Assembly: GCA_019358935.1 (NCBI GenBank)
Contig: JAHHIK010000073.1
Location: 1 to 41,552, forward strand
Source of the DNA: Tolypothrix carrinoi HA7290-LM1
Lineage (GTDB): Bacteria; Cyanobacteriota; Cyanobacteriia; Cyanobacteriales; Nostocaceae
Length of the DNA: 41,552 nucleotides
Direction: 5' to 3'
In this document: in pieces, positions 1 to 41,552 of the stretch
How positions within the stretch are numbered: position 1 is the first letter of the stretch
How the letters are laid out: each line of letters begins with the position of its first letter
Program-made: the position numbers and the translations under genes
Notes under the pieces: generated by a model
Databases searched by the model: none
What the model was told of the DNA's origin: nothing
What the model saw: the letters and a program-made list of their open reading frames with translations, nothing else

Positions 1-149
1 TTACTTTCCAATTATCTAATCGAGCAACTAAAACGTCCGGACATTGTTATGTCTATAGTTTAGTTTTTAGGCGCTCGGCGCGGCGCAGCCGCGCCATTGC
101 TTGTGCCAGTTGCGTAAGTCCTGTAATTGTCTGAATATAATTTTTTACT

Positions 150-752
150 ATGCCCTACAGTCAATTTACCATCGGCAAAGTAAAGCAAGATTTTCAATTA
201 ACAACTGTAGAGGGAGTTCGTTTTTTCCCAGATTTGATTGAATCGGTTACTCCAAGTTCGAGACTGCAAGCTATTTTAGAGGATTTACCGTGGGCTTTAG
301 CCGTAGATACAGAGAAAGCGCGTTCAGAGGTGATTATTAATCCTGTATTGCTGGAAGTGCGACGTATTTTCAATCAACAAATCAGCGTGTTTTCAGGAGA
401 AGAGTTTAACGTTGATGCAAGTATTGGACTCAACGGTGTATGTGACTTTATTGTTTGCCGTTCACCGGAACAATTAACAATAGAAGCACCTGCTATTGTT
501 ATTGTTGAGGCGAAAAAATCAGATATAAAATCTGGACTGGGACAATGCATTGCAGAAATGGTAGCTGCACAGCGATTTAATGAAGAAAGAGGGCAACCCT
601 TAACAGCAGTTTACGGTACTGTCAGCAGTGGAACGCAATGGCGATTTCTCAAATTAGAGGGACAAACAGTAACAATTGATTTAATGGATTATTCGCTTCC
701 TCCTATCGAGCAAATTCTCAGCTTTTTGGTGTGGATGGCGAAAATGGGTTAA
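150..752 (+). CDS. PD-(D/E)XK restriction-endonuclease-fold protein (conserved cyanobacterial hypothetical)
   Basis: 200-aa ORF with a GVCDFIV...IVIVEAKK (D...ExK) motif, followed by GLGQCIAEM and YGTVSSGTQWRFL. Confidence 0.65.
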   Translation: MPYSQFTIGKVKQDFQLTTVEGVRFFPDLIESVTPSSRLQAILEDLPWALAVDTEKARSEVIINPVLLEVRRIFNQQISVFSGEEFNVDASIGLNGVCDFIVCRSPEQLTIEAPAIVIVEAKKSDIKSGLGQCIAEMVAAQRFNEERGQPLTAVYGTVSSGTQWRFLKLEGQTVTIDLMDYSLPPIEQILSFLVWMAKMG

Positions 753-889
753 TTTTTATTGAGAAATATTACCCGGTTAAATAACAATCCTCAAAATAAA
801 ATTGCGTGCAGACTTGACAAAAAGCCAATTTATGTATAAAGATGAATTGAAGTACCTTTCGTCCCACATATTCAAGTGGGTAGGAGGCA

Positions 890-2629
890 ATGCATGATTG
901 GCAGTATTTCTTTAACCACGTTGACAATAGTCTAAATGAAGGCGCTTACCGCATCTTTGAGCCAGAATGGAAAGCAGAGATTCTCCACTGGTTCAATCGA
1001 GAAGATGTAGGGAAAAAGCAAAAAGAAGAGTTTATCCAGGCTTTAATAGATTTTGATGATGGGTGCGGTGATTTTTATCGTTATCGCGCTTATTTTCTGG
1101 CTTGTGAGGCTTTAGCATATTTCCCAGATTGTAGTTTGGGCGATCGCATTGTCGAACAGTTGCTGAAATTAAGTTATGCCTATTTCAGACAGGATAAACG
1201 AGATTGGCAAATACTTCCGCAACCGTTGGTGAAGACAGCAATAGAAAGGCTGGAATTAACCGAGAAAAAACGGGTAGTTGCGGCTTTTGTTCAGTTAGTT
1301 CATACTACTGAAAGTCGTACAATTATGCAACTTGCAGCAGAGAAATTAGGGGAAATTGATCCGGGTAATAAAAGCGCGATCGCTGCTTTGTTTTTCTTAA
1401 AGCCACCTGCTGAAGATATACCCACATTCTCTCAGATAAACCCAATTCCAGAGAAAATAGTTTCTGTTGATGAAAATGCAATCGCTGCTGTCATCCACAC
1501 CATAGAGACGACACTTTCTAAGGAGATTTGCTATGATGCGATCGCATCTTTGGGGAAAATTGCTTATGGCAATCAAGCTGCTATTACTGCCCTTGAGAAG
1601 TTCTTGCAGATAAACCAAGGTGATAGAATTTGTTTGGAGGCAGCTACGACACTGTGGAAAATCGATTTAGGTAATGTTGCTGCGCTCAATGCTTTAGTGT
1701 ATATCCTCGAAACTACTGGAAATGCACATCTCCTAGATTGTGCTGCTGCATATTTGCTGGAAATTGATCCAGGTAAGAAAGCTGCAATTGTAGCTTTATT
1801 AAAAGTAATTGAAAATTCTTCAGATCAATCTCTTTGTCGTGTAGCTGCTTTCCACCTGGGAGAATTCGATCCTAGTAACAAAGTAGCGATTAGCACGTTA
1901 TCCCAGATACTTGAAACTTCTCAGCGACAAACTAGTAAGGATGAATGGCAGCAATTCTATGCAGCCAAAAGCTTAATAAAAATCGATCCAGACAATGCGA
2001 AGGCGATCGCTACTTTATCCCAGATGCTGGAAACCTCTGAGCGTCAGTGGATGCGTTTGCAAGCAGCCGAATATTTAGTGCAAATTGAAGACTATCGTCA
2101 ACAAGCGATTAAAGCGCTGTGGGAAGTGATTGACTTACAAGATGAGTATGAAACTCGTAATGCGATCGCTATTTTTGCGAAAATTGACCCCAGTTATCAA
2201 CTTGCAATCAATGCAGAAATTCAACTTCTCAAAACCACACATAATATATCAATTCTAATTGATGCAGTTCAAAATGTAGAAGAATTTAATTTAGGCAACA
2301 AACTGGTGAAAGATAAGTTAAACGAGGTCATCTCTATCCTTATCCGGCTGATTCAAGTTTTTCAGGAATCTGATGAGAATAAAGACGACTTTTACCCCAA
2401 AGCCATCAGTAAACTATCTTATGAATCCTGTCTTTTAGATATAGCTGATAGCTTGACGAAAATCCTAGAAAGCGAACATTTGCCCCAAGTCGTCATCGCG
2501 CTCAAAGAATATCTGAGCGAAAAGTTCTATAAAAACAGTTCTTATCGCTATGAAGCTGTGTTTGACATTATTTGGCATTGTGCGGAAAATATGACTTATC
2601 CAGAGTTCTACAAAGCTTGGCATAGCTGA
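890..2629 (+). CDS. HEAT/PBS-lyase repeat protein
   Basis: Repeated AAxxLGxIDPGNxxAIxAL helical units; GGAGG RBS just upstream of the ATG. Confidence 0.8.
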   Translation: MHDWQYFFNHVDNSLNEGAYRIFEPEWKAEILHWFNREDVGKKQKEEFIQALIDFDDGCGDFYRYRAYFLACEALAYFPDCSLGDRIVEQLLKLSYAYFRQDKRDWQILPQPLVKTAIERLELTEKKRVVAAFVQLVHTTESRTIMQLAAEKLGEIDPGNKSAIAALFFLKPPAEDIPTFSQINPIPEKIVSVDENAIAAVIHTIETTLSKEICYDAIASLGKIAYGNQAAITALEKFLQINQGDRICLEAATTLWKIDLGNVAALNALVYILETTGNAHLLDCAAAYLLEIDPGKKAAIVALLKVIENSSDQSLCRVAAFHLGEFDPSNKVAISTLSQILETSQRQTSKDEWQQFYAAKSLIKIDPDNAKAIATLSQMLETSERQWMRLQAAEYLVQIEDYRQQAIKALWEVIDLQDEYETRNAIAIFAKIDPSYQLAINAEIQLLKTTHNISILIDAVQNVEEFNLGNKLVKDKLNEVISILIRLIQVFQESDENKDDFYPKAISKLSYESCLLDIADSLTKILESEHLPQVVIALKEYLSEKFYKNSSYRYEAVFDIIWHCAENMTYPEFYKAWHS

Positions 2630-2653
2630 TAGAAAGCATCCCGTTTTTTGATG

Positions 2654-2770
2654 CCGACACCCTAGAAGGGTGCGGCTATACAAACGAAGGCTGCCTACGC
2701 AGCCTGAAAACATTATTAGCCCACGAAGGTGGGCTTTGTTCGTGTAGCCCCAGACTTCCAGTCTGAGGGC
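2654..2770. repeat. Short palindromic dispersed repeat (REP-like composite)
   Basis: Hairpins cacccTAGAagggtg and agcccacGAAggtgggct; an inverted copy of the first part lies at about 3339-3375. Confidence 0.7.
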
Positions 2771-2777
2771 TAATTAT

Positions 2778-3206
2778 TCAACCCGAAAACTCTTCGCTCA
2801 TGCGCTGTTCTAAAAGCTCTAATAAAGTATCTACATCCTTACCAATTTGCTCAAAACAATTCGGTGGTGCGGGTGACGGTGCAAACTGAATTAACTTAAC
2901 TTCACCGCTACCAATACTAATCATCACAACTTCAACTTCCGGTTGATAATGCTCAATAATTCCTAACAGTTCCTGAAGCCTATTTTCAACTTTTTCATTT
3001 AGTTTCTCTACCGATTCTTTGGGACAATAAACAAAATGCGGCTTCGGTTGCAAATCAATGCCGATAGTACCCTGAGTGTCACTATTTTCTAACCATAATG
3101 CCCAAGATAACGCCGCCAATTCTAGCTGATTTGCTTTGACAAATTTATCCAACTGGCGACGCCACTTGGTATTTCCTGATTCCGACTGGGTACTACCAAA
3201 CATCAT
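2778..3206 (-). CDS. ccmS: Probable beta-carboxysome assembly chaperone CcmS
   Basis: 142 aa with WRRQLDKFVKANQLELAALSW...IGIDLQPKPHFVYCP, recognised from memory of the family and not verified by search. Confidence 0.65.
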   Translation of the reverse strand: MMFGSTQSESGNTKWRRQLDKFVKANQLELAALSWALWLENSDTQGTIGIDLQPKPHFVYCPKESVEKLNEKVENRLQELLGIIEHYQPEVEVVMISIGSGEVKLIQFAPSPAPPNCFEQIGKDVDTLLELLEQRMSEEFSG

Positions 3207-3269
3207 AAGAATTTTAGATTTTGGATTTTAGATTTTGGATTGTAAACAAGCAAAATTTCGTGTATCATT

Positions 3270-3375
3270 AGTCCGCGTAGGCGGTGAGACAGCGCTGCGG
3301 GAGGGTTTCCCTCCGCAGGCGACTGCGAACCCGAAGGGACTTTGTTCGTATAGCCGCACCCTTCTAGGGTGTCGG
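3270..3375. repeat. Palindromic dispersed repeat with nested 54-nt insert
   Basis: gtccgcgtaggcgg|insert 3285-3338|actttg...cacccttctagggtgtcgg, which is the reverse complement of the 2654 copy. Confidence 0.7.
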
Positions 3376-3399
3376 TGTCTTGGCGTCTCTGTCCGAAAC

Positions 3400-5208
3400 T
3401 CATTTTAAACCAGATTGTACACGCCAGAGACTTTCATAAATGCCATTTTTCTCTAGCAATTGTTCATGGGTTCCGGATTCTACTAATTTTCCATGTTCCA
3501 TGACATAAATGCAATCGGCATTGCGAATGGTGGAAAGTCGATGAGCGATCGCTATCGTTGTTCTATTTTCTGTAATTCGTTCGAGCGATCGCTGAATTGC
3601 GGCTTCTGTTTCATTATCCACCGCTGAGGTAGCTTCGTCTAAAATTAAAATGGGTGGATTTTTCAAAACTGCGCGAGCGATCGCAATTCGTTGTCTTTGT
3701 CCACCAGATAGCTTTTGTCCGCGTTCTCCGACAATTGTCTCATAATCTTGAGGCAATCGCGTAATAAATTCGTGAGCTTCGGCAATTTTCGCTGCGGTGA
3801 TTATTTCTTTTTCAGTGGCATCAAAGCTGCCATAAGCGATATTTTCTGCTACAGTACCATGAAATAAAAATACATCTTGACTTACCAAGCCAATGCAGCG
3901 GCGTAAATCTCGCAAATTCAAGTCTTGTAACTCTATACCATCAACGGTGATGTTTCCCGATCGCACTTCGTAAAACCGTAACAAAAGTTTGACTAAAGTG
4001 CTTTTACCGGAACCAGTAGAACCAACAATTGCAATTGTTTTTCCTGCGGGAATATGTAATGATAAATTCTCAATTATCGGTTGTCTATCTTGATAAGCAA
4101 AACTGACATTTTTAAATTCTACATCGCCGCGTACCGTCTCAACAGGTAAAGACACATTTCCTGGATGAATGGCGATTTGTGTCGCCAATAAATCCATGAT
4201 GCGATTAGTAGAAGCCATTGCTCGTTGATATAAATCAAAAGTATCTCCCAATCGAGTTAGGGGCCATAATAAAAGCTGAACTAAAAACACTAAAACGCTG
4301 TAAGTTCCTACAGACATTCTTCCAGCAACAGCTTCCATACCGCCAAATATGAGCAAGACTGTGAAAGCTGTTAAAATCAACATCCGAATCAATGGTATAA
4401 AGGCAGCAGAGAGAGCGATCGCTTTTGTATTACTTTGCCGATAAGCTTGACTATCTGCTCTTAAACGTGCCTTTTCATAATCTTCAGCCGTAAAACTTTT
4501 AATCGTAGTAATACCGCTGATATTATTAGATAACCTTCCATTGAGTAAGCCTACCTTTTCTCGCACATCAGCATAGCGCGGTGCCAGCAATTTTTGGAAA
4601 GCAACCGAACCTAAAACGATAAATGGCATCGGTAATATTGCCATCCACGCTACACTACGAGCTAGAATAAAGAAAGCACCACCAATAACTACAATAGTTG
4701 TTAGAACTTGGATAATGTCATTTGCTCCCACATCCAAAAAGCGCTCTAATTGGTTAACATCATCACTGAGGATAGACATTAAACCACCAGTACTGCGTTC
4801 TTCAAAAAAAGCCAATTCCAACTCTTGCAAATGGCTGTAAGCATCCAAACGCAAATTATGCTGAATACTCTGCGCCAAATTGCGCCATAACAAGTTGTAG
4901 AAGTATTGAAAAACCGATTCTAAAATCCAAGTAACGGCAGTCAGGAACGCTAGAATCAAAAATTGCCCAAAGGTATCTTTTACTCCCAGCTGTGCAATAA
5001 TAGAATCTTGCTTTTTTACGACCACATCCAAAGCAATACCAATTAAAGCTGGTGGTGCTAAATCGAAAACTTTATTGAGAATAGAACAAACACTAGCTAA
5101 CCAAATTTGTTGACGATATTCATGTCCATAATCAAGCAAGCGTTGGAAAGGATGTACTGAATTTCCACGCCTTTTTAACATCTGACGAGATTTTAATACA
5201 GTAGACAC
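3400..5208 (-). CDS. ABC transporter, fused permease and ATPase (ABCB/MsbA-like)
   Basis: N-terminal TM helices, Walker [18 protein letters not shown] signature, Walker [14 protein letters not shown]. Confidence 0.95.
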
Positions 5209-5376
5209 AGCCGTTCGCAGTTAAGTGAGCATTGATATTAGCACGTTAGAAAGGCTTGAGTCTTGACTCTTAGGTAGAGTTATGAAAATGGAAGACTTTC
5301 TGTAACTGATGATACTCTTGAGCTAGCAGAAGGTAGTATTTTACTTATTTATCGGTATGAAGGAAGGAGAAAAAAT

Positions 5377-6225
5377 TTGAAAAATCAGCAATTGGGGAAT
5401 TGGCAAACGATAGTAGCCGGATTTTTAGCGGCAATAATTGTTATTATCAGCTTGAATGCTTTTATCATTATTAACCCAGGACAAGCAGCCGTGATTAGTA
5501 TCTTGGGTAAAGCCAGAGATGGTGCTTTAGTAGAAGGTATCCACCTGAAACCGCCTTTCATCTCAGTAATAGATGTGTATGATTTGACAGTGCAAAAATT
5601 TGAAGTGCCGGCAGAAAGTTCTACTAAGGATCTGCAAAATTTAACTGCGAGATTTGCGATCAACTTTCGTCTCGATCCCGTAAAGGTAGTAGAAGTAAGA
5701 AGGAAACAAGGAACTTTAGAGAATATAGTTTCAAAAATCATTGCTCCCCAGACACAAGAAGCGTTTAAAATAGCGGCTGCAAAAAGAACAGTAGAAGAAG
5801 CAATTACCAAAAGAACTGAGTTAAAAGAAGACTTTGATAATGCGTTAAGCGATCGCCTAGACAAATATGGAATAATAGTATTAGATACAAGTGTAGTTGA
5901 CTTAACCTTTTCGCCAGAATTTGCCAGAGCAGTTGAGGAAAAACAAATTGCGGAACAACGAGCGCAAAGAGCGGTCTACATAGCAAAAGAAGCCGAACAA
6001 GAAGCGCAAGCAGAAATTAATCGTGCCAAAGGCAAAGCCGAAGCTCAAAGACTCTTAGCAGAGACTCTCAAAGCTCAAGGAGGGCAATTGGTTCTACAAA
6101 AAGAAGCCATTGAAGCTTGGAAAACCGGTGGTGCTCAAATGCCCAAAGTCCTGGTTATGAGTGGAGATTCTAAGAGTAGCGTACCTTTCCTCTTCAATAT
6201 GGGCAATCTTCAAAATGAATCCTGA
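5377..6225 (+). CDS. Prohibitin/SPFH family protein
   Basis: N-terminal TM segment, SSTKDLQ, FSPEFARAVEEKQIAEQ coiled coil; TTG start after an AAGGAG RBS. Confidence 0.92.
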   Translation: MKNQQLGNWQTIVAGFLAAIIVIISLNAFIIINPGQAAVISILGKARDGALVEGIHLKPPFISVIDVYDLTVQKFEVPAESSTKDLQNLTARFAINFRLDPVKVVEVRRKQGTLENIVSKIIAPQTQEAFKIAAAKRTVEEAITKRTELKEDFDNALSDRLDKYGIIVLDTSVVDLTFSPEFARAVEEKQIAEQRAQRAVYIAKEAEQEAQAEINRAKGKAEAQRLLAETLKAQGGQLVLQKEAIEAWKTGGAQMPKVLVMSGDSKSSVPFLFNMGNLQNES

Positions 6226-6313
6226 TGTAAGGTAATGACCATCTAAAATTTACACAGGAGCGATCGTCAACTAAAATACAACCATAAACACCAAGGACAT
6301 AATAAACATATTT

Positions 6314-6730
6314 ATGTCAACACCCAATCACACGAATCTCACTGTCTCAGAAGCGAAAAAAATCCTGAATAAATTCAACTGTCTGGATATCGCACCTGTT
6401 GTCAAGCCATCAGAAAAAGTTTTAATCCGTCAGGCATTACTTTTGCTAACCAGCCTTTCTGATTATCAAATTTTAGGAATTTGCGCTGATACAGAAGAAG
6501 AAGGGATGCTTGCCACGAGAACTTATTCCCAAGCTTTGGGTTATGAAGTACCGAGTAATTTACCCCCAATTGAAGGTCCAGTTTACGTCAAATTAAACGG
6601 CAAAAACGGCTTGTGTTATCTCGATTCCTACGCAGGACATCATCGAGGCGTATTGGTGTCTTGCCAATCTTACAATGAAAAGGGAATCAACGAAATGTAT
6701 GGACATTTGCCCTTGGATTTATTTGTATAA
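6314..6730 (+). CDS. DUF1824 family protein
   Basis: SDYQILGICAD, GPVYVKLNG, RGVLVSCQ and YGHLPLDLF motifs. Confidence 0.8.
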   Translation: MSTPNHTNLTVSEAKKILNKFNCLDIAPVVKPSEKVLIRQALLLLTSLSDYQILGICADTEEEGMLATRTYSQALGYEVPSNLPPIEGPVYVKLNGKNGLCYLDSYAGHHRGVLVSCQSYNEKGINEMYGHLPLDLFV

Positions 6731-6742
6731 ACTTCATCAAAA

Positions 6743-6895
6743 GTAGGATGGGCAATGCTCATCCTACTCACTAATAACTTTCGTACAGACGTTCCACCGG
6801 AACGTCTCTACCGCTCCTCCTAACTCTTAACAACTAACTACTATCCAATAACTCTTAACTCCTAACTCCTAACTCCTAACTCTTAACTCCTAACC
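6743..6895. repeat. Two GTAG-type REP-like hairpins plus a TAACTCC/T heptamer tract
   Basis: gtaggatgggcaatgctcatcctac (6743-6767), gtacagacgttccaccggaacgtctctac (6783-6811), then a (taactcc)n tract. Confidence 0.75.
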
Positions 6896-6901
6896 AATTA
6901 C

Positions 6902-8806
6902 ATGAGTATTATTACATTACAATCAATCAATAAAGATTTTGGCATCAAAGAAATTTTAAAAGATGCCAGCTTTAGTCTTGATGCAACTGATAAAGTAGGC
7001 TTAATTGGCACTAACGGTTCTGGCAAATCAACATTATTAAAAATGATTGCCGGACTAGAAACGCTTGATAGCGGTCAAATTTTAGTTAATAATTCTAAAA
7101 TTATCTATCTTCCCCAGCAACCAGACTTAGACGAAAATCGCACAGTTTTAGAGCAAGTTTTTGCTGACAGCGGTGAACAAATGGCTTTGGTGCGCGAGTA
7201 TGAAGAACTTTCTGATAAATTAGCTCACAATTCAGAAGATAATCAGTTAATGTCCCGCTTGTCTGTAGTAATGCAGCAGATGGAAGCGACTGGTGCTTGG
7301 GAGTTAGAAACTAACGCCAAAATCATCCTGACAAAGTTAGGAATTTCCGACTTTAACGCGACTATCGGCACATTATCTGGAGGCTATCGCAAGCGCATTG
7401 CCTTAGCAACAGCTTTGCTCTCAGAACCGGATGTTTTACTCATGGATGAGCCGACAAACCATTTAGATGCTCTTTCTGTAGAATGGTTGCAAAGTTACTT
7501 AAATCGTTTTCGCGGCGCACTTTTATTAATAACTCACGATCGCTACTTTTTAGATCGCGTTACCAATCGTATCATAGAAATTGACCGAGGCGACATTTAC
7601 ACATACGCAGGTAACTACTCATACTATCTAGAAAAGAAAGCTTTAGCTGAAGAATCTGCTGTTAGCAGTCAACGCAAACATCAAGGTGTATTGCGACGCG
7701 AATTAGAATGGCTAAAAAAAGGACCCAAAGCCAGAAGTACAAAGCAAAGAGCGAGAATCGATCGCGTTCATGCGATGCAAGAAACTGAGTTTAAACAAAT
7801 TCAGGGTAAAGTAGATATTTCTACAGTTGGTCGTCGCATCGGCAAAAAAGTTATTGAACTAAATAATATATCCAAAGCATACAACGGACGCACTTTAATT
7901 AAAGATTTTACCTACAATTTTAGTCCAGAAGACCGCATCGGCATTATTGGTGGTAACGGTGCAGGTAAATCCACTTTAATGGATATTATCACCAAACGCA
8001 TTCAGCCAGATTCCGGGAATGTAGAAATTGGTTCTACAATTCACATCGGCTATTTTGACCAGCATTCGGAAGAATTACTCACAGCGTTAGACGAAAATCA
8101 GCGCGTAATTGACTATATCAAAGAAGAAGGAGAATTTGTCAAAATTTCTGACGGAACACAAATTACAGCTTCGCAAATGTTGGAGCGCTTTTTGTTTCCC
8201 GGAAACCAGCAATATTCACCAATTCATAAACTTTCTGGTGGTGAAAAACGACGTTTATTTTTGTTGCGTGTTCTCATGAGCGCACCTAACGTGTTGATTC
8301 TCGATGAACCGACAAACGATTTAGATGTGCAAACATTAGCAGTGCTAGAAGAATATTTAGAAGATTTCTCTGGCTGTGTAATTGTAGTTTCTCACGATCG
8401 CTACTTTTTAGACAGAACAATTGACAAAATTTTCGCTTTGGAAGATAACGGTAATTTACGTGAATATCCCGGTAACTACTCAATTTATCTCGACTACAAA
8501 AAAGCCGAAGAAACTGCACTACAACAAATTGCTCCTGCTAAAGAAAAGCCGAAAATAGATGCTGAACCGAAAAATACAGAGAATAAAAAGCGTCGCATAT
8601 CCACTTGGGAAAAGCGAGAATTTGAGCAATTGGAAGGGAAAATTGCTCAGTTAGAAGACGAGAAAGCAGAAGTAGAAAAAGCGTTGACAAACGTTGCACC
8701 AGGGAATTATACTCAAGTGCAGAAATTGTACGATCGAGTGGAAGAACTCAAGCAAGCGATCGATGTAGCGACTGAACGGTGGATGGAATTAGCAGAGATG
8801 GATTGA
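6902..8806 (+). CDS. ABC-F family ATPase (Uup-like)
   Basis: Two NBDs (GTNGSGKST and GGNGAGKST, LSGG, DEPTN), KARSTKQ linker, C-terminal coiled coil, no TM segments. Confidence 0.93.
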   Translation: MSIITLQSINKDFGIKEILKDASFSLDATDKVGLIGTNGSGKSTLLKMIAGLETLDSGQILVNNSKIIYLPQQPDLDENRTVLEQVFADSGEQMALVREYEELSDKLAHNSEDNQLMSRLSVVMQQMEATGAWELETNAKIILTKLGISDFNATIGTLSGGYRKRIALATALLSEPDVLLMDEPTNHLDALSVEWLQSYLNRFRGALLLITHDRYFLDRVTNRIIEIDRGDIYTYAGNYSYYLEKKALAEESAVSSQRKHQGVLRRELEWLKKGPKARSTKQRARIDRVHAMQETEFKQIQGKVDISTVGRRIGKKVIELNNISKAYNGRTLIKDFTYNFSPEDRIGIIGGNGAGKSTLMDIITKRIQPDSGNVEIGSTIHIGYFDQHSEELLTALDENQRVIDYIKEEGEFVKISDGTQITASQMLERFLFPGNQQYSPIHKLSGGEKRRLFLLRVLMSAPNVLILDEPTNDLDVQTLAVLEEYLEDFSGCVIVVSHDRYFLDRTIDKIFALEDNGNLREYPGNYSIYLDYKKAEETALQQIAPAKEKPKIDAEPKNTENKKRRISTWEKREFEQLEGKIAQLEDEKAEVEKALTNVAPGNYTQVQKLYDRVEELKQAIDVATERWMELAEMD

Positions 8807-8812
8807 GAGAAT

Positions 8813-9013
8813 TATAGCGCTTTGCAGTTGAGTCCAATACAGACCTAACCCCCAACCCCTTCCCTACGAGGGAAGGGGAGTAAGACTTAAAGCCTCTCCA
8901 GTAATAAAAGCTGCTCCTCTTCCCTCCCCTTGTAGGGGAGGGTTAGGGAGAGGTAGGAGAGAGGTTTGGAGAGAGGTCACGCATTGTACTGCACCCAAGC
9001 GAGAACCGCTATA
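8813..9013. mobile_element. MITE-like element with TATAGCG...CGCTATA terminal inverted repeats and internal hairpin cargo
   Basis: Imperfect terminal IRs; internal ccccttccctacgagggaagggg hairpin; the same shell occurs at 12141-12247. Confidence 0.65.
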
Positions 9014-9107
9014 AATTCCACCGACGAGGATGTTTGCGGATATAGGCTAATAATTCTTCTCGTGTCACATTTATGGCTAAAGTCGAATTTAATAAGCATT
9101 TAGGCAT

Positions 9108-9333
9108 TTGACTTACTCAAAATGCCTTTTGACTTTCTCATTTCGGTGTTTTCCGCAAGCAAAATCAGCTTTGACTTTCTCAAAATGCCTTTTGACTTTC
9201 TCATTTTGGTGTTTTCCGCAAGCAAAATCAGCTTTGACTTTCTCAAACCCCAGTTTGCTTTCTCATTTTGGTGTTTTCCGCAAGCAAAATCAGCTTTGAC
9301 TTTCTCAAACCCCAGTTTGCTTTCTCATTTTCC
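9108..9333. repeat. Tandem repeat of about 3.5 copies of a 62-63 bp unit built from about 21-bp subunits
   Basis: ttgactttctcaaa...ggtgttttccgcaagcaaaatcagct repeated head to tail. Confidence 0.9.
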
Positions 9334-9623
9334 TTCATTCACGCAGTCATCACAACTATCGCTAATGCGATCGCTTGCCGATGCATTTAAAAACACTTGG
9401 ATGCAGTTCCACAACACCCCTCTCCTTAACAAAGGGAAGGGGGTGAGGTTTTATGTATCTCACTCAACCGAGAATCGTTATAGTTGAGGGATTTTGGCGT
9501 TAGTATAAATAAAATCGACAAGCGATCGCGCTATTGACTATCTTTCTTTTGACCGGAATCGTCAAATCTGAAAGTGTAATCTATATTAATCTATATGTAG
9601 ATGACGCGACTTTGGAGGTTAAA

Positions 9624-10022
9624 ATGACAGGCGAACCGATTATTAAATTCACCTTTGCCATTTCAGATCCAGAGTTAGATGATGAGAGACGACAAAAAAT
9701 AGCGAACAAGCTGCTACGGGAAATCCGGGATTTGGATGAGGTTGAGAAGGCAGACCGCACGGAAGATTTGAACCCGGAAGCGGGAAGTAAGCCATTGTTT
9801 ACCACTTTGATCGGAGTGCTGACGGCTGAAGTAAGCATGAAGAATGTCAAAAGCTTTTTGAGTTTTTTGGGCGATCGCTTGGGTGATAAGCCGATGAAAA
9901 TTAGTGTCAAAGTTGGAGATAAAGAAGTCAACATTGAAGCTAAAAGCCGAAAAGAGCTATTAGAGAGTGAGAAAATAGCAAAAGAGCTTTTGGCTGCAAT
10001 GGGTGATGGCAAAAATGCCTAA
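9624..10022 (+). CDS. EACC1-like (effector-associated constant component) small protein
   Basis: GGAGG RBS at 9614; pattern DPELDDE...LLREIRDLDEVE...GSK...LIGVL...ISVKVGDKEVNIEA; overlaps the start of the caspase gene. Confidence 0.6.
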   Translation: MTGEPIIKFTFAISDPELDDERRQKIANKLLREIRDLDEVEKADRTEDLNPEAGSKPLFTTLIGVLTAEVSMKNVKSFLSFLGDRLGDKPMKISVKVGDKEVNIEAKSRKELLESEKIAKELLAAMGDGKNA

Positions 10023-11715
10023 GAAGATAGCACTACTGATTGGAGTCAGTGAATATGGGGAAGGTATCCCTCCCCTGTCATCTGCTATCAATGATGTAGA
10101 AGCTATGCAGCGAGTTTTGCTTAACCCAAGTCTGGGAGGTTTTGATCAAGTCGAACCGTTGCTTAATCCCAGTGATGGCGAAATGCGAACGGCAATTTAC
10201 AAGCTGTTTAAAGACAAGGCAAAAGATGACTTAGTATTATTATTTTTCTCTGGTCATGGTATTACTAATGATGATGGTCATCTTTATTTGACGACTCGGA
10301 TTACAGCTAAAGACGACTTTGAAGCTACTGCTGTAGACGCAAATTTTATTCAAAGACAATCAAATAATTGCTATGCTAAACGGCAAGTATTGATTTTAGA
10401 TGCTTGCTACAGTGGTGCTTACGCTCAAGGTTTCAGGACAAAAAGTGTCGGTGTCGATATCAAAAAGCAGCTAGGTGCTTCAGGACGAGTTGTTCTCACA
10501 TCTAGTAGTGCAACTCAAACTTCATTTGAGCAGGAAGGTTTACGGCTTTCGCTCTACACTCAGTATTTAGTTGAGGGAATTGAGACGGGTGCAGCAGACA
10601 CAGATGGTGATGGCAATATTCATGTACAGGAACTGCACGCTTACGCTAAAGCAAAAGTTCAAGCGGTAAAGCCTAACATGATGCCAGAGATTATTCTGGA
10701 TAAGGAAGGATACAATATTTTACTGGCACATGCCCCCAAGAATGCAGAGGCAGAGTATCGCAAGCTTGTTGAACAATATGCCCAAAATGGTGAACTTGAT
10801 GAATTTGCTTTCTTAGTCTTAAAGCCAAAACGGAAAACATTTGGACTCACAGATGAAAAAGCCGAGGAAATAGAAAGCGAAGTATTAGAACCTTTCCGCA
10901 GACGGTTTAAAAATTTAGAAAGTTACAAACAAGCTTTTGCAAAGGCTGTTGAGCAAAAATATCCCCTGGATGAACGTACTCGTAAGATACTGAAGGATTA
11001 TCAGCAGGATATTTTAGGTCTGGGAGATGAGGATGTGGCATCAATTGAGTTAGAAATTACATCTGAAGTAGAAGCGGAATATCAAAAACAGGTTCAGATA
11101 GAGAAACAACGAGAAAAAGAAGAAGCCGAAAGGCTGCGGCTACAACAACAAGAAGCCGAGAGACTACAACAACAACGAGAAGCACAGAGGAAACGACGAG
11201 AACAGCAAGCTACTCAAACAACCACCACACCGACAGATACAGATGATCTCAGTTCTGAGAAGGGTGTAGACTATACGCGGTTGCGCGATTTACTCAAAGC
11301 TGGAGAGTGGAAAGAAGCAGATGAAGAAACTCTGGCAGTGATGCTCAAAGCCGCTGGCACAGAAGAACAAGGCTATTTAGATTACAATTCCATCCAAAAC
11401 TTTCCTTGCACAGACTTACGCACTATTGACCAACTGTGGGTAAAATACAGTAATGGGCGATTTGGGTTTAGTGTGCAAAAGCGCATTTGGGAAAGTGTAG
11501 GAAAAGACTACGAAAAGTTTGGCGATCGCGTCGGTTGGCGAAAAGGAATGTTCTTAAACAAAGAATGGCTCACCTACTCAGAACTCACCTTCTCCCTCAA
11601 TGCCCCCCAGGGGCATCTCCCAGTTTCTATCATCTTCCCTCACCATCATCATTCGCTGTTGATATCTCCACTTCTCTCTTCTCTCGCGTCCAGACTTGTG
11701 AAGTGTAACATATAA
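10015..11715 (+). CDS. Caspase-like peptidase (C14) with coiled coil and C-terminal GUN4 domain
   Basis: KIALLIGVSEY, FSGHG (His) and ILDACYSG (Cys) intact; GUN4 motifs DYTRLRDLLKAGEWKEADEET, DQLWVKYSNGRFGFSVQ and GHLP. Confidence 0.92.
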   Translation: MPKKIALLIGVSEYGEGIPPLSSAINDVEAMQRVLLNPSLGGFDQVEPLLNPSDGEMRTAIYKLFKDKAKDDLVLLFFSGHGITNDDGHLYLTTRITAKDDFEATAVDANFIQRQSNNCYAKRQVLILDACYSGAYAQGFRTKSVGVDIKKQLGASGRVVLTSSSATQTSFEQEGLRLSLYTQYLVEGIETGAADTDGDGNIHVQELHAYAKAKVQAVKPNMMPEIILDKEGYNILLAHAPKNAEAEYRKLVEQYAQNGELDEFAFLVLKPKRKTFGLTDEKAEEIESEVLEPFRRRFKNLESYKQAFAKAVEQKYPLDERTRKILKDYQQDILGLGDEDVASIELEITSEVEAEYQKQVQIEKQREKEEAERLRLQQQEAERLQQQREAQRKRREQQATQTTTTPTDTDDLSSEKGVDYTRLRDLLKAGEWKEADEETLAVMLKAAGTEEQGYLDYNSIQNFPCTDLRTIDQLWVKYSNGRFGFSVQKRIWESVGKDYEKFGDRVGWRKGMFLNKEWLTYSELTFSLNAPQGHLPVSIIFPHHHHSLLISPLLSSLASRLVKCNI

Positions 11716-11767
11716 GCCTTTGAGAAGTTTTTTAAGATTTCTTACACAAGCCATTCCCACGTAGTAA

Positions 11768-12052
11768 TCAACATTGTAGAAATCCGATACCTGGCACTAG
11801 GGGGTTATAGCAGTTCGCTTCAATGAATACCCTTGCTACTTCCTCTACTTCCGTGCTGTCTGTCACTTTTTGCTTATCCCAAGGTAACGTCATCTGTCCA
11901 GGGGAAGATTTTTTGGGTTTACCCTTTATGTTCATCCCTGCTAGCAAGCGACTACCCCAATGGTTCTTTTTCTCTGGTTTCGGTTTGGGGCGATATTTTT
12001 TACAAAAGCCTCGGTATCTAGCAGCACATTCATCCAGAGTTTTACCCAGATA
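11768..12052 (-). pseudogene. 3' fragment of a cyanobacterial Y1/RAYT-type transposase
   Basis: Hand translation LGKTLDECAARYRGFCKKYRPKPKPEKKNHWGSRLL...SSPGQMTLPW...FIEANCYNP...C* resembles the C-terminus of cyanobacterial Y1 transposases; REP hairpins sit where the 5' part should be; absent from the ORF track. Confidence 0.7.
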
Positions 12053-12054
12053 TT

Positions 12055-12131
12055 GTAGGGTGTGTTACGGCTTCCGTAACGCACCAAAACATAAAGGATA
12101 GTGCGTTAGCTTTCAGCATAACGCACCCTAC
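12055..12131. repeat. GTAG REP doublet (REPIN-like)
   Basis: gtagggtgtgttacgg...taacgcacc, a spacer, then gtgcgttagc...taacgcaccctac in inverted orientation. Confidence 0.75.
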
Positions 12132-12140
12132 GTATATTTT

Positions 12141-12247
12141 TACAGCGGTTCCCATTCATATATGCTACAGAATTATATCGCAACGTGTAGGGGCACGGCA
12201 GTGCCGTGCCCCTACGGGTGTACCTCACGCAAACGATAACCGCTATA
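12141..12247. mobile_element. MITE-like shell (TACAGCGGTT...AACCGCTATA) enclosing a GTAG REP palindrome
   Basis: Terminal IRs as at 8813; internal gtaggggcacggcagtgccgtgcccctac. Confidence 0.65.
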
Positions 12248-12294
12248 ACGACTATCCAATAACAATTATCCAATAATAACTAACAACTAATTTT

Positions 12295-12843
12295 CTACGG
12301 CTCATACCGTACAATCACTTGACGCGATAATATAGAATTTGCACAATTAACATTACCCGTCAAACTTTTACAAACATCTCCAACTTCAGAAAGACCAATG
12401 GTAATGCGAACATGCAAACCGTAATCAGTAGGATAAACCTCATACAAAAACGGTTTGTCAGTTTCCGCAGTTAAAGCAGCTGCTAAAACTGGTGTAGTAC
12501 AAATTATCGCTTTTTTATCTGGTGGAATATAAAAATCTATAAAAAAATCGCGATCGCCTGTTTTATTAGTCCAACCACTACCCACCGGATATGTAGACCA
12601 TGACATACATTTAAAATCCAGTCCTTTTTCATACTCAAAACCCCTTTGCACAGCAATTTTCTGAATCAAACGAGGATTATCTATTTGTTTTTCTTCTAAT
12701 TTTTTCAGCAAATTATCAACATTTATAATTCTCGCTCTGACAACATCAGCCAATAAACAAGTAAACAACCCTAAGCAAATCACAGTCAACATTATTATTA
12801 TCCAACGATTTTTAATGTCAGCTAAAAACATTTTTTTCATCAT
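12295..12843 (-). CDS. Hypothetical membrane-anchored or secreted protein
   Basis: 182-aa ORF with an N-terminal hydrophobic helix and several Cys in the mature part. Confidence 0.7.
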   Translation of the reverse strand: MMKKMFLADIKNRWIIIMLTVICLGLFTCLLADVVRARIINVDNLLKKLEEKQIDNPRLIQKIAVQRGFEYEKGLDFKCMSWSTYPVGSGWTNKTGDRDFFIDFYIPPDKKAIICTTPVLAAALTAETDKPFLYEVYPTDYGLHVRITIGLSEVGDVCKSLTGNVNCANSILSRQVIVRYEP

Positions 12844-12965
12844 CTGTCAATAATTACTGTAAATACTAAACAAATGATACTTGCATTTTTCCGGAAAATC
12901 TTGCAAAATCTCTAAATTAAACTTCTTTCTTTGCGCCTTTGCGCCTTTGCGTGAGAAAATATTCT

Positions 12966-13448
12966 ATGCTACAATCGACAACCCAAAACCTCCGATTCCA
13001 AGCCATCCACTTTTTAGAACAAAGTCCCGAACAACGTTTGCAAATACTCCAACAACTTGGTATAGCTCGTTATGAATTTTTAACCAAAATCCGCTTAAAC
13101 GAAGCAAACATAAATTGTCTCATACGCTTTTTACAAAATCCAACTCAGCTAAAATTTCCTAATTTAATAGAAACCGATTTATCTAACTTAATTTTGGATG
13201 AAGTCAACTTTATTCGTGGGAATTTATCAAAAGCAAATCTCCAAAACAGCAGTTTAAAAAATGCAGATTTACTATTTGCTAACTTTACTAATGCCGATTT
13301 AAGAAAAGCAGATTTGCAAGGAGCAACTCTGAATGAAACTATATGGTTAAATGCTCTTGTAGATGAGTGTCGGTTTGGCGAGGGTATTGGTTTAACAAAA
13401 AGTCAACGTAAAGATTTACAACTTCGCGGTGCTAGGTTTGATTATTAG
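12966..13448 (+). CDS. Pentapeptide repeat protein
   Basis: [38 protein letters not shown] at 12966 preferred over the track's TTG. Confidence 0.9.
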
Positions 13449-13506
13449 GAAGATGATAATTAGAATAACGAACCGCAGAGGCGCAGAGGACGCAGAGAGT
13501 AGTTGT

Positions 13507-14664
13507 ATGAAGTTGCCAAAAAAGTTGATGCTGCTGGGTTCGGGAGAATTAGGCAAAGAGTTTGTAATTGCTGCTCAACGTCTGGGTAATTATGTGATTG
13601 CTGTTGACCGCTATGCTAATGCTCCAGCTATGCAAGTTGCGGATTGTTATGAAGTGATTTCGATGCTGAGTGCAGATGATTTAGAAGCGATAGTTACTAA
13701 ACATCAGCCTGATTTTATCATACCAGAAATTGAAGCGATTAGAACGGAAAAGTTACTGGAGTTTGAATCAAGAGGAATTACGGTTATCCCGACGGCAGCG
13801 GCTACTAATTATACGATGAATCGTGACAGAATTAGAGAATTAGCGCATCAGCAATTGGGGATTAGAACTGCTAAATATGGTTATGCGGAAACGTTAGAAG
13901 AGTTGATTGCTGTTAGTGATGAAATTAAGTTTCCTAATGTTGTCAAACCTGTGATGTCATCATCAGGAAAAGGTCAATCTGTAGTGCAAGATAAAAGCGA
14001 GGTTGAGAAAGCTTGGGATTATGCGATCGCTAATTCTAGAGGTGACAGTCAAAAGGTAATTGTTGAAGAATTTATCAACTTTGAAATCGAGATAACTTTA
14101 TTGACAATTAAGCAGTGGGATGCACCGACTATTTTCTGTTCTCCTATCGGTCATCGTCAAGAAAGAGGAGATTATCAAGAGTCTTGGCAACCTGCTATAA
14201 TTTCCGAAAAAATGATATCGAATGCTGAAGAAATTGCTAAAAAAGTTACCGATGCTTTAGGAGGTGCGGGAATTTTTGGAGTTGAGTTTTTCATCACCAA
14301 AGATGAAGTTATTTTCTCGGAACTTTCTCCCAGACCTCATGATACAGGTATGGTGACGTTAATATCCCAAAATTTGAATGAATTTGAATTGCATTTAAGA
14401 GCTATTTTAAATTTGCCCATTCCCAATATAGAACAGTTGGGAGCATCAGCCAGTGCGGTAATTTTAGCTTCGCTTTCTTCAGATAATATCGCTTTTACTG
14501 GTGTTGCTGATGCGTTGTCAGAAAAAGATGTTGATATTAAACTGTTTGGTAAACCTAATGCTCATCCATATAGAAGAATGGGAGTAGCGTTAGCTAAAGG
14601 TGTTGATGTTCAAGAAGCACGGGAAAAAGCAACGAGAGCAGCAAGTAAAATAAAGATTGTTTAA
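13507..14664 (+). CDS. purT: Formate-dependent phosphoribosylglycinamide formyltransferase
   Basis: LLGSGELGKE, DRYANAPAMQVA, KPVMSSSGKGQS, ELSPRPHDTG and RRMGVALA. Confidence 0.97.
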   Translation: MKLPKKLMLLGSGELGKEFVIAAQRLGNYVIAVDRYANAPAMQVADCYEVISMLSADDLEAIVTKHQPDFIIPEIEAIRTEKLLEFESRGITVIPTAAATNYTMNRDRIRELAHQQLGIRTAKYGYAETLEELIAVSDEIKFPNVVKPVMSSSGKGQSVVQDKSEVEKAWDYAIANSRGDSQKVIVEEFINFEIEITLLTIKQWDAPTIFCSPIGHRQERGDYQESWQPAIISEKMISNAEEIAKKVTDALGGAGIFGVEFFITKDEVIFSELSPRPHDTGMVTLISQNLNEFELHLRAILNLPIPNIEQLGASASAVILASLSSDNIAFTGVADALSEKDVDIKLFGKPNAHPYRRMGVALAKGVDVQEAREKATRAASKIKIV

Positions 14665-14736
14665 ACCTCGTCTACCTTGATAACCGTAGTTTTCTGCCCA
14701 GAAAATATTAGCAGCACAAGAATAGGTGGTATATTT

Positions 14737-15324
14737 ATGCAGTTAGAAACACAAAAACGTCATTACACACCTGAAGAATATTTAGAACTGGAAGAAAAGG
14801 CAGAATATAAAAACGAATACCGTGATGGAGAAATTGTTCCGATGACGGGTGGCACTACAAATCATAATCAAATTGCAGGGAACTTTTATGCAAACCTAAA
14901 ATTTTCCCTAAAAGGGCAAAATTATCGGGTTTATATCGGTGATGTGCGTTTATGGATACCGAAATATCGGCAATATACCTATCCAGATGTGATGGTAATT
15001 CAAGGACAACCTGTTTATACGGGAACAAGTACAACAACTGTAATGAATCCGTTACTAATTGCGGAAGTTTTATCTAAATCAACTCAAAATTATGACCAGG
15101 GTAATAAATTTCTTTACTATCGTTCTATCCCTGAATTTAAGGAATATATTTTAATTGACCAATATCAATATCATGTGATGCATTATGTAAAAACTGCTGA
15201 TGGTAAATGGATTTTTGATGAAATTGAAGGTGATGCAACTTTATCATTTGAAACAATTGATTTTCAAATAGTATTGACTGACCTTTACGAGCAAGTAAAT
15301 TTTGCGGAAAGTGACGAAGATTAA
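14737..15324 (+). CDS. Uma2 family endonuclease (DUF820)
   Basis: YTPEEYLELEE, EYRDGEIVPMTGG, YPDVMV, IAEVLSKST and EYILIDQ. Confidence 0.93.
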   Translation: MQLETQKRHYTPEEYLELEEKAEYKNEYRDGEIVPMTGGTTNHNQIAGNFYANLKFSLKGQNYRVYIGDVRLWIPKYRQYTYPDVMVIQGQPVYTGTSTTTVMNPLLIAEVLSKSTQNYDQGNKFLYYRSIPEFKEYILIDQYQYHVMHYVKTADGKWIFDEIEGDATLSFETIDFQIVLTDLYEQVNFAESDED

Positions 15325-15500
15325 TATTTTTTAAATTATTAAGTGCTATTACTTAGAATTATAAGTAAAAATTCATACTAATAATCTGGAGAACGTAATT
15401 TCATTTTTACAAATCTAACGCAAGAGTGATGTAAACAATTTGCGGAAATGCTACTTTAATTTGGGTATCTATTATCTGACCGTTGTTTTGTCAGACAAAG

Positions 15501-17915
15501 ATGAGTAGGTTAGTTGTTTTAAGCTTAGGACAGGGTAATTTAGAGGATGGCTTTCCAGCGGTAACAGTCCAGCTTGGGGAACAAAACAACTTTTATGGAA
15601 TGAAGTTTACTGCTAGTTTGCCAGCAGCACCAGAAATTAGTGTAATATACCGCGATTGGCGATCGCTTTATTCATTTTTTCATCAACGTCTCGGTTTGCG
15701 TCTGAATGTCGAAGCTGAAGTTGACGACGATTTTGAAATTGAAGAAGCTTATATAACTAATGTTTCTGAAGTCGATCTTCACGATTTATGCGAACAGTTA
15801 GACCACAGCATCAATGCATGGCTTAATTCAACGCAGTTTCACAAAATTGACCAACAATTACGCACGCAATTAGAACCATCCGCAGAAATTCGCTTCATAA
15901 TTGAAACCAATGATAATCAATTGCGGCATCTTCCTTGGCATTTGTGGAACTTTTTTACAGATTATCCTCGTGCAGAAGTCGCGTTAAGTGCAGCAGAATA
16001 TCAACAACCGAATATAATTACCGCAAATAGCAGTGAAGGAAAAGTTCAAATATTGGCTATTTTTGGTGACAGTCGAGGAATTGAAATTAGTCAGGATCGA
16101 ACTTTCTTAGAAGAATTATCGCATCAAGCAGAGATAGAATTTTTAGTAGAACCATCGTTAAACGATTTAAACGATCGCCTTTGGAAACAAAGTTGGGATA
16201 TTCTCTTTTTTGCCGGTCATAGCTGCACTAAAGAAAAAGGATGGTTGCAACTTAATCAAACAGATAGTTTAACGCTGGATCAATTAAAGTATGCTCTCAC
16301 TCAAGCGATCGCACGCGGTTTAAAGTTAGCAATTTTTAACTCTTGCGATGGTTTGGGTTTAGCGCAGCAACTACAGAGTTTGCAGATTCCGCAAGTAATT
16401 GTTATGCGAGAACCAGTCCCGGATGTGGTAGCGCAAAAATTTTTAAAGTATTTTCTGGCGGAATTTTCCAGCGGACAATCTTTATATGCAGCGGTGCGTT
16501 ATGCAAGAGAAAGACTGCAAGGATTAGAAAAAGAATATCCCTGCGCTACTTGGCTACCCGTAATTTGTCAAAACCCCGCTGTAGCACCGATGATTTGGTC
16601 ACAATCGGCGAAAACAATTATTTCTCCCCAAAAAGAATATAAAGCTATTAAAAGCGACGAAATTCGACTTCAGCATAGCTTGTCAACGCTGTTGATTGCC
16701 AGCGTACTTGTGGGAACCTTAGTCATGGGAGTACGCTATCTGGGGATGCTGCAACCTTGGGAACTGCAATCTTATGACCATTTAATGCAGTTGCGATCGC
16801 CTGATGAAAAGCAAGATTCTCGTTTATTAATCGTCACAATTGATGAAGCAGATATTCAATATCAAATACAGCAAAAAATGAATCTGCGTTGGTCGCTATC
16901 AGACCAAGCATTCAATCAACTTTTGCAAAAACTAGACTCATATCAACCAAAAGCTATTGGTCTAGATATATACCATGATTTTCCTTTAGACCGCAAATAT
17001 CCTGATTTGGCAAATCGCTTGCAACACGACGATCGCCTGTTTGCACTGTGTAAAGTTGCCGCGTCGATTAATAAAGCACAGGATGGCGTTCCCCCACCAC
17101 CTGAAGTCCCAATACAACGCCACAGTTTTAGTGATTTTGTCGCCGATGAAGGTGATATTGTTCGTCGTCAAGTTTTACACTTAACCCCGCCGACGAAATC
17201 TCCCTGTCTGGCAGAATATTCTTTTAACTTTCAGTTAGCACAACATTATTTAAACGCACAAGGTATTAGATGGAAAATCAATTCAAACAAAAACTTGCAA
17301 ATTGGCGATGTAGAATTTAAAGAATTAAAATCCCACACTAGCGGTTATCAAAAATTCGATGCATCCGGTTATCAAATACTGCTGAATTATCGTTCTTTAC
17401 TTTCTCCACAAAAGATTGCTCGGCAAGTAGCTTTAAAAGATATTTTAACCGCTCAAATTAAGCCTGAGTTAATCGAATCACTAAAGAATCGCATCGTTTT
17501 AATTGGTGTTACAGCCTCAACAAGCAGTTCTGATTATTGGAAAACCCCCTACACCAGCAACGCAGCAGACAATGATAAGCAAATTCCGGGGGTATTTGTG
17601 CAAGCACATATGATTAGCCAAATTCTCAGCGCAGTGCTTGACAAAAGACCTTTATTGTGGTGGTGGTCTGGGTGGATGGAAACATTTTGGGTGTCGGGAT
17701 GGTCATTGCTAGGAGGAATCATCGGTTGGAGGATTCAGCAACCACTTTATTTAGGATTAGCGATCGCCATATCGTTAATCGCAATTTTTAGCATTTGCTT
17801 TAGTATATTTACACTCGCAGGGTGGATACCACTCATCCCATCAGCATTAGCATTAATTGCTAGTGCAGTTGTCTGGAAAATATTACCGCGTCCTCGTATA
17901 AATAAAAAACATTAA
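15501..17915 (+). CDS. CHAT (caspase-like) protease fused to a CHASE2 membrane sensor
   Basis: LPWHLW, ILFFAGHS (His), IFNSCDGL (Cys), VMREPVPD; TM segment; CHASE2 motifs DSRLLIVTIDEADI, IGLDIY and PGVFVQAHMISQIL; three C-terminal TMs; no output domain. Confidence 0.92.
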   Translation: MSRLVVLSLGQGNLEDGFPAVTVQLGEQNNFYGMKFTASLPAAPEISVIYRDWRSLYSFFHQRLGLRLNVEAEVDDDFEIEEAYITNVSEVDLHDLCEQLDHSINAWLNSTQFHKIDQQLRTQLEPSAEIRFIIETNDNQLRHLPWHLWNFFTDYPRAEVALSAAEYQQPNIITANSSEGKVQILAIFGDSRGIEISQDRTFLEELSHQAEIEFLVEPSLNDLNDRLWKQSWDILFFAGHSCTKEKGWLQLNQTDSLTLDQLKYALTQAIARGLKLAIFNSCDGLGLAQQLQSLQIPQVIVMREPVPDVVAQKFLKYFLAEFSSGQSLYAAVRYARERLQGLEKEYPCATWLPVICQNPAVAPMIWSQSAKTIISPQKEYKAIKSDEIRLQHSLSTLLIASVLVGTLVMGVRYLGMLQPWELQSYDHLMQLRSPDEKQDSRLLIVTIDEADIQYQIQQKMNLRWSLSDQAFNQLLQKLDSYQPKAIGLDIYHDFPLDRKYPDLANRLQHDDRLFALCKVAASINKAQDGVPPPPEVPIQRHSFSDFVADEGDIVRRQVLHLTPPTKSPCLAEYSFNFQLAQHYLNAQGIRWKINSNKNLQIGDVEFKELKSHTSGYQKFDASGYQILLNYRSLLSPQKIARQVALKDILTAQIKPELIESLKNRIVLIGVTASTSSSDYWKTPYTSNAADNDKQIPGVFVQAHMISQILSAVLDKRPLLWWWSGWMETFWVSGWSLLGGIIGWRIQQPLYLGLAIAISLIAIFSICFSIFTLAGWIPLIPSALALIASAVVWKILPRPRINKKH

Positions 17916-17926
17916 AATTAGTAAAT

Positions 17927-19048
17927 ATGAATAAAAACAAATTAAATTTAAGACCTCTCTCCAAACCTCTCTCCTACAAGGTCTTAGGCTTTAACTCCCC
18001 CTTCCCTCATAGGGAAGGGGGCTGGGGGGTTAGCGCTGTGGGCGGCTCTGCCGACTTGAAGCGTCTGGCGTGGGTTAGGTCTGTTTTGTCTTACTTAAAA
18101 CTTACAAAGTCAAACAAATTAAATGTAAGACCTCTCTCCAAACCTCTCTCCTACAAGGTCTTAGGCTTTAACTCCCCCTTCCCTCATAGGGAAGGGGGCT
18201 GGGGAGCCAGCGCTGTGGGCGGCTCTGCCGACTTGAAGCGTCTGGCGTGGGTTAGGTCTGTTTTGTCTTACTTAAAACTTCCTTTGATTACTTTACTACT
18301 TAGTTTGGCGACATCACAAGTTCAAGCGCAATCATTCGATAACATAGTTTCTATCAAACAAAATAAACCCACCGATCAACAATTTCCCGATGATGGCGAT
18401 CCTACAGGTCGGCGTCGAGGAGGAGCAAGCCGACGTGGTGATTGTCCCAACTTAAAAACGCCGTTGACAGCTTTAGTTCCTGGTGAGGAAACTAACAATA
18501 AATCCTTTTTAGGAACAACAATCAGCGAGTATCCTAGCTTTTGGGTTTATATTCCACAGTTAGCCAGCGATATCCGTTCTGGAGAGTTTGTCTTGCAAGA
18601 TCGAGAAGGTAACGATATTTGGCGTACACCAATTACCTTACCAGGAAAACCGGGAGCAATTAGTGTCAAACTACCGCAAAATCCCCAATATGCTCTGAAG
18701 CCAAACTTGAAATATCATTGGTATTTCAACATTTATTGTAATCCGACTCAAAATAATTCTGTGTATTTTGTTGATGCATGGGTGCGACGAGTGACAATAA
18801 CCCCTCAACTGCAACAGCAGTTAAATAAAGCAAAATCACAGAAGTACAAAGTTTATATCGCTAATAATATTTGGTACGATGCTATAACTAATTTAGGAGA
18901 ATTACGCCGCAATAATCCAGGCGTTGGCGAAGCCACTCCTTCGGAGTATCGCGCTTTTGTTGAAGATTGGACTAAATTGTTAAAATCAGTCAATTTATCA
19001 GAACTTGCACCAGCACCAATTGTGCAAATTTACACCCCCAACAAATAG
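17927..19048 (+). CDS. DUF928 domain protein with repeat insertions in its N-terminus
   Basis: GRRRGGASRRGDC, LTALVP, PSFWVYIP, YHWYF, FVDAWVRR, IWYDA and WTKLLKSVNL motifs. Confidence 0.9.
   Translation: MNKNKLNLRPLSKPLSYKVLGFNSPFPHREGGWGVSAVGGSADLKRLAWVRSVLSYLKLTKSNKLNVRPLSKPLSYKVLGFNSPFPHREGGWGASAVGGSADLKRLAWVRSVLSYLKLPLITLLLSLATSQVQAQSFDNIVSIKQNKPTDQQFPDDGDPTGRRRGGASRRGDCPNLKTPLTALVPGEETNNKSFLGTTISEYPSFWVYIPQLASDIRSGEFVLQDREGNDIWRTPITLPGKPGAISVKLPQNPQYALKPNLKYHWYFNIYCNPTQNNSVYFVDAWVRRVTITPQLQQQLNKAKSQKYKVYIANNIWYDAITNLGELRRNNPGVGEATPSEYRAFVEDWTKLLKSVNLSELAPAPIVQIYTPNK
17936..18280 (+). repeat. In-frame 177-bp tandem duplication containing an AGACCT...AGGTCT element
   Basis: Units start at 17936 and 18113 and are nearly identical; the internal element is a reverse-complement relative of 8841-8978. 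Confidence 0.92.
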
Positions 19049-19314
19049 ATTGGGGAATGGGGAAACGCCCTAAATTCCTGCAAATTGTCAGATGGGCAAT
19101 TCAAGGTGAGTACAGAAGTTGAGAGTTTGTTGCCGTTTTTGCGTAAGTCCGGTTTCATATCATGTTCGCATATACTTAATTAAACTTATGTAACAAAAAA
19201 ATAAGTTTAATATCGCGCTATATATTTTATTGATAAACTTACTAATGCTATTTCAATCATACTGAAATATCAACTTTAAGCTACCGCATGTGGTTTGTCA
19301 AATAACCATCATGC

Positions 19315-19600
19315 GTCAACAAGAAGGGTGTAGGGGGTAGGGTGTAGGGTGTAGGGGGGAAGACGGCATTGGTCGAGGCGTGTGATTCCCCGACCAATGC
19401 AATCGTCCTAGAAGGACGGGGCTTGTGACCCACTGGTTGTTGGGGCTAGTCTTTCCCCACACCCGAAAGAAGGGGGTAGGGGGTAGGGGGTAGGGGGTAG
19501 GGAAGAAGAGATATTTCTTTCCCCTAACCAGGCAACCCCACACCCTTACACCCAATTCTTTCCCCCACACCCCACACCCCGCCCCAACGGGGCTTGGTCA
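19315..19600. mobile_element. Non-autonomous dispersed element, intron-free paralog of the intron host
   Basis: Begins gtcaacaagaagggtgtagg and ends gccccaacggggcttggtca, the same termini as 26330-28817; contains the hairpin cgtcctagaaggacg followed by gggcttgtgacc. Confidence 0.75.
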
Positions 19601-19826
19601 TATTTCATCAATTTCAATCGCTTTAGTCTAAGAAATTCGAGTCAAACCAGGTTGATAGTTTTTGATTTTATTTTTTTTAATTTGTCATAAATCTCGTTGT
19701 TCACCCAACTGATGACAAATGACATTTATCTGATGTGGAGCAATGCGGCAGTTGAATAAATTGACCGTTAATAAGTGTTTTTAGATATCTGTACAGTTAA
19801 TTGTAACTATTGCAAATGAATTTTTT

Positions 19827-22091
19827 ATGGATTTTTTTAAAACCATTAGTAAAAGTCTGATATTAGGTATTACCATAATTGTCTATACCCATACATCTGC
19901 TGCTGCTGTCACTATTGAGCAGACAAATTTTAGTGATAAGCAGACCGTTCAACCTACGAGTGAGATTAAGCTAAAACTTGATCGTCTGCCAAGTCCAAAT
20001 GAGGGAAGATTATCTATTTTTATTGGTCAGACTGATGTAACTTCGATGTTTCGGACGGTTGGCAATGAGTTAATTTACCAGCCAAAGAATATTCCCCTTC
20101 CTGTCGGTGAAACCAAAGTCATTGTTTATCTAGTAAAAGAAAATAATCAGTGGCAAGAAATTGCTCAACTACCGTTAAAAGTATCAGATCTGGCTGTAAA
20201 ACCGACAGATTCACAAGTCACTCAAGCTCCAACACAACAACAAAAACCACCACCACAGCCAACACAACAACAGTCTCAACGCGGACCATCACAATCAACA
20301 CAATCAACTCCAAGGGAAAAACCAACAACAAACCCCGCACAGCCAAACTCACAAGAAAGCAATACGTCATTGCGTCCTACCCTGACTCTGGAATCTCGGT
20401 TTTTAGAAGCACGCAGTGGAGAAATAGAACCACGTTCTACCTCTACCGAACTGACTTTTAAAGGAGACTTTAACCCGCAGGAAAGAATTGGGGATCTAGA
20501 TATTAAGGGTGTATTTAGTCTGTTCGGAACAACAATAGAGGAAAATGCCATTCGATTCCAGCAGCAGGGTCAGAACGCACGTAATCTTGATTTAGAAAAG
20601 TACGATATCGATTTAGCTTATGGTTCTACAACATTATCTTTGGGACACAATACTTACGGGAACCATAGGTTTTTGCTTAACAACATTAGCAATCGTGGAT
20701 TGTTACTCAACTCTCAATTAAGCGATCGCTTCGACATTACTCTGGCTACCACCACCGCTACAGATATCGTCGGGTTTGACAATATTTTTGGCTTAAACGA
20801 CTTAGATAACGACAACATCTCCGCTGCAATTGTTGGCTATCAGATAGTAAAAGGAAATCCTGATAATGATTCTAAAGGAGTTCGTTTAGAAGCAACTCTC
20901 ATAACTGCATCCCGCAACCCCGAACCTGACTTTAACCAGTTACAGGTGGTTGATGCAGAGGACAGTGATGGATTTGGATTGACATTAGTTGCCGAAGATA
21001 GTTCTGGTAGATTGCGCTTCAATGGGGGATTTGCCCGCAGCACCTTTACAAACCCCTCAAGTGAACGAGATTCTGAACTCACTGAAGGACTAGATATAGT
21101 ACCCGTAGTCCCAGCCACTGAAAATGCATACTTTTTAGAGGCAGAATACGATCTGGTGAAAAACGTGAACCTTGGGGGCGATCGCACCTTGAACCTAACC
21201 TTGAAAGCCACCCACGAACGCATAGATCCCTTATTTAACTCGATTGGTGCTAGTGTTACTCCCGATACATCGCAAACAGTAATATTACTAGAAGGGGTGA
21301 TTGCCGGGGCTAATCTGACATTAATACAGAATTGGAACGAAGATAACCTGGCAGATATTTCCACGACCCCAAAAAACAACAGACGCAACACAGCCTTTAA
21401 TCTAAACCTACCCCTGCAAACAGTATTCGCGGTGCAAAACCCCTTACTCCCCACATTGAGTTATTCCTTCACCAGAAACCGCAATTTTACAGCAAACTCT
21501 CCTGAACCGGTCAACCTTTTAAGCTCCGACTTGCTCACCACCACTCACACATTTGGTACCGCATGGAAAATTCAGAATTTAACTTTTGGCTATAACTTCT
21601 CCAGTACTTTCTCGGACAACCGTAGAATCAGCGGGGCAGCTGAGGTAGACAGTGAGCTAAATCAACAACCAGAAGATACTCAAGACTTTACCAATGAAAT
21701 TAACGTTGGGTGGCAAGCGACTCCTGGTTTGCGATTAGATTTGGGATATCAATGGACAAGCAGTAGAAGTCTAGTAACTAATATCACTCAATTTAGTAGT
21801 ATTCCAACTTTAGGAATAATGTGGCAGATTGACCCCAGCATGATGTTTATAGTAGACTTCAGCCGGAATGAAAACACTGACTCGATAAATCGGGCTTTCG
21901 TACGCGGTGATACCATGAGTGTAATCTTGGGTAAGACGTTCATAATTCCGGGTCCAGCGGGGGTAGAATTGCCCGCTAATGTTTCCTTACAATATGGATT
22001 TACCTCTAATAGCGATCGCGATCGTGAACTAAACCAATCTAGAGATGGCACGATTCACACCCTAACAGGTAACATTAGTATTAGTTTTTAA
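19827..22091 (+). CDS. Putative outer-membrane beta-barrel protein with an N-terminal Ig-like domain
   Basis: Signal peptide, Q/P/T-rich linker, alternating amphipathic strands, C-terminal ...GNISISF (terminal Phe). Confidence 0.65.
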   Translation: MDFFKTISKSLILGITIIVYTHTSAAAVTIEQTNFSDKQTVQPTSEIKLKLDRLPSPNEGRLSIFIGQTDVTSMFRTVGNELIYQPKNIPLPVGETKVIVYLVKENNQWQEIAQLPLKVSDLAVKPTDSQVTQAPTQQQKPPPQPTQQQSQRGPSQSTQSTPREKPTTNPAQPNSQESNTSLRPTLTLESRFLEARSGEIEPRSTSTELTFKGDFNPQERIGDLDIKGVFSLFGTTIEENAIRFQQQGQNARNLDLEKYDIDLAYGSTTLSLGHNTYGNHRFLLNNISNRGLLLNSQLSDRFDITLATTTATDIVGFDNIFGLNDLDNDNISAAIVGYQIVKGNPDNDSKGVRLEATLITASRNPEPDFNQLQVVDAEDSDGFGLTLVAEDSSGRLRFNGGFARSTFTNPSSERDSELTEGLDIVPVVPATENAYFLEAEYDLVKNVNLGGDRTLNLTLKATHERIDPLFNSIGASVTPDTSQTVILLEGVIAGANLTLIQNWNEDNLADISTTPKNNRRNTAFNLNLPLQTVFAVQNPLLPTLSYSFTRNRNFTANSPEPVNLLSSDLLTTTHTFGTAWKIQNLTFGYNFSSTFSDNRRISGAAEVDSELNQQPEDTQDFTNEINVGWQATPGLRLDLGYQWTSSRSLVTNITQFSSIPTLGIMWQIDPSMMFIVDFSRNENTDSINRAFVRGDTMSVILGKTFIIPGPAGVELPANVSLQYGFTSNSDRDRELNQSRDGTIHTLTGNISISF

Positions 22092-22194
22092 CATCAACCC
22101 ACTAGAAATTCGCTTTTTTCAACCAAGTAAAGCAAAAAATAAAGCAATCACGAAAAAACCTTTCACTCTTCGGTGCAATTAAATTAGTTGAACA

Positions 22195-22310
22195 GGGTGT
22201 AGGGGGTAGGGTGTGGGGTGTAGGGAAGAAGAGATATTTCTTTCCCCCACACCCTACACCCCACACCCTTACACCCAATTCTTTTCCCCACACCCTACAC
22301 CCCACACCCA
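22195..22310. repeat. GGGTGTA/TACACCC heptamer inverted-repeat module
   Basis: Shares the core gggaagaagagatatttctttcccc...cccttacacccaattc with 19470-19580. Confidence 0.8.
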
Positions 22311-22386
22311 GGAGCGAAGCGACGATAAGAGGATAATTGAAAAACTATTAATCTCAATTTCATCAGAAAGTTTTAAACAAAAAAAT

Positions 22387-23631
22387 ATGCGATTCCGTGT
22401 TCTTTGGATTTTGTTTTCTTTACCATTCACTTTTTTGCCAACAGCCAGCAGCCTAGCAATCACAGTCAGTCCCTTTGGAGTCAATGTCAGCACCTTTTCA
22501 GCCACAAGCGTCTACCTGACATTTAGAGGACTAGATAATCAGCGTGCAGCAGAAGCACTCTGGTGTGGGGAAATTAACGCCAATAACTCATGTGTACCGG
22601 GAACCATTTATGGTCGTCTTCCGAGGAAATATGACCGAGGAACTGTTAGCAGTCCCGATAACTACACCGACATTATGACAATTCCTCCTTCGGTTGCTCG
22701 TCGCGCTTACCAGGATGCGGCACGCGGCAATTCTCCAGAATTCTTTTACGTGCGGCGGTTTGCTAGCACAATTGGAGGAGCTGACGAGTACGTAGCTGTA
22801 ACATGCAGGCTGGCAGGTTATAGTGCCAGGGTTCCACTGTCACTGACCAATGTGCGTCTGCGGTTTGAGAACACCGATCCCGCTGTATTAGGAGTGGTAC
22901 GGGGTCAAACTCCCCCCCCATTTCAAGCAAAAATTACCTACAATGGCAGCGGACGACTCAGAGGACGTTGGGAAGTCGTGCTACCAGGGGATACACCGCC
23001 TAACACGCGAGACTTGCTGCCAGCGGCATCACTACCCCCCGAACAACGTGGCTTACAACGACGCTATACTCTTCTTGAGCCGATTGATGTGTTTTTGCCA
23101 CCCACTGGGCAGGTGGTTTTGCGTGGTCCAGATCCAGCCAAGCTTCCTCAAGTCTCAAGCGGACTGCATCTGATACTACTGAGAGTTGAAGCAACAAATG
23201 ACGAAGATGCTGCCAACTCGCAGACTGGTTTAACCACTGTGTTTACTGGTGGAGTTGCTGGTTCCCCTTTGCCTGTGTTGCGTTACTACGTTGGCAATCG
23301 AGATGGGATAGGGCAAATAAAGCCTTCTTTGAGTCAGATCCAGTTACTATTGCCAAACCAAAGTGCCAAAATCCCAACCAACCAGCCTGTGAGTTTTAAC
23401 TGGCGCGAGTCTCAAGGGGCAAGCGCATATAAACTAGAGGTTGAAAGCGATAAAAAACCAATACTCTCAGCAGTGCTGAATGCAAACACGACCAGCTATA
23501 CAGCTCCTCCCTGGCTTCAAGAGAAAGCTGGGGATACTTTGCGCTGGCGAGTGCAAGCGATCGCTCCTGGTGGTACAACTATAGGTCAATCAGAATGGAG
23601 CGAGTTTCAGTTTCAAAAGTCTAGCAACTAA
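22387..23631 (+). CDS. Secreted hypothetical protein with a C-terminal FN3/Ig-like domain
   Basis: Signal peptide MRFRVLW...SSLA; C-terminal FNWRE...YKLEV...WRVQA...SEW pattern; the track's longer start runs through repeat DNA. Confidence 0.7.
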   Translation: MRFRVLWILFSLPFTFLPTASSLAITVSPFGVNVSTFSATSVYLTFRGLDNQRAAEALWCGEINANNSCVPGTIYGRLPRKYDRGTVSSPDNYTDIMTIPPSVARRAYQDAARGNSPEFFYVRRFASTIGGADEYVAVTCRLAGYSARVPLSLTNVRLRFENTDPAVLGVVRGQTPPPFQAKITYNGSGRLRGRWEVVLPGDTPPNTRDLLPAASLPPEQRGLQRRYTLLEPIDVFLPPTGQVVLRGPDPAKLPQVSSGLHLILLRVEATNDEDAANSQTGLTTVFTGGVAGSPLPVLRYYVGNRDGIGQIKPSLSQIQLLLPNQSAKIPTNQPVSFNWRESQGASAYKLEVESDKKPILSAVLNANTTSYTAPPWLQEKAGDTLRWRVQAIAPGGTTIGQSEWSEFQFQKSSN

Positions 23632-23644
23632 CCATCATTCGTTA

Positions 23645-24721
23645 TTACAGTTCAAAATTTTCTCTCACACTCAGCTCGTCCAAACTAACTTCAATGCTAA
23701 AGCGTTTACCTCTTTCGCCTTTAAAAAGCTTAAGTTGAATGTAATTATCTTGACCTCTAGCTTCAACTTGCTGAAGAATATTCCCCGCTTTAGATAATAA
23801 AGTAACTTTGATATTTGGTGGCAAATATTTATCTTTACCCGTTGGATGCAATTGTATGGAAATAGATATTTTTTCTTCAGCTTCTTCGGTGATATTCACT
23901 AGTAACGCCACAGTTTGATGACTTAGTTGTATTCCTAAGTCAATCAATTTACCTCGCTTTGTCGCTAATTCAACACTCCTAGTACTGAAAGCTAAATTCA
24001 TTTCTGGGCTAAGAAGTGTATCAATAGCTTGCCAACTTTCATCAATGACACCTTGTAACCATTGGCTTAATTTAGTTGTAGTTTCTTGTAGATATACAAC
24101 TAAATTTTCTTCTACTTTTGTTTCTGTGGCTACAGGTAAAGGAATAGCTGCCGGTTCTAAAAAACGCGAGTAAAATAACAGGTGATTTGGTTCTGGGTCA
24201 AATTTTGCTAGCGGTAGCCGATAAAAATTATCTCGTGGTTGTAGTTTGATAGTATAATTAACTAGTTCATCGTAACGCAAAAAGCCTCTAATTATTACTT
24301 CTTCTTGCTCTTCTAAGACTTCAAGTAATACATAGAAATGAGCCGCTAATTCTGGTCTTTCAATGATATCTACTGCTAAATTTACCTCTTCGTCAAGTAT
24401 ATTTTCTGTAGCAATTAGACAAAGTTTAAATTCACCAACTTTGAGATAGCTGATATTTGAATCACGCTTGATTGGTTGCTGGGTGATGCGTGTACTCAGC
24501 CATTCTTCAAAGCCAAGTAGCGCTAGTGCATTCAGATAAGTTTGCCATTTTTCGGCTTCATTATTAAGGCGATCGCTCCCAGCGGGTCTTCTCTCCGAGA
24601 CGCTACGCGAATGACCATCGCTAATTTTTTTTGCTGATTGAAAATGTTCTGATTCTAACCAAATCGATTCGGGTAGTAACAATCTTATATCAGTAGAATT
24701 AAGCATATCTTTATTACTCAT
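23645..24721 (-). CDS. DUF1822 family protein
   Basis: WQTYLNALALLGFEEWL, LKVGEFKLCLI, AHFYVLLEV, LSQWLQ, QLHP...LPP, DNYIQL...GERGKRFSIEV. Confidence 0.88.
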   Translation of the reverse strand: MSNKDMLNSTDIRLLLPESIWLESEHFQSAKKISDGHSRSVSERRPAGSDRLNNEAEKWQTYLNALALLGFEEWLSTRITQQPIKRDSNISYLKVGEFKLCLIATENILDEEVNLAVDIIERPELAAHFYVLLEVLEEQEEVIIRGFLRYDELVNYTIKLQPRDNFYRLPLAKFDPEPNHLLFYSRFLEPAAIPLPVATETKVEENLVVYLQETTTKLSQWLQGVIDESWQAIDTLLSPEMNLAFSTRSVELATKRGKLIDLGIQLSHQTVALLVNITEEAEEKISISIQLHPTGKDKYLPPNIKVTLLSKAGNILQQVEARGQDNYIQLKLFKGERGKRFSIEVSLDELSVRENFEL

Positions 24722-26148
24722 GCAGATTTTTGATTATTTATATTTTGGCGAAGTTCCTGTGCATATAAGCTATCTAAACTCCGGCTTTTTCCCGCTCTAA
24801 TTTCTTCTGCGGCTTCTTGAAAAATTTCTGCATCAGCAAAAGCTTCAATTTGCTCAACCACAGTTTTGAGATATTCTATTTTTGGGGGAATTTCAGTTAG
24901 ACCTTTTGAATGAGCCTCTGATAAAATTTTTTCTAGAACTTGTTGTACTGTAGATGTGCGAACTTTGGAAAGTAACTCTCCGGGATTTAATATTCGTCTA
25001 GTTTGATCCCAACTTGACATTCCCAATTTAAGACCAACATCTTTCAAAGGCATCCCCTGACAGTAATAAAGTTGCAATCCCGGAATGAATTGATTGGCGA
25101 GAGTAGCATATTTTCGGCTTTTTTGCAACTCGTTTAAGCGATCGCTAATCTGTTCTTCAATTGATCCAACTAATGCCGTTTTCAGTTGTTCATGCAAAAA
25201 CTCTATAATTTCCCGTTGTTCCACATCTAATTCATCTGGGGCATCATTGGGTAAATCTACTCTAGTTGTATAATTTCCCGTATCCGGGTCTTGAATTTCC
25301 AGAGGTTCTCGGTAACTCCAAATGTCATATTCTCTGAGTTGAGTTGCTACATGTTTTAGTTCTTTTGTCAACTCAACCGGGGTTTTAATTATGACACCTC
25401 GTTGCTGCAAGCTTTTTAACATTTCTTGCAGTTGGGCAGTGGAGGGATCGGGACATCTTTTTGCCCCGACTTGACGCTGCACAAGTCTATCTCGACGATA
25501 AACTGAATGAAAGACTTCGACTAAATGGCGATCGCGTACAGATAACTTTTCAATCTGTTTCGGTCTAACTCGATTCATTAAAGCCCAATCACTGAGATTC
25601 TGAAAACCAAACTCTGATAAGAAATCTTTAACTTCAGAATTTTGTTTAGTTTGCAAGTATACCCAATTATCTAAGCTCATGCTAGAGGCATCAGCGTTAT
25701 ATGTTCGCAAAACCTCAACCGTAAAAAATTTAAAAGTTGATGTTTTTGTTTCACCGTTTGCATTTAGGAGAAGTTGAGTTTTGCGATCGCTATCCAAGAT
25801 AATCGGCGTTTTTCCATCATCATTCAGCACAAATGGCAGTAAATCCTTGTACGTAAAGGACTTATCACCACTAAACAGACTATCTATCTTTTGACAAGCT
25901 TTGAGAATCGGTTCGCTAACATAGCACCGCAAACAAAATCCAGCTTTTGCACGAGTTGCAACATCAACTTTCTTTGAGTTAAAGCTGTAATTGGATAGCA
26001 AAAAAGCTTGCATCTCCCTAGTTTGGGAACTAGGAACATTTTGGTGAAAAAATTCCTCGGCAATCGGAACTAAACTGTATTCATATCCTGCCCTTTGACT
26101 CTTAAGACTAATTCGGCAAATATGCCAGTATCTTGATGTCGCACTCAT
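24718..26148 (-). CDS. Atypical sigma-70-like / HetZ-related regulator
   Basis: CLRCYVS, LSDWALMN and YRRDRL motifs; C-terminal region-4-like HTH LQLYYCQGMPLKDVGLKLGM; ATGA overlap with the DUF1822 gene. Confidence 0.55.
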   Translation of the reverse strand: MSATSRYWHICRISLKSQRAGYEYSLVPIAEEFFHQNVPSSQTREMQAFLLSNYSFNSKKVDVATRAKAGFCLRCYVSEPILKACQKIDSLFSGDKSFTYKDLLPFVLNDDGKTPIILDSDRKTQLLLNANGETKTSTFKFFTVEVLRTYNADASSMSLDNWVYLQTKQNSEVKDFLSEFGFQNLSDWALMNRVRPKQIEKLSVRDRHLVEVFHSVYRRDRLVQRQVGAKRCPDPSTAQLQEMLKSLQQRGVIIKTPVELTKELKHVATQLREYDIWSYREPLEIQDPDTGNYTTRVDLPNDAPDELDVEQREIIEFLHEQLKTALVGSIEEQISDRLNELQKSRKYATLANQFIPGLQLYYCQGMPLKDVGLKLGMSSWDQTRRILNPGELLSKVRTSTVQQVLEKILSEAHSKGLTEIPPKIEYLKTVVEQIEAFADAEIFQEAAEEIRAGKSRSLDSLYAQELRQNINNQKSA

Positions 26149-26442
26149 AGATCCTGGTTCTCCTAGTGTACGATGACTTTTATGTATCTTTCTATGCAAT
26201 AAATAGATGCTTGCATATTCAGCTTATGCAGCACCTATTATTTAGGTTGTCATTAACAACTACCATTAGTCAATTCCAGGTAGAGCAAAACCCAACAAAC
26301 TTAAATTACATCTGCCTTGAGAGAGGTTTGTCAACAAGAAGGGTGTAGGGGGTAGGGGGTAGGGTGTAGGGGGAAGACGGCATTGGACTACGCTTGGACG
26401 CGGGACCATTTGCTACGTCTTGAAAAAACGGGGCTTGTATCC

Positions 26443-28732
26443 GTGCGGTTCGTTTCTATGAAACATAGTAACTAACTATGGGAATTAGAGTCCTTACACC
26501 GCCTTGAGTTCCTTGTAACTCCAAAAAAGAAAGTAAGGATAACTTCAATCCAGTGTGAGTGCGTCGAAATCATAGAGTAGACAAGCCTCACCCGCCAGGA
26601 GTAGTGTGATGCCAAATCTGCCCACACAGATGGAGAACAAACTCCAAAAGTGAAGCTGGGAACAGGACGAGGAAAACAAACCTGAGATGGGGGTAACTCG
26701 TATAGGTAGGTAGTCACGGTTAGGCATTAGCCGAACCTTCGGAAAAAGCGTCCAAAGCCCTCCAGCCAAACTCAAGGCTGGGTAACGATATACACCCGCA
26801 TCGCCGATGGATACAGCAGATGCAACTCTGGGTAATCGTGGGCGAAGTGAGGGAACCTAAAACTACAAAACAACTGGATTGGGGAACGAATAAAACGGCT
26901 CTTTCAACCTTCAATCCTTGAGATTGTGGAACCCTTAAATAAGGTTTAGCAGGTAGAGTTGGTAGGATTCACTCGAAAATCGGCGAACCAAGGACTCGCT
27001 GACAACTGGGTGAGGTTTACATAGAAAATGTCCAAATGTAGTAGAGAAGGTTATGACAACGGAGTTAAATCCAGTTGATAAATGGAAATCAATTCCCTGG
27101 CGTAAGCTGCGGAAAATTGTATTTCGCCTACAAGTTCGGATATTTAAGGCTCAAAAGAATGGAAACGCACGATTAGTGCGAAAACTTCAGAAACTTTTAT
27201 TAAGCTCCAAAGCCGCGAAGCTACTGGCTATCCGCCAAGTGACGCAGTTAAATATGGGGAAGAAAACCGCAGGGGTAGACGGCAAAAAAGCTCTCGAACC
27301 CGCCCAAAGATTAGCACTTTACGAAGTGTTGATTAAAAACTGGAAGCAATGGAAACACCAACCTCTTAAAAGAGTTTGGATTCCAAAAGCTGACGGAACA
27401 AAAAGGGGACTAGGAATTCCAACCATCGGCGATAGAGCTTATCAATGCCTTCTCAAATATGCTCTGGAACCCGCATCCGAAGCCGAGTTCAACGCCCATT
27501 CCTATGGGTTTAGACCTGGAAGAAGCACACGCGATGTCCAACAAGGAATCTTTAATCAACTTAAGACTAACGCCAAAGGTCTAAACAAAAGAATCCTGGA
27601 ACTAGATATCGAAAAATGTTTCGACAAGATTGACCACAAATTCCTAATGCAATCTGTCCAACTTCCCAGAGCAGCCAAACAAGGACTGTTCCGAGCCATT
27701 AAAGCTGGAGTCCGAGGAGAATTCCCGTCTTCAGTAACAGGAACCCCTCAAGGCGGAGTCATCAGTCCATTACTCGCAAACCTAGTCCTACATGGATTGG
27801 AAAATGTGGGATATGAATTGAGATACAAAGTTAAAAATGGCGGTACATATTTGGATGCACTAAAAGGATTCCGTTATGCGGATGACGTAGTGTATATTCT
27901 CAATCCTGAAGACGATGAAAATATCCTTAGAGAACGTATTGACCTATTCCTGAAAAAAAGAGGGTTAAAAGTAAAAGAAGCCAAAACCAAAGTAGTTAAA
28001 AGCACCGATGGTTTCGACTTTCTTGGGTGGAAATTTTGTATTAAACCCAATGGTAAATTCATCTCTACACCGAGTCAAAAATCCGTCAAAGGAATCAAGG
28101 CAAAAGTGAAAGAAGTCTTGAAAGATAGTCGATTCACCCTAGAACAACGTATCGATAAATGCGAAGCGGTAGTTCGTGGATGGAGAAATTACCATCGATT
28201 CTGCGATATGAGTCAACACGACCTATGGAGTTTAAACCACTGGGCTTGGAAATTCATTCGCAAACAAGGGAGATACGACCGATACCAAACCAACAGGGTT
28301 TTAAAGAAAGCATTTCCATCTGTAAAATGGGCAGCGTGTAGGTTTGTCAACGTTACTGGGGCAAAATCCCCCTTCGACGGTGACTTTGCGTACTGGTCAC
28401 AGAGAGAAAATGCTAATTACGACGGTATAACGGCTAGAATCCTGAAGAAACAGAATCACAAGTGCGCCCACTGCGGTCTAAGGTTCTATTCAGGTGACAT
28501 TGCAGAATTACACCATAAAGATGGCAACCATGCAAATTGGAAAGTCAATAATTTGGAAGTGCTGCATCGAGAATGTCATCTACATCAAACCAATCATGGC
28601 AAAAGATGCGAGTCCGAAAAACAGGTCAATCCTGATTTAGTAGATGTCAAGCTAGGAGCGTAGTGCGGTGAAAGTCGCACGCTACGTTCTGAACGGGAGG
28701 TGTCCCATAGCAATATGGGCATCGACCCTAAC
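26443..28732 (+). mobile_element. Group II intron (IIB, chloroplast-like class), apparently complete
   Basis: 5' GTGCG; domain V gAGCgtagtgcggtgaaagtcgcacgctacgttc (about 28656-28689); domain VI with bulged A and a 3' AAC end; EBS1 GGATAC at 26809-26814 and EBS2 AAGCCC at 26755-26760. Confidence 0.95.
27053..28663 (+). CDS. Group II intron reverse transcriptase/maturase with C-terminal HNH endonuclease
   Basis: RT0 W...VFRLQVRIFKA, TAGVDG, YGFRPGRS, LDIEKCFD, GTPQGGVISPLLAN, YADD, GFDFLG, GWRNY, CAHC...HHKDGNH...NN...LHRECH. Confidence 0.97.
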   Translation: MTTELNPVDKWKSIPWRKLRKIVFRLQVRIFKAQKNGNARLVRKLQKLLLSSKAAKLLAIRQVTQLNMGKKTAGVDGKKALEPAQRLALYEVLIKNWKQWKHQPLKRVWIPKADGTKRGLGIPTIGDRAYQCLLKYALEPASEAEFNAHSYGFRPGRSTRDVQQGIFNQLKTNAKGLNKRILELDIEKCFDKIDHKFLMQSVQLPRAAKQGLFRAIKAGVRGEFPSSVTGTPQGGVISPLLANLVLHGLENVGYELRYKVKNGGTYLDALKGFRYADDVVYILNPEDDENILRERIDLFLKKRGLKVKEAKTKVVKSTDGFDFLGWKFCIKPNGKFISTPSQKSVKGIKAKVKEVLKDSRFTLEQRIDKCEAVVRGWRNYHRFCDMSQHDLWSLNHWAWKFIRKQGRYDRYQTNRVLKKAFPSVKWAACRFVNVTGAKSPFDGDFAYWSQRENANYDGITARILKKQNHKCAHCGLRFYSGDIAELHHKDGNHANWKVNNLEVLHRECHLHQTNHGKRCESEKQVNPDLVDVKLGA

Positions 28733-28993
28733 CAACGGTTGTTGGGGCTATCACGAATGTGCAACCCCACACCCCACAACGCCACACCCCACACCCCGCC
28801 CCAACGGGGCTTGGTCAAGCGACCCAAACGGCTTGCCTTAGAGCATTTTCCAGAAAATATAGTATAAAACACTATCAATAAATTCTGACTGATGAATTCT
28901 CTTTCATCCCAAAAGTGCATAAGTTGATTGACTGACAGCCATTAGTAATTAGAAAGCAACAAAGCCATTCTGAACAACAAAAACTAGAAAACT

Positions 28994-29576
28994 ATGGCAG
29001 GTCAAACTTATACCGTCAAACAGGGCGACTTTCTATCATCAATCGCGCAGCAATTTTACGGCGATGGCAGTGAAGCGTCTTGGAGAAGAATTTACGAAGC
29101 GAATAAAGCCTTAATTGGACCTGACCCGACCCAGCTCAAACCAGGGATGGTACTTACCATTCCTGGGGTATCTGCCCCTCAGCCATCGAATAATATCGTC
29201 AACAGAGTTTTAGAACTCACCAATATAGAGCGCAGTAAAGCTGGTTTGTCACCACTAAGATTAAATCCGCAATTGACTGCGGCTGCACAAGCTCACAGCG
29301 AGAACATGGCACGGAGCAAGTCTATAAGTCACCAACTCCCAGGCGAGTTATCATGATAGCGATCGCATCTCACATGCAGGCTATAAATGGTCAGAAATTG
29401 CCGAGAACGTTGCAGCAGGACAGAAGACACCAGAACAAGCAGTCTCTATTTGGATCAACGAGGTTCCTCCCAATGATGCACATCGCAGAAACATTCTTAA
29501 TCCCAATTATCGGGAGCTTGGTGTTGGTTACTCCAACAACTATTGGACACAAGATTTCGGCTCCCCCGCATACTGA
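28994..29576 (+). pseudogene. Frameshifted LysM + CAP (SCP) domain gene
   Basis: LysM and the CAP N-half stop at 29356; the CAP C-half (SDRISHAGY...AENVAAGQ...HRRNILNPNYRELGVG...YWTQDFG) continues in another frame to TGA at 29576. Confidence 0.88.
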
Positions 29577-29613
29577 ACTTGATGTAAAAGTCAATTTCTC
29601 AAAGGAAAAAATC

Positions 29614-30411
29614 ATGTATACCACGCAAAATGCAAGTCAAACATATACCGTACAATCTGGTGACACCCTATTTATAATTGCCGAAAAAGTTTACCAAGAT
29701 GGTAATTTATGGTCTCTAATTTACGAAGCTAATCGCGGGATAATTGGAAATGATCCCAGTCAAATTCAACTGGGAATGGTACTTGTTATTCCCGAACAAA
29801 ATCAGTCTGGTAATCCTGGTACAAGCAAGGGAAATTTTCAAGATATGCTCGAAGCACTAGGAGCATTTGAATCAGGATTACCATCAGGAAATCCAAATCA
29901 ATACACCGTTGAAAATTCACTCGGTTTTATCGGCAAGTACCAATTTGGAGAAGCCCTACTGATTGACCTTGGCTACTACAAAGCCGATGTTTTCTATGGA
30001 CAACCTGGTGTTGACAAAAATTACTGGCGGGGTACATGGACAGGAAAGAAAGGTATTGATAGCAAAGCCAAATTCCAAAATTCTCCTGATGTCCAAGAAT
30101 TTGCAATTCGTGAAGCTTTTGCCCTCAACTGGAATCGTATCAACGATACGCTAAAAGGTCAAGGAAAGTCCATAAACGAATACCTCGGTCAGCAAAAGAC
30201 ATTTGATGATAATGGAGTGTCAAAAACAATAACAATCACCCTTTCTGGCATTCTCGCTGGGGCACACCTGCGCGGTCCTTATGGGTTAGCAGACCTTCTG
30301 CTCAAAAACGAAGTGTCTCACGATGAATTTGGCACTTCTATTCTGCGATACATAAATGAATATGGCGGTTATCAAGTTACGCCAGAAGATTTTCTCAATC
30401 CCGGTTCATAA
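29614..30411 (+). CDS. LysM + lysozyme-like domain protein (putative glycan hydrolase)
   Basis: AAGGA RBS; LysM YTVQSGDTLFIIA...IQLGMVLVIP; then LGAFESG...N..GFIGKYQFGE...Q...AGAHL, a lysozyme-fold pattern. Confidence 0.75.
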   Translation: MYTTQNASQTYTVQSGDTLFIIAEKVYQDGNLWSLIYEANRGIIGNDPSQIQLGMVLVIPEQNQSGNPGTSKGNFQDMLEALGAFESGLPSGNPNQYTVENSLGFIGKYQFGEALLIDLGYYKADVFYGQPGVDKNYWRGTWTGKKGIDSKAKFQNSPDVQEFAIREAFALNWNRINDTLKGQGKSINEYLGQQKTFDDNGVSKTITITLSGILAGAHLRGPYGLADLLLKNEVSHDEFGTSILRYINEYGGYQVTPEDFLNPGS

Positions 30412-31488
30412 CGAATTTTCTTTGCACTCTCTGCGCCAAAACTCAAGCAGTTGGTCTGGGCAAGGTTTGGCGCTGCCTTCGATTAAACTACTACCTTTAG
30501 TTTGGGATAGTCGATATTTTTCTTCATACTGCATAAATTGATTTCACTTTGCCTATTAACGATGTAGATGAAGAATTTATGTAGTAGCCGTTGCTTGCAC
30601 TCATATCTGCTGCGGTCTTATAACTTCATCCAACTCACATTAATAAAAAGAGAGCTTTCATGGCTGAAAACAACCTAGAATAAATCAAAATTTGTATTCA
30701 GATATTACCAGACATGTCTGAAGAAGCGCAAAGAAAAGCGATTGAAGAAAATCCGCAAAACGCAAAAACAGGCTTGAATTTTATCGAAAAATTTGGCGAC
30801 ACCGTTGAGTCATCGCGAATGGCACTTATCGCCGATAAAAAGTGGAAACCAGGTCGGACATTGCGCGTGCGCTTTTTGGATGGCGACCCCGTAGTTCACC
30901 AGAAAATTGCTCAGGTAGCACAGCAGTGGAGTCAATTTGGTAACATCAAGTTTCAGTTTGGCAACGATCCTAATGCAGAGATTCGCATCTCCTGTAAACT
31001 CGGTGCCGGTTCTTGGTCTTATCTTGGTACTGATGCCTTAAACATTCCCAAGAATCAGCCGACAATGAACTATGGATGGCTCAAACCCGATAGCGACGAT
31101 AGAGAGTATTTAAGAGTTGTAATGCATGAGTTTGGTCATGCTCTTGGTTGCATCCACGAACATCAACATCCACAAGCCGGAATTCCTTGGAATCGAGATG
31201 CTGTTTACCGCTACTATATGGGTGCGCCCAACAATTGGACTAAACAGGACGTAGATAACAATATATTCCAACTGTATAGTAAGAACATCACTCAATTCTC
31301 CCGCTATGACCCACAGTCAATCATGCACTATGCGGTTCCCAAGCAGTTAACGACCGGCGGCTTTGAGATTGGCTGGAATAACTATCCGTCAGCAACGGAC
31401 GAGTGATTAGTTAAAATATTTTTGCTCAACTCGCGCAAACCTTCTCAAGACGCGCTAGACTACTTCTAGTTGAGTTAAGTAGGTTTTG

Positions 31489-32136
31489 ATGCATCATGTC
31501 ACCCCCAAGGAAGCGGCTAAAATCCTTGGTGTCCACGTCTCCAGTCTGCGAAGGTGGGAAAACGAAGGAAAGCTTAAAGCAATCCGGACACCAGGAGGTC
31601 AAAGACGATTTGCCCTTGAAGAAGTCGAGAAAGCGGCAGGTGTCACCGGGACAGTTAGAACTGTTTGCTATGGACGAGTATCGACTCATTCCCAACAAGA
31701 CGATTTGCAACGACAGCTTGAACATTTACGCGCAAGATACCCAGAGGCTGAAATCATTTCAGAAACTGGAAGCGGACTCAATTTTAGGCGGAAAAAGTTC
31801 CTCGCGATTTTGGAACGAATTATCGACGGTGATATCCAACGTCTTGTCGTTGCCCACCCTGACCGACTTGTTAGATTCGGAATCGAATTGGTTAAATGGT
31901 TATGCCAGAAATTTCAGTGTGAACTCGTGGTTCTCAATGACCGCAAGCTCAGTCCAGAGCAAGAACTCGTACAAGATATGTTGTCCATCATCTACTGTTT
32001 TAGTTCAAGGCTTTACGGACTTAGAAAATACTCAAAACAAGTCAAAGAAGATTTACAAAAAGAAAACCCGTCACTCGTCGTCTCAATCGACAAAGCCTCA
32101 ACCGAACAGTGTGCAGAAAATCAGGCTATATCCTAG
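31489..32136 (+). CDS. tnpA: IS607 transposase (MerR-type HTH plus serine recombinase)
   Basis: EAAKILGV...LRRWENEGKL...RTPGGQRR, YGRVST (catalytic Ser), GSGLNFRR, DRLVRFG, ELVQDML...FSSRLYG. Confidence 0.96.
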   Translation: MHHVTPKEAAKILGVHVSSLRRWENEGKLKAIRTPGGQRRFALEEVEKAAGVTGTVRTVCYGRVSTHSQQDDLQRQLEHLRARYPEAEIISETGSGLNFRRKKFLAILERIIDGDIQRLVVAHPDRLVRFGIELVKWLCQKFQCELVVLNDRKLSPEQELVQDMLSIIYCFSSRLYGLRKYSKQVKEDLQKENPSLVVSIDKASTEQCAENQAIS

Positions 32137-33268
32137 CAAGGAATTGCACAAAGTTTGGAAGCGCTGGCTAGCTCAGTACCGCTATTACTACAACGAAACT
32201 ATCAGCTTACTTCGTTGTTTTGATAGAGTTGAAAAACTATCTGCTGAAACCTTAGATAAGATGTTACAGCGCTTAGAGAATGCCCCAGACTGGGTAAAAA
32301 CAATACCAGGTCATCAGCGCCAAGAAGCCTGTTTTGAGGCTTACGACGCATTTAAACGAGCTAAAAAAGATGGAGGTTTTGCTAAGTTCAAATCTGTTAA
32401 ATCTACCAGTCAAGCGATACAGTTTAAAGTTGGTAATTTTAAAAATGGTACGTGGTATTGTAACACAACTAAAGGCTTGAAATTCACTACGATTGGTCAA
32501 TCACATCCAAACCAATGTGAATACGGTACAGAGCTTGTATACCGCTGTGGTAAATGGTTTGGGTGTTTTCCGTGTGTAGAAGAAGTTGCGACGACTGGGA
32601 GCGACCGGGTAATTGCACTTGACCCTGGTAATCGCACTTTCTTAACTGGTTTTGATGGAGAAAACGTTTTAGAGATTGGCAAGGGAGACATTGGACGCAT
32701 ACAAAGATTGTGTCAACACCTTGACAACCTAATAAGCCGTTCTACTAAGGTCAAAGCCCACCAACGTAGAAAAATGCGTCTTGCCGCAAACCGTGCTAGA
32801 GAAAAAATTCAAGACCTAATTAAGGATTTGCATAAGAAGGCTACCAATCTGTTAGTTAATTCCTACAAAACAATCTTTCTTCCAACTTTTGATTCTAGCC
32901 AGATGGTAATTAAAAAGAGAAGCGGAAAGAAACGCAGGATTAACAGCAAGTCAGTGCGCCAAATGTTAACCCTTTCCCATTACCGCTTTGAACAACATCT
33001 CAAACAAGCAGCGTTAAAAAAAGGCGTGTTAGTTGTACTTTGCAACGAATCTTACACGTCTAAAACCTGTGGTAGTTGCGGTCATATTCACCATAAGCTT
33101 GGTGGTTCCAAAATCTTTAAATGCCTACATTGCGGCGCTCAAATTTCCCGCGATGTTAATGGCGCACGTAACATTATGCTACGTGCTTTGCAGGCAACTG
33201 CCTTCACCGTAACGCACGATTCTTTGGTGCTGTCGGATGCGTCCGACTTGACGGGAAGCGGTAGTTAA
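32111..33268 (+). CDS. tnpB: RNA-guided endonuclease TnpB, pro-Fanzor-like; start uncertain because the frame is open from 31496
   Basis: KIRLYP, ALDPG (RuvC-I), IFLPTF, NESYTSKTCGSCG...CLHC zinc finger, RDVNGARNI (RuvC-III). Confidence 0.92.
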   Translation: MQKIRLYPSKELHKVWKRWLAQYRYYYNETISLLRCFDRVEKLSAETLDKMLQRLENAPDWVKTIPGHQRQEACFEAYDAFKRAKKDGGFAKFKSVKSTSQAIQFKVGNFKNGTWYCNTTKGLKFTTIGQSHPNQCEYGTELVYRCGKWFGCFPCVEEVATTGSDRVIALDPGNRTFLTGFDGENVLEIGKGDIGRIQRLCQHLDNLISRSTKVKAHQRRKMRLAANRAREKIQDLIKDLHKKATNLLVNSYKTIFLPTFDSSQMVIKKRSGKKRRINSKSVRQMLTLSHYRFEQHLKQAALKKGVLVVLCNESYTSKTCGSCGHIHHKLGGSKIFKCLHCGAQISRDVNGARNIMLRALQATAFTVTHDSLVLSDASDLTGSGS

Positions 33269-33325
33269 TCAACTTTAATCGGTTTGATTAGCTTAAAAGT
33301 TGCACAAACAGTTCATCGCTCAGAT
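33180..33325 (+). ncRNA. Predicted TnpB omega/reRNA (right-end scaffold plus flanking guide); 5' limit unknown
   Basis: Inferred from the general TnpB architecture; hairpins gtcggatgcgtccgac and aacttt...aaagtt lie just before the right end. Confidence 0.45.
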
Positions 33326-33469
33326 GTATCCTCTGCCCAAGACTGGTGGATAAACCGCTTCACAGGGGAAAAGGGGAAAGGGGAAAGGGGAAAGGGTAAG
33401 AAATCCCCCTGCTCCCCCTTGTCCTCCTTGTCCTCCTTGTCTCCTTGTCTTTTTGTCTTTTGAAGTACC

Positions 33470-34396
33470 ATGCTAAAAGTCACCGAAGAGCGCGATCGCA
33501 TTCACATCGGCGAAAGATTCTCCGTGTCTTTCCAACGCACTCTGCGAATACCTAATGATGGCATCTACCCTCTTCCTCCGGGGTTGGGTGCTTTTCCGAT
33601 TCAGCGTGTCGCCGATTACCTAGATCGTGTTCCCCCTCATTGGCGCGAACAGGGCGGTTATTTCATTCCCATGTATCAACGAGAAGCATTGTGGCTGGGA
33701 TTCGACGGTGCAAGTTTCAAGCCAAACGCAGTCAAAATTGCGATCAGTAAAATCAACGCAATTTCCGGCGAAGCTTTGGATGAAACACTCCACACCGACC
33801 CCCAAAACTATATCGTCTGTCCAGACCAACCCTGGCTAGACGGGATAAATGCAGGTGATAACTTTATTCGTCAGTTTGTCGCCATGCCCTTGGGACAAGG
33901 TTACACTGTTGAGGCGCAAGTTACTGGTACAGAGGAATTTGGTGGAATCCAGATTTTGGTTTACGAACCCAAACCAGGAAGATTTCCCGACCAACCTCCA
34001 CAAACACGCGGTTTCACTAGTTTCGAGATTCTACCACCACCAGCCGCCCCGATGGAAATGGGTTTGGGGGCAGGAGGTAAAATGCAACAAAAAATCTACC
34101 CCGATTCTTACGGTCTTGGCTCATGGGATACTGAAAATTACGGCTCTGTTTTCGTGCATATTGTTAATAGCGAGCAGTATCGGGAATTGACAAACCTCGA
34201 ACCTCCGCCAACACCAATTACCGCTCAAGTTTACGCTCAGTATAAGTTGCCCTGGTTTGCTCTTTACGACGAAGCACAGGGAGATTTGCCAGCAGCTGAC
34301 AAGCTGAGTAAAATCAAACCTATTCCAGACCAAGATAATCAGTCAGTTGATATAGCCGAATCCCAAATCGAAAAGCTGCATCATCCACCTATTTAG
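33470..34396 (+). CDS. Conserved hypothetical protein
   Basis: 308-aa ORF with motifs FQRTLRIP, LPPGLG, PMYQREALW, QPWLDG, RQFVAMPLG.GYTVE.Q, MGLGAGG...Q.I..D and LPWF. Confidence 0.8.
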   Translation: MLKVTEERDRIHIGERFSVSFQRTLRIPNDGIYPLPPGLGAFPIQRVADYLDRVPPHWREQGGYFIPMYQREALWLGFDGASFKPNAVKIAISKINAISGEALDETLHTDPQNYIVCPDQPWLDGINAGDNFIRQFVAMPLGQGYTVEAQVTGTEEFGGIQILVYEPKPGRFPDQPPQTRGFTSFEILPPPAAPMEMGLGAGGKMQQKIYPDSYGLGSWDTENYGSVFVHIVNSEQYRELTNLEPPPTPITAQVYAQYKLPWFALYDEAQGDLPAADKLSKIKPIPDQDNQSVDIAESQIEKLHHPPI

Positions 34397-34566
34397 GAAT
34401 GAGCGCAAAAGCCTCTCAAACTCTCCTAAACTCTGTGTCCTCTCTCTTGAAAAGGTCTGATCGGAGGAAACCTCCGCTCAGACTTTTCGCTGCTTCCTCT
34501 GCGGTTCGTTTTCCGTAACGTAATAAAATGGTTAAGAAATCTTTTCGTAGTAAGCGCTCTTTGCCC

Positions 34567-36120
34567 TTAATCTAACCCCAAATCTACAGCAATGCGATGA
34601 GCGCAGGCAAACCCCGAAAACGCCACCGCATTCAAACCCTGACCCGGAAAAGTACTATCTCCCACGCAATAAAGTCCGGGAATATCTGTACGATTAAACG
34701 GCATCCCCAATAAACCCCGCAACTTACGCCGGGGAATTGGTCCATAAGTGCCATCAACACGACCTAAAAAGCGGCGATGCGATCGCGGTGTTCCCACCTC
34801 TAAATAATCCAATCCCGCATCTAAACCGGGAAAAATCTTCTCCAAGCGGTCAATAATTCCCCACGCTGCTTCTTCCTTCTTCGCCTCATACTCACCCGCT
34901 GATAAATTCTGCCAATCTGCAATCCAATGCGGCGTGAAAGCGTGAATTATATCATAGCCTGTCGGTGCTAAATCTGGGTCAAGCAAAGTGGGAATCGAAA
35001 CAAAAATTGTCCCTTCTGCATCTGCCATTTTTTCCCAGTCTTCTAGCAAAATGTGATGGCATTCTATCCCCTTCGGCAACACCGAATTTTTTACCCCCAT
35101 GTGCAAACTGAGAAAACTGGGCGATTTTTTATAGCGTTGTTGCCACTTTTTTTCACTTTCTGGTATTTCTTCTGCTGGTAGTAAATTTTCAAATGTATCC
35201 CAGCGTGTAGCATTAGAAACTATGCGTTTTCCCAAGTATACTTTACCGTTAGCCAGTTGCACGCCCACGGCTCGTTGATTTTCTTGAATGATTTTTGTTA
35301 CTCTCGCTTGATAGTGAATCTCACCCCCAGCTTTTTCAAGACCCTCAACTAGTTTTTGGGCAATTTGTCCCACCCCACCTTTAGGGTAGTTAACTCCTCC
35401 ATAATGCCTGTCGGAGAACACCATTCCCGCATTAATCATCGGTGTCATGTCCGCTGGAACTACCGACCAGCAATAGCACTCAATATCGATAAATTTTAAT
35501 AATTCCGGGTCTTTAATATAGCGTCGCGCTAAATCTCCGGCATTTTGGGGCAGATACTTAGCTAAACCGAGACACGCTAATGGGTGCTGGAAAAATGACC
35601 GCAACAAATACCGAGGTTCTTCCAGAGACAGCAAATCCATGCGATTGAGGCAATTGAAGACTTTCCAACATTCGTCATAAAAACGACGAATTCCTTCTTT
35701 TTCATGAGGAAATTTGGCAGTAAGATTTTGCAAAAATTTATCATAAACTCGATCAACTTTAACAGAGAAGTTGTCGGGCAGATGATAATGAATCTGCACC
35801 AAGTCGGGAATTGTCTCTAAGCTGACATTTACAGCATCAAGAGCGCGTTTTAATAAGTTGGTGGTGCCGCGATCGCCAAACCCAAAAATCATCGACGCCC
35901 CAACATCAAATTTATAGCCTTGCCTTTCAAAGTAACCAGCACTACCACCAGGAATTAGATAGCGTTCTAGCACCAGCACTTTAGCACCCTTCGCGGCTAG
36001 CTGAGTTGCTGTCACTAAACCACCAATTCCAGAGCCAATCACGATTACATCGAATGAGAAAATGGGGAGTGGGGGAGTGGGGGAGTGGGGGAGTGGGGGA
36101 GTGGGGAACAAGGGGGACAA
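34567..36120 (-). CDS. crtH: Carotenoid (prolycopene) isomerase; start uncertain
   Basis: [39 protein letters not shown] and [17 protein letters not shown]. Confidence 0.95.
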
Positions 36121-36234
36121 GGGGGACAGGGGGACAGGGGGACAGGGGGGACAAGGGGGACAAGGAAGAATTATATCCCATATCCATTACCCATTACCCA
36201 TTACCCATTACCCATTACCCAATTCCCAATTCCC
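36063..36234. repeat. Tandem 8/9-mer (GGGGGAGT, GGGGGACA[A]) and 7-mer (CCATTAC, CCCAATT) STRR tracts
   Basis: Directly visible in the sequence. Confidence 0.92.
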
Positions 36235-36307
36235 AAAAAAAAGAGGGACGAGCCGTTATATTGCTGGCTAATCCCGTCTGCCGATCCTTAAAGAGAGGAG
36301 AACACTT
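36235..36307 (-). ncRNA. isaR1: IsaR1-like iron-stress small RNA
   Basis: Minus strand reads AAGTGTTCTCCTCTCTTTAAGGATCGGCAGACGGGATTAGCC...GGCTCGTCCCTCTTTTTTTT; located between crtH and upp; has its own promoter and terminator. Confidence 0.75.
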
Positions 36308-36313
36308 GAGACC

Positions 36314-36343
36314 AATATAAACTTGATTGAGAATAAATGTCAA
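36314..36343 (-). promoter_or_regulatory. Sigma-70 promoter (TTGACA-N18-TATATT) overlapped by a Fur-box-like inverted repeat
   Basis: -35 at 36343-36338, -10 at 36319-36314; TTGAGAATAAATGTCAA at 36327-36343. Confidence 0.7.
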
Positions 36344-36468
36344 CTATAAATGAAAAAAACTTGCAATAAATTTGCCGATGTAATTTTAGCTTTCAGTAGT
36401 ACGCTTTGCTCATTGTATTATGAGGTTTCAGTTGTTATATAATATATAGTCGCCATCATCCGCAAGTT

Positions 36469-37119
36469 ATGACGCTCCAATTGCGTATTTACGTTCCGCC
36501 CCATCCTTTAATTAAGCACTGGCTCGCAGTCGCTCGTGATGCTGCGACACCTTCAGTTTTATTTCGCAGTGCGATGACTGAGTTGGGACGCTGGTTGACT
36601 TATGAAGCTGCTCGCGAGTGGTTGCCAACTCAAGAAACAACTGTTAAGAGTCCTTTAGCATCGTGTCCTGCGACTTTGATTGACCCAGAAATGCCGATCG
36701 CAGTCGTGCCAATTCTCCGGGCAGGGTTAGGATTGCTAGAGGGAGCGCAGACGTTGCTACCTTTGGCTTCTATTTATCATCTGGGCTTAGTGCGAAATGA
36801 AGAAACTCTGCAACCAGAGTGTTACCTAAACACATTGCCAGAAAAATTTGACCCCCAAACACGAGTGTTAATTACCGATCCGATGTTAGCAACGGGAGGT
36901 TCGATTATGGCAGCGATGGCAGAATTAACACATCGGGGTGTCGATCCGACTTTGACGCGGATTGTTTGTGTGGTGGCAGCTCCCCCAGCTTTGCAACAAT
37001 TGAGTGCTGCTTATCCGGGTTTAATAATTTACACCGCCACCATTGACGAAACCGTCAACAACCAGGGGTATATTGTTCCGGGATTAGGAGATGCAGGCGA
37101 TCGCATCTTTGGGACTTAA
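36469..37119 (+). CDS. upp: Uracil phosphoribosyltransferase
   Basis: HPLIKH, VPILRAGLG, DPMLATGGS and YIVPGLGDAGDRIFGT. Confidence 0.97.
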   Translation: MTLQLRIYVPPHPLIKHWLAVARDAATPSVLFRSAMTELGRWLTYEAAREWLPTQETTVKSPLASCPATLIDPEMPIAVVPILRAGLGLLEGAQTLLPLASIYHLGLVRNEETLQPECYLNTLPEKFDPQTRVLITDPMLATGGSIMAAMAELTHRGVDPTLTRIVCVVAAPPALQQLSAAYPGLIIYTATIDETVNNQGYIVPGLGDAGDRIFGT

Positions 37120-37195
37120 GCTAGTATGCAGCTATAACAGTTAGGTGCAATAACTAGTTGGGAGATGCAAAGCGTTTCATCAAGGCGGTAAAGAT

Positions 37196-37555
37196 ATGAG
37201 TCAGCGTGATGGTTTTGCGAGTGGTTTTTTTGCTGGGGCAATTGTCGGCAGCGTAATCGGTGGCGTTGTGGGTGCCCTGATTACTCAAAAACGCGATCTC
37301 GAATTAATAGAAGAGGAGTCGGAACAGACAAATGGAACAGCAGAGGCTAAAAAAACAAATATTTTGAAACGGCGTACTATGAAAGCCGCCGAAAATGAAG
37401 GTGTGGAAATAGAAACGGCGCGGCGATCGCTTGAAGATAAAATCGCCCAGCTCAATGCCACAATTGATGAAGTCCGCAAGCAGCTGGGAAATGTCAACAC
37501 TAATTCTACTCAGTCAATTAGCGATCGAGCCTCGCGCAGCGATGAACTTCGCTAA
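37196..37555 (+). CDS. Hypothetical protein with a Gly-rich TM segment and coiled coil
   Basis: GFFAGAIVGSVIGGVVGAL and ARRSLEDKIAQLNATIDEVR. Confidence 0.8.
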   Translation: MSQRDGFASGFFAGAIVGSVIGGVVGALITQKRDLELIEEESEQTNGTAEAKKTNILKRRTMKAAENEGVEIETARRSLEDKIAQLNATIDEVRKQLGNVNTNSTQSISDRASRSDELR

Positions 37556-37701
37556 GAAAACACGAAAATAAGAAGGTAACTGGGTAACGAAAGTGCCAAT
37601 TATGGTATATGCCAAAACAATTTGTACACACCATGACCCAGGCTCAATTAAAATCAAGATTAAGACCGATGCGTGACACCTAGCCGAAAACGGACACATC
37701 C

Positions 37702-37980
37702 ATGAATTTACTGGTTACTACTCTGGCTACTTTCGTACAGATTTATGGTGCCCTGCTAATTATCAGGGTTCTGTTGACTTGGTTCCCCAATATCAGCTGG
37801 TATAATCAACCATTTTCTGCTTTGAGTCAGATCACCGACCCCTATCTGAATCTTTTTCGCTCAATCATTCCTCCATTAGGCGGCATGGATTTTTCACCGA
37901 TGTTAGCGATTATACTGCTTCAGGTTGTGGGTGGTGGTCTTGTTAGTTTGGCGCAAAGTTTGCAGTTTGCCTCATTTTAA
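37702..37980 (+). CDS. YggT/YlmG family membrane protein
   Basis: IRVLLTWFP, ITDPYLNLFRSIIPPLGGMDFSP. Confidence 0.93.
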   Translation: MNLLVTTLATFVQIYGALLIIRVLLTWFPNISWYNQPFSALSQITDPYLNLFRSIIPPLGGMDFSPMLAIILLQVVGGGLVSLAQSLQFASF

Positions 37981-37990
37981 AGCAAAAGAT

Positions 37991-38022
37991 TTTCAGTCTG
38001 GGCTAACCAGCCCAGACTAAAA
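37991..38022. terminator. Bidirectional hairpin terminator between convergent genes
   Basis: agtctgggct-aacc-agcccagact flanked by T and A runs. Confidence 0.7.
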
Positions 38023-38026
38023 CCGA

Positions 38027-38458
38027 CTAACGTCGGACTTGACCGCTAAATCCGGCAGCTTTAAACTGCTTCAGTTTCAATGGGGTAGGCTGATTCGCAG
38101 GTACAGAAATTCTCAAATCAAAATCACTGATACCTGATGGTATTTCCGCAATTGAACCAAGACGGGTACGATTTTGCATTACCGAATCGCCGTTAGCATC
38201 ATAGATGCGCCCAAAAATATCTGCATCGTAAACTGTTTTGTTAGTATCATTCTGAGCTTTACCAGTGACAATAAAGCAGTTAGCAGCTCTAGAACCGCTA
38301 CTGGTAACAGTTCCTTTTGCCAGTTCTGGTGGACAATCATGATAGGAAATATCGAATAGTTTAATTTGTGTCAGCGCTACAGCGGGCGGAGTAAACACCC
38401 ACGAAAGAACCCCGATGACACAACAAATGAAAACAAGCGTGAGTGAGCGCAAGCGCAT
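38027..38458 (-). CDS. Secreted conserved hypothetical protein
   Basis: ATG at 38458 gives a signal peptide ending PPAVA; DADIFGRIYDANG...NRTRLG motif. Confidence 0.75.
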   Translation of the reverse strand: MRLRSLTLVFICCVIGVLSWVFTPPAVALTQIKLFDISYHDCPPELAKGTVTSSGSRAANCFIVTGKAQNDTNKTVYDADIFGRIYDANGDSVMQNRTRLGSIAEIPSGISDFDLRISVPANQPTPLKLKQFKAAGFSGQVRR

Positions 38459-38705
38459 AAAAGACACCGTAAATAAATTCAATAATAGATAGCTTTCACC
38501 CCAGCTTACCTTGAATTTAACTCCAAAGAAAGTTGGAAAGTTGTATTTAAGATTTGTAATAATTAAGAAACATATTCGCTCAATTGCCCCTACGCTAAAA
38601 CTGGACAAAAAAGGATGCGCCTTCATCCTTTGTGACTGGTGGGGTGTTGAGGATCTTTAAAACAAGGCTGTCCAATTTTGTCTGACTTTTTGGAACCCTG
38701 AAATT

Positions 38706-39317
38706 ATGAGTCCTGATGAGATTGAAGCAGCTTTGCAAGCAGCCTTTAATAGTTGTGATGCAGCCAGCTGTCCTCTCACTGATATGCAGAAACAGATATT
38801 ACTGCAAGTGATTTCGGAAATTCAGGAAAACTCTTATGCTGGTGTTGCAGATCTTCGCAATCCCTTAGACGAACTTACACCGGCGGAATTAGAAGCATTT
38901 TTAGAGTTCGTCAAAACACAAGAGCAACACAACCGCACTTGGAAAGTACAATTACTTAACGACTGGCTGCAACAGAAGGACTCTGGAAAAGTAAATTTTG
39001 TTCGCAAACGCTATGGTTTGCAGTGGCTAAATCGCGTTGAGCCATATCATTTTGAAAAATATTCTTATTTTGAGGATGCACTAAAACTCAGGATAGGCGA
39101 TCGCATCGAAATTTCCAATGCTCTATGGGAATGGGTACAAGAAAATGGTCCGTGTACCCGCGAATGGTTTCCCTGCACAGTAATTCAAGTAAATCAAATT
39201 GGCAATGGCGATGATACATACACCAATTGCATCATCCGCTTTACCAACGGTACTGAATACGAAATTCAAGGAATTTACGAATGGAATCGTTATAATTGGC
39301 GCTGGCTGAGGAGGTAG
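38706..39317 (+). CDS. Conserved hypothetical protein
   Basis: 203-aa ORF with WKVQLLNDW, LWEWVQ and YEWNRYNWR motifs. Confidence 0.78.
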   Translation: MSPDEIEAALQAAFNSCDAASCPLTDMQKQILLQVISEIQENSYAGVADLRNPLDELTPAELEAFLEFVKTQEQHNRTWKVQLLNDWLQQKDSGKVNFVRKRYGLQWLNRVEPYHFEKYSYFEDALKLRIGDRIEISNALWEWVQENGPCTREWFPCTVIQVNQIGNGDDTYTNCIIRFTNGTEYEIQGIYEWNRYNWRWLRR

Positions 39318-39455
39318 GGGGAGGGGGGGATGGGGGGATGGGGGGATGGGGGGAGGGGGGGGAGGGGGAGGCAGGGGAAGCAGGGGAAGCAGGGGAAGCA
39401 GAGGAAGATGAGGTAGCTTTTCCTCCTTGTCCCCCTTGTCCTCCTTGTCCCCCAA
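39316..39455. repeat. G-rich 8/9-mer tandem repeats (GGGGGGAT, GCAGGGGAA, CCTTGTCC[T/C])
   Basis: Directly visible between convergent genes. Confidence 0.9.
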
Positions 39456-39537
39456 GTCCAGTGCCAGTCGCCGAGGGCGTTCGTGACCTCCGCACGGAGA
39501 AAAGCTCCCCTTGTCTCCAAGGAGTCCCCTCATCCCC

Positions 39538-40407
39538 TCACCGCCAACCGAGGTGATTTCTTAGTGTTTGGCGCATGATGTCTACGGGGACAGATTCTAA
39601 ATCTAACCAGATTTTTAAGGCTAATGCACCTTGCTGGACTAGCATTTCTAAGCCGTCAATGGCGATCGCACCTTGTTGTCGTGCTAGTTGGAGAAATCGT
39701 GTTGGGCTAGGATTGTATATTAAATCGTAGGCGATCGCTCCTCTAGGCAAATCCTTCATTTCCTCTGCACTTAAAGGCGACACATCAACGTTGGGATGCA
39801 TTCCCATTGGCGTTGTGTTTACCAACAGATGTGCTTGGGAAATTATCCTTGACATTTCCTCCCATTTATGTATATGCAAATTCACTTCTGGTGGTAAATT
39901 ATCCCAGCTATTGCGGAATTCTTTCAACTTCTCCTCATTGCGCCCAATTACATGAACTTGCGTACAACCTAGCTGGATACAACCAGCTACAACAGCGCGA
40001 GATGCCCCACCATTGCCTAAAATTACTGCTACCGTCTGCTGCCAATTTCGCCTATACGTTGTTTGCAGAGGAGAGATAAATCCTTCTATATCAGTGTTTG
40101 TCCCAATCCAATGGTTATCTTTACGAAGAACAGTATTTACCGCACCTACAGATTTAGCAATTGGATGAATTGCCGATAAACAACTCATAATCGCTTGTTT
40201 GTGAGGAATTGTCACGTTAAAGCCTGTAACGCCAATCGCCAAAAAGCCTTGGATAGCTTTCGGCAAATCATCTGGTTTAATGGGAAAAGGCAGATAAACG
40301 TAATCTAATCCCAAAGATTTCAGAGCTGCATTATGCATCAACGGTGACAGCGAATGTTCAACCGGATGCCCAATTACTCCTAGCAGTTTCGTTTTTCCAG
40401 TAATCAT
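39538..40407 (-). CDS. aroE: Shikimate dehydrogenase
   Basis: HSLSPLMHN, NVTIPHK, GAVNT, NTD, LGNGGASRA, YDLIYNP and DGLEMLVQQG. Confidence 0.97.
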   Translation of the reverse strand: MITGKTKLLGVIGHPVEHSLSPLMHNAALKSLGLDYVYLPFPIKPDDLPKAIQGFLAIGVTGFNVTIPHKQAIMSCLSAIHPIAKSVGAVNTVLRKDNHWIGTNTDIEGFISPLQTTYRRNWQQTVAVILGNGGASRAVVAGCIQLGCTQVHVIGRNEEKLKEFRNSWDNLPPEVNLHIHKWEEMSRIISQAHLLVNTTPMGMHPNVDVSPLSAEEMKDLPRGAIAYDLIYNPSPTRFLQLARQQGAIAIDGLEMLVQQGALALKIWLDLESVPVDIMRQTLRNHLGWR

Positions 40408-40507
40408 TTATAATACTTTCAGCTTCTAAGTTTGAAGTTATTATTTTAAGTAATTTCAACAACATATAAGAAAAAACCCCTACTTTCAAGTAGGAGTTTA
40501 ATGTAGA

Positions 40508-40897
40508 TTACATGTTCAACAGTAAGAGCGCTTGTTCCAACTGCATCTTAGCTTTATGCAAGTTAAGCAGCGTTTCTTGGTCATAGCGATGGGGATACTC
40601 TAAACGCTTCCCTTGCATCGTTGCTCTAATCAATGCCGCTTGTTGGTCGGTAGGTTCTCCCATTTGATCCAATGCTTGTCCTAAGTCCTGATAGCCTTTA
40701 AAGGTCATTCTCCTTAATCCTTCCCCTTCCTTCATCTGACGTAAGGCAATAGCTGCAAAGGTCAATAAAGTATCAATCCAAGCAGTTTTATAACTAGGGT
40801 TTCCCAGTGGCTTCAATCCATACTGCTTGCAGAGTCCTTTAAGTTCCCCTAAGGTTTTGATTTCTAATTCAGAACGTGTAAACATGGAATTGTCCAT
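40508..40897 (-). CDS. Hypothetical protein with a possible N-terminal HeH/Rho-N-like motif
   Basis: ELEIKTLGELKGLCKQYGLKP; RBS not evident. Confidence 0.65.
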   Translation of the reverse strand: MDNSMFTRSELEIKTLGELKGLCKQYGLKPLGNPSYKTAWIDTLLTFAAIALRQMKEGEGLRRMTFKGYQDLGQALDQMGEPTDQQAALIRATMQGKRLEYPHRYDQETLLNLHKAKMQLEQALLLLNM

Positions 40898-41009
40898 TTT
40901 AAAAAGGTGGATATTGGTGGTTGCTAGTCGTCAAACAAATCAACCACCAATTAAACAATTTATCCCTATGTACACATTCGATTCAACCTATATTTACATT
41001 TCTTAATTG

Positions 41010-41213
41010 ATGCCAAACCCTAAAGGGAACCCTGAAAACCTTATCAAGCTTGTTACTGACAGAGATGAACCGTTAACTGAAACGGTGACTATCAGGGTTC
41101 CCGCATCCATTAAGCAAAAGCTAAAATCATTAGACAATCACGCAGAGTTCTGTAGACAGGCTATTTATAAGGCTTTGAGCGAACTAGAAACCAGTGATGA
41201 TGATTTTACTTAA
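41010..41213 (+). CDS. Small ribbon-helix-helix-like DNA-binding protein
   Basis: VTIRVPASIKQKL...AEFCRQAIYKAL. Confidence 0.65.
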   Translation: MPNPKGNPENLIKLVTDRDEPLTETVTIRVPASIKQKLKSLDNHAEFCRQAIYKALSELETSDDDFT

Positions 41214-41444
41214 AGTAATTTACACACAAGACACTACTGAGGCTATTAATGTTTTTTCCCGCAATCAATCGTTGCATAATCTTAATATTTTAAATCTCGC
41301 ACGCGCCAAGCACGCCTAAAGGTAGAAATTTAGTTTAGGTGCTAAAAGACTCTAAATAATCAGCCTATAGCCTGAGAATGCCGAGCTAGAATTATTAAAG
41401 GTTACTTAACATTTCGTCATATCATGCAGGGGAGTAATCTAAAC

Positions 41445-41552
41445 GCCATAGACCGTAACAAGTCGTAGCAATACGGACTCCCCCAGACCACTCCTTAAGC
41501 AAGAGTAGCTGTTATCTCTAAGCGTTAAAGTTCGTACCTTGGGGTGTCGAGC
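41445..41552 (+). ncRNA. Possible 5' part of a HEARO/IscB-type omegaRNA, truncated by the window end
   Basis: GNRA hairpin gtcgta-gcaa-tacggac, then cagaccac...gtagctgtta...taagcgttaaagttcgtaccttggggtg, which resembles leaders of RRXRR/IscB genes as I recall them. Confidence 0.45.

What the first reader, a model, noticed from the sequence alone, without database searches (positions are those of the whole stretch)
26330..28817. Group II intron programmed to home into a transposon-end-like repeat, with an escaped empty copy nearby
Seen: the last 12 nt of the 5' exon, GGGCTT-GTATCC (26431-26442), are exactly complementary to intron AAGCCC (26755-26760, EBS2) and GGATAC (26809-26814, EBS1, in the loop of a gcatc/gatgc stem). 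The target is not a gene but a motif directly 3' of a hairpin in a dispersed non-coding element. The paralogous element has GGGCTT-GTGACC at 19419-19430, with IBS2 intact and two IBS1 mismatches, and it is intron-free. The RT (YADD), maturase and HNH domains look intact. Inference: the intron is a hyperparasite using a multicopy IS200/IS605-type end motif as a safe, self-renewing homing site, and it may be carried as cargo by the host element. IBS1 variants would be immune.
Basis: partly seen in the sequence, partly recalled or inferred. Interest (0 to 1): 0.82.

Follow-up and report, generated by a model that had tools for sequence, protein, structure and literature searches.

The report
Intron homing on transposon guide DNA
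A self-splicing mobile intron in a cyanobacterium recognises the short DNA 'guide' that IS200/IS605 transposons need in order to move, and here it landed in a tiny gene-less transposon carrying that motif; the nearby empty copy shows no sign of having escaped it.

Summary
Observation confirmed. A single-copy group II intron (26443-28732) has an intact 536-aa RT/maturase/HNH protein, and its EBS1/EBS2 match the exon exactly. Covariation across 28 relatives supports the EBS assignment.

The host is a ~190-nt gene-less IS200/IS605-type element (14 copies here, 45 of 389 family genomes) that inserts at a single GTCA. The 12-nt target is the antisense of a left-end hairpin foot plus its 4-nt DNA guide. 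Three of the four closest relatives sit at this spot in true IS605-type left ends, and their EBS2/EBS1 change with the end's guide class. The primary target is therefore IS605 left ends; this mini-element is a decoy.

Escape/immunity is not supported. GTGACC costs one mismatch plus one wobble, relatives occupy such sites, 32 of 95 listed intron-free host copies keep the perfect GTATCC, and GTGACC occurs in genomes where the intron was not found. No intron-carrying element was seen at a second site.

Introns inside IS605 tnpB are in print. Targeting of the guide was not found in my searches. This scan has reported class-C-like introns at IS200/TnpB ends on other DNA.

The parts
26330..26442 (.). 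Host mini-element, part 5' of the intron: GTCA terminus 26330-26333, heptamer array, two hairpins, target motif
   Evidence: synteny in G009 and G001 stops at the GTCA
26431..26436 (+). IBS2 (GGGCTT): hairpin foot plus three bases of the guide, read antisense
26434..26437 (-). Internal IS200/IS605-type DNA guide CAAG, cognate to cleavage tetranucleotide TGAC
   Evidence: guide/tetranucleotide rule holds in 31 of 36 end motifs
26437..26442 (+). IBS1 (GTATCC)
26443..28732 (+). Group II intron, 2290 nt, single copy in G000
   Evidence: depth equals that of the flanks in run X1
26755..26760 (+). EBS2 (AAGCCC)
26798..26823 (+). GCATC/GATGC stem holding the EBS1 loop; both arms change together in relatives
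26809..26814 (+). EBS1 (GGATAC)
26847..26847 (+). Probable EBS3 (G), pairing with +1 C of the 3' exon
   Evidence: complementary to +1 in 21 of 28 relatives, joint second rank; tentative
27053..28663 (+). Intron-encoded protein, 536 aa: RT (YADD), maturase, CxxC/HNH tail; no stops
28654..28732 (+). Domains V and VI
   Evidence: Rfam RF00029, 51.2 bits; fold
28733..28817 (.). Host mini-element, part 3' of the intron: heptamer array, terminal hairpin with a second CAAG (minus strand, 28810-28813), GTCA terminus 28814-28817
19315..19600 (.). Intron-free paralogous mini-element (GTGACC at 19425-19430), with a nested ~90-nt second repeat
   Evidence: precise empty site in G009:C44

Best explanation
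An intact IIB/chloroplast-like group II intron belongs to a small cyanobacterial lineage that retrohomes into the left end of IS200/IS605-family elements. The RNP reverse-splices into the strand opposite the transposon's top strand. EBS2 pairs with the hairpin foot and three guide bases, EBS1 with the fourth guide base and five spacer bases, and EBS3 probably with +1 C. In true left ends the intron lands 5 nt from the guide and 10-11 nt from the cleavage tetranucleotide. The guide is needed for transposition, so part of the target cannot drift freely, and the intron's EBS changes with the end's guide class. G000 shows no TGAC-class IS605 left end in the motif scan. The intron went into the one copy of a ~190-nt non-autonomous TGAC-class element that carries the same motif perfectly. 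The other 13 copies are empty because they match less well, and because occupancy is low even at perfect sites. Shown: anatomy, pairing, covariation, recurrent target, mobility of the host element. Inferred: retrohoming chemistry, Y1 transposase as the mover of the host, order of events, fitness logic.
For: Tree: five introns form one clade (SH-aLRT 100, quick tree). Four of five sit at the same position of the motif hairpin-GRGGYTT-NNNNCC|C..YGRTVA: the window copy, L056 (just after a tnpA-like stop), L040 (upstream of tnpB) and G220/L338 (tnpB 536 nt inside). EBS2 is AAGCCC with TGAC-class ends and AAACCC with the TTAT/AAAA end of L040. The fifth copy (G050) is off-target, but its EBS set fits the TCAT/GAAA end found empty in the same genome. 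Guide rule holds in 31 of 36 motif rows, 10 of 10 in G000; only two positions are free in the pattern. The guide is required for complex formation (PMC3201880, passages) and covaries with TAM/TEM (PMC10055086, passages). Host element: fixed ends, single GTCA at the empty site, identical copies with different flanks in G009; 7 of 8 copies with internal GAAG end in GTGA and none in GTCA (counted by eye). In the independent run X2 the orthologous locus lacks both element and intron, while a 99%-identical intron keeps the same 15-nt exon with another flank.
Against: Only five genome-level members were found, and one is off-target. The other four copies are frameshifted, deleted or split across contigs. 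No splicing or homing data exist; RNA run X7 holds only a related intron with no junction. The whole-region fold does not open the EBS loops. At the filled locus G009 has two GTCA about 100 nt apart and G000 lacks the interval, so this insertion was not clean. No TGAC-class helper transposase was identified in G000 (7 Y1 hits, none beside such an end). The G009 burst copies lack the internal CAAG, so which hairpin guides the host element is unresolved.
Confidence: 0.8

Rival explanations
1. One reading: the intron specialises on this repeat family as a self-renewing site, and GTGACC copies were selected as immune escapers.
For: In G000 the only perfect host copy is filled and 0 of 13 imperfect copies are. 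A central EBS1 mismatch may well lower homing (own knowledge).
Against: 32 of 95 listed intron-free host copies keep GTATCC, in 17 genomes; 15 of 95 have GTGACC, in G000 and 9 other genomes where no close intron was found (hand count). G677 has one deleted intron copy beside 7 empty left ends that match perfectly or equal the filled site. The segment varies in many ways in G009, where the intron was not found. Relatives occupy sites with a -3 mismatch, with or without a wobble (L042, L055, L059). Run X2 holds an empty GTATCC host copy next to a 99%-identical intron (metagenome, strains may differ).
Confidence: 0.1
2. Cargo model: the intron arrived inside the mini-element, which moves as a 2.5-kb composite because both termini and the terminal guide-hairpin stay intact.
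For: The orthologous locus lacks both element and intron in G009, G001 and run X2. Both GTCA ends and the terminal CAAG hairpin are intact. Guide-to-cleavage spacing was reported flexible at the right end (PMC10055086, passage).
Against: One copy only, and no second composite was found in G000, 10 congeners or 389 family genomes. The internal guide, which the intron separates from one terminus, is the one that covaries with the terminal tetranucleotide.
Confidence: 0.2
3. No specialisation: a retargeting intron lineage lands in any tolerated non-coding hairpin, and IS ends are merely abundant.
For: Relatives at 60-81% identity target other introns' domain V, other IS ends and genes. EBS divergence is a known route of spread (PMC2882425, passages).
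Against: Four of five insertions fall at the same nucleotide of one motif, in genomes of two families, and EBS follows the guide class. Left-end motifs number 1-10 per genome.
Confidence: 0.08

Closest known systems
Group II introns inserted in tnpB of cyanobacterial IS605/IS605B (Kapitonov et al. 2016, PMC4810608; main-text passages and supplement Fig. S9 passages read; supplementary file 2 not searched)
   Same: RT-maturase-HNH group II introns parasitising IS605 elements in cyanobacteria, at a fixed site.
   Different: Those sit inside the tnpB reading frame, in sense. This lineage sits antisense in the non-coding left end and reads the DNA guide; EBS/IBS was not analysed in the passages seen.
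CL/IIB1 introns of Thermosynechococcus elongatus, TeI4 family (PMC2882425, passages; PDB 6ME0 best hit, E 7e-72)
   Same: Closest solved protein; EBS1/2/3 targeting, HNH tail, families that diverge by EBS change, twintrons among relatives.
   Different: Distant protein, different targets; no IS-end targeting in the passages read.
RmInt1 homing in ISRm2011-2 (recalled; named in earlier finding e1-7401846; paper not read)
   Same: An intron using a multicopy IS as its homing site.
   Different: Recalled as endonuclease-less and inserted in a DDE transposase gene, not in a Y1 end.
PATEs, non-autonomous IS200/IS605 elements (PMC4810608 and PMC10055086, passages)
   Same: Gene-less, subterminal hairpins, tetranucleotide target, guide covarying with the target.
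   Different: This family carries heptamer arrays, up to three guide-like motifs and the same tetranucleotide at both ends; not found described.
IStrons (PMC4227781 and bioRxiv 10.1101/2023.11.20.567912; search listings only)
   Same: Self-splicing intron associated with an IS605 element.
   Different: IStrons are group I ribozymes fused into the element and splice it all out; here an independent group II retroelement invades an end.

Membership tests
Mobile group II intron | GUGYG...AY ends with domains V and VI | tested here: met
Mobile group II intron | Intact RT/maturase ORF with YADD | tested here: met
   (TIGR04416 above cut-off)
Mobile group II intron | Splicing and retrohoming activity | not testable with these tools
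   no RNA run of this organism; X7 shows no junction
Subgroup IIB, chloroplast-like class | EBS1 and EBS2 pair with IBS1 and IBS2 | tested here: met
Subgroup IIB, chloroplast-like class | EBS3 pairs with +1 | tested here: inconclusive
   G26847 complementary in 21 of 28, not the top column
Subgroup IIB, chloroplast-like class | HNH endonuclease domain | tested here: inconclusive
   CxxC and His/Asn motif present and aligned to 6ME0; Pfam HNH under cut-off
Subgroup IIB, chloroplast-like class | Placement among curated CL1/CL2 references | not tested
   best solved-structure hit is the TeI4 protein; no reference tree built
Non-autonomous IS200/IS605 element (PATE), host | Fixed ends, no ORF, dispersed copies with unrelated flanks | tested here: met
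Non-autonomous IS200/IS605 element (PATE), host | Insertion at a specific tetranucleotide, shown by an empty site | tested here: met
   single GTCA in G009:C44 for the 19315 copy; looks like a 4-bp repeat because both ends carry it
Non-autonomous IS200/IS605 element (PATE), host | Subterminal hairpin with a guide that covaries with the cleavage site | tested here: met
   CAAG with GTCA, GAAG with GTGA in 7 of 8; exceptions L350, L363, L271 left end
Non-autonomous IS200/IS605 element (PATE), host | Mobilisation in trans by a Y1 TnpA | not testable with these tools
   G009 has a TGAC-class tnpA+tnpB element (L324); none found in G000
IStron | Group I ribozyme fused to the IS left end | tested here: not met
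   group II intron with its own RT, inserted internally
Class C (IIC) hairpin-targeting intron | Short IBS1 only, no EBS2, no endonuclease domain (definition recalled) | tested here: not met
   EBS2 covaries with the exon and an HNH tail is present

The most novel reading that the evidence does not exclude
A group II intron lineage uses its RNA guides to read the DNA guide of IS200/IS605 transposons. It follows changes in the transposons' target specificity and, by inserting between guide and cleavage site, immobilises the left end, so it acts as a sequence-specific parasite of this transposon family. A sister clade does the same at the right end (within 1-3 nt of the end, downstream of tnpB), and a Nostocaceae mini-element with spare guide-hairpins may both decoy the intron and be able to carry it.
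Probability: 0.35. Interest if true: 0.72.

Novelty: new variant of a known kind. Interest (0 to 1): 0.52.

Why it matters
Introns hiding in other mobile elements are common. This case names the exact bases: an RNA-guided retroelement pairs with the bases that program a DNA-guided transposon, so target escape and transposon function are coupled and testable with single substitutions. It also predicts a way in which IS200/IS605 (TnpB/IscB-bearing) elements are immobilised. It defines an apparently undescribed, recently active mini-element family in 45 of 389 genomes. The window copy is the only one of five with a fully assembled, uninterrupted ORF, so it is the one to assay.

Tried and rejected
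Host as an IscB/HEARO omega-RNA: no such Rfam hit, even at E<=10; rejected. Whole-region MFE fold as a test of the EBS loops: uninformative, pairs them. Junction pattern in viral contigs: 8 matches, none followed by this intron. Loose junction pattern in 401 order genomes: 73 genomes matched; of 30 loci checked only the known G220 copy had the RT, the rest are chance. The second perfect 12-mer in G000 (C63:48909) lies at a tnpB 3' end with +1 A and is empty. Promoter scan at 26000-27100: none found. RNA run X7: related intron only, no splice evidence; absence means nothing. The careful tree did not finish; the quick tree was used, and L031 and L032 were merged as one row. The first regex matched nothing and was redone. 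Literature searches that did not find left-end or guide targeting by a group II intron; that did not find the mini-element. The library lacks most subscription papers, so absence is weak. Rejected readings: escape/immunity, the repeat as primary target, IStron, class C intron.

Full report
1. Observation. The intron spans 26443-28732, with Rfam domains V-VI at 28654-28732. Its 536-aa ORF has RT, maturase and a CxxC/HNH tail without stops. It is single-copy in the 7.96-Mb assembly, and its depth equals that of the flanks in the probable source run. The double hexamer match arises in 352 of 200,000 random genomic 12-mers. An MFE fold of the 5' region pairs these hexamers, so I tested them by comparison. 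In 39 related intron starts the loop sequence changes with the exon, and the enclosing stem changes on both arms. In 28 introns with both exons, 10 of 12 exon positions picked the predicted EBS base as the best complementary column (related rows, two misaligned). G26847 is the likely EBS3 (21 of 28, not top-ranked).

2. The host. It is a 177-198-nt element (longer where a second repeat is nested) bounded by GTCA at both ends, or GTGA in one subfamily. G000 has 13 intron-free copies and the filled one. For the 19315 copy the orthologous site in G009 holds a single GTCA. For the filled copy, G009 and G001 lack the element; G009 has two GTCA about 100 nt apart and G000 lacks the interval. G009 has three identical complete copies and 13 near-identical halves at contig ends with different flanks, a recent burst. 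A core pattern finds the family in 45 of 389 genomes of the family.

3. What the motif is. The same motif closes true IS200/IS605 elements, next to tnpA 3' ends or upstream of tnpB. Read on the other strand it is cleavage tetranucleotide, spacer, 4-nt guide, hairpin. The pairs TTAC-AAAG, TGAC-CAAG, TCAT-GAAA and TTAT-AAAA follow one rule in 31 of 36 motif rows, 10 of 10 in G000 (the pattern leaves two positions free). AAAG is the IS608 left guide, and mutating it abolishes the transposase complex (PMC3201880, passages). In the mini-element the internal guide is GAAG in 8 copies, of which 7 end in GTGA and none in GTCA (by eye). So the host behaves as a non-autonomous IS200/IS605 element; its mover is inferred. 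IBS2 and the first base of IBS1 are the hairpin foot and the guide, read antisense.

4. Where relatives sit. Five introns form one clade (SH-aLRT 100; quick tree of 45 rows). Besides the window copy, L056, L040 and G220/L338 lie at the same nucleotide of IS605-type left ends, 10-11 nt from the cleavage site. L040's end is of the TTAT/AAAA class and its EBS2 is AAACCC instead of AAGCCC. The G050 copy is at an unrelated site with two wobbles and one mismatch, but its EBS set fits the TCAT/GAAA end found empty in that genome. A separate six-row clade (SH-aLRT 99) targets right-end-like motifs; three of them have tnpB directly upstream (L125, L127, L340). Other relatives target domain V of other introns or other IS ends. 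In independent rock-metagenome run X2, a close strain lacks element and intron at this locus, while a contig with 5 differences in 652 nt of intron shares only 15 nt of exon; run X4 contigs share 14 nt (likeness 88, mixed strains).

5. Escape and cargo. G000 has no TGAC-class left end among its 10 motif hits, and only the filled mini-element matches perfectly. That fits specificity but does not show escape. GTGACC is one mismatch and one wobble, and L042, L055 and L059 occupy sites with a mismatch at the same -3 position. Two G000 copies with a single mismatch are empty too (C11, C43). Of 95 listed intron-free host cores (97 found), 32 keep GTATCC and 15 have GTGACC (hand count). The latter occur in nine other genomes where the intron 5' end was not found (two candidates scored per genome). 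G677 holds one internally deleted intron and 7 empty left ends that match perfectly or equal the filled site. The 19315 copy is 87% identical to the filled one, as is C11. No second composite was found. Cargo remains possible, since both termini and a terminal CAAG hairpin are intact and spacing can be flexible (PMC10055086, passage).

6. Mechanism. Most likely the intron retrohomes into IS605-type left ends through EBS1/2/3 pairing, and this mini-element was hit as a decoy (0.8). In true left ends the insertion puts 2.3 kb between guide and cleavage site. Splicing cannot repair that at the DNA level, so the end is probably impaired; this is inference.

7. Known and new. Introns in cyanobacterial IS605 elements are in print, inside tnpB (PMC4810608 text and Fig. 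S9 passages; one supplementary file not searched). EBS divergence as a route of spread is known (PMC2882425, passages). I found no paper on group II introns reading the left-end guide or on this mini-element. Earlier notes of this scan report class-C-like introns at IS200 and TnpB ends and an intron in an IsrB omega-RNA on other DNA; I did not test them. Verdict: a new variant of a known kind, interest 0.52.

Noticed in passing
window 28994-29356 and 29353-30411: A LysM-CAP gene appears split: the 120-aa ORF stops inside its CAP domain (profile 1-42 of 117) and the next ORF overlaps its stop.
   Followed up: no
window 31496-33268: Unusually long TnpB-family protein (590 aa, ~200-aa N-terminal extension); one of similar length at G000:C43:12131.
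   Followed up: partly
window 19471-19585 and 22194-22308: A second heptamer-based mini-repeat is nested in the empty host copy and recurs 2.7 kb away.
   Followed up: no
window 17935-18280: 169-nt tandem duplication (98% identical) at the start of the DUF928 gene, lengthening its apparent ORF.
   Followed up: no
L125:1281, L127:3276, L340, L043:2879: A sister intron clade inserts 1-3 nt before the right end of tnpB elements, at the omega-RNA scaffold/guide boundary.
   Followed up: partly
L042, L045, L046, L048, L049, L121-L124, L128-L131: Three related lineages insert into domain V of other group II introns at different positions, forming twintrons.
   Followed up: partly
L259 (G009:C291:1-300): A host mini-element inserted at the GTCA that closes a true TGAC-class IS605 left end.
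   Followed up: no
host family alignment: Copies look mosaic: short blocks are shuffled among subfamilies while length and ends stay fixed.
   Followed up: no
L004 / G020:C1:2838927-2839042: Isolated 116-nt fragment of this intron's domain I, including EBS2, in an intergenic region.
   Followed up: no

Follow-up and report, generated by a model that had tools for sequence, protein, structure and literature searches.

A cyanobacterial pro-Fanzor IS607 element in which tnpB overlaps nearly all of tnpA and may encode a counterpart of the Fanzor2 N-terminal domain

Organization of the IS607-family element and its insertion site

The window analyzed here comprises 41,552 nucleotides of Tolypothrix carrinoi HA7290-LM1 (contig JAHHIK010000073.1 of assembly GCA_019358935.1, positions 1-41,552, forward strand) and carries an IS607-family element that splits a peptidase gene. 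The following features make up the locus:

30714..31400, + strand: host astacin-like (M12A) peptidase gene, split by the insertion (Pfam Astacin)
31397..31400, + strand: target motif GGAC (family consensus RGAC) to the left of the element, with the last two bases, AC, as crossover core
31401..33305, + strand: IS607-family element of about 1.9 kb without inverted repeats; its right end is the second AC core (33304-33305)
31401..31488, + strand: left end of the element, holding the Shine-Dalgarno-like sequence AAGTAGG (31477-31483)
31489..32136, + strand: tnpA, an IS607 serine recombinase of 215 aa (NF033518, 199 bits at a cut-off of 110; Pfam Resolvase and MerR)
31496..33268, + strand: tnpB, encoding a pro-Fanzor of 590 aa in the full frame; the first 641 nt overlap tnpA and are read in +1 relative to it
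33194..33305, + strand: predicted omega-RNA scaffold core, overlapping the 3' end of tnpB (folding z -3.2)
33306..33325, + strand: predicted guide in the right flank, starting with the first base past the conserved end, length by analogy

The limits of the element are set where sequence similarity, both to relatives and to the C43 and C178 copies, begins and ends, opening after RGAC and closing at GTTGCAC, and the junction fits the empty sites. RGAC was found in all 21 distinct and correctly anchored left junctions (one further row was mis-anchored, and GAC had been fixed in the pattern beforehand). An empty site with a single AC is present in two genomes of the same genus (L228 and L230), where the 244-aa peptidase gene is intact, and a third genome has the same junction as judged by BLAST. 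The final 15 codons and the stop of the split gene lie at 33306-33353. Based on junctions and empty sites, the element is assigned to 31401-33305, with AC as its core and RGAC as the predicted TAM. The claim of an earlier sequence-only reading that a guide can be defined holds as well, the guide beginning at 33306 as set by the conserved right end and the empty sites.

The element shows the traits of IS607, namely an HTH-first serine recombinase, lack of terminal inverted repeats and crossover at a dinucleotide core. TnpA consists of a MerR-type HTH and a resolvase domain and its gene is intact. The core is GG in most IS607 members (PMC13565253, excerpt) and is given as GG for ISXfa1 (PMC10711439, excerpt), whereas it is AC within RGAC here and in this clade; other clades seem to end in AG. 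The left end is conserved across the close clade, and AAGTAGG, which precedes the ATG codons of tnpA and tnpB by 5 and 12 nt, respectively, presumably functions as a Shine-Dalgarno sequence. A promoter scan of 31380-31800 returned a single 9/12 match that is not meaningful. Further, TTAA/CTCAA-like words recur by eye at a spacing of about 11 bases in 31405-31480 and are possibly TnpA binding sites.

Besides the copies on C43 and C178, which share 80-82% DNA identity with the element, a distant copy is found on C80, and the +1 frame over tnpA is open in all three. The C178 copy (G000, about 5900-7700) has an intact tnpA and a tnpB stopped near codon 315. The C80 copy (G000, about 19500-21200) encodes a distant pro-Fanzor of 35% identity with the same +1 overlap and is missing the zinc-finger cysteines after the relocated Glu, a loss common to several relatives. 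No excision joint of the element was found among the contigs of two DNA runs, a result that does not speak against excision; one joint listed in them differs at 11 letters and probably stems from a sister copy. The surroundings encode a group II intron-type reverse transcriptase/maturase (27053-28663) and two LysM-domain proteins adjoining the peptidase (28994-30411). Low-complexity short repeats, first purine-rich and then pyrimidine-rich, are located just outside the element at 33363-33446.

Catalytic motifs and family placement of TnpB

All residue numbers refer to the 590-aa frame. Three segments hold the catalytic residues:

32621..32629, + strand: RuvC-I DPG (D376-P377-G378), aligned with D324 of ApmFz2, invariant in 47/47
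33047..33133, + strand: relocated RuvC-II Glu E518, aligned with E467 of ApmFz2, and C4 zinc finger (C525, C528, C543, C546)
33152..33154, + strand: RuvC-III Asp D553, aligned with D501 of ApmFz2, invariant in 141/141

The catalytic site corresponds to what the sequence-only reading had described. RuvC-I is DPG (D376-P377-G378) and not DLG, the canonical RuvC-II position is devoid of Glu (I460-F-L-P-T-F465) and RuvC-III is intact (R552-D553-V-N-G-A-R-N-I). The alternative Glu, E518 (codon at 33047), is invariant in 141/141 sequences and is separated by six residues from the cysteine that opens the zinc finger, C525. D376/E518/D553 align by sequence with the tested triad D324/E467/D501 of the mimivirus Fanzor2 ApmFz2 (PDB ID: 9b0l), on which an AlphaFold2 model built from 141 sequences superposes.

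The pro-Fanzor identity proposed from these motifs is likewise borne out. By both sequence (E 3e-25 with a single query, 2.5e-56 with a 47-sequence profile) and fold, 9b0l is the best PDB match, the protein fits the regular expression that Yoon et al. apply to pro-Fanzors and Fanzors, and close relatives are labelled as pro-Fanzors in Table S5 of that work (PMC10711439, cited here and below from excerpts of text and supplement). Nearly identical members of the family in these tables are WP_243902262.1, WP_015210834.1 and QOV23107.1; among the relatives shown (5 of 15 places), three carry the pro-Fanzor label and all five begin at the core. A phylogeny, the check that had been suggested, was run as a quick tree of 73 rows without named Fanzor2s and separates 53 DPG-clade rows, including giant-virus GVMAG contigs, from 20 canonical TnpBs (SH-aLRT 99); the protein groups with the giant-virus Fanzor2-like proteins. 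The combination of DPG and relocated Glu occurs in less than 1% of TnpB homologs (PMC10711439), and the 14 other TnpBs recovered from this genome by a filter all have D-hydrophobic-G together with the canonical upstream Glu. The element also encodes an IS607 TnpA (NF033518 above cut-off) and resides in a bacterial genome, and of the 47 loci found with the core query, 46 carry a cyanobacterial name or come from a cyanobacterial genus. Judged by its sequence, the protein is a pro-Fanzor. It shares DPG, relocated Glu, zinc finger, IS607 TnpA partner and cyanobacterial relatives with the pro-Fanzors of Yoon et al. (PMC10711439). Signature and family are already published, and the unusual feature is the overlap described below.

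The overlap of tnpA and tnpB

The frame of tnpB is open from 31490, and its ATG at 31496 lies 7 nt after that of tnpA; 641 nt are therefore part of two frames, tnpB being written in +1 over almost the whole of tnpA. The sequence-only reading had placed the 5' limit at 32111 and described a compact nuclease. This limit proved wrong, as it misses 205 N-terminal codons overlapping tnpA, and the open frame encodes 590 aa and not 385 aa. Because the frame is open to 31490 and the GTG at 32111 is poorly kept (6 of 17 close loci), the gene differs from the compact 385-aa ORF. A frameshifted TnpA-TnpB fusion confined to this copy was considered as the source of the 590-aa ORF and rejected, tnpA being intact in its own frame and other copies being alike. 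The overprinted part can be divided into two segments:

31496..31792, + strand: TnpB residues 1-99, a basic leader predicted to be disordered, coextensive with the tnpA HTH and the first part of the TnpA catalytic domain, dispensable in some lineages
31793..31978, + strand: TnpB residues 100-161, the overprinted folded module (FW106...L117-S-L-P120-T...N143-S-W-F146)

Stop codons were counted in a set of 150 sequences that was reduced to 108 with full-length tnpA and, after removal of those more than 90% alike, to 67 elements, comprising 54 DPG elements and 13 others (5 canonical TnpB, 8 unclassed). Over tnpA residues 45-185, none of the 54 DPG elements, whose TnpAs are 38-90% identical, has a single stop in the +1 frame, compared with 492 expected from synonymous recoding, whereas the +2 frame holds 571 stops vs 628 expected. 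Each of the 13 other IS607 tnpA genes, by comparison, contains 6-20 stops when read in +1. As many loci had been found with the long protein, unbiased locus sets were checked as well. With a core-only query (47 loci), all 30 loci with full tnpA have zero +1 stops, and with a TnpA-family query (17 loci) only two do, both of them pro-Fanzor-type. Of 79 viral loci, 45 have a full tnpA; in all of these 45, the final 85 codons of the match are free of +1 stops, and in 43 the overlap is at least 300 nt. It should be noted that relatives are non-independent samples in these counts, with the pattern covering the whole clade. Canonical IS607 elements (ISXfa1, CboIStron, ISFba1 and the C50 copy in this genome) also have tnpA upstream of tnpB, dinucleotide crossover and no inverted repeats, but differ in a D-hydrophobic-G RuvC-I, a canonical Glu where classable, a gene overlap of at most 25 nt and the presence of 6-20 +1 stops.

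Individual TnpB residues leave a mark on tnpA. W145 is found in 52/52 elements and holds codon 147 of tnpA to G at its silent third position; W106 (50 of 52) and L117 (51 of 52) likewise each hold constant a third base, and these bases are variable in controls. Identity at fourfold sites is 0.68 over tnpA 126-150, whereas the TnpB core has 0.34-0.37 and controls have 0.27.

Elements that have lost tnpA provide a view of the TnpB frame on its own. In ten such phage elements, TnpB residues 1-99 are deleted, the block shared with the tnpA-bearing sister L213 resumes just before the first motif and the former tnpA frame contains 3-12 stops. Read as TnpB, the overprinted segment of these tnpA-less elements has a dN/dS of 0.24 and the core one of 0.07 (45 non-independent pairs), and the most variable codon position is 3, compared with 2 where tnpA is intact. 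Separate tnpA losses with retention of the motif are seen in L178 and L192. Among tnpA-less viral loci, 9 of 20 score below 30 bits, three of these being cut off or broken, and L187 and L189 have no clear motif. The phage contigs L209-L226 appear as non-autonomous derivatives in which internal deletions fuse the left end to the start of the overprinted module; further partial element copies are located near L209.

These data indicate that the overlap is under selection and that both frames are constrained at the sequence level. It is hardly credible that TnpB is the 385-aa database protein and that codon choice in tnpA, or a constraint acting on RNA or DNA, left the frame open upstream as a by-product. 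The protein collection does list this locus only in the 385-aa form, the 590-aa form being absent, and pro-Fanzors have been described as shorter than Fanzor2 (Yoon et al., PMC10711439). However, such a by-product is at odds with zero against 492 expected stops and controls full of stops, with the poor conservation of the GTG and with purifying selection in the TnpB frame after tnpA loss, where the variable codon position switches from 2 to 3. According to the supplement of PMC10711439, pro-Fanzors are shorter and have no N-terminal region, and the entries there begin at the core; here, the frame runs 205 codons upstream through tnpA and the 590-aa open frame includes an N-terminal domain. The short published pro-Fanzors look like an annotation artefact and not like a family difference.

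Within the long frame, the ATG at 31496 is the likeliest TnpB start on sequence grounds, and translation of the long form is what we infer from the constraint. The base that creates this AUG is present in 31 of 33 elements with the frame open from there (background 59%), counted among elements whose tnpA opens with a Tyr/His-Val pair, itself found in 37/52. An ATG, GTG or TTG of some kind near the core start exists in 26/52 elements. The start varies between lineages: of the 51 elements for which a start could be guessed, 12 have a frame that does not open until 52-94 nt past the start of tnpA. This variation, with no near ATG in L027 and L099 and no tnpA start assigned in L005, would also suit a scenario in which the N-terminal domain is real but TnpB is made by +1 ribosomal frameshifting from tnpA, with a TnpA-head/TnpB fusion as product, or by initiation inside the frame, for example at M60 (31673). 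The long spacing of 12 nt between the Shine-Dalgarno-like site and the 31496 ATG and the predicted disorder of residues 1-99 point in the same direction. Nevertheless, we regard this scenario as unlikely: +1 stops are depleted over the tnpA HTH too (18 vs 80 expected, none in 42/54), the AUG-making base is kept in nearly all elements counted and the M60 codon is missing from the C43 copy. At the other end of the overlap (32039-32110), some lineages have an in-frame insertion of about 20 codons, which is strongly basic in the TnpB frame and located where ApmFz2 has a basic thumb.

Long overlapping genes born by overprinting are known in viruses and bacteria, the younger frame being taxonomically restricted and partly disordered. 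The present locus shares with them that one DNA stretch would specify two proteins. It differs in that the overlap is same-strand, spans about 640 nt and extends from cyanobacteria to giant viruses, and in that a domain with a solved counterpart is added to an existing enzyme. For bacteria, there are few records of same-strand overlaps that are both long and conserved. Gilbert and Cordaux mention, in the excerpt available, IS607 with two overlapping ORFs and a 100-aa N-terminal insertion in one amoebal ORFB. The word "overlap" is absent from the main text and supplement of PMC10711439 in a term search of the parts available. No published description of the tnpA/tnpB overlap was found in a literature search that also took in excerpts of PMC10530073, PMC3673617, PMC3627910, 10.1101/2023.11.20.567912, PMC10691335 and PMC12923547, subscription papers, bioRxiv supplements and ISfinder being outside its reach. 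As far as this search extended, the family is known and the architecture unpublished.

The overprinted domain, its Fanzor2 counterpart and the omega-RNA

The AlphaFold2 model assigns pLDDT values below 50 to residues 1-99, which have a K+R fraction of 0.19, and of 74-86 to two motif blocks within residues 100-161. Residues 102-570 of the model align with 53-518 of 9b0l (421 residues, Z 25.9, rmsd 3.9, about 24% identity), while alignments of other TnpB and Cas12f chains to the model begin near residue 201; the core can account for at most about 370 of the 421 residues. Residues 53-130 of ApmFz2 form a domain unseen in other TnpB structures (Schargel et al., PMC11832414, cited here and below from excerpts). 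As the model aligns from residue 102 and 9b0l from residue 53, the overprinted part would be the counterpart of this Fanzor2 N-terminal domain (RuvC-R). ApmFz2 is the closest match in sequence and fold and has the same triad arrangement; its N-terminal domain (53-130) aligns with residues from 102 here, with N82-S83-W84 corresponding to N143-S144-W145 and D397/K401 to D444/K448. It differs in being viral, in its TAM (GGG) and in its 247-nt omega-RNA, compared with a predicted core of about 110 nt here (PMC11832414). The parts of PMC11832414 available treat the N-terminal domain as unique to Fanzor2 and draw no link to tnpA.

At the sequence level, the two motifs of the overprinted module recur in the same order in ApmFz2 (W68-I-P-T71 and N82-S-W84). 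A domain-only profile did not find 9b0l in the PDB at E up to 10, with only four unrelated weak matches, so sequence homology to ApmFz2 relies on two short collinear motifs together with the model. Likeness among tnpA-bearing elements is not independent evidence, because about 48 of the 110 domain-profile bits derive from the TnpA protein sequence alone (the profile includes many real rows). Canonical IS607 tnpA genes read in the +1 frame score a median of 22 bits against the domain profile, which weakens similarity as evidence yet fits an origin from that frame.

A real overlap could also coexist with an ApmFz2 domain that is not its descendant, through convergent packing, or with a domain that came from elsewhere and had tnpA fitted over it later. 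The failure of the domain-only profile to reach 9b0l and the different motif spacing, 25 residues here vs 14 in ApmFz2, would be expected in that case. Set against this are intermediates with shortened inter-motif spacers (the tnpA-less L192 and L177), one or both motifs in Fanzor2s of Naegleria, glomeromycete fungi, yeasts, Klebsormidium and mimiviruses (selected rows of PMC10711439), the alignment of the model's N-terminal part with the 9b0l domain, the weak score that canonical tnpA already reaches in the +1 frame and the absence of any Pfam match for the domain in 55/55 members when the tnpA frame belongs to a widespread family. Taken together, these points make both variants very unlikely.

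The predicted omega-RNA scaffold is closed by a long-range stem (33194-33198 with 33299-33303) that is paired in 100% of cells in 22 sequences and has two-sided changes at 4 of 5 pairs, a count that leans toward structure because the ends of non-AC-clade elements were partly picked by the same pairing. The outer stem pairs match the G(-3)/C(-2) pairs of the ApmFz2 omega-RNA, which are contacted by N82, S83, D397 and K401 (PMC11832414). Over 20 bases, the predicted guide differs at 2-3 positions from the empty-site sequence in relatives, and the rest of the genome contained no RGAC+guide site when 12, 16 or 20 bases of the guide were used. Rfam returned no relevant family for the right end, with 7 of 8 weak matches falling on the low-complexity repeat outside the element. 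Right ends (L018, L021, L025, L082 and others) terminate in AC in one clade and in AG in others, and this dinucleotide switches together with the second pair of the omega-RNA stem.

We consider it very probable that the locus is an autonomous pro-Fanzor IS607 element with dual-coded tnpA and tnpB, whose N-terminal domain was born by overprinting and passed to Fanzor2. TnpA would move the element by crossover at the AC core in RGAC sites; junctions and an empty site are seen here, and the chemistry is taken by analogy from known IS607. TnpB would be read in the +1 frame as a 590-aa protein, most likely from the ATG 7 nt after that of tnpA. Residues 1-99 would form a disordered leader and residues 100-161 would, as modeled, fold onto RuvC as in Fanzor2, with Asn-Ser of the module possibly contacting the terminal omega-RNA base pairs as the matching Fanzor2 residues do. 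By analogy, TnpB and the right-end/flank RNA may then cut the RGAC+guide sites that arise on excision, leading to restoration of the element, as described for IS607/IS605 systems (PMC13565253, excerpt).

The tnpA frame is probably the older one, because it belongs to a widespread family, whereas the new frame is without Pfam match in 55/55 members; with tnpA as the older, widespread frame, the N-terminal domain would have arisen by overprinting. That the hidden part matches the front domain of Fanzor2 suggests a domain born inside another gene, which would have been carried into eukaryotic Fanzor2s and survived the loss of tnpA there. With reasonable confidence, we propose that the Fanzor2-defining domain, and possibly a basic leader that became a nuclear localisation signal, originated de novo in the tnpA +1 frame before the pro-Fanzor/Fanzor2 split. 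In the same proposal, two AUGs 7 nt apart behind one ribosome-binding site would set the ratio of excising enzyme to restoring nuclease, with tnpA almost wholly nested in the nuclease gene.

The origin of a domain of an RNA-guided nuclease would be traceable here through an ancestral frame, an overprinted frame, natural deletions that freed the domain and a solved counterpart. The database model of pro-Fanzors would be corrected accordingly: the annotated 380-400-aa forms are probably missing a segment that makes the RuvC fold complete and is in contact with the guide scaffold, and screens cloning them may for that reason have tested truncated proteins. The locus lends itself directly to testing, with RGAC as predicted TAM and with predictions for the scaffold end and the guide. 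Finally, GAQ91406.1 of Klebsormidium nitens (Table S3 of PMC10711439, excerpt) has a TnpA-like HTH at its start followed by the overprinted motif, a sequence arrangement which suggests that the overlap also exists in an algal genome.
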